Shown piece by piece: positions 1 through 64,000 of a stretch of 64,000 nucleotides of DNA. Origin of the DNA: Holophagales bacterium (GTDB lineage: Bacteria > Acidobacteriota > Thermoanaerobaculia > UBA5066); the NCBI GenBank assembly GCA_016714815.1, contig JADKBZ010000014.1:83320-147319 (forward strand). Direction: 5' to 3'. The position numbers and the translations under genes were made by a program. Positions within the stretch are counted from its first letter, which is position 1, and every line of letters begins with the position of its first letter. The notes below the pieces were generated by a model. That model did no database searches and was not told the DNA's origin. It was given only the letters and a program-made list of their open reading frames with translations.

Positions 1-1251
1 CGACCCGCCGACGAGGAGGGTGAGCTTCGGGACGGCGGCGTTTGCGACGGCGTGGACCATCTTCGCCCCGTCCTTGGCGATCCCCCCGTGCTCGTAGGCC
101 TTCCCCACCATGAAGCCGGTGATGTTCTGGACGAAGAGGAGCGGGACGCGCCGCTGGCAGGCCATCTCGATGAAGTGCGTCCCCTTGAGCGCCGACTCGG
201 AAAAGAGGATCCCGTTGTTGGCGAGGATCCCGACCGGCAGCCCGGCGATCCGGCCGAAGCCGCAGACGAGCGTCGCGCCGTAGCGCGGCTTGAACTCGTG
301 GAGGCGGGAGCCGTCGAGGAGCCGCGCGAGGACCTCGCGGATCTCCAGCTGCTTCTTCAGGTCGCGCGGGAGGACGCCGTAGAGCTCCTCGGCCGGGTAG
401 AGCGGCTCCTCCGCCGGCGCCAGCTCGCCCGAGAACGCCTTCGTCGTGTTGAGGCGCGCGACGATCTCGCGGACCATCTCGAGCGCCTCGGCGTCAGAGC
501 CTGCCAGGTAGTCGGCGACGCCCGAGATCCGGGTGTGGACGTCTCCGCCGCCGAGCTCCTCCGAGGTGACCGTCTCCCCCGTCGCCGCCTTCACCAGGGG
601 CGGACCGGCGAGGAAGATCGTCCCCTGGCCCTTGACGATCACGACCTCGTCCGACATCGCCGGGACGTAGGCCCCTCCTGCCGTGCACGATCCGAGGACC
701 GCCGACACCTGGGGGATCCCCGCGGCCGACATCCGGGCCTGGTTGTAGAAGATCCGCCCGAAGTGGTCGCGGTCGGGAAAGACTTCCGCCTGGAGGGGAA
801 GGAAGGCGCCGCCCGAGTCGACGAGGTAGATGCACGGGAGGCGGTTCTCCAGGGCCACTTCCTGGGCACGCAGGTGCTTCTTGACCGTGATCGGGAAGTA
901 CGTCCCGCCCTTTACGGACGGGTCGTTCGCCACGACCATCACCTCGCGCCCCGAGACGCGGCCGATGCCCGTCAGGAGTCCGGCCCCGGGCGCCTGACCG
1001 TCGAACATTCCGTCGCCCGCCAGAGGCGAGAGCTCGAGGAAGGCCGTGTCGTGGTCGAGGAGGCGTTCGATCCGCCCGCGGACGGAGAGCTTTCCGAGCT
1101 CGGCCTGGCGGGAGGACCCCTTGAGGCCGCCCCCCTCGCGGGCCGCGGCAACGCGCTCGCGCAGCTCGCGCGCCAGCCGTTCGTGGTGCTCCCGGTTCTG
1201 AAGGTATTCCTCGGAGGTGGGGTCGATGCGGCTGGCGAGAACGTCGGTCAC
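1..1251 (-). CDS. Acyl-CoA carboxylase carboxyltransferase (beta) subunit, PccB/MccB family. Only the N-terminal ~415 aa are in the window; the C-terminal end of the gene runs off the left edge, so it is absent from the ORF track
   Basis: Reverse-strand translation from GTG at ~1251 gives [23 protein letters not shown]...[58 protein letters not shown]...[64 protein letters not shown]. This is the classic carboxyltransferase signature of propionyl-/methylcrotonyl-CoA carboxylase beta chains. The + strand ORF 52..1755 is its antisense shadow. Confidence 0.8.
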
Positions 1252-1341
1252 GCGGCGATTCTAGCGGCCGGTTCCCTTCCGCCCGCGCGGACGGCATCGG
1301 GACGCCCGCGGCAGCCTCGCCCGGGCGAGCCCCGGAGGGCC

Positions 1342-1767
1342 TCAGGAAGCCGCGAGCGCCTCCTCGGGGCGGGCCAGCGCGCGGACCTTCTCGATGACGG
1401 TCGTGGTCGGGGTCCCCGGAGGGAAAATGGCCTTGACACCGGCTCCCGTGAGGCCGGGAATGTCCCGGTCGGGAATGATTCCGCCGACGACGACGGAGAC
1501 TCCTTCGGCACCCCGGCGGGTCAGAGCGGCGATGACTTCGGGCACCAGGACGTTGTGGGCGCCCGAGAGGATGGAGATGCCGACGACGTCGACGTCTTCC
1601 TGGACGGCCGCCGCGGCGATCTGCTCGGGGGTCTGCCGGAGGCCGGTGTAGATGACCTCCATTCCGGCGTCGCGCAGGGCGCGGGCGATCACCTTGGCGC
1701 CACGGTCGTGACCGTCGAGGCCGGGCTTGGCGATGAGGACTCTGAGGGGTCTTGACGTCATGACCAC
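1342..1767 (-). CDS. Cobalamin (B12)-binding domain protein, methylmalonyl-CoA mutase C-terminal domain family
   Basis: 141 aa. [34 protein letters not shown] is the DxHxxG...B12-binding Rossmann motif. Lies immediately upstream of the carboxyltransferase on the same strand. Confidence 0.8.
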
Positions 1768-1812
1768 GGAATTCTAACCGGCGTCCGCCGCCGATCCTGC
1801 TAGATTCTGCGT

Positions 1813-3111
1813 GTGCGACGCCGGATCGGTGAAATCCTGGTCGGAGGGAAAGCGGTCTCCGCGGAGCTTCGGGACCGGGCGATCGCCCAGCAGGCACGCC
1901 TGCGCGGGCGCTTCTGCACGAACCTCCTCGAGCTGGGCGGAATCCGCGAGGACCTCCTCCTCAGAGGGCTCGCCGTGCAGCACGGGGTCGCCACCTGCTC
2001 CCCGGCCGATCTCGTCGAGATCCGCCCAGACATCCTGCGGCTCGTGCCCGGCAAGCTCGCCGGGAGCCTGTTCGTCATTCCCTTCCGGCGCCTCGGCCGG
2101 AACCTCTCCATCGCGATGCGGGACCCGAAGGATCTTCCCGCTCTCGACGAGATCTCCTTTCTCACCGGCCTCGCCATCAGCCCGTTCGTCGCCCTCGACC
2201 TGCGGGTCCAGGTCGCCCTCGCGAAGCACTACGGGGCGACGGTCGATCCGCGCTATCCGGAGCTCGCCGCGAAGATCGACGCGGGAGGCGGGATGGTCGC
2301 CGTCGCGGCGCCGAAGACGCCGAAGCCGTTCCTGCGCACCTCGTCCGCGGTTCTCCGGCCCCTCTCCCCCGACGCCGCCGCGCCCGCCCCGCGCCCGGCC
2401 CCGGAGCCGGTGCGGGAGGAGGCTCCCGCCCCTTCCCCTCCCGTCCCGCCTGCCAGGCCCGACGCCGTCGAACCTCCGGCGCCGCCTCGCGTTCCGAACG
2501 CTCCCGTCGTCGAGATCGAGCTCGGCGAGCACGAGGAGAGGAACCTCCGGTCCGCCGCCGAGGCCTCGACGGCGCCCGACGAGTCGACGAGCGCCGTCGG
2601 AGGCGAGGAGACCTCCCCTCTCGTCGAGGAGGAGGCTCCCGCCGACCTTCTCGCGAGCCTGTCGCGAGCCGAGTCGCGGGACGACATCGCCGCCGCGGTC
2701 CTCAGAGAGGCGAGCCGGCTCCTTCAGCGGGCGGCGCTCTTCATCGCCCAGGCCGATCGCGTCATCGGCTGGGCCGCCGTTCCCGAGCCTCCGGACGGGC
2801 TTCGGTCCTTCTCCGTCGCGTTCTCCGAGCCGTCGCTCTTCGCCTCCCTGCGCAACACCGACGGCTTCTACGTCGGCCCCTGCCCGGACCTTCCCGGCAA
2901 CCGCCGGGTCCTCGAAGCGCTCGGCGGGGCCTTCCCGGCCGTGATCGCGGCGGTTCCCGTGACGCTGAAGGGGAAGAGCGTCCTCTTCCTCGTCGGCCAG
3001 GTCCGGCCGGGCGAGGCGCCGCCGAAGGCGATGGAGCTCAAACGCCTCGGGGCGCTGACGGCGATCGCTCTCGAGATCCTCCTGCTGAAGAACCGGCTTC
3101 GCAGCCTCTAG
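1813..3111 (+). CDS. GspE-N (T2SSE_N / MshEN-like) domain protein with a Pro-rich linker and an uncharacterised C-terminal domain. Putative c-di-GMP receptor or signalling protein
   Basis: The N-terminal ~150 aa (GEILVGGKAVSAELRDRAIAQQ...LLLRGLAVQHGVATCSPADLVEIRPDILRLVPGKLAGSLFVIPFRRLGRNLSIAMRDPKDLPALDEISFLTGLAISPFVALDLRVQVALAKHYG) match the type II secretion E N-terminal fold family, which includes the c-di-GMP-binding MshEN. A PAPAPRPAPEP... linker follows, then a C-terminal ~150 aa region. Confidence 0.5.
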   Translation: MRRRIGEILVGGKAVSAELRDRAIAQQARLRGRFCTNLLELGGIREDLLLRGLAVQHGVATCSPADLVEIRPDILRLVPGKLAGSLFVIPFRRLGRNLSIAMRDPKDLPALDEISFLTGLAISPFVALDLRVQVALAKHYGATVDPRYPELAAKIDAGGGMVAVAAPKTPKPFLRTSSAVLRPLSPDAAAPAPRPAPEPVREEAPAPSPPVPPARPDAVEPPAPPRVPNAPVVEIELGEHEERNLRSAAEASTAPDESTSAVGGEETSPLVEEEAPADLLASLSRAESRDDIAAAVLREASRLLQRAALFIAQADRVIGWAAVPEPPDGLRSFSVAFSEPSLFASLRNTDGFYVGPCPDLPGNRRVLEALGGAFPAVIAAVPVTLKGKSVLFLVGQVRPGEAPPKAMELKRLGALTAIALEILLLKNRLRSL

Positions 3112-3138
3112 ACCCGACTTGATTTACACTTCGCCCGA

Positions 3139-3462
3139 ATGATCAAGAACGACCTCGTCAACTGCGTGACCGAGGAGACGGGCGTCGCCAGGATCAAGGC
3201 GTCCCGCGCCGTCGAGACGATCATCGAGACGATGCGCCGTTCGCTCGCGTCGGGAGGACGCATCGAGCTGCGCGGTTTCGGAGTCTTCCTCGTCAAGCGG
3301 CGCAAGAAGGGGATCGGACGCAACCCCAAGCGCCCGGACGAACAGGTGGAGATTCCGCCCGGTTTCACCATTCGCTTCAAGCCCGGGAAGGAGCTCCGCG
3401 ACCTGATGACGGTCGAGGAGCCGGCGGCCGACCCGGTCGCGCCCTCCCCGGAGCGGACCTGA
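3139..3462 (+). CDS. Integration host factor subunit / HU-family DNA-binding protein
   Basis: 107 aa. MIKNDLVNCVTEETGV...RIELRGFGVFLVKRRKKGIGRNPKRPDEQVEIPPGFTIRFKPGKELRD is the IHF/HU beta-arm signature (RNPKTGE...FKPGK). Confidence 0.85.
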   Translation: MIKNDLVNCVTEETGVARIKASRAVETIIETMRRSLASGGRIELRGFGVFLVKRRKKGIGRNPKRPDEQVEIPPGFTIRFKPGKELRDLMTVEEPAADPVAPSPERT

Positions 3463-3623
3463 GCAGCTCCGAACCGCCCCTCGCTCCCCTTCCCGCGCTC
3501 CCGCCCCAGCCTCCGTACATTTTCGAGGCCCCGTATCGGGCTCCACTCCAGCCTCCCCCGCGCAGGGAGCGGTGGTGGCTTCACGCGCTCCTTCTCGTCC
3601 TGACGTTCGGGACGACGACGATC

Positions 3624-4652
3624 GTGGGGATTGGACTTGCCGCTGGCTTCGACCCGCGTCTCGCCCTGGTCGACCCGCGCTCGGGCCTCCTCGGGATCAC
3701 GCCGGCGCTCGTCTTGGCCGGCTTGGGCTACTCGGTCCCGCTGCTGCTCATCCTCTTTGCGCACGAGCTCGGCCACTACCTCATGTGCCGACGCTACGGA
3801 CTCGACGCCTCGCCACCGTTTTTCCTGCCTTTGATCCTGCCGATTCAGCCGTATTTCGTCATGCCTGGGACTTTCGGGGCGGTCATCAAGGTCCGAGAGC
3901 CGATCCGCGACAAGCGAGCCCTCTTCGACATGGCCGTGGCCGGCCCCATCGCCGGATTCGTGGTTGCGCTCCCGTTCGCATGCTACGGAATCCTCCACAC
4001 CCGGCTGAACTTCGATCCCGTGCCGCCGGATGCGACTCTGTTCGGTTACCCCTTGGTCGTAAAGGGTCTCCAGATCCTCCTGACCGGGCACGCTTTCACG
4101 AGCGTCCAGGTCCTCGAGCACCCGACTTTCTTCGCCGCCTGGTTCGGCTTCCTCGTCACGGCGCTCAATCTCCTTCCGGCAGGACAGCTGGATGGGGGTC
4201 ACACGCTCTTCGCCGTCTCGCCAACCGCACACAAAGCTCTGCGCTGGCCGCTCGTCGCCGTTCTTGCCGCCGCCGGGTGGTTCCTGTTTCCAGGCTGGGG
4301 GCTGTGGGCGGTCATCGTGATCGTCCTCAGCCGTTTCGGCCGGGCCCAGCTCCGCGACGCGGAGACGCCGCTCGACCCGAGACGACGCGCCGTTGCCGTC
4401 CTCGTCCTGGTGATCTTCGTCGTCAGCCTAGTCCCGGTCCCGTATCGCTTCGGATCCGACCTCGCGCCGCTTCGTCCGCCACGAGAAGGTGGCGGGACCG
4501 TCGTTCAAGAGCTCCACCTCCATCGACGCCCCGAAGCTCCCGGTCGCCACGACGACCCCCGAGGCGCGAAGCACCGCGAGGTAGCGCCCGAAGAGCGGCC
4601 TCGCCTCGTCGGGGCGGGCCGCCCCCTCGAACCCGGGCCTCCGCCCGCGTGA
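3624..4652 (+). CDS. Peptidase M50 (site-2 protease family) integral membrane metalloprotease. The start may be upstream at a non-ATG codon, and the 3' tail overlaps dtd
   Basis: HELGHYLMCRRYG is an HExxH motif inside a TM helix. The protein has multiple hydrophobic helices and an LNLLPAGQLDGGH motif (the LDG zinc-ligand region of M50). Confidence 0.65.
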   Translation: MGIGLAAGFDPRLALVDPRSGLLGITPALVLAGLGYSVPLLLILFAHELGHYLMCRRYGLDASPPFFLPLILPIQPYFVMPGTFGAVIKVREPIRDKRALFDMAVAGPIAGFVVALPFACYGILHTRLNFDPVPPDATLFGYPLVVKGLQILLTGHAFTSVQVLEHPTFFAAWFGFLVTALNLLPAGQLDGGHTLFAVSPTAHKALRWPLVAVLAAAGWFLFPGWGLWAVIVIVLSRFGRAQLRDAETPLDPRRRAVAVLVLVIFVVSLVPVPYRFGSDLAPLRPPREGGGTVVQELHLHRRPEAPGRHDDPRGAKHREVAPEERPRLVGAGRPLEPGPPPA

Positions 4653-4907
4653 GAGGTCGGCCCCGAGCGTGAACTGCGAGACGGCGAGCACCGCGCCCCC
4701 CACCTGCGTCACGTCGAGATTCATCTTCCCCTGATCGTCCTCGAAGACCCGGAGCTCGACCGTCTTGCGGGCCGCGTCGTCCATCGCGTCGAGGCCGTCT
4801 CCCGGCTCGACGCAGGCGAAGACGAGGAGACCGCGCCCGATCTCCCCCACTGTCTGGCCAGAGACGCGGACGGCGGCGCGGGAGACTCGCTGGAGTAGCA
4901 GGATCAC
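4428..4907 (-). CDS. dtd: D-aminoacyl-tRNA deacylase
   Basis: From an internal GTG: (M)ILLLQRVSRAAVRVSGQTVGEIGRGLLVFACVEPGD...SQFTLGADLSRGRRPGFEGAARPDEARPLF...GSFGASMEVELLNDGPATF. This is the Dtd SQFTL / NDGPVT signature. The 189-aa track ORF begins too far upstream. Confidence 0.8.
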   Translation of the reverse strand: MILLLQRVSRAAVRVSGQTVGEIGRGLLVFACVEPGDGLDAMDDAARKTVELRVFEDDQGKMNLDVTQVGGAVLAVSQFTLGADLSRGRRPGFEGAARPDEARPLFGRYLAVLRASGVVVATGSFGASMEVELLNDGPATFSWRTKRREVGSEAIRDRD

Positions 4908-4999
4908 GATCCCATTCTCGCAGGCGGGCCCTCCGGACGCCCCGGACGCCTCTGATATCCTCGCGCGCCATTCAGATCGGAAGCGGAGGAGGAACACCC

Positions 5000-5434
5000 A
5001 TGGCGGGTTCCGTGAACAAGGTCATTCTCGTAGGCCACCTCGGAGGGGATCCGGAGATCAAGGCGCTGCCTTCCGGCTCGACGATGGCCAAGCTGAGCCT
5101 CGCGACGTCCGAGAGCTGGACCGACAAGACGAGCGGCCAGAAGCAGGAACGGACCGAGTGGCACAAGGTCGTCGTGATGGACCCGAAGCTCGCCCAGATC
5201 TGCGAGCGCTACCTGTCGAAGGGCCAGCTCGTCTACATCGAGGGCTCCATCCAGACCCGGAGCTGGGACGACAAGGAGAGCGGCCAGAAGAAGTACATGA
5301 CGGAGGTCAAGGCTCGCGAGATGCGGATGCTCGGCGGCCGTCCCGACGGCGCGCGCGGTGGCGCCGCCCCGGCGGGCCCCGGCGCCTCCGATCCCCACAC
5401 GTCCGAAGACCCGGACGACAGCGTTCCTTTCTAG
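5000..5434 (+). CDS. ssb: Single-stranded DNA-binding protein
   Basis: VNKVILVGHLGGDPEIKALPSGSTMAKLSLATSESWTDKTSGQKQERTEWHKVVVM... is the OB-fold, followed by a Gly-rich tail ending DPDDSVPF (the acidic C-terminal DDDIPF-like tip). RBS GGAGGAGGA lies upstream. Confidence 0.9.
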   Translation: MAGSVNKVILVGHLGGDPEIKALPSGSTMAKLSLATSESWTDKTSGQKQERTEWHKVVVMDPKLAQICERYLSKGQLVYIEGSIQTRSWDDKESGQKKYMTEVKAREMRMLGGRPDGARGGAAPAGPGASDPHTSEDPDDSVPF

Positions 5435-6501
5435 GACGGGAACGGGCCGTCGAAGTCCCGCGGGGCCCGCGGCTTCGACAGCTCTTCGAGCCACGACTCC
5501 ACTTCGGCCCGGAGCGCGTCCCACGCCTCCGGGCCGAATGGCGTCCGGGGGAATCCGGCGGCGCGCCGCCGGAGCGTCTCGATCCGCGCGAGCGGCTCGG
5601 GAGCCTCCGCGAGCCCCTCGGCTTCGAGCCGGTCGGCCGCGCCGATCGCGTCGGCGAGGCTCGCCGAAACGACGAGGACGTCGCAGCCGGCGCGCGCCGC
5701 GCCGGAAACGCGCTCCCCGAGGCTCCTGGCGCCGAGCGCCCCCATCCCGAGGTCGTCGGAGTAGACGACCCCGTCCCACTCGATCCGCTCCCTGAGGATC
5801 GCGAGGATCCGGGAAGACAGGGTCGCGGGGGTCTCGTCCCCCGTGAAGCCGGGATAGGCCGCGTGGCCCACCAGGACCGCGTCGGACGATCGGGCGAGCT
5901 TCGTGAACGGGGCGACGTCGGTCACCATCAGGTCGACGTCGTGGGCGTCGACGACGGGAAGCGCCAGGTGGGAGTCGACGGGGCCGCGCCCCAGACCCGG
6001 GAAATGCTTGAGGCACGAGACGATCCCCGCCCGGGCCAGGCCGTGCAGGAAGACCGAGCCGGCGAGGACGACGTCCTCGGTGTGGAATCCGAAGGAGCGT
6101 CCCGCCAGGACCTTTTCGCCGGCTCCGGGGATCGCCAGGTCGAGGACGGGGGCGAAGTCGACGTCGAAGCCGAGCAGCCGCGCCGCCCGCCCCATCAGGA
6201 AGGCGCACTCCTGGACCCGGTGAACCCCCTTGTCCGCCAGCGAGGAGGCCGACGGGAAGGAGACGCCGAGGAGCGGGCCGATCCGGTCGACGGGTCCCCC
6301 CTCCTGGTCGACGAAGAGAAGCGGTGCCGGGTCGCAGGCGGCCCGGATCTCCTCGACGAGCGCGGCGGCCTGCGGGGCCGACTCGAGGTTGCGGGCGAAG
6401 AGGATCACTCCGAGAGGCCTGCGGACCGCGAGAAACGAGCGTTCGTCCGCCGTGAGGGCGGGCCCTTCGAAACCGACGACGAGGCGGGAGGCTCCGTTCA
6501 T
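5431..6501 (-). CDS. nagZ: Beta-N-acetylhexosaminidase, glycoside hydrolase family 3
   Basis: LLFVDQEGGPVDRIGPLL...KHFPGLGRGPVDSHLALPVVD are the GH3 NagZ motifs. The stop/start overlaps mutS by 4 nt. Confidence 0.8.
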   Translation of the reverse strand: MNGASRLVVGFEGPALTADERSFLAVRRPLGVILFARNLESAPQAAALVEEIRAACDPAPLLFVDQEGGPVDRIGPLLGVSFPSASSLADKGVHRVQECAFLMGRAARLLGFDVDFAPVLDLAIPGAGEKVLAGRSFGFHTEDVVLAGSVFLHGLARAGIVSCLKHFPGLGRGPVDSHLALPVVDAHDVDLMVTDVAPFTKLARSSDAVLVGHAAYPGFTGDETPATLSSRILAILRERIEWDGVVYSDDLGMGALGARSLGERVSGAARAGCDVLVVSASLADAIGAADRLEAEGLAEAPEPLARIETLRRRAAGFPRTPFGPEAWDALRAEVESWLEELSKPRAPRDFDGPFPS

Positions 6502-9116
6502 TCCAGTCCTTCCAGCCGCGCGCGGAGCGAGGCGAGCAGGTTCAGCGCCGCGAGCGGCGTGAGGGTGTCGAGGTCCAGCCTGCGGAGCGCGTCGACGACG
6601 ACCTCCTCCTGGCCGCGGAAAAGGTCGAGCTGGACGTCCGGCGGCGGAGGGGCCCCGGCGTGCTCGGCCAGGCGCGGCCTCCCTCCGACGTCGAGCTGCT
6701 GCTTCTCGAGGTTACGGAGGATCTCTTTCGCCCGGTCGGTCACGACCGCGGGGATCCCCGCGAGCTTGGCCACCTGGACGCCGTAGGAGCGGTCGGCGAC
6801 GCCGTCGACGACTTTCCGGAGGAAGACGACCTCGCCCTTCCACTCCTTCACCGACATCGTCCGGTTCTTCACGCCGGGGCGGACGAGGGCGAGCTCGGTG
6901 AGCTCGTGGTAGTGCGTCGCGAAGAGGACCCGCGCGGGAGCGCCCGGCGCGTCGTGAAGGTGCTCGGCGATCGCCCAGGCGAGCGACAGCCCGTCGAACG
7001 TCGCGGTCCCGCGCCCGATCTCGTCGAGGACGACGAGACTGCGGGGCGTCGCGTGCCGGAGGATGTGCGCCGTCTCGGCCATCTCGGTGAGGAACGTCGA
7101 CTCGCCCCGGGCGAGGGAGTCGGACGCGCCGACGCGGGTGAAGACCCGATCGCAGAGGCCGACCGTCGCCGCCGACGCCGGAACGAACGAGCCCGCGTGC
7201 GCCAGTAGCACGACGAGCGCGTTCTGCCGCAGGTAGGTCGACTTTCCGCCCATGTTCGGCCCCGTCAGGATGACGACGCGCGCCTCCCCTCCCAGCTCCG
7301 TGTCGTTGGGGACGAAGGCCTCGCGGCGGCGTAGCGCCTCGACGACCGGATGCCGCCCGTCCGAGATCGAGAGGACCGGTTCGGCGACGAGGCGAGGCCG
7401 GCACCAGCGTTCCGCCCGTGCCACGCGGGCCAGGGACACGAGGACGTCCAGGAGCGCGAGGCGGGAGGAGAGGGCTCCGACGGCGGCCGCCTCGGCCGTC
7501 GCGGCGGCGCAGAGCTCGCGAAAGATCTCCGCTTCCCGCTCGGCCAGCCTGTCGTCGGCCGAGCGGAGCTTCTCGTCGAGGGCACCGAGCTCGGCCGTCG
7601 CGTAGCGTTCCACCGACGCGAGCGTCTGCCGCTTCACGGCGTCCTCCGGGATCTTCGCCCGCGCGGATCCGGGCACCTCGAAGACGTGCCCGAAGACCTG
7701 GTTGAACTTCACCCGCAGGGTCGGGATCCCTCTGCGGGCGCGCTCGGCGGATTCCAGCGCGCCGAGGAGCGTCGCGGCGTCGAGACGAAGCTTCCGGAGC
7801 TCGTCGACGGTCTCGTCCACGCCGTCGCGGACGAGCCCCCCCTCCTTCGGCGAGACGGGCGGAGCCTCTACGAGCGTCGCGGCGAGGCGGGCCGCGAGGG
7901 CGTCCGGCACGCCCTCGGGATACGCCCCACCGCCGGGTGAGAGGAGCGTGGAGACGGCACCGTCGAGAAGCGGGCCGAGCGCGGCCGCCCGGGCCAGGCC
8001 GAGGCCGAGGGCGGAGAGGTCCCGCGGGGTCGCGTTTCCGACGGCGACCCGGGCAAGGAGACGAGGCAGGTCCGGAAACGTCCCGAGAGCCGCCCCCAGC
8101 GGCTCGAGGCGCGCCGGGCTGGAGACCAGCTCTTCCACCGCGTCGAGGCGTTCCTCGATCGCCTCCCTGCCGCCCAGGGGCTGCTCCAGCACCCGGCGAA
8201 GGGCTCGTGCGCCGAACGGAGTCCCCGTCCGGTCGACGACGGAGAGGAGGGTTCCCGTCCGCCCCCCGTCCCGGAGAGAGCGGAAGAGCTCGAGGTGCCC
8301 CTGCGTCAGGGCGTCGACGACGAGGCCTTCCCCCGCCGACTCGGTCCGCAAGGTCGTCACGTGGGCGCAGTCGGCCTTCTGCGTCGAGCGGGCATAGGCG
8401 AGGACGGCCGCGGCGGCTTCGACGAGCGGGCCCGCGGCGGGGAGCCCGAAGCCGGCGAGGGTGGAGGTGCGGAAGTGCCCTTCGAGGAGGTCGGCCGCGC
8501 TCCGGCCCCTTGGCGACTCGCTGGGGAGGATCGACAGGACCGGGGCCTCGGAGCCGAGCGGCTCGAGCAGGCGCGCCACCGCCTCCCGCTCGGAAGGAAA
8601 TGCGACGAGCTCTTTCGCCGTGCGGCGGGAGAGCATCTCGGCGGGCCCGGTTCCGTCGAGGCGGACCACGGTGAACTCCCCCGTCGAGAGGTCCAGGTAG
8701 GCGAGGGCGGGCGCGTCCGTCGACAGGACGATCGCGGCCAGGTCGTTCGCCTGCCTCGAGTCGAGGCGCTCCGGGTCGACGAGCGTCCCGGGAGTGAGGA
8801 CGCGGACGATCTTCCGGGCGACGAGGGTCTTCCCTTTCTGCGGCGCCTCGGTCTGGTCCGCGATCGCCACCTTGCGGCCGGCCGAGACGAGCCGGGCGAC
8901 GTAGGAATCGAGGGCGTGATGCGGGATGCCGCACATCGGCGCCTCGATGTCGGTGTCGCGGTGACGGGCCGTGAGGACGAGACCGAGAAGGGGCGCGGCC
9001 GCCTCGGCATCCTCGAAGAACATCTCGTAAAAGTCCCCGAGCCTGTAGAGGAGGATCGCGTCCGGGACCTCCCGCTTCAGGGCCCAGTACTGCTCGAGCA
9101 TCGGGGTCGTCCGCAT
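6498..9116 (-). CDS. mutS: DNA mismatch repair protein MutS
   Basis: 872 aa. TPMLEQYWALKREVPDAILLYRLGDFYEMFFEDA is the mismatch-binding domain and LTGPNMGGKSTYLRQ is the Walker A. The ORFs 6712..9408 (-) and 7702..8397 (+) are shadows. Confidence 0.9.
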   Translation of the reverse strand: MRTTPMLEQYWALKREVPDAILLYRLGDFYEMFFEDAEAAAPLLGLVLTARHRDTDIEAPMCGIPHHALDSYVARLVSAGRKVAIADQTEAPQKGKTLVARKIVRVLTPGTLVDPERLDSRQANDLAAIVLSTDAPALAYLDLSTGEFTVVRLDGTGPAEMLSRRTAKELVAFPSEREAVARLLEPLGSEAPVLSILPSESPRGRSAADLLEGHFRTSTLAGFGLPAAGPLVEAAAAVLAYARSTQKADCAHVTTLRTESAGEGLVVDALTQGHLELFRSLRDGGRTGTLLSVVDRTGTPFGARALRRVLEQPLGGREAIEERLDAVEELVSSPARLEPLGAALGTFPDLPRLLARVAVGNATPRDLSALGLGLARAAALGPLLDGAVSTLLSPGGGAYPEGVPDALAARLAATLVEAPPVSPKEGGLVRDGVDETVDELRKLRLDAATLLGALESAERARRGIPTLRVKFNQVFGHVFEVPGSARAKIPEDAVKRQTLASVERYATAELGALDEKLRSADDRLAEREAEIFRELCAAATAEAAAVGALSSRLALLDVLVSLARVARAERWCRPRLVAEPVLSISDGRHPVVEALRRREAFVPNDTELGGEARVVILTGPNMGGKSTYLRQNALVVLLAHAGSFVPASAATVGLCDRVFTRVGASDSLARGESTFLTEMAETAHILRHATPRSLVVLDEIGRGTATFDGLSLAWAIAEHLHDAPGAPARVLFATHYHELTELALVRPGVKNRTMSVKEWKGEVVFLRKVVDGVADRSYGVQVAKLAGIPAVVTDRAKEILRNLEKQQLDVGGRPRLAEHAGAPPPPDVQLDLFRGQEEVVVDALRRLDLDTLTPLAALNLLASLRARLEGLE

Positions 9117-9205
9117 CGGAAGGGGGGCGATGGTAGCAGGGGGCTGAAGGGCCCGGGCGCCCCGCGGGAATTCCCCGGCTCCCTGCTACCATCGCCGGTA
9201 CGCCG

Positions 9206-9802
9206 ATGAGGCTTCTCGCCATCGACACGGCGACCCCCCGGCCCTCCCTCGCCGTCGCGATCGACGACGGAGCGCCGCGGACGGTCGAGCTGCCGCGGCT
9301 GGGAGCCGAAGCGCTTGCGCCAGCCGTGGCCTCGCTCCTCCTGGCCGTCGGGCTCGTCCCCGGCGACCTCGACCGGATCGCCGTCGTCTCGGGTCCCGGC
9401 TCCTTCACCGGGCTTCGCTCTTCCCTGGCCTTCGCCCGCGGCCTGGCCCGGGCGACGGGTGCCCTGCTCGTCCCGGTGCCGACCTTCGAGACGGCCTCCG
9501 GGGCGGTCCCCGTCCCGCCGGACGCCGACTTTCTCCTCGAAGCCCTGCGCGGAGAGGTCCATCGGCGGTGCCGCCGCGGAGGGGTCCTCTCGCCCGGGGA
9601 GGAACGGCTCTCCAGGGAGACCGCCGCGAACGATGCCGTACGGGCTGGCGTTCCGGCGATCGACCTCGGCTCCGAGGCCCTCCTCCTCGCCCCCGCCGCG
9701 GCGGACCTCGCCCGGCGCGCTCCGGACGCAGAGCCGGGCTCCCTCGTCTACGGCCGTCTCCCGGCGGCCATCGAGAGATTCGGGCCGGGGGAAGCCGGAT
9801 GA
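9206..9802 (+). CDS. tsaB: tRNA threonylcarbamoyladenosine biosynthesis protein TsaB (YeaZ)
   Basis: MRLLAIDTATPRPSLAV...IAVVSGPGSFTGLRSSLAFARGLA is the inactive Kae1/YgjD-homolog signature. Divergent from mutS. Confidence 0.8.
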   Translation: MRLLAIDTATPRPSLAVAIDDGAPRTVELPRLGAEALAPAVASLLLAVGLVPGDLDRIAVVSGPGSFTGLRSSLAFARGLARATGALLVPVPTFETASGAVPVPPDADFLLEALRGEVHRRCRRGGVLSPGEERLSRETAANDAVRAGVPAIDLGSEALLLAPAAADLARRAPDAEPGSLVYGRLPAAIERFGPGEAG

Positions 9803-10269
9803 GCGCTCTCGCCGAGGAGCTGACCATCCGAGACGTCCGGCCGGCCGACCTGGACGCGGTCGCGGAGCTGGAACGGATCTCCTTCCCCATACCGTGGAAA
9901 AGGGAGTTCTTCGCCTCGGAGGTGGGAACGGCCCATCGGTTCAACCGGGTCGTGCGCGCCCCCAACGGGATGCTCGCGGGCTACGTCTTCTGCGCCTTCG
10001 CGGCGGGCGAGATTCACGTCAACAAGATCGCCGTCGACCCGCGCTGGCGCCGCCAGGGCATCGCCGGGCTCCTGATGAAGGAGGTTCTCGGCCTCTCCGC
10101 CCGGATCCTGGCCGAAGAAATCTTCCTGGAGGTCCGTCCGTCGAACCTGCCGGCCCGTAACTTCTACACGTTGCTCGGGTTCCGGGAGGTGGGGCGCCGC
10201 CCGCAGTACTACGCCGACGGAGAGGACGCCCTCGTGATGTCTCTGTTTCTGCAGCCGCGACGACCTTGA
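9799..10269 (+). CDS. rimI: Ribosomal-protein-alanine N-acetyltransferase (GNAT)
   Basis: MSALAEELTIRDVRPADLDAVAELERISFPIPW...IAVDPRWRRQGIAGLLM (Q/RxxGxG/A acetyl-CoA motif). Its ATG overlaps the tsaB stop (ATGA), the conserved tsaB-rimI arrangement. Confidence 0.8.
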   Translation: MSALAEELTIRDVRPADLDAVAELERISFPIPWKREFFASEVGTAHRFNRVVRAPNGMLAGYVFCAFAAGEIHVNKIAVDPRWRRQGIAGLLMKEVLGLSARILAEEIFLEVRPSNLPARNFYTLLGFREVGRRPQYYADGEDALVMSLFLQPRRP

Positions 10270-10340
10270 CCTTGACTCTGCCCCTTCGAAAAAGGGAGAC
10301 TCGACGCGGCTCTTTCGAAATCCACTTCGAGGAGGTGTTC

Positions 10341-10580
10341 ATGCCGACTTTGACCGAAGAGTTGAAGCGCGAGCTGGCCCAGTCCCACGAGGAGTTCAAG
10401 AACCTCGTCCGCACCCATCACGACTTCGAGAAGCGGCTCGCCGAGCTCGCTTCAAAGACGTTCCTCTCGTCCGACGAGGAGGGCGAAGAGAAACGCCTGA
10501 AGAAACAAAAGCTCATCGTGAAGGACCGGATGGAGGAGATCGCTCGTGAGCACAGGGCCCGCGTGGGAGCGCCCCATTAG
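10341..10580 (+). CDS. DUF465 (YdcH-like) family small protein
   Basis: MPTLTEELKRELAQSHEEFKNLVRTHHDFEKRLAELASKTFLSSDEEGEEKRLKKQKLIVKDRMEEI. RBS GAGGAGG lies 6 nt upstream of this ATG. The track ORF starts 75 nt earlier, but that is probably not the real start. Confidence 0.6.
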   Translation: MPTLTEELKRELAQSHEEFKNLVRTHHDFEKRLAELASKTFLSSDEEGEEKRLKKQKLIVKDRMEEIAREHRARVGAPH

Positions 10581-10622
10581 GGCCGGCTCGCGCTCGACAG
10601 GTACGGTCCCGTCGACACATCC

Positions 10623-11393
10623 ATGACTGGAGCCTCCCAAGAGGTTCAGCGCCGCGGCGCCCGCCGCGGCGTTTACGTCATCCCGGCCCTTTTCACGGTC
10701 GGAAACATTTTCTGTGGCTACCTTTCGCTCGACGCGGCGGGCCACGCCCGGTACGACCTCGCCGCCGGCCTCATCTTTCTGGCCGGCTTCCTCGACTCGC
10801 TCGACGGCCGGGTGGCCCGCCTGACGGGCTCGACGTCGGCCTTCGGCGAGCAGCTCGACTCCCTCGCGGACGTCCTCTCGTTCGGTCTGGCACCGGCGTT
10901 TCTCGTCTACCACTGGACCCTCTCCGGCTACGACCGGACAGGGCTCCTCACCTCGTTCCTCTTCCTCGTCTGCGGAGCCTGCCGTCTCGCCCGCTTCAAC
11001 GTTCAGCTGAACGTCGTCGACAAGAGGTGGTTCGTCGGCCTCCCGATTCCGGCGGCGGCCGGGGCCCTCTGCGGGCTCATCTGGGTAATCCCCGAGTCGC
11101 TCTCCACCGACCCGCGGATCTCGGCCGCGTTCCTCGCCATCACCCTCGTCCTCGGTTTCCTCATGGTTTCGACGTTCCGGTACAAGTCCTTCAAGGACGT
11201 CGACTTCCGTTCCCGCCGGTCGGCCCGCCTCGTCCTGCTCATCGTCTTCGTGGTCGTCGCCGTCGCGGCGTGGCGGCCGGACGTCTGCCTCGCCGGGATC
11301 GCCCTCGTCTACGCCCTCTCCGCTCCGGTGACGCGTCTCGTCACGGCGCTCCTCCCCCGCAAGATGCCGCCCGCGGCCGGAGCCCCGGCATGA
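10623..11393 (+). CDS. pssA: CDP-diacylglycerol--serine O-phosphatidyltransferase (CDP-alcohol phosphatidyltransferase family)
   Basis: GNIFCGYLSLD...DSLDGRVARLTGSTSAFGEQLDSLADVLSFGLAPAF is the D(x)2DG(x)2AR...G(x)3D(x)3D motif. Multiple TM helices. Confidence 0.8.
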   Translation: MTGASQEVQRRGARRGVYVIPALFTVGNIFCGYLSLDAAGHARYDLAAGLIFLAGFLDSLDGRVARLTGSTSAFGEQLDSLADVLSFGLAPAFLVYHWTLSGYDRTGLLTSFLFLVCGACRLARFNVQLNVVDKRWFVGLPIPAAAGALCGLIWVIPESLSTDPRISAAFLAITLVLGFLMVSTFRYKSFKDVDFRSRRSARLVLLIVFVVVAVAAWRPDVCLAGIALVYALSAPVTRLVTALLPRKMPPAAGAPA

Positions 11394-12379
11394 GGGGCCT
11401 CTCCGTCGCCCTCGTAGACCCCGGGACTCTCGTCGGTCGTGACGTCAAGGCCGTCCTGCGCGAACGCGGCTTTCCGGCCGCCCACCTCCACCTGCTCCAG
11501 ACCGGCGACCCCTCCTCCGGTTTTCTGACCGAGGACGACGGGGAGGCGGCCTACGTGGCCGCCCTCGAGCCGGACAGTCTCTCCACCTGCCAGATCGCCT
11601 TCCTCTGCGGCCCGGCGAAGGCCACCAGTCGTTTCCTTTCCCAGAGAGGCCCTGACGGCTGCCTCGTCATCGACCTTTCGGGTCAGCGGACGATGGGGAC
11701 CTTCGTCGACGCGCTGCGGGAGGCTCTCCCCTCCCCGCTGCCGGCAGGCGACCACTTTCTCCTGCGCGATCCGGCCGCCATCGTCCTGGCGGACTCCGTC
11801 GCCGCGCTCGCGACTCTCCGCCCCGTCCAGGCCGTCACCGTGGCGATCGACCGGCCTGCGAGCGACCTCGGGAAGGACGCCCTCGACGAGCTCTTCCAGC
11901 AGGCGATCGCCGTCGCGTCGTTCCGGAGCGTTCCGAAGGAGCACCTCGGCACCCAGAGCGCCTTCAACCTCTACTTCCCCGCCGACTCGGACGCCTACGA
12001 GGCCCGTGTCGCCGGCGACGTCCGAGCCCTCCTGGGCCGGGATCTGACCATCGGCATCCTTTCGGCCCGGGCCAGCGTCTTCCACGGCACGACCCTGCGT
12101 CTCGAGGTTCGCTTCGAGGGCGAGGCGCCGGGCACCGAAGCCCTCCGCTCCGTCCTCCTGGCCGCGGGCCGCGGATTCGCCGAGGCCGAAGTGGACGGGC
12201 CGGCCGGAATCCTCGACGCCGCCGGGCGCGACGAGACCCTTCTCATCCGATCGGAATCCGCCGGAGCGGCGTGCCGGCTCTTCCTGGCCTCCGACGATCT
12301 GCGCCGCCCCGGCGCTCTCCTGGCGGTGCGAATCGCCGAAGCGGCAATCGCCGAACGAGGCCTGCTGCCCGACGCCTGA
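11390..12379 (+). CDS. Aspartate-semialdehyde dehydrogenase family protein (Asd/USG-1-like paralog)
   Basis: MRGLSVALVDPGTLVGRDVKAVLRERGFP..HLHLL is a Rossmann N-terminus, and ...ARASVFHGTTLRLEVRFE resembles the Asd dimerisation-domain motif (vPVFrGHsEavnvEfE). The ATG overlaps the pssA stop (ATGA). Confidence 0.5.
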   Translation: MRGLSVALVDPGTLVGRDVKAVLRERGFPAAHLHLLQTGDPSSGFLTEDDGEAAYVAALEPDSLSTCQIAFLCGPAKATSRFLSQRGPDGCLVIDLSGQRTMGTFVDALREALPSPLPAGDHFLLRDPAAIVLADSVAALATLRPVQAVTVAIDRPASDLGKDALDELFQQAIAVASFRSVPKEHLGTQSAFNLYFPADSDAYEARVAGDVRALLGRDLTIGILSARASVFHGTTLRLEVRFEGEAPGTEALRSVLLAAGRGFAEAEVDGPAGILDAAGRDETLLIRSESAGAACRLFLASDDLRRPGALLAVRIAEAAIAERGLLPDA

Positions 12380-12394
12380 CGGGCGGCTCCCGAT

Positions 12395-13951
12395 TCAGCG
12401 TCTCTTCAGCTTCGGGATCGGGGGCTGGCTCTTCGACGTTTCCTTCACCGGCTTCGACGAGGCCGGTGGCGCCGAGATGGCGACTTCGGTCTCGGCTCCG
12501 GTCAGCGTGCGCCCGTCGGGCAGGGTGAGCTGGTACGAAACGAAGGCGCGGGGCCGTCCTCCGGCGATCCGGATCGGCCCGACGAGGTTCGCCTCTTCCG
12601 GCCCGAAAAAGTTCTCGAAGAGCCGGCAGACCGTCGCCCGCCCGAACGGGGCCACCTGCTTCATGTCCCGCGCGGAGGCGAAGATCTCGTACCGGTCGAA
12701 GTCTCCCGCACCAAGGGCGGTGAAGACGCCCCCTTCGAGCCGAATCGTGACCTGGTTCCCGAATCGCGACAGCTCGCTCGGCGTCGGCCCCGGATTCGAC
12801 ACGCGCAGCCAGACCTCGCCCCCCCTGCCGGACCCGGCCACCGGCTCTACGGAGAGACTCGGTTCCCAGGGTTTTCCCGTCAGCAGCGCACGCACGGCCG
12901 GGTAGCCGCTCAGGCGGCCATCCCGGGGCACGCCGTCGAGTAGGAAGACGCGGCCCGCCAGGCGGGGTGCGCTCCACCTCGAGGTCGTCGAGACGAAGCG
13001 CACGAGGTCGGCGAAGGGGAGGAGATCGAACCGGGCCCGTCCGCCGTCGCCCGTCAGGAGGTTGCTGGTCTTCTCGTACCCGGCCCTCGGCTTGAAGTTG
13101 TAGATGCTCCCGGGATCGCTGGAGAGGACGGCGGCAAAGTCGAAATCGAGGTTCCGGTCCTCGGAAAGCTTGTCGAGCTCGCCGTCGGCGAGGCGGCGTG
13201 CCTTGGCACCCGTGCCCGCAACGCCATAGCCGCCCGGAACGAGCAGGAGCCGGAACGGGATCGGAAAGGCCTTCGCCTCCTCCTGGGACATCTCCTTGAC
13301 GAACGTGTCCGCGGTCTCCGGACGGCGTCCGAAGGAGAAGACGAGCGCCTCGTCGGCGGCCCCTTCGAGGGGCGCCCACGTGTCCTCGGGCGCCCCCGGC
13401 AGCACCGTCACCGAGAGGGTCAGCCCCTTCAGTCGCGCCTTGACGACGGCGAGCGCCTTTCCGAGAGCCGGCGCGTCGGTTGCCGAGGGGAGGAGGTGCA
13501 GGTGAACGCCGGAAACCCGGGCCCATCCCTTCGCCTCTGCCACGAGCTTGGCGGCGCCGCTCGCCCAGGCCTCACCGGTAGCCTCGGGTGAACCCGATCG
13601 GAGGCTCCCCTCGGCGCCCGGTTCCCCCATGAGGACGAGGACGACCGGCCGGTCGATCGCGTTCGGCGGCGGCGGGAAGGAACGGACCTGCCCTCCCGCC
13701 GTCAGCGACGCCGCGGCGACGTAGAGGCGGCGGACCCCCATCGCGTCGAATTCCCCAGCGAGGTCTTCCGGGACCACCGCGGGGGCCTCGGCCAGGAAAA
13801 GCGCGTCCTCGCGAGGAGGCGGAGCTGGAGAGCCCCGGCCAACGAGCGGCAGGCCCTTTTTGCATGCGCCCGTTCCGAATGCGCCGAGCAGAAAGAGACC
13901 GACGGCGATGCGACGCGCGAGCATTGATGAGGAGGGCATTTCAAAAATCAT
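12395..13951 (-). CDS. Hypothetical secreted lipoprotein / periplasmic protein, immediately downstream of the large sensor kinase
   Basis: Probable start MIFEMPSSSMLARRIAVGLFLLGAFGTGACKKG (signal peptide with Cys). No recognisable catalytic motif. The first 64 codons of the track ORF are probably not translated. Confidence 0.5.
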   Translation of the reverse strand: MIFEMPSSSMLARRIAVGLFLLGAFGTGACKKGLPLVGRGSPAPPPREDALFLAEAPAVVPEDLAGEFDAMGVRRLYVAAASLTAGGQVRSFPPPPNAIDRPVVLVLMGEPGAEGSLRSGSPEATGEAWASGAAKLVAEAKGWARVSGVHLHLLPSATDAPALGKALAVVKARLKGLTLSVTVLPGAPEDTWAPLEGAADEALVFSFGRRPETADTFVKEMSQEEAKAFPIPFRLLLVPGGYGVAGTGAKARRLADGELDKLSEDRNLDFDFAAVLSSDPGSIYNFKPRAGYEKTSNLLTGDGGRARFDLLPFADLVRFVSTTSRWSAPRLAGRVFLLDGVPRDGRLSGYPAVRALLTGKPWEPSLSVEPVAGSGRGGEVWLRVSNPGPTPSELSRFGNQVTIRLEGGVFTALGAGDFDRYEIFASARDMKQVAPFGRATVCRLFENFFGPEEANLVGPIRIAGGRPRAFVSYQLTLPDGRTLTGAETEVAISAPPASSKPVKETSKSQPPIPKLKRR

Positions 13952-13952
13952 A

Positions 13953-16900
13953 TCAGCCGGCCGCCGGCAGGACGAACCCAATTCGAAGCCCTCCCAGCGG
14001 CGAGCGTTCGGCCAGGAGCCTTCCGCCGTGCTCCTCGACGGCGCGGCGCGCGGCCGCCAGTCCCATCCCGGAACCACGGGATTTCGTCGAGAAGGAAGGA
14101 TCGAAGATCCGGTGGAGATCCCCTTCGGGAACTCCCGGCCCATCGTCCTCGCACGCGACTTCCACGCCGTCGCCTCCGTTCGGAGCGCCGACGCGCCTCG
14201 CCGCGACCTCGACCTGCCCCCCGGTTTCGCTCAGCGCCTCCACGGCGTTGAGGATGAAGTTCGACACGGCGTCCCGCAGCAGGGAACGGTCCACGAGAAG
14301 CCTTCCGAGCCCTTCTTCCGCCCGCCAGGAGACGCGAACGGTCGCGTGGGCGGCGAAGTCGGACGCCACCTCCGCCAGCAGCGCCGCCAGGCCCTCGCCC
14401 GTGAGGAGCGCCCTCTGGGGCGCCGCCGGGCTCGCGAACCGGGAGAGCCGCCCCGTCCGCTCCGTCAGGAGATCCACCTGCCGGAGGATCGTCGACGCCG
14501 CCTCGACGATCCTCCCGGCGTCGAGAGGAACGCCTCTCTGGCTGCTTCGCACGAGACGCTCCGCCGTCAGCCGAATCGGCGTCAGGGGGTTCTTGATGTC
14601 GTGGGCCACTGCACGGGCCGCCTCGACCCAGGTCTCGAGCCGCTCGGCGCGAGTGAAGTCGGTCAGGTCTTCCAGGAGGAGTACGGTCCGGTGACCTTCC
14701 GAGTCGGCCGAGAGATCGGCAACGACGACCCGCAGCACCTTCTCGCCGCCATCCACAGGGAGGGTGACTCTCGTCTCGTACGGCCTCGCGTGCCCGAGCG
14801 CCGCCAGGACGGGAGCGAACAGGGGCGCACCGAGCCGTTCGGCGATCCGCTCGCCCCCCGCGAGGAGAGCGTCGGCGGCCGGATTCGCGAAGAGAACGCG
14901 CCCGTCCTCCTCGCGGAAGAGAACGGCCGCGGGAGTCAGGCTTCCGAGGACGCTCACGGCCGCCTCCCGTTCGCGTTCCAGCAACTCCGTCCGTTCTCTC
15001 ACCCTCTCCGACATGACTCCGAAGGCTTCGACGAGCCGCGCGAGGTCGACCGTGTCCGGCGTTCGAATCGGCCCGGGCGTCTCGCCGGCGCCGACGCGTT
15101 CCGCCGCGGCGACCAGGTCCTCGAGGGGCCTGGACAGCGCGAGGGCCCCGCGGCCCCCGATCGCCAGGGCCCCGAGCGCGACACCCACGGCGAGAAGGAC
15201 GAGCGCGTCCACCCCTTCGCGCCCCGCGGTGTCCTCTCCGAGAACGACGGCGAGCGTCGTCCGCTCTTCCCGCGAGAGCGTCACCGCCGCCTCCGCCATC
15301 CGCCTCTCACCCGGCCGGACCGGCGCCCTGAGGACCGCGGCTTCGCTCGCGCCGTTCGCGAGCGCCGCCGCGACGAGCGAAGCGAGCCGCTCCGGCGCCA
15401 GGCCCGCCGCCACGGGAACGGCTCGGGAGGCCGCGGCGAGGGCTCCGTCGCGATAGAGGAGGAGGTCGACGCCGACGATCGAGGCCGCCCGGTTCAGCTC
15501 GGCGGGCGACGGCGTTCCCGCGAACCTCTCCTCGAGGACGCGGCGCCCCTCCGTCAGGAGCTGGAGCGCGCGCCGCTCGGTGGCGCGCGCGGAGGAGCGA
15601 TCGAGGGCGGTGCGAACCATCACGGCGCCGGCCGCCAGGGGAACGGCGCCCGAAACGAGAAGGGCGAGCGCGAGGCGTCCCCGGAACGAGCCGAAGAACC
15701 TTCTCCCCGAACCAGGGCGACGACCCTGGCGGGCGCGTCCGAGAACGAGGAGCTCTCCCCCGAGAACGACGAGGAGGGCGAATGGCAGGGCCATCTCGGC
15801 GGAGGCGACGACCGAGCCGAGCGCGAACGCCGGAGTGGGGATCTCGACGGCCCACCCGACGTAGCCGCTCCCCGCGCCGCGAACCGTCATCCGGAAGCGC
15901 CGGCCACCCGACAGCTCCGTGCCCCACGTGGTCCCTTCGCGACGGGCGCCGGCCAGGAGCGGCTCCGAGAGATCGGACCTCTCGAGGCGCCCCCTTCCCA
16001 GCGGCCGGCCCGCACCGTCGAAATCGATCCGCTCCACGGGACGGTCCGCCCAGTCCGGTTCGCCGAAGAGAGCCACCAGAAGGGGATCCTCCTCGTCCGC
16101 ATCGGGCCACGGCACCCGCGACAGGACCCCGACCGTACCCGGCACCGGAAGCCCGAGGCCGATCGCGGTTCCCCTCCCCTCGTCACCCGGCCGCATCGTC
16201 CCGAACGAGGAGAGGACCCGCCCCGCTTCGTCGCGAACGGTGAGGAGATCGCCCGGCTCGGGAAAACCGCCGGTCCGTCCGCGCACCCAGAGGGCGCGGG
16301 CGAGATCGCTCATCTGCGTCCGCCCGCCGTCCGGACGCCAGGGGTCGAGCTCCGGCCTGCCGACCCGCGCTTCCCACGCCGCGGGCTCCTCCTCCTCGAG
16401 CCGCTCCCGGTCGAGGCTCGACCGCGAGGCGGCCCTTTCGAGGCGGCCGTCGGTGCCGAGGACCCGGCCCAGCGAGGCGCCGGCCCCGGTCACGAAGGCC
16501 CCGGCCCCCACGACGAACGCGACGGCGACGGCCCTCGAGAGGAGGTCCGACGTCCCATACGCCCGGACCCGCTCGGACAGGCTCGCCGCGAGAAGGACGC
16601 TTCCCACGATCAGGAGGGCCGTCGTCGCGACGGACGGAACGGCGAAGAACGACCAGCCCGACGCCGCCAGGCCGGCGACACCCAGTCCGACGGCCGTGCG
16701 GCCGGCGCGAACCGCCCTGGACGCCAGGAGGGCCGAGATGCCCAGCAGGGCGCTCGAAAGGGCCACGAGCCCCGCGGACGAGAGCGGCGCCTCCAGCGGG
16801 CCCATGAAGAGGCCCAGCCCCAGGAGAAGCGACGGAGCCGATCGCCCGCCGGTCATACCGAGAAGGACCGGGACGGCGGCGATCGCGACGGCCAGCCCTC

Positions 16901-17843
16901 CGGCCGCCACGCGCCACGGCGCGCGGCGCTGCTCCTTCCCGCCCGTCGAGAGCGCCGAGCGGAAGAGAAGGATCGCCACGAAGCCGGTCAGCGCGACGTC
17001 GAAGGGCGTTGCGAGGAGGCCGGTCGGGTCGCTCAGGATCGGCGCGAAGGTCCCGGTCTCCGCTGCCGGAACGGCCAGAAGGAGGAGAAGCCGAGCCGCC
17101 ACGACCCCTGTCGACGGAGCCCGGGCCTGGAAGCCGAGCGCCAGAGCCGCGAGGGCGCCCAGGAGCGCCCAGGGCCGGGCCAGCGATCGGCGGACGTCGT
17201 CCTCGACGAGGGCCGGCGCAGCCGGTTCCAGCGCGAGCGCCAGGAGCCGGCCCGGAACGTTCGAAGCCCGGACCCGAACCTGGCGCAGCGTCGGAATGCC
17301 GGCCCGGGGGCGTGCCTCGAGCAGATCCGGCCGGACGATTCCGGTCGGGAATCGGCGCGTCACGACGACCCGCCCCCTCGACTCCAGGGCGCGGCCGATG
17401 GAGGACTCGTGAGACAGGGTCCCCTGCGTCACACGGAACGTGACCGCGAAGCTCCCCTTGCGCCCGGCGGCGGGGGCGGGAAGGTCTCCGGGCTCGCCCG
17501 CCCACGCGACGGCTCCTCCCGACCGGTCGAGCAGGACGACGCCCCAGCCGCTCTCCTTCGGAAGCGCCGAGCCCAGGAGCGCGAAGAGGCGCCCCGGCCG
17601 AACGCCGCCGCTCCCCCCCTCGACGATCTCGAGAAGCGCCGGGTCTGCGGCCAGACGCCTCGACGAGGCGGCCAGCCGCGCCGCGTCCCGCTCCAGGATC
17701 CTGGCGGCCCGCCCCGTCAGATACCCGGCACGCCGGACCTCCACCCCATCGGACAGAGGGCCGAGCCGGGCGGCGAGCGCTCCCGCGAGCCCCGCCGCGG
17801 CGAGGACGCCGAGGAGCGGCGCCACCACCCGGCGGTTCTTCAA
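13953..17843 (-). CDS. Large multi-TM sensor histidine kinase, NtrY-like (HAMP/PAS-HisKA-HATPase_c), ~1296 aa
   Basis: The C-terminal part has the H-box [19 protein letters not shown] (NtrY/NtrB type), then ...[21 protein letters not shown]...[42 protein letters not shown] (N, G1, F, G2 boxes). The N-terminal ~800 aa contain >10 hydrophobic helices. The probable TTG/GTG start overlaps the hutU stop. The N-terminal 450 aa of the 1744-aa track ORF are the antisense shadow of hutU. Confidence 0.75.
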
Positions 17844-19522
17844 CGCCGCATCGGGATCGCGACGCCGTGCGCATCGGCGCAGGCGATGGCTTCCGGGTAC
17901 CCGGCGTCGACGTGCCGCACGATGCCCATGCCGGGATCGCTCACCAGGACCCGCGCGAGCCGCCGCGCGGCGGCTTCGGTCCCGTCCGCCACGACCACCA
18001 TCCCGGCGTGGATCGAGTACCCGATGCCGACTCCCCCGCCGTGGTGGATCGACACCCACGTCGCGCCGGCCGCCGTATTCACGAGCGCGTTCAGGAGCGG
18101 CCAGTCGGCGATGGCGTCGCTGCCGTCCTTCATCGCTTCCGTCTCCCGGTTCGGGGAGGCGACGGAGCCGCAGTCGAGGTGGTCGCGGCCGATGACGATC
18201 GGAGCCTTCACCTGCCCCGTCCGGACGAGCTCGTTGAAGGCGAGCCCCGCCTTCTCGCGCTCGCCGTAGCCGAGCCAGCAGATCCGCGCCGGGAGCCCCT
18301 GGAAGGCAACCCGCTTCGCCGCCATGTCGAGCCAGCGCAGGAGTGCCGTGTTCTCCGGGAAGAGCTCCGCGAGCGCCCGGTCGGTCGCGGCGATGTCGGC
18401 CGGGTCGCCCGAGAGCGCCGCCCAGCGGAACGGCCCCTTGCCGAGGCAGAAGAGCGGGCGGATGTACTTCGGGACGAAGCCCTCGATCTGGAAGGCGTCC
18501 GCGACCCCGGCCTTCACCGCCTGGGCACGGATGTTGTTGCCGTAGTCGAACGTGACGGCCCCGCGCCTCTGCAGCTCCAGCATCAGGCGGACGTGCTCGC
18601 CCATCGAGGCGACCGCCCGACGGCCGTACTCGGCCGGGTCGGCGACCCGCAGCGCGAGCGCGGCCTCGTAAGGGAGACCGTGCGGGACGTAGCCGTTCAG
18701 CTCGTCGTGCGCCGAGGTCTGGTCGGTCAGGAGGTCGGGAACGATTCCCCGCTCCACGAGCCGCGCGAGGAGGTCGACCGCGTTCGCCAGAACGCCGATC
18801 GAGACTCCCTCCTTCGCGTCGCGGGCCGAGAGGGCCCGGTCGATGGCGGCATCGAGGTCGTCGATCCGCTCGTCGCAGTACCGGGTCTGGATCCGGCGGT
18901 CGATCCGGTGGGGGTCGACCTCCGCAACGAGTGCGGTGCCGCCCGACATCGTCACGGCGAGGGGCTGCGCTCCGCCCATTCCGCCGAGGCCCGCGGTGAC
19001 GGCGAGCCGCCCAGCGAGGGAACCGTCGGGGGAGCCGAAGTCGCGCCTCGCCGCCTCGGCGAACGTCTCGTAGGTCCCCTGGAGGATCCCCTGCGTCCCG
19101 ATGTAGATCCACGAGCCGGCCGTCATCTGGCCGTACATCGTCAGGCCGAGGGCCTCGAGGCGCCGGAACTCGTCCCAGGTACCCCACGCCGGGACGAGAT
19201 TGGAATTGGCGATGAGGACCCGGGGCGCATCCGCGTGGGTGCGAAAGACCGCGACGGGCTTGCCCGACTGGACCAGGAGGGTCTCGTCGTCCCCCAGGAT
19301 CTCCAGCTCGTGCAGGATCGCCTCGAGGCAGGCCGGGTTGCGAGCGGCCTTGCCCGAGCCGCCGTAGACGACGAGGTCCTCGCGGCGCTCGGCCACGTCC
19401 GGATCGAGGTTGTTCAGGAGCATCCGGTAGGGCGCTTCCGTCAGCCAGGAGCGGCAGTGGAGCGTCGTCCCGCGCGGGAGGGCCGGCGGGGAGTAGCGGG
19501 CAGGGGCGGCAACGGTGCTCAT
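17840..19522 (-). CDS. hutU: Urocanate hydratase
   Basis: From the internal Met: [10 protein letters not shown]...[20 protein letters not shown]...[25 protein letters not shown]...[13 protein letters not shown] is a full-length urocanase signature (~560 aa). The first 40 codons of the track ORF are unlikely to be translated. Confidence 0.9.
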
Positions 19523-19635
19523 TCCGTGAATGTTAGTCCCGCCCCGGCGCTTGCGGCGCCTCCGGAAACCGGACCGGTCCGCTCCGTGCCCGGGAGCGCA
19601 GCTCGAATAACGCGCTGCGCTAGCGTTCCTCCCGC

Positions 19636-19664
19636 TTGACACGGATTACGCACTGCGTTATCTT
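19636..19664 (+). promoter_or_regulatory. Putative sigma70-type promoter of phaR. Its spacer carries a perfect inverted repeat, ACGCA-c-TGCGT (19648-19658), which is a candidate PhaR autoregulatory operator
   Basis: TTGACA (19636-41), a 17-nt spacer, then TATCTT (19659-64). The ATG at 19674 implies a near-leaderless transcript. This is an AT-rich island within a 70% GC genome. A second TGC-rich partial palindrome, AACGCgctgcgctaGCGTT, lies just upstream. Confidence 0.35.
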
Positions 19665-19673
19665 TTTTTCACG

Positions 19674-20381
19674 ATGAGCCATCGCCTCAGGGAGATCGTC
19701 AGGTACCGGAACCGGAAGCTGTACGAGAAGAGCGAACGCCGCTTCGTCACGCTCCACGACATCGCCCGGAGCGTCGCGGATGGAGACCGCGTCCGGATCA
19801 TCTCGGCTGACACGGGCGACGACATCACGGCCCGCATCCTGTCCCGGGCCCTCGCCTCCGAGCGGGTCGCCATACCTGCCTCCTCCGACGCGATCGCCCT
19901 CCTCCTCCGAGCGGGGAGCGACGCCGCCGAGACGGTCGCCGGAGTGGCCGAGAGGGTGGGCGCCGCCCGGATGGCCGGAGCCGTGAGGATGGCCGCCCAG
20001 CCCGAGAAGATCGCGGAAACCTTCGCGCCGGTCGCGCGCCGGCTCGAGACGGCCCGCAACGACGTGGAGCGGATCGTCGCCGGGCTCGTCGGTCGCGGCC
20101 GGCTCTCGTGGGAAGAGGGCGCCCGCCTGAGGGACGACGTCGGCACGGTATTCCGGGAGAGCCTCTCCGACGTCGTCGCCCGCGTTCGCGATCTCGTCCG
20201 GAAGGTCTCTCCCTCCGCGTCCCCTGCCGTCCACGCCGAGATCCAGGAGCTGGCGAGGCGCCTCGATCACCTCGAGACGCTCGCCGCCGAGTCGTTCCCG
20301 AAGGACGCCAGACCGGCGACCCCTCCGAAAACCAATGGCAGGCCCTCGCCTGCTCGAATCACGAAGGAGAACAAGAAATGA
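19674..20381 (+). CDS. phaR: Polyhydroxyalkanoate synthesis repressor PhaR
   Basis: The N-terminus IVRYRNRKLYEKSERRFVTLHDIARSV matches the PHB/PHA accumulation regulator DNA-binding domain (IKKYPNRRLYDTxxSxYVTLxDl). A C-terminal PHB_acc-like helical region follows. Confidence 0.7.
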   Translation: MSHRLREIVRYRNRKLYEKSERRFVTLHDIARSVADGDRVRIISADTGDDITARILSRALASERVAIPASSDAIALLLRAGSDAAETVAGVAERVGAARMAGAVRMAAQPEKIAETFAPVARRLETARNDVERIVAGLVGRGRLSWEEGARLRDDVGTVFRESLSDVVARVRDLVRKVSPSASPAVHAEIQELARRLDHLETLAAESFPKDARPATPPKTNGRPSPARITKENKK

Positions 20382-20863
20382 CCAGGAAACCCGCCCGCCG
20401 AGCCGCCCCCGCGCACAAGAACCTCCCCTTCGACGTCCCGCCGCAGATCGACCGGGCCCTGAAGACCGCCGCCGACAAGGTCGGTGCCGTTCGCGCGGAG
20501 ACCCGCAACGTCGCCGCCAAGGTCGAGACGAAGGTCCGCGCCGCCGCGACGAACGTCCGGAAGACCGGCGAGACGATCGCGAAGGACCCCAAGCACTTCG
20601 TCGAGGACGTCGTCCGCACCGCGAAGTCGGACATCGACAAGGTCCGCGCCGACGTTTCCCGCGAAGCGGGCCGCATCGCCGACGAGGTCGCCCGCCGCGT
20701 CACCGCCGTCGTCGAGCCCGCTCTGGAGAGCGCGCTGCACCGCCTGAACGTCCCGACCCAGAAGGACCTGAAGACCCTCATCACGAAGGTCGACGGCCTC
20801 AGCCGGAAGATGGACCAGCTCCACCCGGCGACGCCCCGCCCCCGGAAGCGCAAGACGGCCTGA
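20378..20863 (+). CDS. Phasin family (PHA granule-associated) protein
   Basis: Helical, K/A/V-rich 161-aa protein (VRAETRNVAAKVETKVRAAATNVRKTGETIAKDP...LHRLNVPTQKDLKTLITKVDGLSRKMDQL). Its ATG overlaps the phaR stop (ATGA). Composition and length are typical of COG3937/TIGR01837-type phasins. Confidence 0.6.
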   Translation: MTRKPARRAAPAHKNLPFDVPPQIDRALKTAADKVGAVRAETRNVAAKVETKVRAAATNVRKTGETIAKDPKHFVEDVVRTAKSDIDKVRADVSREAGRIADEVARRVTAVVEPALESALHRLNVPTQKDLKTLITKVDGLSRKMDQLHPATPRPRKRKTA

Positions 20864-20894
20864 GTCCAGGCTCCCCCCTTACTCCGGATAGACT

Positions 20895-20930
20895 GGCGCC
20901 GGGCGTCCCGCCCGGCGCCGTTTCCATTTC
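20895..20930 (+). terminator. Rho-independent terminator after the phasin gene
   Basis: Perfect 11-bp GC stem GGCGCCGGGCG-tcc-CGCCCGGCGCC, followed by GTTTCCATTTC. Confidence 0.5.
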
Positions 20931-20939
20931 GGAGGAGCA

Positions 20940-22123
20940 GTGACCACACCCAGGCTGAAGCTCGTTTCCTCCCGCGGGAGCTCTCCGCCCCGGGCTCTCC
21001 CCCTGCGCCGGGCCCTCGTCTGCGCCGGCGGAGGCGTCACCGGGGCGATCTACGAGATCGGAGTCCTCGCGGCCCTCGAGGAGCGGCTCGACGGCTTCTC
21101 CCTGACGGAGTGCGACGTCTTCGTCGGCGTTTCCGCCGGCTCCTACGTCGGGACGCTCGTCGCCAGCGGCGTCTCGCCGTCCGTCCTCTTCCGGAACGCG
21201 ACCCACCCCGCACCTCCGATCTCGACCAGCTCTCCCTCTTCCGCCCGAACCTCCGGGAGATCGCCTCCCGGCTCGTCTCGGCCCCGGTCACCGTCGCCCG
21301 TTCGCTCCAGGACTTCTACCAGAACCGCCGCGACGCCACCGTCACCGACCTCGTCGCCTCCTTCGCCGGCCTCCTCCCCTCGGGCTTCTTCCTCCTCGAC
21401 GGCCTCGAATCGTGGCTCTCCGCCTGGCTCTCCGAGGAGGGCCGCACGAACGACTTCCGGGACCTCTTGCACAAGCTCCGCGTCGTCGCCGTCGCGCTCG
21501 ACACCGGAGAGACCCGCGTCTTCGGGGAGCCCGGCAACGACACCGTCCCGATCTCGAAGGCGGTCGCCGCCTCCTGCGCCCTGCCGGGCTTCTTCCGCCC
21601 CGTGCGGATCGACGGCGTCGACTACATCGACGGCGGCGTGAGGAAGACCGCCCACATCTCCCTCGCGCTGAAGGAGCGTTGCGGCCTCGTCCTGTGCGTC
21701 AACCCGATCGTCCCGGCCCGTTACGACCTGGCCAGCGGGCTCCTTCCCGACGGCCGCGAACAGGGCGCGCTCGCGAGCCGCGGCCTGCTGTCGATCCTCG
21801 ACCAGGTCTTCCGCCTCACGCTCCACTCGAGGCTCCAGTACGGCCTCAGGCGCTACCGTCGGGAGAACCCCGACACGGACATCGTCCTCTTCGAGCCGAA
21901 GCCCGAGGAGCTCCCCCGCCTGATGCGCAACATCATGCGGACCTCGGGCCGGATCCGGATCGCCGAGTTCGCCTACCGCTCGACGCTCAAGAAGCTCGAC
22001 GACGAATATGGCCGGCTGACGCGGGTCTTCGAGCGCCACGGCATGAGGCTTCGCCCCGCGGTCTCCCTCTCCAAAGCGCCGCGCCGCCCGGAGGCGGCGC
22101 GGACGGGAACGGGATCGGGCTGA
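20940..22123 (+). pseudogene. Patatin-like phospholipase (PNPLA) gene interrupted by a -1 frameshift near 21200-21215. Possible sequencing error rather than a true pseudogene
   Basis: Frame 0 reads LVCAGGGVTGAIYEIGVLAALEE...FVGVSAGSYVGTLVASG (the GxGxxG oxyanion motif and GxSxG nucleophile motif). After HPAPP the homologous sequence continues in frame 2 (DLDQLSLFRPNLREI...VDYIDGGV, the DGG catalytic Asp). The shift sits in a C-rich stretch, acccaccccgcacc. Confidence 0.7.
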
Positions 22124-22133
22124 AAAAGGGCGG

Positions 22134-23096
22134 CTACTCGCCGGTGAAGAGGTTTCCCCTCCGGGCCAGACGCGAGTCGATCATCTGCTGGATCGTCGAG
22201 CGGACGACGTCGGTCACCTCGTTGACGATCATCGGGCGCTCGGCAAAGTCCGGGTCGAGGCCGGGGTCGATCGGCTTGCCGATGTCGATCCACCACTTCG
22301 TGGGCGCCGGGATGAGCCCCGCCGCTCCGAGGAGCGGGAAGGTCGGGGTGATCGGGAAATACGGAAACCCGAGCGGCCGGCCGAGGAAATCGGGACGGAA
22401 GATGATCGGGTGGATCTCCTCGGCCCCGACGACGGAGATGGGGATGATGGGCGAGCGGGTCCGGAGCGCGAGCCGGACGAACCCGCCCCGGCCGAAGCGG
22501 GCGACGCGGTAGCGGTCCCGGAAGTACTTTCCGACCCCCTTCACCCCTTCGGGGAAGACGGCGACGAGCTCGTCGCGGAGCAGGAGCCGCTCCCCGTTCT
22601 CGGGGCACGCGCGGACCTCCCCCATCTGCCGAAGCCAGGGCTGCAGGAACGGCAGCGTCGTGAACATGTCGAGAGCGAGCATTCGCGCCCGGCGCCGGGC
22701 CGGGTGCTCGTGCGAGATGCCGTGCTTGACCATCGCGCCGTCCCAGGGAAGGACGCCGGAATGGTTGATGACGAGAAGGGCCCGGCCCTCGTTCGGGACG
22801 TTCTCCACGCCCGAGAGCGTCACGCGCCACCAGACGCGGTAGAGGAAGTCGAAGAGGGGGTGCCAGACCTTCGCCGCCGCCTCGTCGTACCCGAAGTCGT
22901 CGAGGTCGAGAGACTGGTTCCGGTGGAGGAAGAGGTTCCAGAGATCGACCCACGAGCGGGGCGAGGTGAACTCGGGATGCGCCGCGAGGAGCTTCGAGGC
23001 CTCCCCGAGGAGGTTCTGGAGAAGGTCCTCCTCGGAAGCGGGGGGGACCAGGCTCGGGACGAACGGCGGGGCGGCGACGGGTTTCAGCTGGCTCAC
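22134..23096 (-). CDS. Lysophospholipid (1-acyl-sn-glycerol-3-phosphate) acyltransferase, PlsC family
   Basis: From a GTG start: MSQLKPVAAPP...LLVINHSGVLPWDGAMV (the HxxxxD-type NHSG acyltransferase motif) and ...VAVFPEGVKG (FPEG motif). The first ~340 codons of the track ORF are shadow. Confidence 0.7.
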   Translation of the reverse strand: MSQLKPVAAPPFVPSLVPPASEEDLLQNLLGEASKLLAAHPEFTSPRSWVDLWNLFLHRNQSLDLDDFGYDEAAAKVWHPLFDFLYRVWWRVTLSGVENVPNEGRALLVINHSGVLPWDGAMVKHGISHEHPARRRARMLALDMFTTLPFLQPWLRQMGEVRACPENGERLLLRDELVAVFPEGVKGVGKYFRDRYRVARFGRGGFVRLALRTRSPIIPISVVGAEEIHPIIFRPDFLGRPLGFPYFPITPTFPLLGAAGLIPAPTKWWIDIGKPIDPGLDPDFAERPMIVNEVTDVVRSTIQQMIDSRLARRGNLFTGE

Positions 23097-24286
23097 GACG
23101 CCATCCTCGTTCCGGCCGGGCGGGCGGCCGTCTCTCCCCCGTCGGGTCCGGGGGTGGTTGGTGCCGCGGGACGCTTCATCCGCTGCTCGAGCCGGTACGC
23201 CGCGGCCCGGGCGATCTCCTCGAGCGCGTCGAAGTCGATCGCGCGGCCGGAGCTCCTCCGCGCCCGGGCGGCTTCGATGGCCGTCTCGAGGGAGGTCTTC
23301 CTGGGAGCGAACCCGAGGACCTTTCGCGCCTTCTCGTTCGCCGCCACGCAGGGGAACCGGATGTAGTGCGCGTGCGCCCCGGGGGCGGTGCCGACCCCCG
23401 TGACCCAGGCGGCCTCCCCGGCGAAGTACGCGACGTTGTGCGGGAGGGGGATCGACGGCGTCCCGAAGAGGAGAAGGGTCGACGAGAGCGGAAGGACCCC
23501 GTCCGGCGCGATGTTGAACGTCCCGTGGGCACCCGGCGTGTCGAGAGCCCGGAGGAGCGCCTCGCTCGCGTCGTCGGGGTGGAGCCACTGCATCAGGGGG
23601 TCGTAACCGAGCATCGTGAGGGCGACCGGCCCTTCGAGGTAGCGAATCCGGTAGTCGCGACGCTCCGCGGCGAGGAGGGGCGCGAAGCGCAGCACGGCGA
23701 CCCGGGCTTCGGGATGCCGCCGGGCGAAGTCGCGGCAGTGCCGCTCGGCCTCCACCGAGTCTCGGACGAAGTGGTCCGCGACGTCGGCCCGCATGAGGTG
23801 TTCCTCGGAGAGGAACGCCGGGTTGTCTCCCCGGGCCCCGTAGACCATCGTCGTCGAGTAGTGGATGAGGCGCTTGACGTCGGCCTCTCCGGCCGCCCCG
23901 AAGACGTTCAGCGTGCCGATGGAGTTCAGCTCGTGAGCGTAGACGGCGTCCCTGAGGGGGCTTCTGACGCCCGCGAGGTGCACCAGGACGTCGGGCCGCT
24001 CTTCTTTGAGGATCTTGTAGACGGTCCCGTCCGAGTGGGGCAGGTTCAAATCGAGGAAGCGGTGGCGAACCTCGGCCGGGGTGTTCGCTGCGGGCGCCAG
24101 GTCGAGGACGACGATGTCCCACGTGCCGCGCGCGGCGAGGGCGCGGACGAATCGTGCCCCGAGGTAGCCGCTCCCGCCCGTGACGGCGACCCTGGGCCGC
24201 GCGGTCGCCGCCGGCTTGAACCCGACCACCTCTCCCTCGGCCGAACGCCGCGCCCGAGGGGAGGACTTCTTTTCCGGTTCGGTCAC
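23093..24286 (-). CDS. NAD-dependent epimerase/dehydratase family protein (extended SDR)
   Basis: RVAVTGGSGYLGARFVRAL is the GxxGxxG Rossmann motif, and the region ...YSTTMVYGARGDNPAF...is also present. The stop overlaps the PlsC-like start by 4 nt. The true start may be internal to the listed ORF. Confidence 0.65.
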   Translation of the reverse strand: MTEPEKKSSPRARRSAEGEVVGFKPAATARPRVAVTGGSGYLGARFVRALAARGTWDIVVLDLAPAANTPAEVRHRFLDLNLPHSDGTVYKILKEERPDVLVHLAGVRSPLRDAVYAHELNSIGTLNVFGAAGEADVKRLIHYSTTMVYGARGDNPAFLSEEHLMRADVADHFVRDSVEAERHCRDFARRHPEARVAVLRFAPLLAAERRDYRIRYLEGPVALTMLGYDPLMQWLHPDDASEALLRALDTPGAHGTFNIAPDGVLPLSSTLLLFGTPSIPLPHNVAYFAGEAAWVTGVGTAPGAHAHYIRFPCVAANEKARKVLGFAPRKTSLETAIEAARARRSSGRAIDFDALEEIARAAAYRLEQRMKRPAAPTTPGPDGGETAARPAGTRMAS

Positions 24287-24299
24287 GACCCGGCCCTTC

Positions 24300-24578
24300 T
24301 CAAACGGCCTTCTTGCGGCGCGGCCTGGCCGGCGCCTTGGCGGCCTCGAGCTCGGCCTCGAGAGCGGCGATCCGCGCCTCCATGCGGGCGAGGTCCTTGC
24401 GCGTGGCGACGTTCATCCGCTTCAGCGCGACGGCGACCTGCTTGTCGACGATCTCCTTGACGGCGATCCCCTTCTTGAGCATTTCGACGAAAGCCTCGTT
24501 CGCGAGCAGGCTGTTGGTCACTTCCGTCGCGAGCTCTTCTCCGCGACTCATGAGCTGCCGGATGATCGTCTCTGCCAT
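24300..24578 (-). CDS. Small phasin-like (COG3937-type) helical protein, paralogous in motif to the phasin at 20378
   Basis: MAETIIRQLMSRGEELATEVTNSLLANEAFVEMLKKGIAVKEIVDKQVAVALKRMNVATRKDLARMEARIAALEAELEAAKA. It shares the L.R(L/M)NV.T.KDL...L...V..L motif with the phasin at 20378 (ALHRLNVPTQKDLKTLITKVDGLSRKM). It lies 14 nt upstream of the epimerase gene. Confidence 0.5.
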   Translation of the reverse strand: MAETIIRQLMSRGEELATEVTNSLLANEAFVEMLKKGIAVKEIVDKQVAVALKRMNVATRKDLARMEARIAALEAELEAAKAPARPRRKKAV

Positions 24579-24701
24579 GGCGGCGTTCCTCCCTCCGCAC
24601 TCGCCCCGTTCGCCCGCCTGGAAGGGCTTTCGTTCCGGGGCGTGCGCGCGAGCTTCCATTATCGCCGCAACGCGGAAAAGGAATCGAGCGGAGAATGGGC
24701 C

Positions 24702-26545
24702 ATGCCGACGCCCGACGCGCTTTCCCGCCTCGACGACGCGCGCCTCATCCTCGTGTCGGGAAAAGGGGGCGTCGGGAAGACGGCCGTGGCGGCCGCCCTC
24801 GCGGCCAGGGCCGGCGCCGAAGGACGCCGGGTCCTCCTCGTTTCGACCGACGGCCGGGGCGATGCCGCGGCCCTCTTCGGCCGGTCCGACCCGGGTTACC
24901 AGCCGACGAAGCTCGCGCCGGGCGTCCAGGGCCTCACGGCCGAGTTCGACCCGCTCCTCGAGGATTTCGTCAGGACCATCGCCCCGATCGGCTTCGTCGC
25001 GAGCCGCATCCTCGCTTCGCCCACCTTTCGCTACTTCACCCGGGCCACCCCCGGCCTCCCGGACCTCCTCCTCCTCGGGAAGATCCGCGAGCTCTTCCGC
25101 AAGAAGAAGCCCGCCTGGGACCTCATCGTGGTGGACGCCCCCGCGACCGGCCACGCCATATCCCTCTTCTCGATGCCCCGGACCGTCCTGGCCACCGTCC
25201 CGGCGGGGCCGATCCGGCACGTCGCCGCCGACCTCGACACGATCCTCTCGAATCGCGCCCTGACCCTCCTCGTCGCCGTCGCCGAGCCGGCCGAGTTCGC
25301 CGCCCGCGAGGCGGAGGAGCTGGTCGATGCGGCCCGCGAGAAATCCGGCCTCGAAACGGCCCTCCTCGTCGTCAACCGCATCGGCCGGAGCGGAAGGGCC
25401 GAAACGCTCCCCCGCGGGGAGCTGCCGGTCCTCAGGATCCCGGAGCTGGAGGGCTCGAGCGCCCCCGGTGCGGGCCCCTTCGCCGCCGACGAGGCGTTCT
25501 TCGCCGCTTTCCGGCCGCGCTCGAGGGGTCTCCTCCCGGCGCCGCGGACCGCCGCCGCCTCCTCCGGGTCCCCGGAAACCTCGACCTCGAAGAGGCGTTG
25601 CGGGACGAACGGCTCGTCGTTCTCGCCGGCCCCGGCGGGGTCGGCAAGACGACCCTCGCCGCCGCCGTCGGAATCGCCTCGGCCCGGGGCGGACAGAGGA
25701 CTCTCGTCCTGACCGTCGATCCTGCCCGGCGCCTCGCCCAGGCTCTCGGACTCTCGGGGGACCTCGACCGGCCCGTGCCGGTGCCGGCCTGCGGCGGCGC
25801 CGCTCCGGTGATGCAGATCGACCCCCGCGCGACGTTCGAGAGGCTCCTCGAACGGGTCGCCCCCCCGGCCACGCTGAAGCGGATCCACGAGAACCGCCTC
25901 TACGACGGCCTCGTCGGCTCCCTTCCCGGCGTCATCGAGTACATGGGGGTCGAGGCCCTCGCCGAGCACGCCAATGACCCCGACACCGACCGGATCGTCC
26001 TCGACACCGCTCCCGCCGCACGCGGCATCGACTTCCTGAAGACGCCCCAGCGGATGGTCGAGCTTCTCGAGAACGACGCCCTTCGCTGGTTTCTCCGAAG
26101 CGACTCCCTCCTCTCCAGGGCCCTCTCGGGAGCGTCCCGCGGCGCGGCGTTCGTCCTGCACCTGGCCGATCGCCACCTGGGGTTCAGCTTCCTCGCCGAC
26201 CTCGCCGACTTCTTCCGGGCCTTCGACGGTCTCTACGACGGCTTTCGCGAGCGGAGCGCGCTCATCCGCGCGCTCCTCGCCGACGCCCGCTACCTCGTCG
26301 TCTCCTCGGCCGACCGGTCGGCGCTCAGGACGGCCTCCGAGCTGGCCGAGCTACTCCCGGCGGGGCCCGGCAAGGCGGGTCTCCTCCTCAACCGCGTTTC
26401 GCCCCGCTTCGGGCTGCCACCGCTCCCGATCGGGCTCCGCGGGCTCCCGAGGCGGAACTTCCTCGAGGAGCCCGGCTCGCTCGAGTCGCTCCCCTTCCGC
26501 CTCGCCGACCAGCTCTCGCCGGCCGCGGTCGACTCCCCGTCCTGA
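24702..26545 (+). pseudogene. ArsA/Get3-family ATPase with two P-loop halves (anion-transporting ATPase-like). The halves lie in different frames (-1 shift near 25500-25600). Either one frameshifted ~614-aa two-domain gene or two overlapping genes
   Basis: Half 1 (frame 0): LILVSGKGGVGKTAVAAALA...VVDAPATGHAISLF (Walker A, and DxxxTGHT-like). Half 2 (frame 2): LVVLAGPGGVGKTTLAAAVGIA...VLDTAPAARGIDFL. The total length matches two-domain ArsA. The second half has no ATG/GTG and only a poorly positioned TTG at 25598. The same -1 shift type recurs in three other genes in this window. Confidence 0.6.
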
Positions 26546-26548
26546 CCG

Positions 26549-28081
26549 CTACGCCAGGCCCGAGAGAAGGTCGTCGATCTCGGTGACGAGGACCTGGCGC
26601 GCCGCGTCGATGTCGGCGGCGGCGTAGCGGTCGGCGTCCCACGGCGCCACCCGCGTCCGGAGGCGCGCGTGGAGCGCCTCGAGCGGGGGGCTCGAGCGGA
26701 GCGGGCGCCTGAGGTCGAGCGCCTGAGCGGCGGCCAGGAGCTCGATGGCCAGGACGTTTTCGAGGCTCGCCACGTTCCGCGCGAATTTTCGGGCGGCGAT
26801 CGGCCCCATCGAGACGTGGTCCTCCTTGCCGGCCGAGGTCGGGATCGAGTCGACCGACGCCGGGAAGGAGTTCGCCTTGCACTCGGAGACGAGCGCCGCG
26901 GCGGTGACGTGGATCATCATGAAACCCGAGTGGAGCCCGCCCTCCTTCACGAGGAAGGCCGGAAGGTCGCCCGAGAGGGTCGGGTTGACGAGTCGCTCCG
27001 TCCTGCGCTCGGAGATCGACGCGAGGTCGGTCGCCGCGGCGGTCAGCATGTCGAAGACGAGAGCGACGGGGGCGGCGTGGAAGTTCCCGCCGGAGATCAG
27101 CTCCCCCTCGCCGTCCGGCCCGGTGGCGAAGACCATCGGGTTGTCGGTGGCGGAGTTCATCTCCGTCGTGACGACCCGGAGCGCGTGCGCGGCGGCGTCG
27201 CGGACCGTCCCGTGCACCTGGGGCGCGCAGCGGAGGGCGTACGCGTCCTGGACGATCCCGCAGTCGCGGTGGCTCTCCCGGAGCGGCGAGTCGGCGAGGA
27301 GGACGCGCAGGTTCGCGGCCGAGACGCCCTGCCCCGGGTGCGGGCGCGCCGCGTGGATCCGCGCGTCGAAGGCGACGTCGGTCCCCTTCAGCGCGTCGAT
27401 CGTGAGCGCCGTGACGAAGTCGGCCGCCTTCAGCAGCGAGAGGAGCCGCGCGAGCGCGAGCCCGCCGACGGAGGTCGTCAGCTGCGTCCCGTTGATGAGG
27501 GCGAGACCCTCCTTCGCCTCGAAGACCGCGGGCGACAGGCCCGCGGCCGCGAGCGCCTCCCTGGCGGAGACGCTCTTCCCGCGGAGCTCGACGCTCCCCT
27601 CCCCCATGACCGCCCTCGCCAGGTGCGCCAGCGGCGCGAGGTCGCCCGAGGCGCCGACGGAGCCCTGGGACGGGACGTGGGGGTGGATCCCGGCAGCGAG
27701 CATCGCCAGGAGCAGCTCGACGGTCTCCCGCCTCACGCCCGAGAAGCCGCAGGCGAGGCAGTTCGCGCGGAGAAGCATCAGCGCGCGGACGGTCTCGGAG
27801 GGGAGCAACTCCCCGACGCCCGCCGCGTGGCTCTCGACGAGGTTGCGCTGGAGCTGCTGCAGCTTGTCGCGCGGGATGACGACGTCGGAGAACTTCCCGA
27901 AGCCGGTCGTCACGCCGTAGACGACCCGGTCCTCGCGGACGGCGCGGTCGATGACGGCGCGCGAGGCGTCGATACGGCGGCCGGCGTCTTCGGAGAGGAC
28001 GGCGCTACGGCCCCGGAAGGCGACGTCGACGAGGTTCTCGAGGGTCAGGGAGCTGCCGGTCAGGACGAGGGGTTCGCTCAT
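26549..28081 (-). CDS. hutH: Histidine ammonia-lyase
   Basis: From the internal Met MSEPLVLTGSSLTLENL...VYGVTTGFGKFS...SQGSVGASGDLAPLAHLA (the ASG triad that forms the MIO cofactor). The first 45 codons of the track ORF are probably not translated. Confidence 0.9.
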   Translation of the reverse strand: MSEPLVLTGSSLTLENLVDVAFRGRSAVLSEDAGRRIDASRAVIDRAVREDRVVYGVTTGFGKFSDVVIPRDKLQQLQRNLVESHAAGVGELLPSETVRALMLLRANCLACGFSGVRRETVELLLAMLAAGIHPHVPSQGSVGASGDLAPLAHLARAVMGEGSVELRGKSVSAREALAAAGLSPAVFEAKEGLALINGTQLTTSVGGLALARLLSLLKAADFVTALTIDALKGTDVAFDARIHAARPHPGQGVSAANLRVLLADSPLRESHRDCGIVQDAYALRCAPQVHGTVRDAAAHALRVVTTEMNSATDNPMVFATGPDGEGELISGGNFHAAPVALVFDMLTAAATDLASISERRTERLVNPTLSGDLPAFLVKEGGLHSGFMMIHVTAAALVSECKANSFPASVDSIPTSAGKEDHVSMGPIAARKFARNVASLENVLAIELLAAAQALDLRRPLRSSPPLEALHARLRTRVAPWDADRYAAADIDAARQVLVTEIDDLLSGLA

Positions 28082-28136
28082 CGGTCGGTGATTCTCGCAT
28101 TCGGGCGATCCCCGCGCCGGCGGGTAGAATCGCGCG

Positions 28137-29465
28137 GTGAATACGTCCCGAAACGCCTTTGTGATCGTCGGGGGGCAGTGGGGCGACGAAGGGAAGGGGA
28201 AGGTCGTCGACCTCATCTCCCCAGCCTTCGACGTCGTCGCGCGCTACCAGGGCGGCCACAACGCCGGCCACACCGTCAAGTTCGAAGACCGCCACTTCGC
28301 CCTTCGCCTCGTCCCGTCCGGCATCTGCCGCAAGGGGATCCTGAACGTCATCGGCAACGGCCTCGTCGTCGACCCGAGGGCCCTCGTCGCCGAGATCGCG
28401 AGCCTCGTGGCCGCGGGCGTACCGGTGGGCGAGAACCTCAAGCTCTCCGATCGCGCCCACGTCATCCTCCCGACTCACGCCCTCCTCGACGGCGCGCGGG
28501 AGAAGGCGCTCGGCGGAGCCAACATCGGCACGACCTCGCGCGGCATCGGACCGGCCTACGAGTCGAAGGCGAACCGGACCGGCATCCGGGTGGCCGACCT
28601 CGTCGACCCCGACCGTTTCGTCTCCCTCGCGCGCCCCCTCCTGACGCACCACGCGGCCGTCCTCTCCCACTTCTACGGCCTCGAGGCGCCGAGCGTGGAC
28701 GAGACGATAGAGACCTACCTCGCCTGCGCCCGCGAGCTCGCCCCCCTCGTTGCCGACACGCGGGCCCTTCTCCAGCAGAAGCTCGCCGACGGCGCCCGCA
28801 TCCTCTGCGAAGGGGCCCAGGGCGTCATGCTCGACGTCGACCACGGGACCTACCCGTTCGTCACCTCCTCCTCCTGCGGTCCGGGGGGCGCGTGCACCGG
28901 CCTCGGCATCCCGCCGTCGTCCATCGGCGCCGTCGTCGGCATCATGAAGGCCTACACGACGCGGGTTGGCTCCGGCCCCTTCCCGACCGAGCTGTTCGAC
29001 GAGACGGGCGATCGGATCCGGGCTCGCGGAAACGAGTTCGGCACCGTGACCGGGCGCCCGCGCCGGGTCGGCTGGTTCGACGCCGTCGTTGCCCGGACGA
29101 GCCTCCATATCGGTGGCCTCGACGCCATCGCCCTGACGAAGACCGACGTCCTCGACGACCACGACGAGGTGAAGATCTGCGTCGCCTACGACGTGAACGG
29201 AAAGACCGTCACCGAGGTCCCCGCCCGCTCGGACCACTACGAGGCGGCCAGGCCGATCTATCAGACCTTCCCCGGCTGGAAGAAGTCGATCGTCGGCACG
29301 GACGACTTCACCGCCCTCCCGGAGGCGGCGCGGGCCTACGTCTTCGCCCTCGAGGAAGCGATCGGCGCGCCGATCACGCTCCTTTCGACGGGACCGAAGC
29401 GGGAGGAGACGATCATCCGGCCCGGGACCGTCCTCGACACCTGGCTCTCCCCCGCCCGCGGCTGA
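28137..29465 (+). CDS. purA: Adenylosuccinate synthetase
   Basis: VIVGGQWGDEGKGKVVDLIS (P-loop), QGGHNAGHTV, GNGLVVDP, GTTSRGIGPAYESK. Full-length, 442 aa. Confidence 0.9.
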   Translation: MNTSRNAFVIVGGQWGDEGKGKVVDLISPAFDVVARYQGGHNAGHTVKFEDRHFALRLVPSGICRKGILNVIGNGLVVDPRALVAEIASLVAAGVPVGENLKLSDRAHVILPTHALLDGAREKALGGANIGTTSRGIGPAYESKANRTGIRVADLVDPDRFVSLARPLLTHHAAVLSHFYGLEAPSVDETIETYLACARELAPLVADTRALLQQKLADGARILCEGAQGVMLDVDHGTYPFVTSSSCGPGGACTGLGIPPSSIGAVVGIMKAYTTRVGSGPFPTELFDETGDRIRARGNEFGTVTGRPRRVGWFDAVVARTSLHIGGLDAIALTKTDVLDDHDEVKICVAYDVNGKTVTEVPARSDHYEAARPIYQTFPGWKKSIVGTDDFTALPEAARAYVFALEEAIGAPITLLSTGPKREETIIRPGTVLDTWLSPARG

Positions 29466-29525
29466 CCCGCCGACGGAACCCGTCGCCCGCCCGATCCCCG
29501 GAGGGACCGGGCGGGCGCGGGCTCT
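29466..29525. terminator. Probable bidirectional stem-loop between convergent purA and the secreted-protein gene
   Basis: 10-bp GC stem CGCCCGCCCG ... CGGGCGGGCG. Its 14-nt loop can itself fold (CCCGG-aggga-CCGGG). No T-tract, as is common in high-GC genomes. Confidence 0.35.
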
Positions 29526-29528
29526 CCC

Positions 29529-30461
29529 TCACGGAAGCGGAAGGTCCCTGAAGACGAACGTGTGGCGGACGAGGCTCTTCTCCGACTGCATCAGGACCTT
29601 CATCGTCCAGTCGGGCTTCGGCTTCTCGCCCCAGAACTCGAGGACCATGAACCCGGCCTGCTCGGACCTTCCGCTGAATTTCGGCTCGCCCTTGCCGTCG
29701 ACGAGCTTGATGTCCTGGATCGCTTTCTTCGGGTCATTGACGCGGAGAACGATCTGCTCCTCGCCCCCTTTCGGGAACGAGTAGAGGGCGCTCTCGACCA
29801 GTTCCTTGAGCTGGTCCTCCTCGGTGAGCCCGTCCTTCTTCAGCTTCGCGCGCTCGGCCGCCTCGGCCTTCTTCCGCTCCGCGGTCACCTGCGCCTGGGA
29901 GAGGACCCCGATCTCGACCCCGGTCGCTTTCAGCGCCGGGTGGGAAAGGGGCTTGCCCCCCATCGACAGAATCTTCGGGAAGGCCGCCTCGCCGTTCGGG
30001 TCGCGGCTCGGGACGTAGAGCTCGATCTCGCCGGAAACCTCCTTCAGCAGCTTCGCCTTGCGGGGAGGGTTCTTCATCTCGGCAAAGACGATCGTGGGCG
30101 GGGCGGGCCCCTCCTTCGGATTCCCGAACTGGCCCCGCTGCGTCGGCTCGAGGCGCGCGCTCGCGGCGTCGTCGGGAACGAGGTTCGTCCCGAGGTCGTC
30201 GACCGCCTTCCTCACGACCACGCGCGACGCCTTCGCGTCGGCGGCCGGGATGTCGGGCAGCTCGATCCCGAGCGTGCAGCGCGGGAAGCTCCCCGACGAG
30301 CGCCGGTCCTGGACCGAAGTGAGCTTCGTGTTCGCGGGGGTCGCGGCAGCCGGCGCGGCGGCCCTGGCGGGGCCCGGCTTCGCCTTCGACTGTGCGGCCG
30401 CGGGCAGCGCGGCGAGGGCAGCGACCAGGAGGAGCGGAAGACTCTGGCTGGCGGCGTTCAC
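29529..30461 (-). CDS. Secreted hypothetical protein (paralog A of a tandem pair)
   Basis: Signal peptide MNAASQSLPLLLVAALAALPAAAQS. 310 aa, Lys/Glu-rich, ends ...FVFRDLPLP. No recognisable domain. Paralogous to the next gene. Confidence 0.5.
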   Translation of the reverse strand: MNAASQSLPLLLVAALAALPAAAQSKAKPGPARAAAPAAATPANTKLTSVQDRRSSGSFPRCTLGIELPDIPAADAKASRVVVRKAVDDLGTNLVPDDAASARLEPTQRGQFGNPKEGPAPPTIVFAEMKNPPRKAKLLKEVSGEIELYVPSRDPNGEAAFPKILSMGGKPLSHPALKATGVEIGVLSQAQVTAERKKAEAAERAKLKKDGLTEEDQLKELVESALYSFPKGGEEQIVLRVNDPKKAIQDIKLVDGKGEPKFSGRSEQAGFMVLEFWGEKPKPDWTMKVLMQSEKSLVRHTFVFRDLPLP

Positions 30462-31369
30462 GGGAGCGGGACCTCCTTGATGTCGAAGGGGACGGAAACG
30501 ATGGCCTTGTCGGTGAAAAGGCTGACGACGAGGACGGCGTCCTTCGGCAGCTCCTTCTTCACGTCGATCTGCTTAAGGACCGTCTCCCCGGCCGTTCGCC
30601 CCGCCGAGCCTCCGGTCTCGATCCGTTCGCCCGACGCCGTTTCGAGCCAGAAGTCCTGAATCTTCTCCTCGCCCGCCTTCGGGATCCGCAGGTAGAGGCC
30701 GTGCTCCGGGAAGTCCGACGCCCCGATCTCGTCGAAGGCCTTCGCCATCTCGATGAGGCTTTCGACCTCCCCGTCCTTCATCCCGCGCTCCTTCGCCTCT
30801 GCGCGGATCGCGGCGATCTTCTTCTCGTCGAGCCGGTCCTTCTTCAGCTCCTCGACGTAGCTATCCTTCGAGAGGACCGTCACCTCGACCTTCGCGGCGC
30901 CGAGCCCCTTCGACGGCACCGGCTTGCCCGGACGGGCGAGGAACCCCGGCACCTTCACGAGGCTGTTCGGGTCCCGCATAGGGATGAAGAGATCCGCGGT
31001 CCCCGACAGCCGCACCGACGCCGCGCCGCGCGGCGGGTTCTCGAGGGTGACCTGGATGTTTCCGGCGTTGCTGTTGCGGTCGCTGAACTCGGCCCGGGAG
31101 GCTTTCGGATTGACGAGGCTCTTCCCGGTGTCGTCCTTGGCTTCCTTCACGCGGATCCGCGCCGACTTCACGTCGTCGAGGCCGTCTCCGGCGAGGTTCA
31201 GCGTCAGGACGAGCCCTCCCGTCGCCATCTCCGCCGAGATCCGGTCGTCGGCGACCTCGGCGACGACCACCTTCACGTTGCCCTGCCCCGCCGCCGGCAG
31301 GGTCGCTCCCAGCGCGGAGAGCGCAAAGAGCGCGCCGACACGACACGTCCCGATTCGTTTCATGGTCAC
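30458..31369 (-). CDS. Secreted hypothetical protein (paralog B of a tandem pair)
   Basis: Signal peptide MTMKRIGTCRVGALFALSALGATLPAAGQG. 303 aa, ends ...FDIKEVPLP. Shares blocks with paralog A (RDPN, GKP..S, EELKKD / KKAEAAERAK, C-terminal xLPLP). The 4-nt overlap suggests co-transcription. Confidence 0.5.
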   Translation of the reverse strand: MTMKRIGTCRVGALFALSALGATLPAAGQGNVKVVVAEVADDRISAEMATGGLVLTLNLAGDGLDDVKSARIRVKEAKDDTGKSLVNPKASRAEFSDRNSNAGNIQVTLENPPRGAASVRLSGTADLFIPMRDPNSLVKVPGFLARPGKPVPSKGLGAAKVEVTVLSKDSYVEELKKDRLDEKKIAAIRAEAKERGMKDGEVESLIEMAKAFDEIGASDFPEHGLYLRIPKAGEEKIQDFWLETASGERIETGGSAGRTAGETVLKQIDVKKELPKDAVLVVSLFTDKAIVSVPFDIKEVPLP

Positions 31370-31515
31370 CTCACGACTGTTGTCGGGCGGAGGCTATCGC
31401 GCTTACCACGGCGCCGCCTCGTGACCATCGTCACCGATCCGCCACTCAGGCACCGCGGCCGGACCGCACCCCGATTCGGCCTCGCCGGCGCGGACGCGGT
31501 AACATCCGCGCTGGC

Positions 31516-31592
31516 GGGCCGTTAGCTCAGTTGGTTAGAGCATCTGCCTTTTAAGCAGGGGGTCCCGGGTTCGAGTCCCGGACGGCTCACCA
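31516..31592 (+). tRNA. tRNA-Lys (anticodon TTT), with CCA encoded
   Basis: GGGCCGT acceptor pairs with ACGGCTC. D-arm GCTCAGTTGGTTAGAGC. Anticodon stem-loop TCTGC-CTTTTAA-GCAGG. T-arm CCGGGTTCGAGTCCCGG. Discriminator A, then CCA. Confidence 0.85.
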
Positions 31593-31697
31593 GTACCCCC
31601 ACTCTTTTCGACGAAGCACGACGGGCGCCGCGATTCTCGCTGACGCCCTTGACCCCGTCCGAGGGAGCGTCGACTCTCTTCGGCGGAGGAGGCCGAG

Positions 31698-32441
31698 ATG
31701 GAGATCGCAGGAAAGACCGCTCTCGTCACCGGCGCGAGCCGGGGCATCGGCGCCGCCATCGCGCGGGCGCTGGCCGCCGAAGGCGCTCGCGTCGCGGTGA
31801 ACTACCACCAGTCGGAGGCGAAGGCCCTTGCCCTGGTGGAGGAGATCCGCGCCAATGGCGGACGGGCCGTCGCGATCCAGGCGGATTCGCGGAACGCGGT
31901 GGAGCTTCAGGCCATGGCCGACCGGGTGAAGGCGGAGCTCGGCCCCATCGGCATTTGCGTCCTCAACGCCTCCATCGGTTTCCCCGTGACCAGTTTCCTG
32001 GAATACCCCTGGGAGGCGTTCGAGGCCAAGTTCGGCGGCGAGCTGGCGGCGGCCTTCCACGGCTGCCGTGCCGTGGTGCCGCAGATGCTGGAACTGAAGG
32101 AAGGCAGCATCGTGGCCATCTCCAGCAGCCTGGCGCGCAGCCCGGGCTGGGGCTTCTGCGCTCACAGCGCCGCCAAGGCCGGGCTGGAGGGCCTCGTTCG
32201 AGCCCTCGCCTTCGAGCTCGGTCCGATGGGCATTCGAGTGAATGCGGTCGCGCCGGGGCTCACGCTCACCGACGCGACTTCCTTCATGCCCGCGGAGATG
32301 AAGAAGGCCTCAGCCGAGCACACTCCTCTTCGCCGGAATGCCCTTCCCGAGGACATGGCCGAGGCCGTGCTGGGAGTCCTCAAGGCCGGATTCGTCACCG
32401 GGGCCACGGTGCCGGTGAACGGGGGGCTGCTGGTCAACTGA
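31698..32441 (+). CDS. SDR family oxidoreductase (FabG-like 3-oxoacyl reductase family)
   Basis: KTALVTGASRGIGAAIARALA (TGxxxGxG)...NASIG...S..Y..AK (ISSSLARSPGWGFCAHSAAKAG, catalytic YxxxK-like)...VNAVAPG. Confidence 0.75.
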   Translation: MEIAGKTALVTGASRGIGAAIARALAAEGARVAVNYHQSEAKALALVEEIRANGGRAVAIQADSRNAVELQAMADRVKAELGPIGICVLNASIGFPVTSFLEYPWEAFEAKFGGELAAAFHGCRAVVPQMLELKEGSIVAISSSLARSPGWGFCAHSAAKAGLEGLVRALAFELGPMGIRVNAVAPGLTLTDATSFMPAEMKKASAEHTPLRRNALPEDMAEAVLGVLKAGFVTGATVPVNGGLLVN

Positions 32442-33411
32442 GGAGCGCGGGTCGGGCCGCGAGCGCCTCCTCCACCAGACCGACGCGGCCCTGGATCAGG
32501 ACGGCGGGAGCCTCGCCCTCCCTGCGGGCCCTGACGACGCGCCCATGGGCGAGGAATCCCCGGCCGACCTTGCGTTCGAGCTCGAGCAGGAGCGGCTGCC
32601 ACTGCGCCGCGTCCGCCTTCGCGAGGTACCCCACCGGCTCGATGAAATCCGGCCGCACGACCGCGATCACCGCGACGATTCTCGAGTCGTGCGTGTGGCC
32701 CGGCTCCGGTTTCAGCCAGGCGTCGAAGCTGCCGCTGAGGGCGTCGCTGCCGAGGACCCGCCCGGCGAGCCTGTCGACCACTGCCCGGAAGGAGGAGTCC
32801 CCGACGACCTCGAGCTCACCGTCCTGCTGGCTTCCCCAGCGTCTCAGGAAGCGGTGCTGGAACCTGGCGCCGACCACCTCGAGCTCCTCGGCCGGCCCCA
32901 CGTTGCCGCCCCAGCGCCACTCGAACTCGGACCCCACGGAGGGCTGCGCGATGCGCGGCGCCGGTGAGGTGACCGGCGAGGACGGAAGAGGCCGGCCGGC
33001 CGGAGCAGGTTTCCGGGTGACCGGTCGGCTCCCGGTCGCGGAACGCCGCACGAAGACGAGCACCGCCACGACGGCGAGGGCTACGAGGCCGGCCACGGCG
33101 AGAACCGGGAACCGCGCGGTCTCCTTCGGGGGAGCCGGCGTGGCGGCCTCCCACGCGAACGTCGGCCTCGGGGCCGGCAGCTCGAACGGAGCGCTCACGG
33201 GGGCCGCCTCGATCGTCGGGAGCGGTTGAGGGGTCGGAGACTTCGCGGCCGGGACCACCGTCGGCAATACGAGGGAGCCCTTTCGCCCGGCAGCGATCTC
33301 GGAAAGCGTCTTCGCCCGAACGGGCTCCGCGGCCCGGAGCTCGACCGGCCTGGATGCCGGGGCCGCCGTCGGGTAGGTCGTCAGCTGAGCGAGGAGAACG
33401 AGAGTCAGCAC
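32434..33411 (-). CDS. Hypothetical single-pass membrane protein with a Pro-rich stalk and a C-terminal HIRAN-like domain
   Basis: TM helix FPVLAVAGLVALAVVAVLVFV. C-terminal ...ELEVVGDSSFRAVVDRLAG...WLKPEPGHTHDSRIVAVIAV resembles the HIRAN consensus (evvGesyyq...L.rEPdNpyD.nAirV), with a partial earlier copy ELEVVGARFQHRFL. Weak call. Confidence 0.35.
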   Translation of the reverse strand: MLTLVLLAQLTTYPTAAPASRPVELRAAEPVRAKTLSEIAAGRKGSLVLPTVVPAAKSPTPQPLPTIEAAPVSAPFELPAPRPTFAWEAATPAPPKETARFPVLAVAGLVALAVVAVLVFVRRSATGSRPVTRKPAPAGRPLPSSPVTSPAPRIAQPSVGSEFEWRWGGNVGPAEELEVVGARFQHRFLRRWGSQQDGELEVVGDSSFRAVVDRLAGRVLGSDALSGSFDAWLKPEPGHTHDSRIVAVIAVVRPDFIEPVGYLAKADAAQWQPLLLELERKVGRGFLAHGRVVRARREGEAPAVLIQGRVGLVEEALAARPALLS

Positions 33412-33448
33412 GGGTCCGCCACTCCTGTCTATCCCGGCGATCCGCGGG

Positions 33449-33706
33449 TCAGTCGTCGAGGGTGAAGCGCGGGAGCCCCTCCGCGGTCGGAATCGCTCGA
33501 AGCTGCTCGCCGCTCCACTGGAAGCTCTTCACGAACCGAGCGTACTCCTCGAGCGACATCGGTCCGGGGCGGTTCCGCTCGAGGGCTTCGGCGATCGCGC
33601 CGGTCGCAATCGGCAGCTCGTCGAGGACGAGCCACTCAGGATCGACAGCGTAGCCTCTCCCAGAGTTCGACGAGTCCGGCTCGAATGAATGGCTCACGTG
33701 CTTCAT
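33449..33706 (-). CDS. Small hypothetical ORF downstream of (and overlapping) the nucleotidyltransferase-fold gene. Possible partner protein
   Basis: 85 aa from the internal Met MKHVSHSFEPDSS...LEEYARFVKSFQWSGEQLRAIP. No recognisable motif. May be spurious. Confidence 0.2.
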   Translation of the reverse strand: MKHVSHSFEPDSSNSGRGYAVDPEWLVLDELPIATGAIAEALERNRPGPMSLEEYARFVKSFQWSGEQLRAIPTAEGLPRFTLDD

Positions 33707-34184
33707 TCTCGCTGATTCCGGGGAGCGCGAGTAGAAACGCGAGGTCCGGCCCATCCCGCAGCGCCCTGGTCGCGCGCCCCTGGATCGCTCGGACCTTCAT
33801 GGCGACGAGATGCTCCGGTTTCGGAGCCAGCATTCTCGTTCCACCTGGACCGGGGCGTTCCGTCGCTCCGGCAAAGAGCTTTCTGCTCGTCTCCCCCTCG
33901 ACCCAGATCAGGTCGAGCCGGCCCAGCGCCGGGTCCGGGTGGAGGAGGTTCGTGAAGCCCTCCGAATCGAAGAGCGTCTCGAAACCCTCGGCCGCGAGGC
34001 GCGGAAGGAGGTCCGCCCTCGCCGCGTCGTCGACGAGGAGATCGAGGTCCGCCGTCGCGCGCGTCGAGCCCCACGCTGCGAGAGCGAAGCCGCCCGCGAG
34101 CATCCACTTCGCCCCGCACTCCTCGAGGTGCGGCCGGAGCAGGTCGAGAAGCCGGACCACGTCCATCCCTCCCGATCTTGGCAC
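33636..34184 (-). CDS. Nucleotidyltransferase-fold protein (AbiEii / MNT-like minimal nucleotidyltransferase family). Possible toxin-antitoxin component
   Basis: MDVVRLLDLLRPHLEECGAKWMLAGGFALAAWGSTRATADLDLLVDD contains the G[GS]x9-13Dx[DE] Pol-beta-type nucleotidyltransferase motif (GGFALAAWGSTRATADLDLLV). Confidence 0.4.
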   Translation of the reverse strand: MPRSGGMDVVRLLDLLRPHLEECGAKWMLAGGFALAAWGSTRATADLDLLVDDAARADLLPRLAAEGFETLFDSEGFTNLLHPDPALGRLDLIWVEGETSRKLFAGATERPGPGGTRMLAPKPEHLVAMKVRAIQGRATRALRDGPDLAFLLALPGISENEAREPFIRAGLVELWERLRCRS

Positions 34185-34250
34185 GCACGAGCCAGCCGCG
34201 CTGCCCCGTGGTAAATTCCGTTCGCCGTCGAGAGGCGGTCCTTCCCGGGT

Positions 34251-34326
34251 GCCCCCATCGTCTAGCGGTCCAGGACGCTACCCTTTCAAGGTAGAGATCG
34301 CGGGTTCAAATCCCGCTGGGGTACCA
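34251..34326 (+). tRNA. tRNA-Glu (anticodon TTC). Acceptor-stem pairs 1-72 and 2-71 are mismatched as read
   Basis: GCCCCCA-TC-GTC-TAGCGGTCCAG-GAC-G-CTACC-CTTTCAA-GGTAG-AGATC-GCGGG-TTCAAAT-CCCGC-TGGGGTA-CCA. D, anticodon (TTC) and T arms are canonical. Only the last two acceptor pairs (C2:T71, G1:A72) fail. Confidence 0.6.
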
Positions 34327-34605
34327 CTCTTCACCCGCCCGGTCGCGCTCATGGCGGCGTTCGTCCTCCCGGCAGCCGCCGGCACCCTTTCGAGATCGTG
34401 TCCAAGCCTTCCGGCGTGCTCGGGCAGGTGAGTGGCCACGCCGGCGTTCACTCCCTCCCATACCGCCCGGAGACGAAGGCGACGAGCTCCATCGTCGGCA
34501 CGGCGGGGACACGACCGCAACTCCTCCTCCTCCCTCCGCGTAAGATGCCGGGTCCGCCCGCCGGGCCCTTCCGGCCTCGCGCGGGGAAACGCAGGGAGGA
34601 AGCCG

Positions 34606-36752
34606 ATGAAAAGAGGACTCGCAGCCGTCGCGGCCGTCGCGATGGCGATGCCGTGCCTGGCGCAGCCCGCCGCCGAATCGAAGCCCGGGACGAACCCGTT
34701 CTTCACCGAGTGGGCGACGCCGTTCGGGATGGCTCCGTTCGACACGATCCGTCCCGAGCACTTCGTGCCGGCGTTCGAGGAGGGGATCGCCCAGCGGAAG
34801 AAGGAGATCGAGGCGATCGCCACGAATCCGGCGGCGCCGACCTTTCAGAACACGGTGGAGGCGCTCGAGAACGGCGGACTGGCGCTGTCGAAGGTGAGCG
34901 ACGTCTTCTTCACCCTCACCGGCGCCGAGACGAACGACGGGTTGCAGGCGATCAACAAGCAGGTGGCCCCGCTCCTTTCGGCGCTCCGGGACGACGTCCG
35001 CCTCAACGAGACCCTCTTCGCCCGGGTCAAGGCGGTCTGGGAAAAGCGCGACGAGGCGAAGCTGACGCCCGAGCAGAAGCGGCTCGTGGAAGAGACGTAC
35101 AAGGACTTCGTCCGGGGCGGCGCGAACCTGGCCCCCGCGCACAAGACGCGATTTCGCCAGATCAACCAGGACCTCTCCAGCCTCGGAATCCGCTTCGGCG
35201 ACAACCTCCTGAAGGAGATGAACTCCTGGCGCCTCGTCGTCGAGAAGAAGGAAGACCTCGCCGGGCTCCCGCCCGGCGTCGTGGCGGCCGCCGCCGACGC
35301 GGCGAAGGCGGCGAAGCTGGAAGGCAAGTGGGTTTTCACCCTCCAGTCGCCCTCGATCTGGCCGTTCCTCACGTTCGCAGAGAACCGTGAGCTTCGGAAA
35401 CAGATCCTGACCGCCTACACGACCCGCGGGGACCACGGCGACGAGACGGACAACAAGCTCCTCCTCACGAAGATCGCCTCCCTGCGCGCCGAACGGGCGA
35501 AGCTCCTCGGTTTCCCGACGTGGGCCGACTTCGTTCTCGACGACACCATGGCGAAGACCCCGGCGCGGGTCTACGAGCTCCTCGACCGGGTCTGGAAGCC
35601 GGCCCTCGAGGTCGCGAAGACCGACGCGAAGAGGACCTCGCCGCCGCGCTGAAGGCCGACGGAAAGACCGGTCCGCTCGAGCCGTGGGACTGGCGCTACT
35701 ACGCCGAGAAAGTCCGCAAGGCGCGCTACGACCTCGACGACCAGGCGCTGCGGCCCTACTTCGCGCTCGACCGCGTGCGCGAGGGTGCCTTCTCCGTCGC
35801 GAACCGGCTCTACGGGATCACGTTCACCGAGCGGACCGAGGTTCCGAAGTACCACCCGGAGGTGAAGACCTTCGAGGTGAAGGACGCCGACGGCTCGTTC
35901 CTCGCGCTCTACACGACCGACTACCACCCGCGCCCCGGCAAGCGGGGCGGGGCCTGGTGCGGCCGGCTGCGCGACCAGTGGGTGAAGGACGGCAAGGACG
36001 TCCGCCCCGTCGTCACGAACGTCATGAACTTCACGCGCCCCGCGGGCGACGCTCCCGCGCTCCTCTCGCTGGAGGAGGTCCAGACCCTCTTCCACGAGTT
36101 CGGTCACGGCCTCCACCGGATCCTCTCGCGCGTGACGTACCGGTCGATGGCGGGAGTCCCGCGCGACTTCGTCGAGCTCCCCTCGCAGATCATGGAAAAC
36201 TGGGCGCTCGAGCCCGAAGTGCTGAGGGGCTACGCGAAGCACTGGAAGACCAGCGAGCCGATTCCCGCCCCTCTCGTCGAGAAGATCGGGAAGTCGGAGC
36301 TCTACGGCCAGGGCTTCGCGACCGTCGAGTACGCGGCCGCGGCCTACCTCGACATGAACTGGCACACCCTGACCGACGCGAAGCTCGAGGACGCGACAGC
36401 CTTCGAGAAGGCGTCGCTCGGGAAGATCGGGCTCATCCCCGAGATCGTCTCCCGCTACCGGAGCCCCTACTTCCAGCACATCTTCGGACCCGGCGGGGGC
36501 TACTCCGCCGGCTACTACAGCTATCTCTGGAGCGAGGTCCTCGACGCCGACGCCTTCCAGGCGTTCCGCGAGAAGGGGATCTTCGACAAGGCGACCGCCA
36601 CGGCGTTCCGGAAGAACATCCTCGAGAAGGGGGGCACTGCCGAGGCAATGTCTCTCTACAAGGGCTTCCGCGGCCGCGAGCCCTCCGTCCAGCCGCTCCT
36701 GGTGCGGCGCGGCTTCGCGAAGGCTGCGGTGCCGGCCCCGGCTACGAACTGA
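34606..36752 (+). pseudogene. dcp: Peptidyl-dipeptidase Dcp / oligopeptidase A family (peptidase M3) with a -1 frameshift at ~35628. Probably an intact gene with a base-deletion error
   Basis: Signal peptide MKRGLAAVAAVAMAMPCLA. Frame 1 up to ...VWKPALEVAKTDAK. It continues in frame 0 with EEDLAAALKADGKTGPLEPWDWRYYAEKVRKARYDLDDQ...TLFHEFGHGLH (the HEXXH zinc motif)...GGGYSAGYYSYLWSEVLDADAF. RBS GGAGGA lies upstream of the ATG at 34606. Confidence 0.8.
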
Positions 36753-36804
36753 CGAGACCCTGGAGGGCCGCCCTCCTCATCGGGGGCGGCCCTCCTCGCC
36801 CGGG

Positions 36805-37737
36805 TCAGGCGCGAGCGTAGACGGGCAGCAGGAAGACCGCCTTGTAGTCGATTCCCGGGATCTCGGCCTTCACCTCGAGCTCCCAGTAGCGCGGCTCGTC
36901 GGCGGAGAGACTCGTCGACAGCTCCGGCTGGTCGGGCAGGCGAAACGAGAGCTGGAGGGGAGGAGAGTCCTCGGTGATCAGGGCGACGAGCCGGGCCGGG
37001 GGGCCCTGCCCGAGGTCGACCTCCCCCGCCGCGTACTCGCGCTCGTCCTCGTAAAGGGCGTAGGCCACCACACCGTTCGACTTGCCACGCCGTTCGACTT
37101 TCTCCTCGACGCACCGAAGGGTCAGCTTCAGGTTCGTGTAGCCGCGCAGGCGGGCAGAGCCTCCGAGCGAGGCGTCCAGCTCGTCACCCAGAAAGAACGG
37201 GAAACGGGCGAACTGCAGCTCGCTCGCTCCGTATTTGAGGCGCTGCAGCCATCGATAGGCGACGAATCCCCAGCCCACGGCGGCGAGGAGTCCGAAGACC
37301 AGACCGAACGGGAAGAAGTAGACACAGAACGGCGTCACGAAGACGCTGACGGCCACCATCCCCACGACGTCCGTCACGGTCTTCCCGACCGTCCCGAGGC
37401 GGTAGGCCTGCGGGTCCCACGGGTGATCCCAGTACCACGGTTCCCATGGACGCTCCCGCTGACGCCGACGCACCCGCAGACCTCGCAACAGGCCCGCGAC
37501 GCCCGACCCGATGACCACGAGCCCGGCCAGGAGAAAGAGCCCTCCAATGGCGCCGACGATGAGACGGCTCGCGTGAAACGACGAGTCCTCCGCCGGGAGG
37601 ACGCCGCTCGACGCCAGGATCATGAACCCGCCCATCGCGGCGAACGGCAGACCGAAGAGAACGGCGCAACCGCCCTTCAGCGCCACACTCCGCCGCGTCT
37701 CGTGTCCGACGAGCTCCCGCTTCCCGGCGCTCCTCAC
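36805..37737 (-). CDS. Hypothetical 4-TM membrane protein with a C-terminal soluble domain, co-transcribed downstream of the FtsH-like gene
   Basis: From a GTG: MRSAGKRELVGHETRRSVALKGGCAVLFGLPFAAMGGFMILASSGV... Four hydrophobic helices, then a C-terminal ~130-aa domain (...YALYEDEREYAAGEVDLGQGPPARLVALITEDSPPLQLSFRLPDQPE...). No recognisable family. Confidence 0.45.
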   Translation of the reverse strand: MRSAGKRELVGHETRRSVALKGGCAVLFGLPFAAMGGFMILASSGVLPAEDSSFHASRLIVGAIGGLFLLAGLVVIGSGVAGLLRGLRVRRRQRERPWEPWYWDHPWDPQAYRLGTVGKTVTDVVGMVAVSVFVTPFCVYFFPFGLVFGLLAAVGWGFVAYRWLQRLKYGASELQFARFPFFLGDELDASLGGSARLRGYTNLKLTLRCVEEKVERRGKSNGVVAYALYEDEREYAAGEVDLGQGPPARLVALITEDSPPLQLSFRLPDQPELSTSLSADEPRYWELEVKAEIPGIDYKAVFLLPVYARA

Positions 37738-37805
37738 TCCGGGTAGCCTAGCAGCTCTTCCCCGGCCGGAATCCCGGCCAGCGCGCGTCCCGCCCGGGGC
37801 CGCGG

Positions 37806-38273
37806 CTATTCGAGAAGCTCTCCCGGGTGGCTCTGGCGGATGATCCGCGCGGCGAGCGACCCGGGGACGATCTCCTGCATCAGGAGCGCGTTGGCGAGCT
37901 CCTCCACCGGGGCCCAGAGGAACGCGAGGCGCACCGCCGTCTCGCGGAAGACGGCGTCGATCTCGAGTCCGGCCCGGCGCGCAAAGACGGCGATCCGGTG
38001 GGTGTCGATCTCGATGCCGACGTGCGGATCGACCGGGAGCTTCCCTCCGGCCATGATCACGGCGAGCGGACCGGCCGCCAGGAGGCGGAGGTAGACGTGC
38101 TGCTTCCTCCGGTCGGCGTCCGAGACCCCGGACGGGAACTCCTGTCCGACGAGGATGCGGCCCTGCGTGTGCTCTTCGGGGTAGATCGAGACCCGCGGGA
38201 GCCGGAGGCCGGCGTCCCACGCGACGACCGCGCGGCCGGCTTCGTGAAATGCGACGAGACGGCGGAACCTCAA
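37806..38273 (-). CDS. Stand-alone FtsH-like (peptidase M41) domain protein with a degenerate zinc motif, HEAGR instead of HEAGH. Putative pseudo-protease
   Basis: 155 aa. RRLVAFHEAGRAVVAWDAG...RVSIYPEEHTQGRILVG...RRKQHVYLRLLAAGPLAVIMAGGK aligns to the FtsH protease domain (vAyHEaGHAlvg...kVtIiPRG.alG...L.vllgGRaAEe..fG). No AAA+ module and no TM segment. Confidence 0.5.
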   Translation of the reverse strand: MRFRRLVAFHEAGRAVVAWDAGLRLPRVSIYPEEHTQGRILVGQEFPSGVSDADRRKQHVYLRLLAAGPLAVIMAGGKLPVDPHVGIEIDTHRIAVFARRAGLEIDAVFRETAVRLAFLWAPVEELANALLMQEIVPGSLAARIIRQSHPGELLE

Positions 38274-38364
38274 GGGAGCCTCCCGTTACAGATTACAGGT
38301 TCGGAAGACGGAAAGGTGCGACACCGGATCAGGCGGGACCCCTCCCCACACCTCTTTCGACTCC

Positions 38365-39213
38365 TTGCCGCCCTCCCCGGGCGGCGGGCAGAATGACCGG
38401 GTGAGCCCGTCCGCACCCTCCCCCGTGATCCGGACACCCGTCTCGATCCAGCTTCCGGAAGGGCGGCTGAAGGCCGTCCGGCTGGTCCCAGGGGAGCCCG
38501 TTCCCGGTCTCTCCCCTGTCGTCTACCTCCACGACGCGCTCGGCTCCGTCTCCCTCTGGCGCGACCTTCCCGACCGGCTTTGCGGGGCGCTGGGGCGCGA
38601 GGGCCTCGCTTTCGACCGGCTCGGGCACGGCCGATCGGCCCCCCTTCCCGGGCTCCAGGACCATCGGTTTCTCGAGGTCGAGGCGACGGAGCGCCTTCCC
38701 GAGATCCTCCGGCAGGCGGGAATCGAGCGCCCTGTCTTCTTCGGGCACAGCGACGGCGCGACCATCGCCCTCCTCTTCGCGGCCGCCTTCCCGGCAGTCC
38801 CGTCGGCCGTGGTCTCGATCGCCGCCCACGTCTTCATCGAGGACGTGACGCTCGCCGGGATCGCGGAGACGGCCTCGGTCTGGCGAACGACCGACCTGCC
38901 GGCCCGGCTCGGACGGCACCACGGAGACAAGACGGAAGCCGTCTTCCGGGCCTGGAGCGAGACCTGGCGCGACCCCCGCTTCCGCGACTTCTCCGCGGTC
39001 CCGGCCCTTCCATCGATTCGCTGCCCGGTCCTCGTGATCCAGGGGGAGAAGGACGAGTACGGGACGGCCGCCCAGGTGGAGGCGATCGCCGGGGCGGTTT
39101 CGGGGCCGGTCCGGACTCTCGTCCTGCCAGGGCTGGGGCACTTCCCGCACCGGGAGGATCCCGACAGAATCCTCTCGGAGACGGAGGAGTTCCTTTCGGA
39201 CTTCGGGGTCTGA
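38365..39213 (+). CDS. Alpha/beta-hydrolase fold protein
   Basis: ...PVVYLHDALGSVSLWRDL...VFFGHSDGATIALLF (GxSxG nucleophile elbow)...GEKDEYG...GLGHFPHRED (catalytic His). Confidence 0.65.
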   Translation: MPPSPGGGQNDRVSPSAPSPVIRTPVSIQLPEGRLKAVRLVPGEPVPGLSPVVYLHDALGSVSLWRDLPDRLCGALGREGLAFDRLGHGRSAPLPGLQDHRFLEVEATERLPEILRQAGIERPVFFGHSDGATIALLFAAAFPAVPSAVVSIAAHVFIEDVTLAGIAETASVWRTTDLPARLGRHHGDKTEAVFRAWSETWRDPRFRDFSAVPALPSIRCPVLVIQGEKDEYGTAAQVEAIAGAVSGPVRTLVLPGLGHFPHREDPDRILSETEEFLSDFGV

Positions 39214-39250
39214 GCCCGGGGCAGGGCGCGGGCTTTCCGGGGCCCGAGCG

Positions 39251-40450
39251 CTACGCCTTCGACAGCGCCTGCTCGAGGTCGTCGCAGAGGTCGGCGGCGT
39301 CCTCGCAGCCGACGGCGATCCTCACCAGGTCGTCCGAGATCTCCGCCTTCTCTCGCTCGGCCTTCGGGACGCTCGCGTGCGTCATCGAGGCCGGATGCTC
39401 GATGAGCGTCTCGAGCCCTCCGAGGCTGACCGCGAGAGTCGCGAGCTTCACGGAGTTGATGAGCGTCCGCCCCGCGTCGTGCCCCCCCTTCACGCCGAAG
39501 GAAACGATCGCCCCGCCTCCCGACATCTGCCGGAGGGCGAGCTCGTGCTGCGGGTGGCTCGGCAGGAACGGGTAGCGGACCCACGCGACCTTCGGGTGCG
39601 CCTCGAGGAACCGCGCCACCTCGAGGGCGTTCGCCTGGGCCTTCTCCATCCGGAGCCCGAGCGTCTTGACGCCGCGGAAGACGAGCCACGCCTGGTGCGG
39701 GTCCATCGTCGGGCCGACGTTGACGTGGACTTTCCGCAGGCGCGCGAAGAGCGCCGGGTCCTTCGCGACGACGACCCCCGCCACGACGTCCGAGTGGCCG
39801 TTGATGAACTTCGTCATGCTGTGGACGACGATGTCGGCGCCGAGGGCGAACGGCTGCTGCAGGAGGGGCGAGGCGAAGGTGTTGTCGACCGCGAGGAGGG
39901 CGCCGTGCCGGTGCGCGATTTCCGCGATGGCGACGATGTCGCACAGCTTGAGCGTCGGGTTCGCGGGCGATTCGACGAAGACGAGCTTCGTCTCCGGGCG
40001 CATCGCCTTCTCGACGTTCGCCACGTCGGAGGTGTCGACGAAGCTCGCCGTCACGCCGAAACGCGAGTACTCGTTCTCGAGGATCATCCGGCTCGCGCCG
40101 TAGAGGGCGTCCGTGCCGACGACGTGAGCCCCCGCGCCGAGGAGGGCGAAGTAGACGGTGTGAATGGCCGCCATCCCCGTCGACGCGGCGAGGGCGCCGC
40201 AGCCCCCTTCCAGCTCCGCGACGCACTCCTCGAGGGCCGCGACGGTCGGGTTCCCCAGGCGGGTGTACTTGTACCCGGGGTCGGTGCCGCCGAACCGGGC
40301 GGCGCCCTCGTCGGCGTCCTTGAAGGCGAAGGTCGAGGTCTGGTAGATCGGCGTCGCCACGGCGCCGGTGAGGGGGCATGAGCGCTGTCCGGCGTGGATG
40401 ATGCGGCTGGCGGGGCGCAGGTTCTTGACGTCGGACATGATGCGAGGCAC
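39251..40450 (-). CDS. PLP-dependent Cys/Met metabolism enzyme (methionine gamma-lyase / cystathionine gamma-synthase / beta-lyase family)
   Basis: ...TPIYQTSTFAF...YTRLGNPTVAALE...VVHSMTKFINGHSDVVAGVV (the PLP-lysine TKF/Y motif)... Full-length, ~395 aa. Confidence 0.75.
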   Translation of the reverse strand: MPRIMSDVKNLRPASRIIHAGQRSCPLTGAVATPIYQTSTFAFKDADEGAARFGGTDPGYKYTRLGNPTVAALEECVAELEGGCGALAASTGMAAIHTVYFALLGAGAHVVGTDALYGASRMILENEYSRFGVTASFVDTSDVANVEKAMRPETKLVFVESPANPTLKLCDIVAIAEIAHRHGALLAVDNTFASPLLQQPFALGADIVVHSMTKFINGHSDVVAGVVVAKDPALFARLRKVHVNVGPTMDPHQAWLVFRGVKTLGLRMEKAQANALEVARFLEAHPKVAWVRYPFLPSHPQHELALRQMSGGGAIVSFGVKGGHDAGRTLINSVKLATLAVSLGGLETLIEHPASMTHASVPKAEREKAEISDDLVRIAVGCEDAADLCDDLEQALSKA

Positions 40451-40615
40451 CTCTTGCGGGAAGGGCGGCGGCGCGGATTCCGCGCCGTCCGGCCGGGCAT
40501 CCTAGCACCCGGCCGGAAACCTCCCCTGCCTTGACTTCGATCCCTCCCCCGCCTACAAGAGGCGGTGGATTCCCGGCGGAACGCCTCGCGTCCGCCGGGC
40601 CCGTGGGAGCGGTGG

Positions 40616-41556
40616 ATGCGCGTCGTGGAGAACGTGGTCGAGCTGATCGGGCGGACCCCGATGATCCGGCTCGGAGCCCTGAAAGAAGCCGATGAGGCGG
40701 ACGTCTTCGCCAAGCTCGAATATCTCAATCCCGGCATGAGCGTGAAGGACCGGACGGCCGTGGGGCTCATCCGTGCCGCCGAGGCGAGCGGAGCGCTGAA
40801 ACCCGGGGGACGATCCTCGAGGCGACGGCGGGAAACACCGGCGTCGGTCTCGCCCTCGTCGGCGTCTCGCGCGGCTATCGCGTCGTCATCGTCATGGTCG
40901 AGGGGTACGCTCGCGAGAAGATGATCCTGATCCGCGGGCTCGGCGGCGAGGTCGTCCTCGTCCCGCACGAGGCAGGGATCCAGGGAGCGGTGGCGAAGGT
41001 CGCCGAGTTGGTGGCTTCGACCCCCGGCGCGGTCCCGATGCGGCAGTTCGAGAGCCCGGCAAACGCGCTCGTCCACTACGAGACGACCGGGCCCGAGATC
41101 TGGGAGCAGCTCGAGGGACGGGTCGACGGCATCGCCCTCGGCATCGGCACGGGCGGGACGTTCTCCGGCGTCGCGCGCTTCCTGAAGGAGAAGGACCCGG
41201 CGGTCGCCTGCTGGGGCGTCGAGCCTCCCGACTCGATCTACGGGGGGACGGGCGGCCACGGCGAGCACATGGTCGAGGGGATCGGAAACAAGTGGTTCCC
41301 GGCGACGTTCGACCGATCGCTGGCGGACGGGGTCTTCACGATTCCGCACTCCGAGAGCTTCGCGATGGTCGACCGCCTCGGGACGATGGGCCTCCCGGCC
41401 GCCTCCTCGTCCGGCGCGAACGTCTGCGGCGCCCGACGCCTCGCGCGGATGCTCGGCGAGGGGAAGCGGGTCGCCACGCTCCTCTGCGACCCTTCCGAGC
41501 GCTACTTCTCGAAATACGTCTACGACGGGCTCTACGAAGGCCGCCGCATTCCCTGA
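40616..41556 (+). pseudogene. cysK: Cysteine synthase A (O-acetylserine sulfhydrylase) with a -1 frameshift inside a G5 homopolymer at 40805-40809. Almost certainly a sequencing or assembly indel
   Basis: Frame 2: MRVVENVVELIGRTPMIRLGALKEADEADVFAKLEYLNPGMSVKDRTAVGLIRAAEASGALKPGG (PLP-Lys in SVKDR). It continues in frame 1: (T)ILEATAGNTGVGLALVGVSRGYRVVIVM...GIGTGGTFSGVARFLKE... Restoring one G gives ALKPGGTILEATAGNTG, the canonical CysK sequence. Confidence 0.8.
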
Positions 41557-41575
41557 GGGCGGCCGGGAGGACACC

Positions 41576-42928
41576 TTGGACTATCCGATGAGGGAATTCG
41601 CGGCGGGCGGCGGCGTTCTGATCGCCGTCGTCGCGATCCTGCATGTCGTCGTCTCCCACTTCGCCGTCGGAGGGGGGCTCGTCATGGCCGTCCTCGAGGG
41701 GGCGGCCGTCAAGAGGAACGACCGGCCGCTTCGCGACCTCGTGAAGCGGTCGTCGACGATCCTCCTCCTCCTCTCGACCGTCTTCGGCGCGATTTCGGGA
41801 GTCGGCATCTGGTTCACGATCGGCGTCGTCCACCCCGCCGCCACCTCGTCGCTCATCCACACGTTCGTGTGGGCGTGGGCCACGGAGTGGGCGTTCTTCC
41901 TCCTCGAGGTCGTCACGGCCCTCGCCTGGGTCGCGACCTGGGAGAAGGTCTCCCCCCGGACGCACCTCCTGTTGATCCGGCTCTACGCCTTCGCCGCCTT
42001 CATGTCGCTCGTCGTCATCCAGGGAATCCTCGGGTTCATGCTGACGCCGGGGCGCTTCCCGAAGACGCTCTCCGTCCAGGACGGATTCCTGAACCCGACG
42101 TACCTCCCCGGCATCCTCTTCCGCACCGGCGTCTGCATCCTCCTCGGAGCGGCGTGGATGGCCTTCGCCGCCCTCCTCGAGCCCGACCGCGAGGCCCGAG
42201 CGCGCCTCTCGCGGATCCTCGCCTCCGCCGGGGCCCTCGGGCTCGGGATCGCGGGGATCGGCTGGTTCGTCTGGGAGCGGGCGCTCCCGGCATCGGTCCA
42301 GCGCCTCTTCCTCGGCGAGAAGCCGCTCCTTGCGACCCTCGCGACGGGCCGGGCTCACACGCTCCGGATGCTCGTCGCCGCCGCGCTCCTCGTCCTTCTC
42401 GTCCTCCTGCTGCCGAAGCTGCAGTCCTGGCCCGTGGCGATCCTCGCCCTCCTGGCCGGCGCCGGAATCCTCGCCGGGTACGAGCGGGTCCGGGAGGGAG
42501 TCCGCAAGCCCTTCGTCATCGCGGAGCAGATGTTCTCCAACGGGGTCCTCGTCTCCGAGATCGACTCCCTGAACGAGAAAGGTGTCCTCTCGAAGGCCGT
42601 CTGGGCGACGAAGGAGGCGGGCGGCCGCACCGTGCCCCGGGGAGAGGCCGTCTTCCGCGCCGAGTGCTCCTCCTGCCACACGCGGGACGGCTACCTCGGG
42701 ATCCGCCGCCTCGCGTCGGCCATGGACGCCGATCTGGCCGAGATGTTCCTGACGGCGATGCGGGAGGACGGAGAGGCCTGGAAAGCCCGCGCCGCCGGAA
42801 AGGACGCGAAGCCCGGCTACCCCTTCATGCCCCCCTTCGTCGGGACCGACGAGGAGCTGAAGGCGCTGGCCCTCTGGCTCGCCTCCCTGAACGCGCCGGC
42901 CGTGGCGGAGGGGACCCATGCCCGCTGA
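41576..42928 (+). CDS. Polytopic membrane protein with a C-terminal mono-heme cytochrome c domain (CSSCH). The N-terminal helix resembles cytochrome bd subunit I helix 1
   Basis: ~9 hydrophobic helices. N-terminal VVAILHVVVSHFAVGGGLVMAVLE resembles CydA helix 1 (..yHFlFvpLtlGlsfllaimE). The C-terminus ...GEAVFRAECSSCHTRDGYLGIRRLASAMDADLAEMFLTAM has a CxxCH heme-binding site plus a downstream Met. Confidence 0.5.
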   Translation: MDYPMREFAAGGGVLIAVVAILHVVVSHFAVGGGLVMAVLEGAAVKRNDRPLRDLVKRSSTILLLLSTVFGAISGVGIWFTIGVVHPAATSSLIHTFVWAWATEWAFFLLEVVTALAWVATWEKVSPRTHLLLIRLYAFAAFMSLVVIQGILGFMLTPGRFPKTLSVQDGFLNPTYLPGILFRTGVCILLGAAWMAFAALLEPDREARARLSRILASAGALGLGIAGIGWFVWERALPASVQRLFLGEKPLLATLATGRAHTLRMLVAAALLVLLVLLLPKLQSWPVAILALLAGAGILAGYERVREGVRKPFVIAEQMFSNGVLVSEIDSLNEKGVLSKAVWATKEAGGRTVPRGEAVFRAECSSCHTRDGYLGIRRLASAMDADLAEMFLTAMREDGEAWKARAAGKDAKPGYPFMPPFVGTDEELKALALWLASLNAPAVAEGTHAR

Positions 42929-44027
42929 GACGCTCCTCCCGGCCCTCGACCCGATGCCGATCCCGGGGCCGCCGTGGCTCTTCCACCTCCTCTGGGTCGT
43001 GACGTTCGCGGTCCACGTCGTCTGCGTGAACCTCGTCCTCGGCTCCTCGATCCTCGGCACGGTCGCTTCGCTCGACCGCGACCGCGTCTTCGGCCGCGGC
43101 GTCGCCCGGTTCTTCGCCGAGTTGAACACCTGGGCGATCTCGCTCGCGATCACCTTCGGCATCGCGCCGCTCCTCTTCCTCCAGGTTCTGCAGGGGCGTT
43201 TCTTCTATTCGGCGACCGTCATCCTCGCCCCCGCCTGGCTCGGCCTCCTCGTCCTCCTGATGGCGGCCTACTACCTCACCTACGCCGCAAAGTACCGGCT
43301 GCGCGCCGGGAAGGGCGCCGCCCTTCCCTTCGGCCTCTCGGCGCTCCTCTTCCTCGCCGTCACGGCGATCCAGGCCGTCGTCCACCTCCTGTCCGTCCAG
43401 CCCGACCGCTGGGAAGCGGCCCTGGCCAGCCCGTGGTCCGCCCTCGCCGACCGGGCCTTCCTCCCCCGCTTCCTCCACTTCGTCCTGGCGGGTGTGACGC
43501 TCTCGGGGATCGTCCTCGCCTGGGTCGCGGTCCGGCGCGTCCCCGCCGAGGAGGCTCGGCCCGCGGCCTCGGCCCGGGCCCTCTTCGGCGTGAAGATCGC
43601 CCTCCTGGCCACGGTCCTGCAGCTCGTCGACGGCCTCTGGCTCACGATCTCCGTCCCGCGCGAAGTCCTCCTCGGGCTGATGCGGGGCGGGGCTGCAACG
43701 ATGGTCCCGTTCACTCTCGCCATCGGCGCCGGCTTCGGTCTTCTGGTCTTTCTCGCGCGCGTGAGGGACCCGATCGCCGACCGGACCTCGGTGCGGCACG
43801 CCCTCGAGCTCTTCGGCCTCGCGATGGTCCTGATGCTCGTGACGCGCCACCAGCTTCGCGGCCTCTACCTCGCCGCCGCCGGGGCCCGGGACACACCCGC
43901 GACGACGGACCAGTGGGGCGTTTTCGCCATCTTCCTCGTCGCCTTCGTCCTCTGCCTCGTCCTCGGGATCGTCGCTCTCGTCCGGAGCGCGAGAGACCGC
44001 CCGGGGCCCGGACGAGCCACGGCATGA
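42918..44027 (+). CDS. Polytopic membrane protein of unknown function, translationally coupled to the cytochrome gene
   Basis: 369 aa, ~9-10 hydrophobic helices. Start ATG overlaps the upstream stop (ATGCCCGCTGA). The stop overlaps the downstream patatin start (ATGA). Confidence 0.45.
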   Translation: MPAETLLPALDPMPIPGPPWLFHLLWVVTFAVHVVCVNLVLGSSILGTVASLDRDRVFGRGVARFFAELNTWAISLAITFGIAPLLFLQVLQGRFFYSATVILAPAWLGLLVLLMAAYYLTYAAKYRLRAGKGAALPFGLSALLFLAVTAIQAVVHLLSVQPDRWEAALASPWSALADRAFLPRFLHFVLAGVTLSGIVLAWVAVRRVPAEEARPAASARALFGVKIALLATVLQLVDGLWLTISVPREVLLGLMRGGAATMVPFTLAIGAGFGLLVFLARVRDPIADRTSVRHALELFGLAMVLMLVTRHQLRGLYLAAAGARDTPATTDQWGVFAIFLVAFVLCLVLGIVALVRSARDRPGPGRATA

Positions 44028-44959
44028 ACGTCCCCAGCCGCCTCGCGGCGGCCCTCGCCGCCGCGCTCTTCGTCGCCACCTGCGCCCCCGTCCCGCAACC
44101 CGCGCCGCAGCCCGCGCCGACGCCGACGCCGGCCCCCGTGGCCGCGCCGACGCGCGAGGTCCCGCCAAAGATCGGCCTCGCCCTCGGCGGCGGCGGGGCC
44201 CGCGGCTTCGCGGAGATCGGCGTCCTTCGCGTCCTGGAGCAGGAGAAGATCCTGATCTCCTTCGTCGCCGGCACCTCCGTCGGAAGCCTCATCGGGGCCC
44301 TCTACGCCGACACGGGCCGCGTCCTGGACGCCGAGTTCCACGCGGTGACCGTCACGGAGGAAGACCTCTTCGACTACCGGGCCTTCGCCGTCTTCTCGGG
44401 CGGCTTCGTCAAGGGGGAGCGCCTTCGGCAGTTCCTGGCCACGAACCTGAAGAGCAAGACGATCGAGCAGATGAAGATCCCGTACGCAGCCGTCGCCGTC
44501 GACGTTGCCTCGGGGCGCGCCGTCTCCTTCCAGCGCGGCCCCGTCGGCCCCGCCGTGCACGCGTCGTGCGCCATCCCGGGGGTCTTCGTTCCGGTCCAGA
44601 TCGGAGGGCGGACCTACGTCGACGGCGGCGTCGTGAACCCAATCCCCGCCGATGTGGCCCGCTCGATGGGGGCCGAGGTCGTGATCGCCGTGTCGATCCC
44701 GCCGCAGGCGCGCGCCGACGTCCCGACGAACCCGGTGGCCGTCGCCTACCAGTCTGTGACGATCATGTCTGCGGAGATCGGCCGGCTGCGCGCCCGCGAC
44801 GCCGACGTCGTCGTCACCCCCGACGCCGGAGACGTCGCCTACGACGACTTCACCCAGAAGAAACGGCTCATCACCGCCGGGGAGGACGCGGCCCGCAAGG
44901 CGCTTCCGCAGATCCGGGCGGCGATCGCCGCCCGGACCCGGCGCGTGCCCGTCTCCTGA
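44024..44959 (+). CDS. Patatin-like phospholipase lipoprotein (RssA-like)
   Basis: Signal peptide plus lipobox-like LFVATCAP. Pro/Ala linker. IGLALGGGGARGFAEIGVL (GGGxRG oxyanion), FVAGTSVGSLIGALYA (GxSxG), YVDGGVVNPIP (DGG catalytic Asp). Confidence 0.7.
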   Translation: MNVPSRLAAALAAALFVATCAPVPQPAPQPAPTPTPAPVAAPTREVPPKIGLALGGGGARGFAEIGVLRVLEQEKILISFVAGTSVGSLIGALYADTGRVLDAEFHAVTVTEEDLFDYRAFAVFSGGFVKGERLRQFLATNLKSKTIEQMKIPYAAVAVDVASGRAVSFQRGPVGPAVHASCAIPGVFVPVQIGGRTYVDGGVVNPIPADVARSMGAEVVIAVSIPPQARADVPTNPVAVAYQSVTIMSAEIGRLRARDADVVVTPDAGDVAYDDFTQKKRLITAGEDAARKALPQIRAAIAARTRRVPVS

Positions 44960-44994
44960 CGCTTTCCTTCGCCGGAAGGACTACGATCCGGGCC

Positions 44995-45858
44995 GTGCTC
45001 GGCGGCCCTCCCCTCCCGACGCTCCGCGACCTCTGGACTCCGGAGGACGAGGAGGATGTCCGCCTCTTTCTCGACGCCCTCTCCCGGGGCGATCTCCTCG
45101 CCGCCCTCTCGGCGATCGAGGGAGCCCCGGCCGCGGACCGGCTGGAGGACGAAGCGCAGGTGACGGCCTGGGCCGCGGTGGCCGCCCGCCGTCTGCCCCT
45201 CCTGCCGTCGCGCGGGCCGTTCGCGCTCTCCCGCCTCCTCAGGGGCCTCCTCGTCGACGATCTCGGCTTTCGCGGAGACGTCGACGACTACTCGGCCACG
45301 CGAAACTGCTGCCTTCACCAGGTCCTGGCGCGACGGAAGGGGATGCCGATCCTCCTCTGCTGCGTCTGGGTCGAGGTCGGAAGGCGGGCCGGAGTCCCGG
45401 TGGACGGCATCGGCATGCCGGGGCATTTCCTCGTCCGCGTCGGCGGCACCGTCGGCGTCCACGTCGACCCGTTCGCGGGGGGCCAGGAGCTCTCCCGCGA
45501 GGGGTGCCGCGCCCTCCACGACCGGATCGCGGGGCCGAAGGCGCGCTGGAGCGACGACTACCTCGGCGTCAGCACGACGGACCAGGTCCTCGAGAGGGTC
45601 CTCAACAACCTCGCCGCCTCGACGCGCGAGGAGCGCGACGCGGCCGGAAGCTACCGGGTTGCGACGTTCCTGGCGGCGCTTCGCCCCCTCTCCCCCGAGA
45701 GGACGCTCCAGAAGGCGATGACGGCCGCGGCGATCGGCGTGACCGAGGAGGCCGCAATGGCTTTCGCCGAGGTGATCGAGCGTTTCCCCGATTCGCCCGA
45801 GGCGGAACGGGCCTCCCAGGGGCTCGACTCTCTCGCGGCCGGGCTGACCGTCAACTGA
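44995..45858 (+). CDS. Transglutaminase-like / TPR family protein (SirB1/YchA, UPF0162-like)
   Basis: ...NCCLHQVLARRKGMPILLCCVWVEVGRRAGVPVDGIGMPGHFLVRV matches the transglutaminase-like core (the Cys..His region) of the YchA/SirB1 family, followed by a helical TPR-like C-terminus. The start is uncertain (GTG at ~44995). Confidence 0.5.
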   Translation: MLGGPPLPTLRDLWTPEDEEDVRLFLDALSRGDLLAALSAIEGAPAADRLEDEAQVTAWAAVAARRLPLLPSRGPFALSRLLRGLLVDDLGFRGDVDDYSATRNCCLHQVLARRKGMPILLCCVWVEVGRRAGVPVDGIGMPGHFLVRVGGTVGVHVDPFAGGQELSREGCRALHDRIAGPKARWSDDYLGVSTTDQVLERVLNNLAASTREERDAAGSYRVATFLAALRPLSPERTLQKAMTAAAIGVTEEAAMAFAEVIERFPDSPEAERASQGLDSLAAGLTVN

Positions 45859-47002
45859 CCGCGCGTTCCGGTGCCCGCCCGCGCCGGACCTCGACGGCCT
45901 CGTCGAAGACCGCGAGCGTTCTTCTCGCGGTCTCCGCCCACCGGAACCGTCCGGCACGCACCCGTCCCTCGCGCGTCATCCTGTCGCGAAGCGCCGCGTC
46001 GTCGAGGATCAGCGAGAGCCGTTCCGCCAGCGCCTCCGCGTCGTGCCACGGAAAGTAGAGGCCGGCCTCGCCGACGACCTCGGGGAGCGAGCTGGCGTCG
46101 GCGCAGACGACGCGCCCCCCGGCCCACATCGCCTCGGCGGCCGGGAGGCCGAAGCCCTCGTAGCGCGACGGGAAGACGAGGGCCGTCGCGTCCCGATAGA
46201 GGGTCGCGAGGTCCGAGTCCTCCACGTACCCGGCGTACCGGATGAACGGGAGCCTCGCGCCGGGGTCCCTCGGGCCGCACTCGACGAGCGGCACCGGCCC
46301 GCGCCGCCGGTTCAGGAGCTCCATCGCCCGGTGAAGCGTCGCGAGGTTCTTTCTCGGGTCGCGCGCGCCGACGGCCAGGAAGAACGGCCCGTCGATGCCG
46401 AGCTTCTCGAGGACCGCACTGCGGCCGGCGGAGGGCGCCGGAAGGTCGTTCGCCCCGAGAAGGGTCACGCGGATTCGGGCCGGGTCGGCGTGGAGGAGAC
46501 GCTCGATCTCCCGCGCCGAGAACTCCGAGATCGTGATCACGAGGTCGGCCAGGCGGATCGCGCGCAAGTACCGCAGCCGAAACCTGGTCCGTTTCACGAC
46601 CTTCCACCACCTGTGATCGAGCTGGAGCATGGAGGCGACGTCGTTGAGGGAGACGACGATCGCAGCCCGCCGCGCGACGGGCTCGACCTTGTTCCACGCG
46701 TACCAGACGACGTCCGCCGACGTCCGCGACAACCGGGACGCGGGCTCGATCGCCGTCCGTCCGGAAAGCGCCGGGTCGACGCCCGCGAGCTGCTCCCGCA
46801 TCGCGCCGGTGTCGCGCCCGCTCCTCACGTAGAGCGTGAATCTCACGTCCGGCCGGAGTTCGGGTATCAGCCGGAGGACGTTGCGGACGTAGCGGCCGAT
46901 CCCCCGATGGTCCCTGAGGAGATGGGTGGCCTCGACGGCGATGTGCCGAACAGGCGTCGACGCCACAGAGGAGAGCTCGCCCGCCCGCGACGTCGATTGC
47001 AC
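45851..47002 (-). CDS. Glycosyltransferase family 1 (GT4-like, retaining GT-B)
   Basis: ...LVFPSRYEGFGLPAAEAMWAGGRVVCADASSLPEVVGEAGLYF is the EX7E motif region of GT4 enzymes. The start is probably internal (GTG near 46950). Confidence 0.7.
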   Translation of the reverse strand: MQSTSRAGELSSVASTPVRHIAVEATHLLRDHRGIGRYVRNVLRLIPELRPDVRFTLYVRSGRDTGAMREQLAGVDPALSGRTAIEPASRLSRTSADVVWYAWNKVEPVARRAAIVVSLNDVASMLQLDHRWWKVVKRTRFRLRYLRAIRLADLVITISEFSAREIERLLHADPARIRVTLLGANDLPAPSAGRSAVLEKLGIDGPFFLAVGARDPRKNLATLHRAMELLNRRRGPVPLVECGPRDPGARLPFIRYAGYVEDSDLATLYRDATALVFPSRYEGFGLPAAEAMWAGGRVVCADASSLPEVVGEAGLYFPWHDAEALAERLSLILDDAALRDRMTREGRVRAGRFRWAETARRTLAVFDEAVEVRRGRAPERAVS

Positions 47003-47045
47003 CGATCGAGTATAGGTCCCGCCCGGTTTGCCGAATCCTGACCAG

Positions 47046-47810
47046 TCAGCGGCCGGGAGCTCCCGCCGTGACCGGCGGAGCGAAGAGGGCGTCGTCGAGG
47101 ACCGCCTTCTCCGCGTCGAGGTATTCGACGAGGGTCGTCCCGGGTCGGAGCGCGTCGACGATCGTCATCCGCGTCACCGTCGGCGCCCCGCGAAGCGAAC
47201 CCCATTCGTCGAAGGTCGCCTCGCGCGCCGTCTTGCCCGACGGAAGGAGGAAGACGATCTTCCGCGTCCTCCCCTCCTCGCGGTCGACCCAGACGCGCAG
47301 GACCGGGAAGGCCGGGTCCCTCCCTTTCTTTCCGGTGAGGCGGAGAACGTCGCAGAGCCTTCCTCCGAACGTGTCGCTGCGCTCGACGACGGCATCGTAG
47401 TCATCGACGAAGCGGGTCCGCGCGACGTCCGCCACGGCGAAGCCCCCGGTCACCCTGTGGCTGCGCGGCACCTTGATCGGGTTCTTCGTCCCCGGGAGGA
47501 TGAGCCAGGCGTTCTTTCCGTTCACGAGGAGGAGCTTGCCGCGATCCTCCGGGGCGGCGAACTCGATCCGGAGCTTTTCCGGGCCTTTCACGAGGACGGT
47601 GAACTCCCCCGCGAAGGCGGAGGCGCCCGTTCGCGAGGTCGTCACGCGGAGCCTCATCCGCGCCTCCGAGAGCGCGCTCCTCGGCCCGTCCGCCCTCGCG
47701 AGGATGGCGGCGGCGGCGCCGGCGTCCCCGCGCGCGGGGGGCGCGAGGAGGAGCAGCGCGAAGACCGGGGCCAAGCCCGGCCGCTGGAGCGCGGGCCGCC
47801 GCTCAGACAT
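47046..47810 (-). CDS. Outer-membrane lipoprotein-sorting (LolA-like) periplasmic protein, last gene of the ABC operon
   Basis: Signal peptide MSERRPALQRPGLAPVFALLLLAPPARG. ~250-aa beta-rich protein. Its position after the MacB/LolC-type permease and the 4-nt overlaps are typical for LolA-like carrier genes. Confidence 0.5.
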   Translation of the reverse strand: MSERRPALQRPGLAPVFALLLLAPPARGDAGAAAAILARADGPRSALSEARMRLRVTTSRTGASAFAGEFTVLVKGPEKLRIEFAAPEDRGKLLLVNGKNAWLILPGTKNPIKVPRSHRVTGGFAVADVARTRFVDDYDAVVERSDTFGGRLCDVLRLTGKKGRDPAFPVLRVWVDREEGRTRKIVFLLPSGKTAREATFDEWGSLRGAPTVTRMTIVDALRPGTTLVEYLDAEKAVLDDALFAPPVTAGAPGR

Positions 47811-49035
47811 GGGTCAGGGCCTCCACCGGGTCGAGGCGCGCCGCGCGGCGGGCCGGCCACCACGACGCGGCGAGGAGGGTGACGGTCATCAGGACGAAGC
47901 CGACGAGGAAGGCGGCCGGGATCAGCTCGACGTGGAGGACTCCCCCGCTCGTCGCGCCGGGGGGCGGCGGCAGGTTGATCTCTGCGGCGTTGATCGCGGC
48001 ACGGATCAGGAGCGACCCGACGGCGCCCGCGAGCGAGCCCCCGAGGCCCATCAGGAGCCCCTCGGCGAGAAAGAGGTTCCTCACCTGGCGGCGTTCCATG
48101 CCGATGGCCAGGAGCGTTCCGATCTCGCGAGTCCTCTCGAAGACCGACATCGTCATGGTGTTCGCCGCCGCCAGGATGACGACCGTGGCCAGGACGAGGC
48201 CCGTGAAGAGGAAGATCGCGGCGTAGAGGCGCCTCACGGCGACGTAGAAGGGCGCGCTCTCGATCCAGGTCTTCACGGCGGCGCCGGCCCCGCCTCGATG
48301 GAGCCGCGCACGAAGGGCTCCCGCGGCCTTCTCCAGGTCCACTCCCGGCTTCAGCGTGACGGCGATCGACGTCGCCTTTCCCTCCGCCTTCAGGAGCCGC
48401 GCCGCCGGGGCGTACGGGAGGAAGAGGAGCCGGTCGTCCAGCTCCTTGATCGGCCAGCGGAGGATGGCGACGACGGTCGCGTCGATGGCGTTCAGACCGC
48501 CGTCCGGCGTCGTCGTCATGACGGTGACGAGGTCCCCGGTCTTCGCCCCGAGAGAGCGGGCGAGCCCGCCGCCGAGCATCACCTCGTCGCCTTCGGGGTC
48601 GGCGAGGAAGGCTCCCTCGGCCACGGCCTCGGCCGTGAGCGTCGCGCTCTTCTCGAGGGCGGGGACCGTCCCCGTCCCCATGTAGCCGACGCTCCGCTCC
48701 CCGCGCGCGACGAGGCCGAAGAACGCGAGCCGGGGCATCGCCTGGAGGACGTCCGGGCTCGTCGCGACGCTCCGGGTCAGCTCCCCGGCGTGATCGAGGA
48801 GGAGCGTCGCGGCCTCCTCGTCGCTCTTGCCGACCGACGCGGCGCTGACGACCTGCAGGTGCCCCCCCTGGCCCCGGATCGTGATGTCCTTCAGGCCTCG
48901 GAAAGTCTGCGCGACGAAGCCGGCGGTCATCGTGGCGGCGACGAAGCCGACGACGACGATGCTGCCGGTCAGGACGGTCCGGCGGCCGTGCCGGAAGAGG
49001 TTCCGCGCCGCGAGCCGCCACCAGCGCAGGCTCAC
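47803..49035 (-). CDS. ABC transporter permease, FtsX/MacB/LolC family
   Basis: MSLRWWRLAARNLFRHGRRTVLTGSIVVVGFVAATM... is the first TM. A large periplasmic loop is followed by three C-terminal TMs (FtsX-like topology). Confidence 0.8.
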   Translation of the reverse strand: MSLRWWRLAARNLFRHGRRTVLTGSIVVVGFVAATMTAGFVAQTFRGLKDITIRGQGGHLQVVSAASVGKSDEEAATLLLDHAGELTRSVATSPDVLQAMPRLAFFGLVARGERSVGYMGTGTVPALEKSATLTAEAVAEGAFLADPEGDEVMLGGGLARSLGAKTGDLVTVMTTTPDGGLNAIDATVVAILRWPIKELDDRLLFLPYAPAARLLKAEGKATSIAVTLKPGVDLEKAAGALRARLHRGGAGAAVKTWIESAPFYVAVRRLYAAIFLFTGLVLATVVILAAANTMTMSVFERTREIGTLLAIGMERRQVRNLFLAEGLLMGLGGSLAGAVGSLLIRAAINAAEINLPPPPGATSGGVLHVELIPAAFLVGFVLMTVTLLAASWWPARRAARLDPVEALTHV

Positions 49036-49736
49036 GACGCACCTCCCGCCGGCGTCTCGTCGGAGACGATGAGGCCGTCGACGAGGCGAATCCGCCTCGG
49101 GACGCGCTCGACGATGCGCGGATCGTGGCTGGAGAAGAGAAAGGCGATCCCCTTTTCCGCGTGGAGGGCGTCGAAGAGGTCGAGGAGACGCGCGGCCGTC
49201 TCGGAGTCGAGCGAGGCGGTCGGCTCGTCCGCGAGGACGAGCGCCGGCTCGCCGACGATGGCCCGGGCGACGGCGACCCGCTGTCGCTGGCCGCCGGACA
49301 TCGCGTCGGGCCGGCGCCCCTCCATTCCGGAGAGCCCGACGGAAGCGAGTGCTGCGCGCGCGCGCGTCCGGCAGTCGACCTCGGGGAGGCCCCGGATCCA
49401 GAGCGCGAGGGCGACGTTCTCCTCGGCGGAGAGAACCGGGACGAGCTGGTGCGACTGGAAGACGAAGCCGAGCTTCTCGCGCCGGAGCCGGGCGCGCCCC
49501 CGGTCGTCGAGGGTCGAGACGTCCTCGCCCAGGAGCTCCAGCCGGCCCGCGTCGGGCCGGTCGAGAAGGCCGAGGAGGTTCAGGAGGGTCGTCTTCCCGC
49601 TTCCGGAAGGCCCCGCGAGGACGGCGAGCTCGCCCGCCGCGAAGGAGAGTGTCGCCTCGCGAACGCCGACGACGCGCTCCTGGCCCGAAGCGTAGATCCG
49701 CGTGAGGCCGCGAGCAGCCAGGAGGGGGACGCTCAC
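49032..49736 (-). CDS. ABC transporter ATP-binding protein (LolD/MacB-ATPase type)
   Basis: GPSGSGKTTLLNLLG (Walker A), LSGGQRQRVAVARAI (signature), LVLADEPTASLD (Walker B). Confidence 0.85.
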   Translation of the reverse strand: MSVPLLAARGLTRIYASGQERVVGVREATLSFAAGELAVLAGPSGSGKTTLLNLLGLLDRPDAGRLELLGEDVSTLDDRGRARLRREKLGFVFQSHQLVPVLSAEENVALALWIRGLPEVDCRTRARAALASVGLSGMEGRRPDAMSGGQRQRVAVARAIVGEPALVLADEPTASLDSETAARLLDLFDALHAEKGIAFLFSSHDPRIVERVPRRIRLVDGLIVSDETPAGGAS

Positions 49737-50539
49737 TTCCGGCGCCTGAGCCGCCCGGCGACCACTCCGACGAGAAAGAGGAGCGTGCCGGTCAGGATGA
49801 TCGCCGCGCCCGACGGGATGTCGAGGGAGACGGAGAGGAGGAGCCCGCCGAGAACCATGACGAGGGACGCGCCGATGGATCCGAGGAGGAACCCGGGCCA
49901 GCGCGATGCCAGAGATCGCGCGACGGCGCCGGGGAGGACGAGGAGGGCCGAGACGAGGAGGATCCCGACGACCTTCAGCGCGACGACGACGGTCAGCGCG
50001 AGGAGGACGAGGACGAGCAGGCGCATCCGGGCGACGTTCACGCCGGCGGCGAACGCCCCGTCCTCGTCGACGGACGCGAGCAGGAGCGGCCGGAAGTAGA
50101 GGACGAGGAGCGTTAGGACGAGGAGCGAGGCGCCGCCGAGGGCGAGGAGGTCCTTCGGGTCGACCGTCAGGATGTTCCCGAACATCAGGCCGAAGAGGTC
50201 GACGTTCGTCTCGAGGAAGCTGATCGCCACGACGCCGATCGCCATCGCCGCCACGGTGAAGACGCCGACGGCCGTGTCCTCGGTCAGCTCCCCGTCGTCC
50301 GAGGCCTTCGCCGTCGCGAGCGCCACCGCGAGCGCGGCGACGAGCGCCCCGAGGCCCGGAGGCGCGCCCACGAGCGCCGCGAGAGCGACCCCGCCGAACG
50401 CCCCGTGAGAGACCCCGGAACCGACGAACGCGAGCCGACGGAGGACGACGAAGAACGAGAGCGCCCCGCAGACGACGGCGACGATGAACCCCGCCGCCAG
50501 CGCCCGCTGGAAGAACGGGAACGCGAGGAATTCGATCAC
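49733..50539 (-). CDS. znuB: Zinc/manganese ABC transporter permease (ABC-3 family)
   Basis: From a GTG: MIEFLAFPFFQRALAAGFIVAVVCGALSFFVVLRRLAFVGSGVSHGAFGGVALA... 8-9 TMs. The first ~230 codons of the track ORF are shadow. Confidence 0.75.
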   Translation of the reverse strand: MIEFLAFPFFQRALAAGFIVAVVCGALSFFVVLRRLAFVGSGVSHGAFGGVALAALVGAPPGLGALVAALAVALATAKASDDGELTEDTAVGVFTVAAMAIGVVAISFLETNVDLFGLMFGNILTVDPKDLLALGGASLLVLTLLVLYFRPLLLASVDEDGAFAAGVNVARMRLLVLVLLALTVVVALKVVGILLVSALLVLPGAVARSLASRWPGFLLGSIGASLVMVLGGLLLSVSLDIPSGAAIILTGTLLFLVGVVAGRLRRRK

Positions 50540-51195
50540 GCGTGGCGCTCCTCGACGACGCGGCCGTCGATCCGGAAGACGGCGTCGGCCCCCCCCATCG
50601 CGTCGCTGTCGTGCGTGACGTAGACGATCGTCCGGCCCGCCGCCACCTCTTCCGCCGCGATCCGGCGGAGCGTCTTCATCCCTTCCGAGTCGAGCGCGGT
50701 GTCGGGCTCGTCGAGGAGGAGGAGCGCGGGCGTCCCCGCGATGGCCCGGGCGAGGAGCACCCTCTGCCGCTGCCCGCCCGAGAGCCGGCCGACGGGGCGG
50801 GTCGCGAGCTCCTCGTCGAGCCCGGCTCGCGCGAGGGCGCGCCGGGCCTCGGCCTCGACGGCGCGGGACATCCCGAAGCCGGGCCCCGGCGAGAGCGCGA
50901 GGCCGACGAGATCGAGCCCGGTGACCGGCGCCTGGGGCGAGAGGGTCGAGCGTTGAGGCAGGTATCCGATGCGCGGGCGAGGAAGCTCCCGACCCGTTTC
51001 GTCGAGAAAGGCGACCCGCCCGCTCTCCGGCGTCAGGAAGCCGAGGAGGACCCGCGCCAGGGTCGTCTTGCCTCCGCCGTTCGGGCCGACGAGCGCGGTC
51101 CGGAGCCCGGCCGGAATCGTGAAGGAGGCCGAGGAGACCGCCGTCCGCCCGCTGAAGGAGACGGTGACGTCCTCGAAGCGGACGGCCACGCTCAC
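50536..51195 (-). CDS. znuC: Zinc ABC transporter ATP-binding protein
   Basis: VGPNGGGKTTLARVLLG (Walker A), LSGGQRQRVLLARAI, LLLLDEPDTALD. Start GTG MSVAVRFEDVTV. Confidence 0.8.
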   Translation of the reverse strand: MSVAVRFEDVTVSFSGRTAVSSASFTIPAGLRTALVGPNGGGKTTLARVLLGFLTPESGRVAFLDETGRELPRPRIGYLPQRSTLSPQAPVTGLDLVGLALSPGPGFGMSRAVEAEARRALARAGLDEELATRPVGRLSGGQRQRVLLARAIAGTPALLLLDEPDTALDSEGMKTLRRIAAEEVAAGRTIVYVTHDSDAMGGADAVFRIDGRVVEERHA

Positions 51196-52202
51196 TCTTT
51201 CGCTCCGGTCGTGGCGGGAAGGGCGCGGCGGAAGGCATCCGCGTTGAAGCGCATCAGCTGAGGATACGTCTCCCGCCCCGGCACGCCGCCGATCGGGTCG
51301 ACGAGCGCGAGCTCGAGGCGGGCCTCCCGCGCGACGACCCTCGCCGCCGCCGGAGGGAACTGCGGCTCGGTGAAGAGCCGGCCCAGGCCGCCGCGGCGCC
51401 CTTCCTCGACGAGCGCCTTCAGCTGGCGAGGGGAGGGCTCGCGCCCCGGCACCGGCTCGATGGAGGCGGCTTCGACGAGCCCGTAGCGATCGGCGAAGTA
51501 GACCCAGGCCCGGTGGGCGGAGACGAATCGCTTTCCGCGCACGGGCGCGAGCTTCGCGGCGAGCTCCCGGTCCAGGGCCAGGTACGCGTCCGCCGTCTCG
51601 CGGGCGCGGCGCCGATAGCCCTCGGCGCCGGCCGGGTCGACGGCGGCGAGCTCCTCGGCGAGCGGGGCGAGGCTCCTGGCCGCCAGGACCGGCGAAAGCC
51701 ACCAGTGGGGGTCTTCTCCCAGCACGCCGTGCGCGTGGCCTTCGTGCCCGCTCTCCGCGGCGTCCGGCTCGCCGCCGGGCGGTTCTTCCGGGCCGTGGTC
51801 GTGCCCTTCGTGAAGGCCGGCAGCCTCGTCGTCGTGCGCGCCGGGCCCGATTCCGAGCGAGGCCGCGGTGTCGTGGAGCCGCGCGTTCGAGGCGCACGCC
51901 GCGAGGATCCGCCCCATCCAGGCGTCGTATCCCGCCCCGGCGACGACGACCAGCTTCGCCCCGACGAGCTTCCGGAGGTCGGAAGGCTCGGGCTCGAAGA
52001 CGTGAGGAGAGGTCCCCGGCGGGATGACGGTCCGAACCGTCCAGCCGGGACCCGCGACGCTTCGAACCAGGTCCGCCAGGGGGGCGATCGTCGCGACGGC
52101 CACCGGACGTCCGTCCGCGACGCCGCGACGGCCGGCCTGGCACCCCGGGAGAAGCGCGAGCAGGAGAGCCGCCAGGGCCGCGCACCGGGATCGGCCCGTC
52201 AT
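51192..52202 (-). CDS. znuA: Zinc ABC transporter substrate-binding lipoprotein with a His/Asp/Glu-rich loop
   Basis: MTGRSRCAALAALLLALLPGCQA (lipobox). ...GTSPHVFEPEPSD... His-rich loop GAHDDEAAGLHEGHDHGPEEPPGGEPDAAESGHEGHAHG. ...DPHWWLSP (cluster A-I SBP motifs). Confidence 0.8.
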   Translation of the reverse strand: MTGRSRCAALAALLLALLPGCQAGRRGVADGRPVAVATIAPLADLVRSVAGPGWTVRTVIPPGTSPHVFEPEPSDLRKLVGAKLVVVAGAGYDAWMGRILAACASNARLHDTAASLGIGPGAHDDEAAGLHEGHDHGPEEPPGGEPDAAESGHEGHAHGVLGEDPHWWLSPVLAARSLAPLAEELAAVDPAGAEGYRRRARETADAYLALDRELAAKLAPVRGKRFVSAHRAWVYFADRYGLVEAASIEPVPGREPSPRQLKALVEEGRRGGLGRLFTEPQFPPAAARVVAREARLELALVDPIGGVPGRETYPQLMRFNADAFRRALPATTGAKE

Positions 52203-52276
52203 CGGGCCGGCCCCGGCGCGGCTTGACCCCGGGTGTCGAAACGGACGATGCTCCCGTTCAGGGAGGGCGATACGCC

Positions 52277-52588
52277 GTGGAGCATCAGGACGATCATCCG
52301 CACGAGCACGGGCCGGGCTGCGGTCACAGGGCCGTTCGTCATGGCGATCACGCCGATTATCTCCACGACGGGCACCTCCACTCACCCGGCGGCTCCGGCA
52401 TCGCCGAGCACGTCCTCGAGGTGAGCTGCGGCAGGCCGGCCGCCTGCGCGCCCGTCGAGTGCGCGGCGAAACACCACCCCGGCTGCGGGCATCCCGAGGT
52501 CCCGCACGGCGACCACGTCGACTACCTCGTCGACGGGGCCCTCCACCACCTTCACGGCGACCACTGCGACCTTCACGGCACCGTCTGA
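52277..52588 (+). CDS. Small His-rich repeat protein (putative metal-binding, zinc-regulon-associated), divergent from znuA
   Basis: 103 aa from GTG 52277, with RBS GGGAGGG 9 nt upstream. MEHQDDHPHEHGPGCGHRAVRHGDHADYLHDGHLH...AKHHPGCGHPEVPHGDHVDYLVDGALHHLHGDHCDLHGTV. Two copies of an H-G-D-H-x-D-Y-L-x-D-G-x-L-H motif, each preceded by (H)PGCGH. The track lists it from an earlier TTG (52223). Confidence 0.4.
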   Translation: MEHQDDHPHEHGPGCGHRAVRHGDHADYLHDGHLHSPGGSGIAEHVLEVSCGRPAACAPVECAAKHHPGCGHPEVPHGDHVDYLVDGALHHLHGDHCDLHGTV

Positions 52589-52597
52589 CGCCTTCCT

Positions 52598-53557
52598 TCA
52601 GGGGATCGCGGCGTCGCGCCGCAGGGCGAGCGCCCTCGCGAGGATGGACCGCACCGGCCCCTCGAACGTGTACGACGACGTGATCTGAAGCCTTCGCTCC
52701 GCGGCCTCCGAGGCGTTCCACGCGTCGAGCGCCCCAAGGCGCTCTCCGAGCCACTCCGCGCTCAGGTGGCGCGACTCCGCGAGCCTGAGGAGCCGCGCCT
52801 TCTGCTCCCCGGCGTCGCCGATCTCCGGGTGGTGGTTCACCGCCCAGATCCGCGGGGTGCCGTCGCCGAAGCGCTCCACCTCGGCCATCGTCATCGCTTC
52901 GCCGCGTTCGCCGTCCGGAGTCGCCTCGTGGGCGAGGACCTCGACTCCCCCCTTTCCCGTCGGGAGGATGTCGAAAAGCCGGCTGTCGAGGACCTGGATC
53001 CGCCCGCCCGCGCTCGCGTGGTAGAGCCCTCCGAACCACGCGTGCGTCCGGGCCGGGCCCGTGAGGAGGTTCGTGACGACGCCCGCGCTCTTTCCCTTCG
53101 CCGCGGAGCGGGCGACGGCCTCGCCGAATCCGGACCAGCGGGCCAGGAGCCCGAAGGTGTGGCAGATGCCGAGGAGCGCGGTCGACGGGTCCTTCCGGAC
53201 GGCGTCGAAAAAGCGCCAGAGCGGCGCTTCCCAGGAAGGGTCTTCGCGGATCCCCTGCGCGTACGGCGAGACGCCGTCGTTCTCTCGAGGGTCGAGCGCC
53301 CCAGGGCCGCCGGTGCCGACCACGAGGGCGAAACGCGAGGCCGACGAGGGAACGGCCGCGCCGAGCCTCACGTCGTAGGAGACGACGCGGACGCCGGGCG
53401 CGCCGGCCCCGAGCCGCTTTCTCTCCTCCTGACCGATCCGCATCACCCTCTCGACCACGGAAGCGTGTCCGAGGTTCGCGAAGCCGTGGTGCATGTCGAG
53501 GACCGCGACGTCGAGGAAGCTCTTCAGGACGGGAGGCTCGTCCTCCGGCCGGTCCAC
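52598..53557 (-). CDS. Class I glutamine amidotransferase-like domain protein
   Basis: ...ALLGICHTFGLLARWSG resembles the GATase1 nucleophile elbow (G-x-C-x-G). ...RIWAVNHHPEI contains a His near the C-terminus. The start is uncertain (GTG at ~53557; no canonical start closer to gpsA). Confidence 0.4.
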   Translation of the reverse strand: MDRPEDEPPVLKSFLDVAVLDMHHGFANLGHASVVERVMRIGQEERKRLGAGAPGVRVVSYDVRLGAAVPSSASRFALVVGTGGPGALDPRENDGVSPYAQGIREDPSWEAPLWRFFDAVRKDPSTALLGICHTFGLLARWSGFGEAVARSAAKGKSAGVVTNLLTGPARTHAWFGGLYHASAGGRIQVLDSRLFDILPTGKGGVEVLAHEATPDGERGEAMTMAEVERFGDGTPRIWAVNHHPEIGDAGEQKARLLRLAESRHLSAEWLGERLGALDAWNASEAAERRLQITSSYTFEGPVRSILARALALRRDAAIP

Positions 53558-53658
53558 CCGCGCGTAGCTGACGCGGGGGTCCTCGACGACGAAGAACGGA
53601 AGGCGGTCGTCGTCGCCGTACGCGAGCAGCGATCCCGCTTCCGGAGCCGGGCGGGCGC

Positions 53659-54660
53659 TCAGCTCCCCTCCTCTTTCAGCGAGCGGGTCATCAGGCGCGA
53701 GACCGCCTCCCTGGGCGCGAACGCGCCGGAGAGGATCGCCGTCACCGTCTCGGCGATCGGCATCTCCACGCCGACGCTCCGCGCGAGCTCGACGACGGCG
53801 CCGGCGGTGGAGACCCCTTCCGCCACCTCGCCGCCGAGCGAGGAGAGCGCGTCCTCGACGCTCCGGCCCGAAGCGAGCGCGAGGCCGACCCGGCGGTTGC
53901 GCGAGAGGTCGCCCGTGGCCGTCAGGATGAGGTCGCCGACCCCCGCGAGCCCGGAGAAGGTCTCGGGCAGGCCGCCGAGGCGCGTCCCGAGCCTCCGGAT
54001 CTCGGCCAGGGCCCGGGTGAGGAGCGCCGCCCGGGTGTTCTGGCCGAGCTTCAGCCCGTCGACGATCCCGGCCGCGATGGCGACGACGTTCTTCGTGGCT
54101 CCGGAAATCTCGACCCCGACGACGTCCGCCGAGCGGTAGAGCCGGAACGTGGGCGAGGCGAGCCCCTTCTGCACCCGGACCGCGACGTCGCCATCCGCGC
54201 AGGCGACGACCGCCGCCGCGGGAAGCCCCCGCGCGACCTCGAGCGCGAAGGTCGGCCCGGACAGGACCGCGACGGGCGTTTCGGGTCCCAGGATGTCCCT
54301 CATCATCTGGGTCGTCCGGCGGTGGGTCCCGACCTCGATCCCCTTCGACGCCGAGACGACGGGCACCCCGGCCGGGAGGAACTCCCTGAGGCGGGTCAGC
54401 TCGCCCGAGGTCCACTGGACCGACACGGACCAGAGAACCGCCTCGGCCCCGTCGAAGGCCTCTTCCGGGCTCATCGTCGGCTCGACGAGCTCGGGAAGCG
54501 GCTCGACTCCCGGCAACGAGGGGTGCGCGCGCGTCGCGGCGATCGCCTCGACGATATCGGCCCGGTACCCGAGGAGGCTCACCGCGTGGCCGGCCCTCGC
54601 CCCGTGAAGCGCCAGGGCCGTTCCCCACGCTCCCGTCCCGACGATCGCGATCTTCTTCAA
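53659..54660 (-). CDS. gpsA: NAD(P)H-dependent glycerol-3-phosphate dehydrogenase
   Basis: LKKIAIVGTGAWGTALALHGARAGH (Rossmann)...GATKNVVAIAAGIVDGLKLGQNTRAALLTRALAE... The start appears to be TTG (no in-frame ATG/GTG). Confidence 0.85.
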   Translation of the reverse strand: MKKIAIVGTGAWGTALALHGARAGHAVSLLGYRADIVEAIAATRAHPSLPGVEPLPELVEPTMSPEEAFDGAEAVLWSVSVQWTSGELTRLREFLPAGVPVVSASKGIEVGTHRRTTQMMRDILGPETPVAVLSGPTFALEVARGLPAAAVVACADGDVAVRVQKGLASPTFRLYRSADVVGVEISGATKNVVAIAAGIVDGLKLGQNTRAALLTRALAEIRRLGTRLGGLPETFSGLAGVGDLILTATGDLSRNRRVGLALASGRSVEDALSSLGGEVAEGVSTAGAVVELARSVGVEMPIAETVTAILSGAFAPREAVSRLMTRSLKEEGS

Positions 54661-55916
54661 TCGAGCTCCCCCCTCTCCAGCAGCCAGCCGCGGATCATCG
54701 CCAGCGCCGCCGACGTCGTCCACCGGCGCACCATAGCGCGGTCGCCCGGGAGAACGAGCCGTTCGTGCCGCCGGCTCCCGTCGGCGGCGGCCAGGGCGAC
54801 GTGGACGGTGCCGACCGGCTTGTCCTCCGTCCCGCCCCCGGGCCCCGCGATTCCGGTCACGCCGACGCCCACCGTGGTCCCGAAGCGGAGCCGAACTCCC
54901 TCGGCCATCTCCCGCGCGACCTCCTCGGAGACCGCGCCGTGCGCCTCGAGGGTGGCGGGCGAGACGCCGAGGATCTCCGACTTCACCACGTTCGCGTAGG
55001 TCACCGCCCCGCCGACGAAGTACGCGGACGAGCCGGCGACGTCGGTGATTCGGGAGGCGACCATCCCGCCGGTGCACGACTCCGCCAGCGCGAGAGTCAG
55101 GCCGGAGCCGGCGAGGAGCGTTCCGACGACCCCCTCGAGAGTCTCGTCATCCCGGCCGAAGAGCGCCGGCCCGACCGCCGAACGGAAATCCGCCTCCAGG
55201 ACGTCGAGCTCCCCGCCGGCCTCCCCGGGTGTCCCTCTCGCGGCGAAGTGGAGCTGGACCTCTCCGGGCGCCACAGCGAGGATCGTGACGTCGTGCCCGC
55301 GGTGCGCCTCGTAGACCGGGCGGACGAGCTCCTCCACCATGCTCTCGCCGAGGCCGACCACCTTCAGCACCCGGCGGTGGAGGCCGGGCGGGGCTCCGCC
55401 GCGCGTCAGGTGCGGAAGGACGCCCTCGGCGAAGACCCCTTTCATCTCCGCGGGCGGCCCGGGGAGGAGGACGATCGTCTTCCCCTCCGCCTCGACGAGG
55501 TAGCCGGGAGCGGTGCCGCGCCGGTTCGGAAGGACGACGGCCCCCTCGATCACGTCGGCCTGCTTGGCGTTCACCTCGGGCATCTCCCGCCCGCGCCTCT
55601 GGAACCGCTCCCTCAGCCGCTGGAGGATCTCCTCGTCGCGGATCAGCTTTCGCCCGAGGAGTGCCGCCACGGCTTCCTTCGTCCGGTCGTCCTCGGTCGG
55701 CCCGAGGCCTCCCGTGACGCAGAGGAGGGGGGCGCGGGTGAGCGCGAAGGAGAGCTCGGCCAGAAGGTCGTCCCAGCCGTCGACGACGCACGCCTTCCTC
55801 ACGACCCGGATCCCGATCGCCTCCAGCTCGCCCGTCAGGAAGAGGGAGTTGGTGTCCACGCGCGTCGTTCCGAGGAGCTCGCTCCCGACGGCGAGAATGG
55901 AAGCGGTTCGGGTCAT
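54657..55916 (-). CDS. cinA: CinA family competence/damage-inducible protein (NMN amidohydrolase PncC plus MocF-like domain)
   Basis: MTRTASILAVGSELLGTTRVDTNSLFLTGELEAIGIRV... is the MoCF-biosynthesis-like N-terminal domain. ...LALAESCTGGMVASRITDVAGSSAYFVGGAVTYAN is the CinA C-terminal deamidase domain. Confidence 0.8.
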   Translation of the reverse strand: MTRTASILAVGSELLGTTRVDTNSLFLTGELEAIGIRVVRKACVVDGWDDLLAELSFALTRAPLLCVTGGLGPTEDDRTKEAVAALLGRKLIRDEEILQRLRERFQRRGREMPEVNAKQADVIEGAVVLPNRRGTAPGYLVEAEGKTIVLLPGPPAEMKGVFAEGVLPHLTRGGAPPGLHRRVLKVVGLGESMVEELVRPVYEAHRGHDVTILAVAPGEVQLHFAARGTPGEAGGELDVLEADFRSAVGPALFGRDDETLEGVVGTLLAGSGLTLALAESCTGGMVASRITDVAGSSAYFVGGAVTYANVVKSEILGVSPATLEAHGAVSEEVAREMAEGVRLRFGTTVGVGVTGIAGPGGGTEDKPVGTVHVALAAADGSRRHERLVLPGDRAMVRRWTTSAALAMIRGWLLERGELD

Positions 55917-57856
55917 GCGGGGACCTCCTGCTCGAGTTTCTGCACGGCCTCTTCCCAGGCCGCCCAACGGGAGTCGAGGGCCTTCTGCGCCTCCTCCCGC
56001 GAGAGGGTCAGCTCCCGCGTCCGCGGCCCGTCCTTCCAGGCGGAGGGCTCCGCGAGCGCGGCGTCGATCTCGCGGATCCGCTCCTCGAGGCGGGCGACCT
56101 CCTCCTCGAGCGCCTCCACCTCGCGGCGCGCCTTCGCGCGCTGCCGGTCTGCCTGACGGTCCGGGCGGCGCACGGCCTTCGGCCCGGGCTCGGCCGGAGC
56201 TGTCCGGACGGGAGCCTGGGCCACGGCCTTCCCGGCCGCCCGGCGCCGCGTGAGCTCGGAAAACCCCCCGGGCCAGAGCGTCGCCTCGCGCCCCTGCACC
56301 TCGAGGACGTGCGTCGCGATCCGGTCGACGAACCAGCGGTCGTGCGAGACGAAAAGAATGGTTCCTTCGAAGTCCAGGAGCGCCTCCTCGAGGCGCTCGC
56401 GCGAGTCGAGGTCGAGGTGGTTCGTCGGCTCGTCGAGGAGGAGGAGATTGGCGCCGCCGAAAACGATGCGGGCGAGGGAGAGGCGCCCCTTCTCGCCCCC
56501 GGAGAGGGTCCCGACCTTCTGTTCCACCTCGTCGCCCCGGAAGTCGAAGAGGGCGAGGAAGTCGCGCGCCTCGACGTCGAGGAGGCTCGGGTCGAGGTCG
56601 CGGACGACGTCGAGGACCGTCCAGGAGGGAGCCAGGTCGCGCATCTCCTGGTCGTAGTAGCCGACGAGGACGCCCGTTCCAAGGGCGGCGCTCCCGGAGA
56701 TCGGAGGCAGGAGGCGGGCCATCGTCTTCAGGAGGGTCGTCTTCCCGCATCCGTTCGGCCCCCAGAGGGCGATCCGCTCGCCGCGGCGCAGGAGGAACGA
56801 GACGGGCGACAGGAGCGGGCCGGTCTCGGGGTAGCCCGGGACGAGGCCCTTCAGCTCGAGGACCCGGTCGCCCGAGGCCCTCGCCTCCTCGAACCGGAAG
56901 AGGACGTCGTTGGCGTCTTCCCGCGGCGCTTCGACCCGCTCGAGCCTGGCGAGCATCTTCCGCCGGGACTGGGCCTGCTTCGTCTTCTGCCCGGCGATGT
57001 TGCGGCGGATGAAGTCCTCGGTCCGCTCGACGAGCTTCCGCTGCTCCTCGGCCGCTTTCGCGCGTATCCGGTCGCGCTCGGCTTTCAGCTTCCGGTAGGC
57101 GTCGTAGTCGCCCGGGTACTCCTCGAGGACCCCGTGGGCCACCTCGACGATCCGGTCGGCGACGGCGTTGAGGAAATGCCGGTCGTGCGAGACGACGAGC
57201 GCGGCCTGCGCCGCCGCGTTCTTCCGTTCCACGAGCCAGGTCTCGAGGAACTCGAGTCCCGCCACGTCGAGGTGGTTCGTCGGCTCGTCGAGCAGAAGGA
57301 CCGACGCGTCGCCGAGGAGGAGGCGCGCGATCTGGGCCCGGTGCTTCTGCCCCCCGGAGAGCTCCCCGACGTGCCGGTCCCACGTCTCGCGGGGCAGGCC
57401 GACGCCGAGGAGCACCCGCTCGACGCGCGCGTCCGCCTCGTAGCCGCCGTTGCGCTCGAAACGCTCGCGGAGCGCGTCGTGCTCGGCGAGAAGCGGCTCG
57501 ACGGACCCTTCGGCCCCGGCCTCGGACGAGGCCGCGATCGCGACCTCGAGGCGGCGCATCTCGGTCTCGAGTCCCCGGAGCCCCGCCTGCGCCCGTGCGA
57601 CGAACTCGCGGAGCGGCTCGTCGCCTTCCGGCTCCACCGCCTGCTCGAGGGAGGCGAAGGTCGTCCCTCCCGCCAGGAGGACACGCCCCGAATCGGGTTC
57701 GACGAGCCCCTGGACGATTCGAAGGAGCGTCGACTTCCCCGCCCCGTTGCGTCCGACGAGGCCGGCGACCCGACCCGGGTCGTGCTGCCACGTGGCACCT
57801 GCGAGAACGGTCTTCTCCCCGAACCCCTTGTGGACGCGCTCGAGCCTGTAGAGCAC
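55913..57856 (-). CDS. ABC-F family ATPase (EttA/Uup-like translation factor), two ABC cassettes
   Basis: GLVGRNGAGKSTLLRIV...LSGGQKHRAQIARLL...LLLDEPTNHLD, and a second cassette LWGPNGCGKTTLLK...LSGGEKGRLSLARIV...LLLDEPTNHLD. A coiled-coil linker and C-terminal arm are present. Confidence 0.85.
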   Translation of the reverse strand: MLYRLERVHKGFGEKTVLAGATWQHDPGRVAGLVGRNGAGKSTLLRIVQGLVEPDSGRVLLAGGTTFASLEQAVEPEGDEPLREFVARAQAGLRGLETEMRRLEVAIAASSEAGAEGSVEPLLAEHDALRERFERNGGYEADARVERVLLGVGLPRETWDRHVGELSGGQKHRAQIARLLLGDASVLLLDEPTNHLDVAGLEFLETWLVERKNAAAQAALVVSHDRHFLNAVADRIVEVAHGVLEEYPGDYDAYRKLKAERDRIRAKAAEEQRKLVERTEDFIRRNIAGQKTKQAQSRRKMLARLERVEAPREDANDVLFRFEEARASGDRVLELKGLVPGYPETGPLLSPVSFLLRRGERIALWGPNGCGKTTLLKTMARLLPPISGSAALGTGVLVGYYDQEMRDLAPSWTVLDVVRDLDPSLLDVEARDFLALFDFRGDEVEQKVGTLSGGEKGRLSLARIVFGGANLLLLDEPTNHLDLDSRERLEEALLDFEGTILFVSHDRWFVDRIATHVLEVQGREATLWPGGFSELTRRRAAGKAVAQAPVRTAPAEPGPKAVRRPDRQADRQRAKARREVEALEEEVARLEERIREIDAALAEPSAWKDGPRTRELTLSREEAQKALDSRWAAWEEAVQKLEQEVPA

Positions 57857-57899
57857 GCGCGGAGGATAACCTCAGAGGTTGTCCGGGCCGGTTCGAACC

Positions 57900-58814
57900 C
57901 TAGGCCGCCACGCCTCCGGAGTCGACGCGGTTGCGCCCCTCCGCCTTGGCTCTGTAGAGCCTCACGTCGGCGGCCTTCAAGAGGTCGGTCGATCCCCGGG
58001 CGTCGCCCGGGAAGCAGGCGACGCCGCCGCTGATCGTGACGCGCCCGAGCGGCTGCGTCTCGCCTCCGGCGAAGTCCATCGCTTCGATGCGGGCCCGCGC
58101 CGTCTCGGCCACCTGCAGCGCTTCCTTGAGCGAGGCGCCGTAGAGGAGGATCACGAACTCCTCGCCCCCGAATCGGGCGACGATGTCGCCCCGGCGGGCG
58201 GTGCCGCGCAGGAGGTCGGAGACCTGGACGAGGACGACGTTCCCGGCCGGGTGGCCGTGGGTGTCGTTGTAGGCCTTGAAGTGGTCGATGTCGAAGAGGA
58301 CGACGCTCACCGCGTCGCGCATCTGGACGGCGCGATCGAGCTCGAGGTCGAGGCGTTCGATGAAGAACCCGTAGTTGTACAGGGACGTGAGCCGGTCGGT
58401 GATGGCCCTGTGCTGGCTCTGGGTCACCATTCGCGAGAGGCTGCGAATCCTCTGGGACTCGATCCGGAAGAGCTCTCCCATGAGGTCCGGCCGGTCGCGG
58501 ATGAAGTCGAGGAACTGCTTGGCGCCGATCGTCCGGATCCGGCAGTCGGTGGCCGCGCGCAGGCCCGCCGAGCGGGCTCCGCCGTCGAGGCAGGCCATCT
58601 CTCCGAGGACGTCGCCAGCGCGCGCCATCCGGAGGACGACGGGCTCGCCGGTCGGAGAGGACTGGAGGATCTCGAACGTCCCCTCCACGAGGAGAACGAC
58701 GGTTTCTCCCTTGGCCCCTTCCTGCCAGAGCTCCTCGCCGGCCTGGACCACGCCCTCGCGTCCGAGCGGCAGGAGCTCCCGGTAGAGATCGTTGACCGCT
58801 TCTGGTGCCCCCAT
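57900..58814 (-). CDS. Cyclic-nucleotide-binding (cNMP/CAP-family) domain fused to a GGDEF diguanylate cyclase
   Basis: N-terminal ...ELWQEGAKGETVVLLVEGTFEIL...ARAGDVLGEMACLDGGARSAGLRAATDCRIRTI is the cNMP-binding beta-roll (G-E-x-A). C-terminal ...VVLFDIDHFKAYNDTHGHPAGNVVLVQVSDLL...RFGGEEFVILL has the GGEEF active site. The first ~535 codons of the track ORF are shadow. Confidence 0.75.
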   Translation of the reverse strand: MGAPEAVNDLYRELLPLGREGVVQAGEELWQEGAKGETVVLLVEGTFEILQSSPTGEPVVLRMARAGDVLGEMACLDGGARSAGLRAATDCRIRTIGAKQFLDFIRDRPDLMGELFRIESQRIRSLSRMVTQSQHRAITDRLTSLYNYGFFIERLDLELDRAVQMRDAVSVVLFDIDHFKAYNDTHGHPAGNVVLVQVSDLLRGTARRGDIVARFGGEEFVILLYGASLKEALQVAETARARIEAMDFAGGETQPLGRVTISGGVACFPGDARGSTDLLKAADVRLYRAKAEGRNRVDSGGVAA

Positions 58815-58880
58815 CAGGTTCCTGTGCCGCCAGTATATCGCTGTGGGGCCGGGCCGGGGTCGGGCGATACACTGAACCGG

Positions 58881-60725
58881 ATGACCGACGAGAGCCTCCT
58901 CGACAAGGCCTTCTCGGCCCCGGAGCCGCAGACGAACCTCGGAGAGGGCAACAGCCTCGTCTCCGGCGAGCTGCTCTCCCGCCTCCGGCACGACATGCGG
59001 ACGCCCATCCACCAGATCCTCGGCTACGCCGAGATGCTGGAGGAGGACGCCATCGCCTCCGGGCAGACCGGCTGGGCCGAGGATCTCGGCAAGATCCAGG
59101 CGGCGACCCGGCGGCTTCTCGGGATGGTCGACGGCCTCCCGGAACGGCTCCTCCCGGAATCGGGCGGAGCCCCCTTCGAAGAGCCCGGCGAGGAGCTCCC
59201 GTCGCCCGATGCGCCGATCCCGGAGGCGCCCCACGACGCCAGGCTGGAAGTGACGGGACCCATCCGGAGGGGAGACGTCGATCTCTCCCCGACGGAACCG
59301 GTCGAGCCCGCCCACCTCCTCGTCGTCGACGACAACGCGGAGAACCGCGAGATGCTCTCGCGCCGACTCCAGGGTCACGGGTTCACGATCGCCGTGGCCG
59401 AGAGCGGACCCGAAGCCCTCCGCCTCCTCGAGGAGACGCCCTTCGACCTCGTCCTCCTGGACGTCGTCATGCCCGGGATGAGCGGTCTCGACGTCCTGCG
59501 TCACCTGCGGCCCCGGCACGCCGCGGCCGACCTGCCCGTCATCATGGCGACCGCCAGGGACGACTCGAACGACGTCGTGACCGCCCTCCGCCTCGGCGCC
59601 AACGACTACGTCACCAAGCCCCTCGACTTCCCCGTCGTCCTCGCCCGGGTCGCGACCCAGCTCACCCTCTCGCGCGCCAAGGCGCGGATCAGCACGCTCG
59701 CGCGGGACCTGGAGGTGAGGAACCGTTTCATCTTCGAGACGTTCGGCCGCTACCTCTCGAACGAAGTCGTCGAGCAGCTCCTGCAGTCGCCGGAAGGCCT
59801 GAAGCTCGGAGGCGAGACGCGCAAGGTGACGCTCCTGATGTCCGACCTCCGGGGCTTCACGCAGCTGGCCGACCGGATCCCTCCCGACCGCGTCGTGAGG
59901 CTCCTGAACAACTACCTGGGCACGATGGTCGACGTCCTCCTCTCGTTCCAGGGGACGATCGACGAGTTCATCGGCGACGCCATCCTCGCCATCTTCGGCG
60001 CCCCCGTGCAGCGCGAGGACGACGCCCTGCGCGCCGTGGCCTGCGCCGTCGAGATGCAGCGCGCCATGGAACGCGTCAACGACTTCAACCGGCGCGAAGG
60101 GCTCCCCGCCGTCGAGATGGGGATCGCGATTCACACCGGCGAGGTCGTCGTCGGCAACATCGGATCGGACAAGCGGGCCAAGTACGGCGTCGTCGGAAGC
60201 CCCGTGAACCTGACCGCGCGGATCGAGTCGTACACGGTCGGCGGGCAGATCCTCGTCAGCGACCGCACCCGCCGGGAAGGCGGCTCCGACCTCTCCGTCG
60301 GAAGCGAGGTCGTCGTGCAGATGAAGGGGTTCGAGAAGCCGGTCTCCGCGTGGGACGTGCGCGGCGTCTCCGGCGGCTTCAACCTCTACCTGCGCGCTCG
60401 CGAGGAAGCGCTCGTTTCCCTCCACGGGCCGCTTCCGGTGCGGTTCGCGACGATCTCCGGCCAGCGCGTCGACGGGCCCGAGTCCGAGGGCCTCCTCGTG
60501 CGGCTCTCGATGAAGGAGGCCGAGATCGAAGCGCGCGAACGGCCCGAGCCCTTCCGGAACCTGAGGCTGCGGTTCGTCGCCCGCGACGGCAGCACGATCG
60601 CCGGAGAGGTCTACGGCAAGGTCTCGACGCCGAAGCTCACCACGAAGGGCTTCGGCCTGAGGTTCACGTCGCTCCCCCCGGAGATCCGCTCCTTCCTCGA
60701 GTCGATCCTGGCCGGGAGCCGCTGA
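58881..60725 (+). CDS. Multidomain signalling protein: HisKA-type phosphoacceptor (no ATPase) - REC receiver - class III adenylyl/guanylyl cyclase - C-terminal PilZ-like domain
   Basis: H-box LRHDMRTPIHQILGYAEMLEED. REC HLLVVDDNAENREMLSRRLQGHGFTIAVAESGPEALRLLEETPFDLVLLDVVMPGMSGLDVLRHLR (DD...D...T...K pattern). Cyclase VTLLMSDLRGFTQLA...GDAILAIFGAP...GIAIHTGEVVVGNIGS..R..YGVVGSPVNLTARIES. C-terminal ...VRLSMKEAEI...LRLRFVARDGSTIAGEVYGKVS...GFGLRFTSLPPEIRSFLESIL is PilZ-like (DxSxxG, GvgveF). Confidence 0.75.
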   Translation: MTDESLLDKAFSAPEPQTNLGEGNSLVSGELLSRLRHDMRTPIHQILGYAEMLEEDAIASGQTGWAEDLGKIQAATRRLLGMVDGLPERLLPESGGAPFEEPGEELPSPDAPIPEAPHDARLEVTGPIRRGDVDLSPTEPVEPAHLLVVDDNAENREMLSRRLQGHGFTIAVAESGPEALRLLEETPFDLVLLDVVMPGMSGLDVLRHLRPRHAAADLPVIMATARDDSNDVVTALRLGANDYVTKPLDFPVVLARVATQLTLSRAKARISTLARDLEVRNRFIFETFGRYLSNEVVEQLLQSPEGLKLGGETRKVTLLMSDLRGFTQLADRIPPDRVVRLLNNYLGTMVDVLLSFQGTIDEFIGDAILAIFGAPVQREDDALRAVACAVEMQRAMERVNDFNRREGLPAVEMGIAIHTGEVVVGNIGSDKRAKYGVVGSPVNLTARIESYTVGGQILVSDRTRREGGSDLSVGSEVVVQMKGFEKPVSAWDVRGVSGGFNLYLRAREEALVSLHGPLPVRFATISGQRVDGPESEGLLVRLSMKEAEIEARERPEPFRNLRLRFVARDGSTIAGEVYGKVSTPKLTTKGFGLRFTSLPPEIRSFLESILAGSR

Positions 60726-60917
60726 GCTTCCCCGACGCCTCCGGCATCCCTGCCCCCCTGGCTATCCGCGCCGGCCTGGAGGCAGCAGATCAGCGCCGGG
60801 GCCGATTCACCGCCACCAGGTCGTCCACGCGGTCGCTTTCCTGACCTGGGAGGCCACAAGCTGTCTTGGAGAGGGCGTCGCCCGCGTCCTGAAGACGCAG
60901 CTGGCGCGGGGAAGGAT

Positions 60918-62741
60918 CTACGGCTTTGGACAGGGTGGGTTCGTCGGACGAGACGCATGGAGCGCGAACAGCTCGAACACCCAGCAGGCGTTCGGATTCG
61001 CGTCCCTCGCCGCGTCGATCTCCGGGGCGAGGCCCGCCATCGTCTCCTCCGTCGTGTCGATACCCAGCCTCGCGTCGTGCAGGTCGGCGTCGAAGGTGAT
61101 CGCCTGCCGGCCTCCCATCGCGAGGCTCCACCGCGGCCACGTCGGCAGGGAGGAGCGCCTCGGGTTCGGGTCGAGCGTCCTCACGAACGAGGCGAGGTAG
61201 TCCATCATCACGCCCTGGAGCGCGACGCGGCCCTCGCGGTTCGCGGGTGTGAACGAGAGGTCCCAGGCGTCGCGGCTGCCGCCCTGAAAGAACGGGACGT
61301 CCATCGAGTGGGCGGCGCCGAAGTAGGTGCCGAAGTCCGCCAGGGCCGGGTCTCCGCCGCCCGACCAGTCGAACCGGTAAGCGTAGACCGCGCGGCGGGC
61401 GTCCGCTGCCGTCAGGCTCCGGGCCAGGTCGTCGACGCCGTACGCCTGCATCAGCCGCGACTTCAGGCTCGCGACGAGGGCGTAGAAGTCCCGGTCGGCC
61501 TGCAAGGGCAGGACGTCGGTCGGGTTCATCCGGGGGCCGACCCCGATGACGTTGAACAGGCTGGCCCACGTGACGCGCGGGTCGCCGGACGGCACGGTCC
61601 CGCCGGAGAGTTCCTTCACGGGATCCCCGTAGACGGGCATGAAGTCCTTCCACTCGTCCCTGGTACTCCCGATCAGGACCGGGACGCGAGCCACCATCCC
61701 GTCCGCGATGGCATCCGCCCAGCTCGCCGTCGGGACGACATAGCCGTCCTGGATCGGCTCGTGAGCGGGCATGAACCCGACCTTCCCGTCAGTGCCGTCC
61801 CTTCGGGCGCGGAGGATCTCCTCGGCCGTCTTGTCCCGCAGGTACACCTCGATCTCTTCGGACTTCATGGCGGCGCGGACCGCCGCCGCTCCCTCTGCAT
61901 CGGACGCCCGCCCGTCGCGGATCAGCAGACCGTCGATCGTTTCATTCGTCATCTCGTCGGCCTCTTCCCGGGTGTACGGGAGCATGCCGAGGCTCTGCAG
62001 GACGGCCCCACGGAAGAGCCCCCTCGAGAGCGGAGAGGCGAGGATGGTCATCGTGTTTCCGGCGCCGGAGGACTGTCCGCCGACGACGACCTTCGCCGGA
62101 TCGCCGCCAAACGCGGAGATGCTCTCCCGGACCCAGCCGAGGGCCTTCAGCTGGTCGAGCGTGCCGTAGTCGCCGGACTTGTCCCTGGCGGAACCGGACT
62201 GGCGAAGGGCCGGATGGGTGAGGAACCCGAGGGCGGAGACCCGGTACTGGATCGTGACGACGACGATGTTCCCGCGTCGGGCGAGACCACCAGGGTCGTA
62301 GTCGGCGACGGAGCCGAAACTGTTCGAGCCGCCGTGGATGAAGACGTAGACCGGGAGGTCCTTCTCGTGGGTCCTGGGCCGATAGACGTTCAGGTAGAGA
62401 CAGTCCTCGCTTCCCGTGAAGGCATCCGAGCTTCTCCAGTACTTGTCGTACACCTGCTGCGCGCACGGGCCGGGATCGGAGGTGGCGTCCCGGACGCCGG
62501 TCCAGGCGACGGGATCGAGCGGAGCCTTCCACCGGAGAGCACCTACCGGCGGCTGGGCGTAGGGGACGCCCTTCCAGACGAGCGTGTGGCCATCGGGCGA
62601 GAAGCCCTGGACGATGCCGAACGGTGTGTGCGCGACCGGCCCGGCCACGTTCGCCCGATCGAGAAGAGATTCCTGGCCCGAGAGCGGTCCCGTCGCCAGA
62701 GTCAGCCAGATCGCCACGGCGGCCAACGGACGTGTTTTCAT
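60918..62741 (-). CDS. Carboxylesterase type B (para-nitrobenzyl esterase / cholinesterase-like), secreted
   Basis: Signal peptide MKTRPLAAVAIWLTLATGPLSGQ. EDCLYLNVYRP. VFIHGGSNSFGS. ...VVVGGQSSGAGNT (GxSxG, Ser nucleophile). Confidence 0.8.
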   Translation of the reverse strand: MKTRPLAAVAIWLTLATGPLSGQESLLDRANVAGPVAHTPFGIVQGFSPDGHTLVWKGVPYAQPPVGALRWKAPLDPVAWTGVRDATSDPGPCAQQVYDKYWRSSDAFTGSEDCLYLNVYRPRTHEKDLPVYVFIHGGSNSFGSVADYDPGGLARRGNIVVVTIQYRVSALGFLTHPALRQSGSARDKSGDYGTLDQLKALGWVRESISAFGGDPAKVVVGGQSSGAGNTMTILASPLSRGLFRGAVLQSLGMLPYTREEADEMTNETIDGLLIRDGRASDAEGAAAVRAAMKSEEIEVYLRDKTAEEILRARRDGTDGKVGFMPAHEPIQDGYVVPTASWADAIADGMVARVPVLIGSTRDEWKDFMPVYGDPVKELSGGTVPSGDPRVTWASLFNVIGVGPRMNPTDVLPLQADRDFYALVASLKSRLMQAYGVDDLARSLTAADARRAVYAYRFDWSGGGDPALADFGTYFGAAHSMDVPFFQGGSRDAWDLSFTPANREGRVALQGVMMDYLASFVRTLDPNPRRSSLPTWPRWSLAMGGRQAITFDADLHDARLGIDTTEETMAGLAPEIDAARDANPNACWVFELFALHASRPTNPPCPKP

Positions 62742-62944
62742 TTCCCCTCCCGCGGCTTCGTGGCCGCCGTCCGAACGCGACGACCAGGTTCAACCGCCCG
62801 AGCCCTTTCGAAGCGCAACATCGCTGCCAGCCCGTCGGAACGCGCAATCCGCTGAATCAGCGGGCTCTCGCCGGGGATTCGTGTGTCCGCGGGTGTCAGC
62901 GTGTGTCCAGGTCGTCGATCTGGAACACGGGCCGGAGCGTCACC

Positions 62945-63244
62945 TCAACGGACGGGCTCCTGCGGCGCCCCAGCGAGCCTGTCCGCCTCGGCGATCCAGC
63001 CGCCCCCCGGGACCTTGTAGATCGTGACGAGCGAAGAGAAGGCCGCCGTGCGGGACTGGACGAGGTCGAGCTGCGCCGGGAAGAGCTTTTCCTGGGCCTG
63101 CAGGACCGTGGAGTAGGGCGCGTATCCCCCGTTGTACTGGATGAGGGCGAGACGCTCGTACTCGCTCGCCGCCTTCACGAGGCGGACCCGGGCTTCGAGC
63201 TCTTCCGCGAGCTTCTGCCTCGAGACGAGGGCGAATACCTCCAG
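62945..63244 (-). pseudogene. C-terminal ~100-codon remnant of an RND-efflux outer-membrane factor gene (TolC/OprM/NodT family). The 5' ~1.2 kb is absent
   Basis: Open frame from a TAA at ~63245: ...LVSRQKLAEELEARVRLVKAASEYERLALIQYNGGYAPYSTVLQAQEKLFPAQLDLVQSRTAAFSSLVTIYKVPGGGW is the characteristic OMF C-terminus (...Y.aG..syLdVLdAqr.L..aq..l.....a...N...LYkALGGGW). No OMF-like sequence appears upstream in any frame. Confidence 0.5.
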
Positions 63245-63433
63245 TTACAAGGTGATCGCCGCCGTCAATGCGGGATTCGCCGGGAAGCAAGGCGACAAAG
63301 TAGCCTTCTTCACGCTGCGAGTGAAGAAGGGCCGGCGCGAAGGCGCGAAATCGTTCTTCCGTGACCAGCTCCTCTATCACGTATCACGTCAACGACGAGT
63401 AGCCCCGAACAGGGTCTCGGGAAGCCGGCCGGG

Positions 63434-63802
63434 TCAGCCGGGAGAGAGGAACGTCTCGACCTTGCCGAGGAGACGAGGCAGCTCGACCGGCTTGGTGTCG
63501 TAGTCGTCGCAGCCGGCCGCGAGCGCCTTCTCCCGGTCGCCCACCATGGCGTGTGCCGAGAGCCCGATGATCGGGATTGCGGCCGTGTCCGCGTCCGCCT
63601 TCAACCGGCGTGTCGCCTCGTAACCGTCGAGGACCGGCATCGACAGGTCCATCAGGATCAGCTCGGGCCGGTCGGATACGGTTCTGTCGATGGCCTCGGC
63701 ACCGTTGACGGCGAGAATGACCTCGTACCCCTTCCGCAGAAGCCTGCGGGAGAGCATGTCGCGGTTCATTTCATCGTCATCGACGACCAGGATTTTCGGC
63801 AT
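63434..63802 (-). CDS. Single-domain response regulator (CheY-like receiver)
   Basis: MPKILVVDDDEMNRDMLSRRLLRKGYEVILAVNGAEAIDRTVSDRPELILMDLSMPVLDGYEATRRLKAD...IPIIGLSAHAMVGDREKALAAGCDDYDTKP is the full D-D-T-K receiver signature. It may start at an upstream GTG that is translationally coupled to a partial ORF leaving the window. Confidence 0.75.
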   Translation of the reverse strand: MPKILVVDDDEMNRDMLSRRLLRKGYEVILAVNGAEAIDRTVSDRPELILMDLSMPVLDGYEATRRLKADADTAAIPIIGLSAHAMVGDREKALAAGCDDYDTKPVELPRLLGKVETFLSPG

Positions 63803-64000
63803 CTGAGTCTCGCCAGACCGCCCTTCGGGCAGCCCGAAGGAGTGTAACGCCACTCATTCTTGACAGCACGCGAGGCCTGACCTACCGTCGCCGCGGAGCG
63901 CATCTTCATGGCCTTCTCGTGGCTTTCGGGAGGCGACGACGTCGCCGAGCTCATCTCGAAGAGGAACTACTCCCGCGCGGCGAAAGTCCTCCGCGGCCAG

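Follow-up and report, generated by a model that had tools for sequence, protein, structure and literature searches.

To our knowledge, the way in which bacteria buffer zinc in the cytosol and distribute it among importers, sensors and client proteins is not yet well understood. Few bacteria have classical metallothioneins, and the COG0523 chaperones account for only part of the zinc traffic. Metallothioneins such as SmtA (BmtA), which works with the sensor SmtB, are small, cytosolic and ligand-dense, with Cys as the dominant ligand. The COG0523 metallochaperones (ZigA, ZagA, YeiR and the CobW-like proteins of Cupriavidus) allocate zinc in the cytosol; CobW, a cobalt chaperone, belongs to the same group. 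Helicobacter Hpn and Hpn-like are small, cytosolic, very His-rich proteins that store nickel, Hpn being of low complexity and restricted to its lineage. The pneumococcal PhtA/B/D/E proteins are large surface lipoproteins with repeated short His motifs of the form HxxHxH (HGDHYHY) in beta-rich zinc units; their genes lie beside a ZnuA-family transporter, and they feed zinc to the ZnuA-family protein AdcAII. ZinT, AztD and ZepA are exported accessory metal-binding proteins of unrelated folds that take one or two zinc ions; they are encoded with zinc importers and were identified via zinc-related neighborhoods (PMC10957091).

Here we describe a gene for a His/Cys-rich mini-protein that is encoded divergently from a znuA-znuC-znuB operon in a 64-kb stretch of DNA (the window). 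By analogy, the closest functional parallel of this protein would be the metallothionein SmtA and its sensor SmtB: the mini-protein too is small, cytosolic and ligand-dense, a sequestration or buffering role is plausible for it, and an SmtB/CzrA-type alpha5 ArsR gene adjoins ~40% of the loci of its family. However, His predominates among its ligands (21 His, 6 Cys), its fold is predicted to be a two-repeat beta-hairpin, and the copy in the window adjoins an importer instead of a regulator; Pfam Metallothio_Pro was not matched by the protein at E ≤ 0.1 or by 26 family members at E ≤ 10. The likeness to Pht proteins lies in motif logic (HGDHxD in the mini-protein), whereas the mini-protein has only 103 residues and is cytoplasmic; PF04270 (streptococcal histidine triad) was unmatched even at E ≤ 10, and instead of HxxHxH triads with a lipoprotein signal the protein shows HxxHxD and lacks a signal peptide. 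COG0523 proteins are often encoded beside the family, but the mini-protein has neither a GTPase domain nor sequence similarity to them and would be a partner or store, not a nucleotide-driven chaperone. In contrast to ZinT, AztD and ZepA, it is cytoplasmic and carries far more ligands, and neither a signal peptide nor a match in Pfam or NCBIfam places it with the periplasmic zinc chaperones (ZinT, AztD). ZepA, considered as an identity for the mini-protein, was rejected as an unrelated 27-kDa Ig-like PEP-CTERM protein (PMC10957091). Unlike those of Hpn, the ligands of the mini-protein occupy fixed positions, are conserved across phyla and sit in a confidently predicted fold.

Table 1. Features of the mini-gene locus and the divergent operon (positions in the window)
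Feature	Position	Strand	Details
znuB, ABC-3 family permease	49733..50539	-	PF00950, E 1.2e-61; start overlaps znuC stop by 4 nt
znuC, ABC ATPase	50536..51189	-	PF00005, E 3.9e-29; start overlaps znuA stop by 4 nt
znuA, cluster A-I metal-binding lipoprotein	51192..52202	-	PF01297, E 6.8e-63; ATG 52202
Divergent intergenic region, znuA to mini-gene	52203..52276	.	74 nt, GC-rich
Putative mini-gene promoter	52223..52252	+	TTGACC (52223-52228), 18-nt spacer, GATGCT (52247-52252)
Inverted repeat AACGG-n9-CCGTT	52240..52258	.	One occurrence in window; probably fortuitous
Ribosome-binding site of mini-gene, GGGAGGG	52261..52267	+	9 nt ahead of GTG
His/Cys-rich two-repeat mini-protein CDS	52277..52588	+	103 aa; GTG start; TGA stop 52586-52588

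The 103-aa mini-gene is a genuine, selected gene. Its GTG start is the one favored by relatives and by the GGGAGGG ribosome-binding site, and a (G)GAGG-type purine block is kept at the same spot in the four closest relatives (L014, L016, L015 and L001). The first-pass annotation had recognized the open reading frame and its strong ribosome-binding site, and both stand; the start coordinate that it gave, 52203, marks the beginning of the intergenic region and not of the gene. A longer, mechanically called frame of 121 aa beginning at TTG 52223 was rejected, its extra N-terminal part having no conserved counterpart in relatives. Compared with four relatives, the mini-gene shows 30-38 substitutions at third codon positions, against 7-15 at positions 1 and 2; of the codon changes, 23-29 are synonymous and 13-16 non-synonymous. 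This third-position bias and synonymous excess indicate that the plus-strand, His-rich frame has been kept under purifying selection; the minus-strand ORFs at 52199-52381 and 52382-52576 are its shadows. The protein holds HGPGCGH..HGDHxDYLxDGxLH(H) twice, and its two halves align with a BLOSUM62 score of 106, compared with 36 ± 7 (maximum 63) for shuffles (n = 500), which bears out the internal repeat noticed at first. His makes up 21 of 103 residues (20.4%, and not the ~24% initially given), along with 6 Cys, 16 acidic and 4 basic residues.

The mini-protein belongs to a large family that carries no name. Among clustered public proteins, 2365 homologues were found at E ≤ 0.01, nearly all of ~103-120 aa and unnamed or "hypothetical"; a profile search gave 1185 family clusters at 50% identity, and a scan of one genome per species found at least 586 carrier species. 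Carriers span Acidobacteriota, Alpha-, Beta- and Gammaproteobacteria, Planctomycetota, Verrucomicrobiota, Gemmatimonadota, Chloroflexota, Actinomycetota, Myxococcota and Sericytochromatia, with further copies located by tblastn on Pediococcus, Streptomyces and Rhodococcus replicons. Holophagales and Thermoanaerobaculia genomes encode the relatives nearest to the window protein (84-89% identity), which makes that part of the Acidobacteriota the probable origin of the window. The window protein aligns over its full length with 116 relatives at 56-89% identity and has all 14 of the 14 invariant columns; positions kept in at least 90% of the 117 sequences comprise 19 His, 4 Cys, 5 Asp and 1 Glu (~29 in all). 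The family signature is two repeats of HxHG(P)xCGH-x4-HGDHxDYLxDGxLH(H) followed by a C-terminal HGDHCDxHG, within the consensus MxxxxxxHxxHxHxHGPxCGHTAVRHGDHVDYLHDGHLHHPHGDHVDEHVxEVS..NP..C..(linker)..HxHGPGCGHEAVPHGDHVDYLVDGxLHHPHGDHCDDHG. The window copy is of the cytoplasmic form (~100-120 aa, no signal peptide): its N-terminus, VEHQDDHPHEHGPGCGH, like the relatives' consensus MxxxxxxHxxHxH, leads straight into the His-rich domain, and no signal peptide was seen by eye in it or in the 117 aligned relatives, contrary to the periplasmic location that had been considered.

Pfam, NCBIfam and PHROGs gave nothing for the window protein or in scans of 26 family members, low-level profile matches (DUF3659 and others, E ≥ 0.03) being noise, and a PDB sequence search returned nothing relevant for either the single protein or the 117-sequence profile. 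Thus, the repeat motif is assignable to no named family, as had been surmised. AlphaFold2 with 117 sequences yielded a model made of beta-hairpins only (pLDDT 86.8, pTM 0.77), replacing an earlier model from 26 sequences (pLDDT 61). Foldseek searches of the PDB with the low- and high-confidence models found no fold match (best E-value 1.5), and the weak matches were other beta-hairpin repeat proteins. No description of the family was found in the searchable literature using motif strings, RefSeq accessions and keyword combinations, and RefSeq labels the mini-gene product "hypothetical protein" in all three annotated replicons inspected (Pantoea, Pediococcus and Paraburkholderia). Based on the models and searches, the HGDHxDYL family appears to be an undescribed family with a predicted new fold, which would do a familiar type of job.

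The operon across the 74-nt gap has the makings of a ZnuABC-type (cluster A-I) importer, with matches to PF01297, PF00005 and PF00950, as first proposed. Read from its sequence, ZnuA has an LLPGC lipobox, a long His/Asp/Glu-rich loop (HDDEAAGLHEGHDHGPEE...GHEGHAHG) and a His in each of the three conserved ligand positions (contexts SPH, DPHWW and SAH); the three His ligands and the His-rich loop assign it to the zinc type. The best NCBIfam match of the znuA product is AztC and the znuC product matches AztA (9.7e-44), both under the cut-off; because these equivalog cut-offs are not reached, we infer the substrate specificity of ZnuABC.

Within the gap, all five of the closest loci have TTGACC unchanged, and four of them GATGCT (CATGCT in L014), while the ~18-nt spacer between TTGACC and (G/C)ATGCT differs in sequence in each of the five. 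Consensus scans called neither a promoter nor a terminator, and the promoter is termed putative, from conservation only, because of that result. An inverted repeat had been read here as AACGG-n10-CCGTT and proposed as a Zur-type operator shared by the two transcription units. The AACGG and CCGTT arms are present, although their spacer is n9; the repeat sits between the conserved -35-like and -10-like hexamers, its 5-bp arms are expected by chance within a 74-nt gap, and it is absent from the four closest relatives. We rejected it as a shared Zur operator on account of its short arms and lack of conservation. Zur control of the mini-gene likewise found no support here: a tblastn search of the 64-kb window with reference proteins (two Fur-family proteins as the Fur/Zur queries) turned up no gene for Fur/Zur, ArsR, COG0523 or L28/L33, so that the mini-gene has no adjacent ArsR gene there, and no AT-rich Zur-like palindrome was seen in the gap, with the proviso that the Zur motif of Acidobacteriota may differ. 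In farther Thermoanaerobaculia loci, a ATGCAACGCGATTGCAT palindrome lies over the znuA start and AATTATCCCACGG lies beside the -35 hexamer; both elements are absent from the gap in the window.

To place the mini-gene in its genomic context, we surveyed 94 loci (80 species loci) by clustering of neighboring ORFs and reference-protein tblastn. A divergent znuA-family transporter adjoins the mini-gene in 11-13 of the 80 species loci; as in the window, znuACB has this orientation at L001, L002, L011, L014-L018, L020, L021, L033 and L056. In Acidobacteriota the gene order is znuB-znuC-znuA, the divergent mini-gene, a convergent ~330-aa gene without known domain, and gpsA. L017, a metagenome-assembled genome labeled Acidithiobacillales, shows the acidobacterial znu/mini-gene arrangement nonetheless. 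Since the mini-gene is retained at L012 and L013 though znuA and znuB are gone, part of this linkage in Acidobacteriota reflects inherited synteny. The divergent binding proteins of Bradyrhizobium (L062) and Solirubrobacter (L068) belong to the His/His/Glu/Asp (Mn/Fe/TroA) type instead of the zinc type.

The commonest neighbor is an ArsR/SmtB gene, which lies immediately upstream in the same orientation at ~31 of the 80 species loci (~40%). The motif DxHx10Hx2E is present in 25 of the 29 adjacent ArsR regulators read (26 from distinct loci) and corresponds to the alpha5 site of the canonical Zn(II) sensor (PMC11672702, section 3.2.2.1). In these operons arsR and the mini-gene are 15-100 nt apart, and a palindrome, ATCATTCCAT..ATGGAATGAT, recurs upstream in ~10 loci. 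RefSeq annotation places the arsR and mini-gene module on a Pantoea ananatis plasmid, and it is also found on plasmids of Pediococcus damnosus beer isolates, beside transposases. A COG0523 GTPase with a CxCC motif is encoded within 5 kb of the mini-gene in ~10-14 of the 80 loci, and near it on a Paraburkholderia plasmid too; neighbors of the mini-gene at L008 include a ZIP transporter and two genes of the Fur family. Scanning with the EMSA-verified Zur motif of Paracoccus (PMC5387054, Table 7) revealed Zur-like sites, confined to alphaproteobacterial homologues, within 260 bp upstream of the mini-gene in the loci L024, L032, L054 and L082, all without an ArsR neighbor, the upstream matches numbering 7 versus 0.87 expected from the remainder of the loci. 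The gammaproteobacterial-type Zur box TGTTATAWTATAACA (≤3 mismatches) was not found upstream of gammaproteobacterial copies, its only upstream matches being at L041, L082 and L090. Around 35 of the 80 loci have no metal-related neighbor, and reference-protein tblastn found no metal genes near the mini-gene on the Vibrio and Cupriavidus replicons.

The domain also occurs joined to other proteins. P0158 (L097) is a ZnuB permease with a complete two-repeat domain at its C-terminus and znuC directly upstream, and P0122 and P0207 are ArsR HTH_5 proteins that bear the domain at the C-terminus, fusions of the P0122 type being present in several independent assemblies. C2H2 fingers with TGEKP-type linkers precede the domain in the amoebozoan proteins P0139 (Physarum) and P0232 (Nematostelium) and in five metagenomic proteins, and in a eukaryote-like variant, P0263, a Cys-rich stretch resembling metallothionein is inserted between the repeats. 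By eye, 11 of the 15 longer representatives read have an N-terminal signal peptide or lipobox, and in most of these exported or lipoprotein variants the Cys of the HCD motif is replaced. This range of settings, from cytoplasmic and exported forms to fusions with transporters and transcription factors, agrees with a self-contained module that binds metal.

The comparative context (znu, ArsR/SmtB, COG0523 and Zur boxes) and the domain fusions strongly suggest a zinc-handling role, in agreement with the initial proposal, and the mini-protein is probably a new cytoplasmic zinc-binding protein. Our preferred reading, to which we give a probability of roughly 0.55, is that it is a small cytoplasmic multi-zinc-binding buffer or acceptor of a widespread undescribed family. 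Two ~40-residue beta-hairpin repeats would bind several Zn(II) through ~29 conserved His/Cys/Asp/Glu side chains, at an estimated ~5-7 tetrahedral sites per mini-protein. The protein would then most likely serve as a cytosolic zinc buffer or acceptor of high capacity and, being based on His, as a functional counterpart of metallothionein or of a metallochaperone; it may accept the zinc that the divergently encoded ZnuABC imports, keep it safe and hand it on. Such a store or acceptor role fits the ZnuB fusion, the COG0523 neighbors and the SmtB-type regulators. From comparison of sequences and loci we infer metal binding itself, its stoichiometry, the choice of Zn over Ni/Co, the balance of buffering versus directed transfer, and regulation at this locus. 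The regulatory contexts conflict, since SmtB-type control means induction by excess while Zur boxes, znu and COG0523 mean induction by starvation; a buffer useful in both excess and starvation could account for the mixed control, which would still be an unusual mixture.

The same fusions could also be read as the mark of a zinc-sensing regulatory module, not a buffer, in which the zinc-loaded domain would switch its partners on or off. The domain fused to ZnuB would gate import by trans-inhibition, the ArsR and C2H2 fusions would give zinc-responsive transcription, and the free protein would act in trans on ZnuBC or on the co-encoded ArsR repressor. Fusions to DNA-binding proteins in two domains of life, the C-terminal position on ZnuB, the tight operon with ArsR and the palindrome upstream of it are all in keeping with such a module, and the ~60% identity across phyla suggests conserved partners. 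On the other hand, ~29 conserved ligands are far above the needs of a sensor site, exported and lipoprotein variants cannot reach cytoplasmic regulators, and most members are free-standing, many with no regulator or transporter nearby; we regard a sensory role as unlikely. The earlier version of the proposal, in which a periplasmic zinc buffer or chaperone is under Zur control through an AACGG/CCGTT operator that its gene has in common with znuA, starts from the divergent arrangement across 74 nt and can draw on the exported variants of other organisms and the Zur-like boxes of some Alphaproteobacteria. It is largely refuted and now seems very improbable, given that neither the window protein nor its close relatives carry a signal peptide, the four closest relatives lack the inverted repeat and no Fur/Zur gene was found in the window.

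It is also conceivable, if unlikely, that the mini-protein stores or detoxifies another metal (Ni, Co, Cd or Cu) and that its adjacency to znuACB is inherited synteny without functional meaning, as the loci L012 and L013, which keep the mini-gene without znuA or znuB, might indicate. Hpn offers a His-rich precedent for nickel, and CobW one for cobalt within COG0523. The plasmid-borne, transposase-flanked arsR and mini-gene modules resemble resistance genes, and ArsR sensors of the alpha5 type include Co/Ni-responsive members (PMC11672702, section 3.2.2.1). Yet the motif in 25 of the 29 adjacent regulators is exactly that of the canonical zinc sensor, the eukaryotic fusion partners are zinc-finger proteins, and the permease fused to the domain is ZnuB; a zinc-type ZnuA with a His-rich loop adjoins the mini-gene in the window, and elsewhere Zur-like boxes lie upstream and ZIP and Fur-family genes alongside. 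This evidence argues for zinc.

As a cytoplasmic zinc buffer or acceptor, the mini-protein would make the HGDHxDYL family a concrete candidate, open to experiment, for the cytosolic component that holds zinc and has so far been missing, because it unites at least 586 species, 1185 clusters, a predicted new fold, ~29 ligands per ~100 residues and recurrent links to zinc. A wider and less likely proposal, which we put forward tentatively, is that the HGDHxDYL repeat may be an ancient, unrecognized plug-in zinc sensor/store module across bacteria and Amoebozoa, with roles that depend on its setting. If so, the free protein would set the cytosolic zinc buffer in bacteria without metallothionein, the domain at the ZnuB C-terminus would gate import, the ArsR and C2H2 fusions would make transcription zinc-responsive, and the exported form would scavenge zinc for ZnuA; in that case both the fold of the repeat and its general part in zinc homeostasis would be new. 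The ZnuB and eukaryotic zinc-finger fusions suggest direct experiments, and cultured carriers exist, among them Pantoea ananatis (WP_072015868.1) and Brucella oryzae DSM 17471 with an arsR module, Bradyrhizobium erythrophlei GAS478 with Zur-like boxes, and Aureimonas ureilytica DSM 18598. Fabomonas also carries a copy of the family.

Two of the genomic loci that carry relatives of the mini-gene (L012 and L013) have lost both znuA and znuB from an otherwise syntenic locus, leaving a znuC-like ATPase as the sole remnant, and the mini-gene is intact in both despite this loss. The divergent binding proteins encoded in two further loci, one from Bradyrhizobium sp. LHD-71 and the other from a Solirubrobacter MAG, are of the SitA/TroA type and lack the His-rich loop; because these are Mn/Fe-type proteins, the importer link of the family may reach past strictly zinc-type importers. 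The family also includes exported forms: a signal peptide or lipobox is found in the representative proteins P0134, P0138, P0141, P0142, P0144, P0146, P0157, P0160, P0165, P0193, and P0197, and in most of these exported or lipoprotein variants Val, Ile, Tyr, Gln, or Asp stands in for Cys in the C-terminal HCD motif.

The imperfect inverted repeat around the znuA start codon could act in the mRNA as a block on initiation of znuA translation, or it could reflect mere GC-rich chance. More distant Thermoanaerobaculia carry a palindrome across this start codon (ATGCAACGCGATTGCAT in L002 and L033, ATGCAACGCAGTTGCAT in L056) and an AT-rich element, (A)ATTATCCCACGG, which adjoins the TTGACC hexamer, the −35-like element of the putative mini-gene promoter. 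Both are candidate operators, and neither is present in the window.

Positions of the features in the window and in related loci (L-numbers)
Feature	Position	Strand	Context
Imperfect inverted repeat, 18 nt, 83% complementary (CGCACCGGGATCGGCCCG / CGGGCCGGCCCCGGCGCG)	52181-52220		Around znuA start codon
znuA-start palindrome / AT-rich element	~60-110 nt upstream of mini-gene in L002, L033, L056		L002, L033, L056; also L011, L018, L021
ABC ATPase of MacB/LolCDE-like pair	49032-49736	-	Immediately downstream of znuB
FtsX permease of MacB/LolCDE-like pair	47803-49035	-	Pair spans 47803-49736
L28 and L33 ribosomal-protein genes without CxxC motifs	L002 959-1351; L011 583-975		Also L021, L033
~330-aa protein gene	52598-~53590	-	Convergent with mini-gene
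Divergent binding protein, Bradyrhizobium sp. LHD-71	L062 3752-4720		His/His/Glu/Asp class
Divergent binding protein, Solirubrobacter MAG	L068 3693-4589		His/His/Glu/Asp class
ATCATTCCAT-N-ATGGAATGAT palindrome	Upstream of arsR		L005, L008, L023, L031, L034, L050, L064, L073, L077, L093

The long palindrome in the last row recurs upstream of arsR-plus-mini-gene operons in Alpha- and Gammaproteobacteria, where it probably serves as operator for the alpha5 ArsR/SmtB repressor that accompanies it. The order arsR, mini-gene, and one or two COG0523 GTPases is found in L026, L030, and L036 (Reyranella, Rhodospirillales) and in L061 and L096. COG0523 genes are usually induced by starvation; in these five loci they adjoin an SmtB-type (metal-excess) sensor.

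The stop codon of the convergent gene lies 9 nt from the mini-gene. Its product returned no match in Pfam or NCBIfam and contains the glutamine-amidotransferase-like motifs GICHTFG and NHHPE; members of its neighbor-ORF cluster (cluster 4) occupy the same position in 15 related loci. On the far side of the importer operon, the MacB/LolCDE-like pair may or may not be cotranscribed with znuACB. This pair is followed in L001 and L012 by a TP_0789/LolA-like gene. In some relatives (L002 and L011, as well as L021 and L033) the stretch just past znuB carries L28/L33, which may be either Zur-type paralogs or the primary copies, together with a beta-propeller gene and a His_Phos_1 phosphatase.

Follow-up and report, generated by a model that had tools for sequence, protein, structure and literature searches.

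A divergent gene pair in Holophagales joining a Cya2-type cyclase to a cNMP-binding GGDEF protein, a probable one-way cGMP to c-di-GMP relay

In the 64-kb window, by which we mean the whole stretch of Holophagales DNA that was analyzed, two multidomain genes, here called A and B, are transcribed divergently from an intergenic region of exactly 66 nt, in agreement with the original prediction. Both are genuine genes with full-length homologues numbering in the hundreds, and the product of B was 100% identical to a database protein (P0001) that is listed as a response regulator from a Holophagales bacterium. Comparison with relatives showed that the conserved unit consists of four genes, the other two encoding a stand-alone receiver and a TPR-cNMP-binding protein.

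57900-58814, minus strand: gene A, 304 aa, cNMP-binding domain plus predicted GGDEF diguanylate cyclase
58815-58880: A-B intergenic region, divergent, 66 nt
58881-60725, plus strand: gene B, 614 aa, HisKA (DHp only, no ATPase), REC, predicted Cya2-type guanylyl cyclase, PilZ-fold C-terminal domain
63434-63802, minus strand: stand-alone receiver-domain gene, 122 aa, Pfam Response_reg E 8.9e-25, conserved neighbor of B
63908-64000, plus strand: start of the TPR and cNMP-binding gene, 341 aa when complete, continuing past the window end

The part of the TPR-cNMP-binding gene translated from the window (MAFSWLSGGDD...) was identical to the beginning of the corresponding gene at locus L091, whose full-length product matched Pfam cNMP_binding (E 2.1e-22) as well as TPR, and the gene is also conserved at loci L080 and L092. 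B encodes the only class III cyclase of the window and is flanked by the window's only two cNMP-binding (CNB) proteins, A and the TPR-cNMP-binding protein, the latter being a candidate second cNMP receptor of the island. The stand-alone REC adjoins B in all close relatives, and also at L080, L085, and L014. We considered the identity of stand-alone REC proteins across phyla (68-84%) as a signal of partnership with B and rejected it, since receivers encoded at many unrelated loci also share 55-70% identity with this REC subtype.

The divergent adjacency of A and B was retained in about 15 species-level Holophagales/Thermoanaerobaculia genomes (loci L001-L012, L022, L080, L091, and L092), at identities down to 67% for B and 61% for A. 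Beyond this clade, neither gene keeps its partner as a neighbor: homologues at a greater distance, 70% and 55% identical to A and 52-54% identical to B, have other genes beside them. The expectation that the two would remain neighbors across relatives was thus borne out within one clade and failed for the distant relatives of either gene. The genes for GpsA, CinA, ABC-F, and thymidine phosphorylase were syntenic in the same genomes, and because the whole neighborhood is collinear, the A-B adjacency is partly a matter of plain inheritance. This raises the alternative that A and B are independent neighbors, with the cGMP of B going to the TPR-CNB protein or to distant receptors, A answering the cAMP of another cyclase, and the adjacency simply inherited. 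We regard this as unlikely. The collinearity of the entire region, housekeeping genes included, and the other neighbors of the distant homologues are what it would lead one to expect, but the junction between A and B and its two putative promoter boxes are intact despite insertions on the far side of B, where the window clade has gained a carboxylesterase and L080 a hybrid histidine kinase, and the single cyclase lies between the only two CNB genes of 64 kb.

The two boxes form a conserved inverted pair within the intergenic region.

58832-58841: -10-like box, AGTATATCGC
58864-58873: -10-like box of the inverted pair, GCGATACACT

When aligned with 14 orthologous intergenic regions, both -10-like boxes were conserved and the spacer between them was variable. 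A generic sigma-70 scan of positions 57700-61000 returned no promoter, and a terminator scan of the same interval returned one terminator-like site, which is at chance level.

Gene A had been described as a cNMP-binding protein joined to a GGDEF domain, and both assignments were sustained by Pfam.

~58497-58748, minus strand: CNB domain of A, Pfam cNMP_binding, residues 23-106, E 1.3e-17
~57927-58406, minus strand: GGDEF domain of A, Pfam GGDEF, residues 137-296, E 1.8e-41; TIGR00254 E 1.3e-49

The residues with which the CAP-like domain was expected to contact a cyclic nucleotide were likewise in place, the phosphate-binding cassette (PBC) being intact at G71-E72...R81-S82-A83 (GEMAC...ARSAG, from residue 71). 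The GGEEF active site begins at residue 216, and an RxxD I-site (RRGD at residue 207) lies five residues upstream; with these motifs A is predicted to be an apparently active diguanylate cyclase. Among 120 homologues of A, RSA was kept in 117, GGEEF in 115, and the I-site in 115. Proteins of about 300 aa with this CNB-GGDEF layout are very common (7,792 matches, with the same architecture in 120/120 of the matches listed), a further point for A and B being independent, as is the form of the cassette, whose Arg-Ser order (RSA) is also that of CRP, which binds cAMP. The PDB matches of A to CRP, PKA, PKG, and Bd1971 had similar E-values and so are uninformative on whether A prefers cGMP or cAMP. 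The guanine-binding dyad N145/E146 of Xanthomonas XC_0249 appears to be absent from A, where counting residues from the PBC Glu, not an alignment, puts L126/S127 at the equivalent place.

The catalytic domain of B was assigned by Pfam and by its match to a PDB entry.

59817-60329, plus strand: class III cyclase domain of B, residues 313-483, Pfam Guanylate_cyc (PF00211) E 2e-22

It matched PDB 2W01, Cya2 of Synechocystis, at E 7.3e-66 without gaps over 202 residues, and the transducer motif FGRY is found at residue 288, ahead of the catalytic domain. The key residues are D322, E362, D366, G436, N443, R447, and K482. Within this set, D322 belongs to the conserved first metal-Asp motif, D366 is metal-binding, and N443 and R447 are the transition-state residues; E362, D366, G436, N443, R447, and K482 correspond to E488, D492, G562, N569, R573, and K608 of Cya2, with a constant offset of 126. 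The Glu and Gly of the specificity pair (E362 in TIDEFIGD, G436 in KYGVVG) were retained in 111-112 of 120 family members. Cya2 is a proven guanylyl cyclase whose preference for GTP has been measured; its E488/G562 pair sets the GTP specificity, and the E488K change alone yields an adenylyl cyclase (PMC6005667; PMC5995499).

Because B has the same Glu-Gly pair as Cya2 and so close a match to its domain, we predict that B is a guanylyl-type cyclase whose product is cGMP rather than cAMP. It had been proposed earlier that B is an adenylyl cyclase and that cAMP is the messenger, and the Glu362/Gly436 pair speaks against this. That B is an adenylyl or dual-specificity cyclase and that the relay runs on cAMP is in our estimate quite unlikely. 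A PF00211 match fits either activity, database names read "adenylate cyclase," and the two-residue prediction of specificity fails for some bacterial cyclases, XC_0250 being atypical (PMC3770947); on the other side stand the identity of the pair with that of Cya2, the measured GTP preference of Cya2, and the Glu-to-Lys change that was needed there for adenylyl cyclase activity.

The input end of B consists of two domains of two-component type.

58965-59135, plus strand: HisKA/DHp domain of B, residues 29-85, Pfam E 4.4e-10, 39.9 bits against a cut-off of 26.9
59319-59651, plus strand: receiver domain of B, residues 147-257, Pfam Response_reg E 1.2e-29

Pfam therefore confirmed every part of the anticipated series of a HisKA domain without HATPase, a REC domain, and a class III cyclase. 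The HisKA domain has an H-box (RH37DMRTP), which was retained in 105 of 120 homologues. No HATPase_c domain was found by Pfam at E<=1, and a Pro/Glu-rich linker alone lies between the DHp and the REC, so B is not a kinase. The receiver residues are intact (D150/D151, the phospho-acceptor D194, T224, and K246). In the related protein P0484, an Hpt domain stands at the exact place of the HisKA-only domain of B. A hybrid histidine kinase (with CHASE8 at L080) and a REC adjoin B at L080 and L085, and the island of the window clade contains no histidine kinase. The HisKA-REC-cyclase fusion, which had been thought unusual, turned out to be the architecture of a large family, shared by 120/120 of the B homologues listed. 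Receiver phosphorylation also controls the class III cyclase of cyanobacterial CyaC, whose histidine kinase is complete, ATPase domain included; B, by contrast, has only the DHp helix pair.

B ends in a domain that had been called PilZ-like.

60351-60725, plus strand: PilZ-fold C-terminal domain of B, residues 491-614, homologous to the C-terminal extension of Cya2, canonical c-di-GMP motifs absent

Two methods gave this domain a PilZ fold, a six-stranded beta-barrel with a C-terminal helix. The claim held up as to the fold, but not as to a Pfam PilZ score or the two c-di-GMP motifs, RxxxR and D/NxSxxG, which were absent. Pfam PF07238 gave no match to the window copy at E<=10. Weak matches were obtained for 22 of 31 relatives, with isolated members only above 22.5 bits, and some relatives reached or approached the Pfam gathering threshold, with scores of 27.2 and 25.5 bits. 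These matches begin at profile positions 8-19, leaving the RxxxR segment unmatched. B has LHGPLP in place of RxxxR, no Arg pair was conserved among 189 non-redundant domains, and RxxxR occurred in 11 of 154 representatives, scattered. In place of [D/N]hSxxG B has RLSMKE, and the canonical motif was found in 0/154; its first position (-2 of the Ser) was K/R in 98/154 and D/N in none, with R, K, A, and Q seen. The hydrophobic h residue, the Ser, and often the Gly of the second motif are retained, as is the last-strand Phe, and the domain has invariant residues of its own (Y88, K90, V91, and T106 in domain numbering, the first two being Y578 and K580 of B).

A profile built on the C-terminal domain (A1) matched no PilZ protein among PDB sequences and gave no other significant match there, and the PilZ relationship was revealed only by fold comparison and by the Pfam HMM on relatives. 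The same profile matched residues 128-252 of a Cya2 fragment (P0138) at 80 bits, and the domain is homologous to the extension of about 118-120 aa that follows the Cya2 catalytic core. That extension has been called structurally uncharacterized; it raises cyclase activity in assays without added c-di-GMP, and its removal nearly abolishes activity in vitro (PMC5995499). The family of the C-terminal domain comprises about 1,665 protein clusters. In 10/10 full-length representatives scanned, the domain came after Guanylate_cyc, and the input modules ahead of this pair include CHASE2, Cache-HAMP-PAS, kinase-GAF, HK-REC-Hpt-REC, and REC. It also accompanies the cyclase in lineages without a GGDEF neighbor. 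The domain belongs to the Cya2-type cyclase module and has been inherited with it. In the literature, no relevant report turned up of PilZ fused to a cyclase or of a link between Cya2 and PilZ.

Canonical PilZ receptors (Alg44, MapZ, YcgR, and the PilZ domain of BcsA) have in common with the domain of B the barrel and C-terminal helix, the h residue, the Ser, and the last-strand Phe. The domain of B differs from them in lacking RxxxR and the D/N, in having its own invariants, and in being fused to a cyclase, and it resembles the PilZ variants that lack these motifs and are reported not to bind c-di-GMP (Galperin and Chou, 10.1101/814665). These findings bear on the reciprocal loop that was originally envisaged, in which the cNMP made by B activates A, and the c-di-GMP made by A binds the PilZ domain of B and regulates the cyclase. 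The PilZ fold with its near-threshold relatives, the retained residues, and the apparently active diguanylate cyclase next door are consistent with such a loop. We nevertheless consider it very unlikely, given that Pfam finds no PilZ in the window copy, that RxxxR and the D/N before the Ser are missing as described, that PilZ domains of this kind are reported not to bind the ligand, that the domain accompanies the cyclase where no GGDEF neighbor exists, and that its Cya2 counterpart stimulates activity without c-di-GMP; the return arm is accordingly unsupported. A long shot of another kind is that the end domain of Cya2-type cyclases holds an allosteric ligand site formed by its own invariants (GD-x-Y-x-K-V, R-F-T-S, and the basic residue at the PilZ D/N position), which could take c-di-GMP, cGMP, or GTP and might in this way close a loop with the neighboring diguanylate cyclase in the Holophagales island.

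The forward arm, from the cyclic nucleotide of B to A, has a precedent. In Xanthomonas campestris, a class III cyclase gene, XC_0250, likewise adjoins a gene for a cNMP-binding and GGDEF protein, XC_0249, and cGMP from XC_0250 binds the CNB domain of XC_0249 and raises c-di-GMP synthesis (An et al. 2013, PMC3770947). XC_0249 has the two-domain architecture of A, in which both binding cassette and active site are intact. XC_0250, which we compared with B by description, is a CYC and TPR protein of 886 aa with the atypical residues A150, L157, and A161, whereas B belongs to another cyclase family, being Cya2-type with the canonical Asn/Arg and Glu-Gly residues, a DHp-REC input, and a PilZ-fold tail. 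The island of Acidobacteriota also differs from the gammaproteobacterial one in adding a second CNB protein and a REC. By this analogy the forward arm is plausible, and the experimental validation of the same logic in Xanthomonas weighs against A and B being independent neighbors. Of the two-gene second-messenger wiring first suggested, then, this arm is plausible and the reciprocal feedback is unsupported. Nor is the pair a new kind of regulatory module, as had been suggested; a link from cGMP to c-di-GMP has already been shown in Xanthomonas.

Two other comparisons place the parts of the pair among known proteins. Cya2 (Synechocystis sp. PCC 6803, PDB 2W01; Rauch et al. 2008; Etzl et al. 2018, PMC5995499) shares with B the FGRY element, the Glu-Gly pair, and the homologous C-terminal domain, but is membrane-bound and carries a CHASE2 sensor, whereas B is cytoplasmic with a DHp-REC input. 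Bd1971 (CNB-EAL), Lcd1 (GAF-GGDEF), and Tlr0485 (GAF-HD-GYP) resemble A in that a sensor of cyclic mononucleotides is fused to a c-di-GMP enzyme; they differ in being single proteins that are mainly cAMP-responsive, and for none of them is a dedicated cyclase next door described (PMC8846402).

Our preferred reading, to which we assign a probability of roughly 0.6, is that A and B form a relay under phosphorelay control that runs one way, from cGMP to c-di-GMP, within a four-gene island. The catalytic dimer of B would be driven by the N-terminal DHp, a HisKA domain without ATPase, together with the receiver. D194 would be phosphorylated by an outside donor, and His37 of the DHp is probably a site of phosphotransfer or phosphatase action in what would also be a dimerization bundle. 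We infer that phosphorylation acts by way of the FGRY transducer element to switch the cyclase. The PilZ-fold domain would be an intrinsic part that supports cyclase activity, its canonical c-di-GMP site having presumably been lost or never present. The cGMP made by B would be read by the cNMP-binding domain of A, increasing the diguanylate cyclase activity of its GGDEF domain, and the RxxD I-site of A would limit that activity. The neighboring TPR-cNMP-binding protein probably reads the cGMP as well.

Only a few systems of cGMP signaling are known in bacteria. If the proposed relay is true, the island would represent an independent cGMP to c-di-GMP relay in another phylum, built on another cyclase family and placed under two-component control. 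The occurrence of a HisKA domain without ATPase where relatives carry Hpt points to a DHp-based phosphotransfer step. For the wider family, the Cya2 extension, on which the activity of optogenetic Cya2 fusions depends, can now be assigned to the PilZ fold without c-di-GMP motifs.

The window has a GC content of ~70%, and long spurious ORFs overlap the true genes. The coordinates of both genes bore out the divergent pair of the original prediction, with an intergenic region of 66 nt:

57900-58814, minus strand: gene A, 304 aa, cNMP_binding and GGDEF
58881-60725, plus strand: gene B, 614 aa, HisKA, Response_reg and Guanylate_cyc

Pfam assigned cNMP_binding (E 1.3e-17) and GGDEF (E 1.8e-41) to A, and HisKA (E 4.4e-10), Response_reg (E 1.2e-29) and Guanylate_cyc (E 2e-22) to B. 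Neither HATPase_c nor PilZ gave a Pfam match in B, even at E≤1. The MAG of a Holophagales bacterium (Acidobacteriota) contains a protein with 100% identity to B.

The founding bacterial guanylyl cyclase is Synechocystis Cya2. Its structure (PDB 2W01) was the closest solved relative of the catalytic domain of B (E 7.3e-66), and the two aligned over ~200 residues free of gaps. GTP preference in Cya2 is set by a Glu-Gly pair, E488/G562, and E488K alone converts the enzyme to an adenylyl cyclase (PMC6005667; PMC5995499). These positions are E362 and G436 in B, and at the same constant offset of 126, D366, N443, R447 and K482 correspond to Cya2 D492, N569, R573 and K608. An FGRY transducer motif lies at residue 288. 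Of the 120 family members closest to B, 111-112 retain the Glu-Gly pair. By sequence, B thus appears to be a guanylyl-type cyclase, and because of the Cya2-type match and the E362/G436 pair we predict that its product is cGMP rather than cAMP, the messenger originally proposed.

We then turned to the C-terminus of B, which had been called PilZ-like. The final 124 residues were conserved throughout the family alignment of this domain (A1), from which AlphaFold2 gave a confident model (pLDDT 87.6) of six strands and a C-terminal helix. The 33 top Foldseek matches in the PDB were all PilZ domains (best E 5.6e-5), including Alg44, MapZ, BcsA, YcgR and VCA0042, among others. Pfam PilZ matched 22 of 31 representative family members at E≤10, most at 14-22 bits and one at 27.2 bits against a cut-off of 22.5, while the window copy had no match. 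The Foldseek matches, together with the weak Pfam matches in relatives, indicate that the call was correct as far as fold and remote homology go, but the c-di-GMP motifs are absent. Since the Pfam matches start at profile positions 8-19, the RxxxR segment is unmatched in relatives, and the window copy reads LHGPLP in its place. No conserved Arg pair was found across 189 non-redundant C-terminal domains, in which R, K, A or Q occupies position -2 from the conserved Ser. Among 154 representatives taken from 50%-identity clusters, none had [D/N]xSxxG and only 11 had any RxxxR in the linker. What is retained are structural PilZ positions (the hydrophobic h residue, the Ser, often the Gly, and the last-strand Phe) and a family-specific set of Y88, K90, V91 and T106 in domain numbering. 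PilZ domains without both motifs have been reported as non-binders of c-di-GMP (Galperin and Chou, 10.1101/814665), and B's domain lacks this ligand-binding signature.

The domain also extends well beyond this gene pair. A Cya2 fragment (P0138) covers the crystallised part with 100% identity and runs on into the C-terminal extension, which matched the A1 profile at 80 bits. This 118-residue extension has been called structurally uncharacterised, and constructs without it had activity that was very low or below detection (Etzl et al., PMC5995499). A literature search found no paper linking it to PilZ. In a search of 1.84 billion representatives the domain turned up in 1,665 proteins (E≤0.001), and it followed Guanylate_cyc in 10 of the 10 full-length representatives scanned. 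These data suggest that a PilZ-fold tail is common on the Cya2-type cyclase clade, unannotated because it scores below the Pfam threshold. The parts preceding the cyclase varied: CHASE2; Cache-HAMP-PAS; Ser/Thr kinase with GAF; HK-REC-Hpt-REC; a lone REC; or Lactamase_B-HisKA-REC. The tail thus seems to travel with the cyclase and not with the A-B pair, and a reciprocal loop, in which c-di-GMP made by A would act back on B through this domain, is unsupported and in our estimate very improbable. Two giant signalling proteins, P0484 (1,494 aa) and P0445 (1,838 aa), end in the cyclase and PilZ-fold module; one giant protein carries a complete HisKA-HATPase-REC(x4)-Hpt relay and another a Ser/Thr kinase, STAND ATPase and GAF.

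In A, the cNMP-binding domain has a full phosphate-binding cassette (G71-E72 ... R81-S82-A83), and the GGDEF domain has GGEEF with an RxxD I-site five residues upstream; each of the three is present in at least 115 of 120 homologues. This domain matched CRP, PKA, PKG and Bd1971 domains at similar levels, so that a cGMP or cAMP preference does not appear readable from it. The guanine-reading N145/E146 dyad of XC_0249 is seemingly absent, in a comparison by residue offset only.

Between the genes lies a conserved inverted pair, AGTATATCGC at 58832-58841 and GCGATACACT at 58864-58873. Both boxes were kept in 13 orthologous loci with a variable spacer, and they look like back-to-back -10 boxes, although a generic sigma-70 scan did not detect them. 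Because TACACT ends 7 nt before the B ATG, the B mRNA may be leaderless.

We also compared the surroundings of the pair, whose features are:

53659-about 54700, minus strand: GpsA (glycerol-3-phosphate dehydrogenase), upstream of A
54657-about 55900, minus strand: CinA-family protein, upstream of A
55913-57856, minus strand: ABC-F ATPase, upstream of A
60918-62741, minus strand: secreted-type carboxylesterase (COesterase E 7e-83) that separates B from the REC gene
63434-63802, minus strand: stand-alone REC gene, receiver domain
63908-64000, running past the window end: TPR and cNMP-binding gene (full gene at L091 6904-7929, 341 aa)

A was the divergent neighbour of B at related loci L001-L012 and L022 (B 79-89% identical), L091, L092 and L080 (B 67%, A 61%). 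The proposed adjacency therefore held within one clade but not in more distant relatives: Vicinamibacteria-type relatives of B (52-57% identical) lie among ECF sigma, anti-sigma, DUF4097 and Lactamase_B_2 genes, P0038 at L085 (54%; Entotheonellia/Tectomicrobia-like group) lies among FIST, PAS hybrid kinase and REC genes, and no cyclase was found near A homologues at 70% and ~55% identity. With these other neighbours, the pairing appears clade-specific. In the Vicinamibacteria-type relatives (P0362, P0063, P0082, P0118; L081-L084), the Lactamase_B_2 metallo-hydrolase gene, always downstream of the ECF sigma, anti-sigma and DUF4097 cassette, overlaps the B-homologue start by 4 nt, and some proteins carry this hydrolase as an N-terminal fusion to HisKA-REC-cyclase; it probably serves as a different input module for the same cyclase.

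The conserved unit in the clade comprises four genes: A, B, the stand-alone REC and the TPR and cNMP-binding gene. Besides the window clade, two distant lineages (L080 7835-8209; L085 5627-6004) also have the REC gene alongside B, and there it adjoins a hybrid histidine kinase. The receiver's identity of 68-84% is non-specific, the same subtype being 55-70% identical to many unrelated receivers. The TPR protein, which is conserved along with the island (60-82% identity), retains an intact FGE...RSA cassette but shows no output domain that could be recognised, and we regard it as a second candidate receptor for B's predicted product.

It could be argued that A and B are merely independent neighbours. 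ABC-F ATPase, CinA and GpsA keep the same order in L080 and L092, so the whole region, housekeeping genes included, is collinear in these genomes, which weakens adjacency as evidence. The other side of B does change. The carboxylesterase, together with a 77-aa ORF (up to ~63200) that also separates B from the REC gene, occurs in the window lineage (L090, L091), whereas L092 and L080 lack both; the two appear to have entered the signalling island by a recent insertion. On that same side, a CHASE8 hybrid kinase has been inserted in L080. The A-B junction and its two boxes stay intact meanwhile, and the 64 kb contain no class III cyclase other than B, which is flanked by the only two cNMP-binding genes. 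Both points favour functional coupling, and we regard independence as unlikely, though deserving real weight.

Domain content, residues, fold, homology and synteny are direct results of this analysis, whereas the product of B, the activation of A and the phosphoryl route are inferred. We propose that this route would begin with an outside donor phosphorylating D194 of the B receiver, since B, having no ATPase domain, is incapable of autophosphorylation; hybrid kinases and REC adjoin B in two distant lineages. The HisKA helix pair with H37 is probably a dimerisation bundle and a phosphotransfer or phosphatase site, and P0484 has an Hpt domain exactly in its place. Once phosphorylated, the receiver would signal to the cyclase dimer by way of the FGRY transducer, and the activity of that dimer would depend on the PilZ-fold tail. 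The closest system is Xanthomonas XC_0250/XC_0249, in which a cyclase gene and its cNMP-GGDEF neighbour form a relay from cGMP to c-di-GMP that has been proven (PMC3770947). The proposed relay shares this logic but not the phylum, the family of the cyclase or its regulatory domains. Bd1971, Lcd1 and Tlr0485 are further points of convergence already known (PMC8846402). In the relay proposed here, cGMP would bind the cNMP-binding domain of A and raise c-di-GMP synthesis, which the I-site of A would cap, and would also bind the TPR protein.
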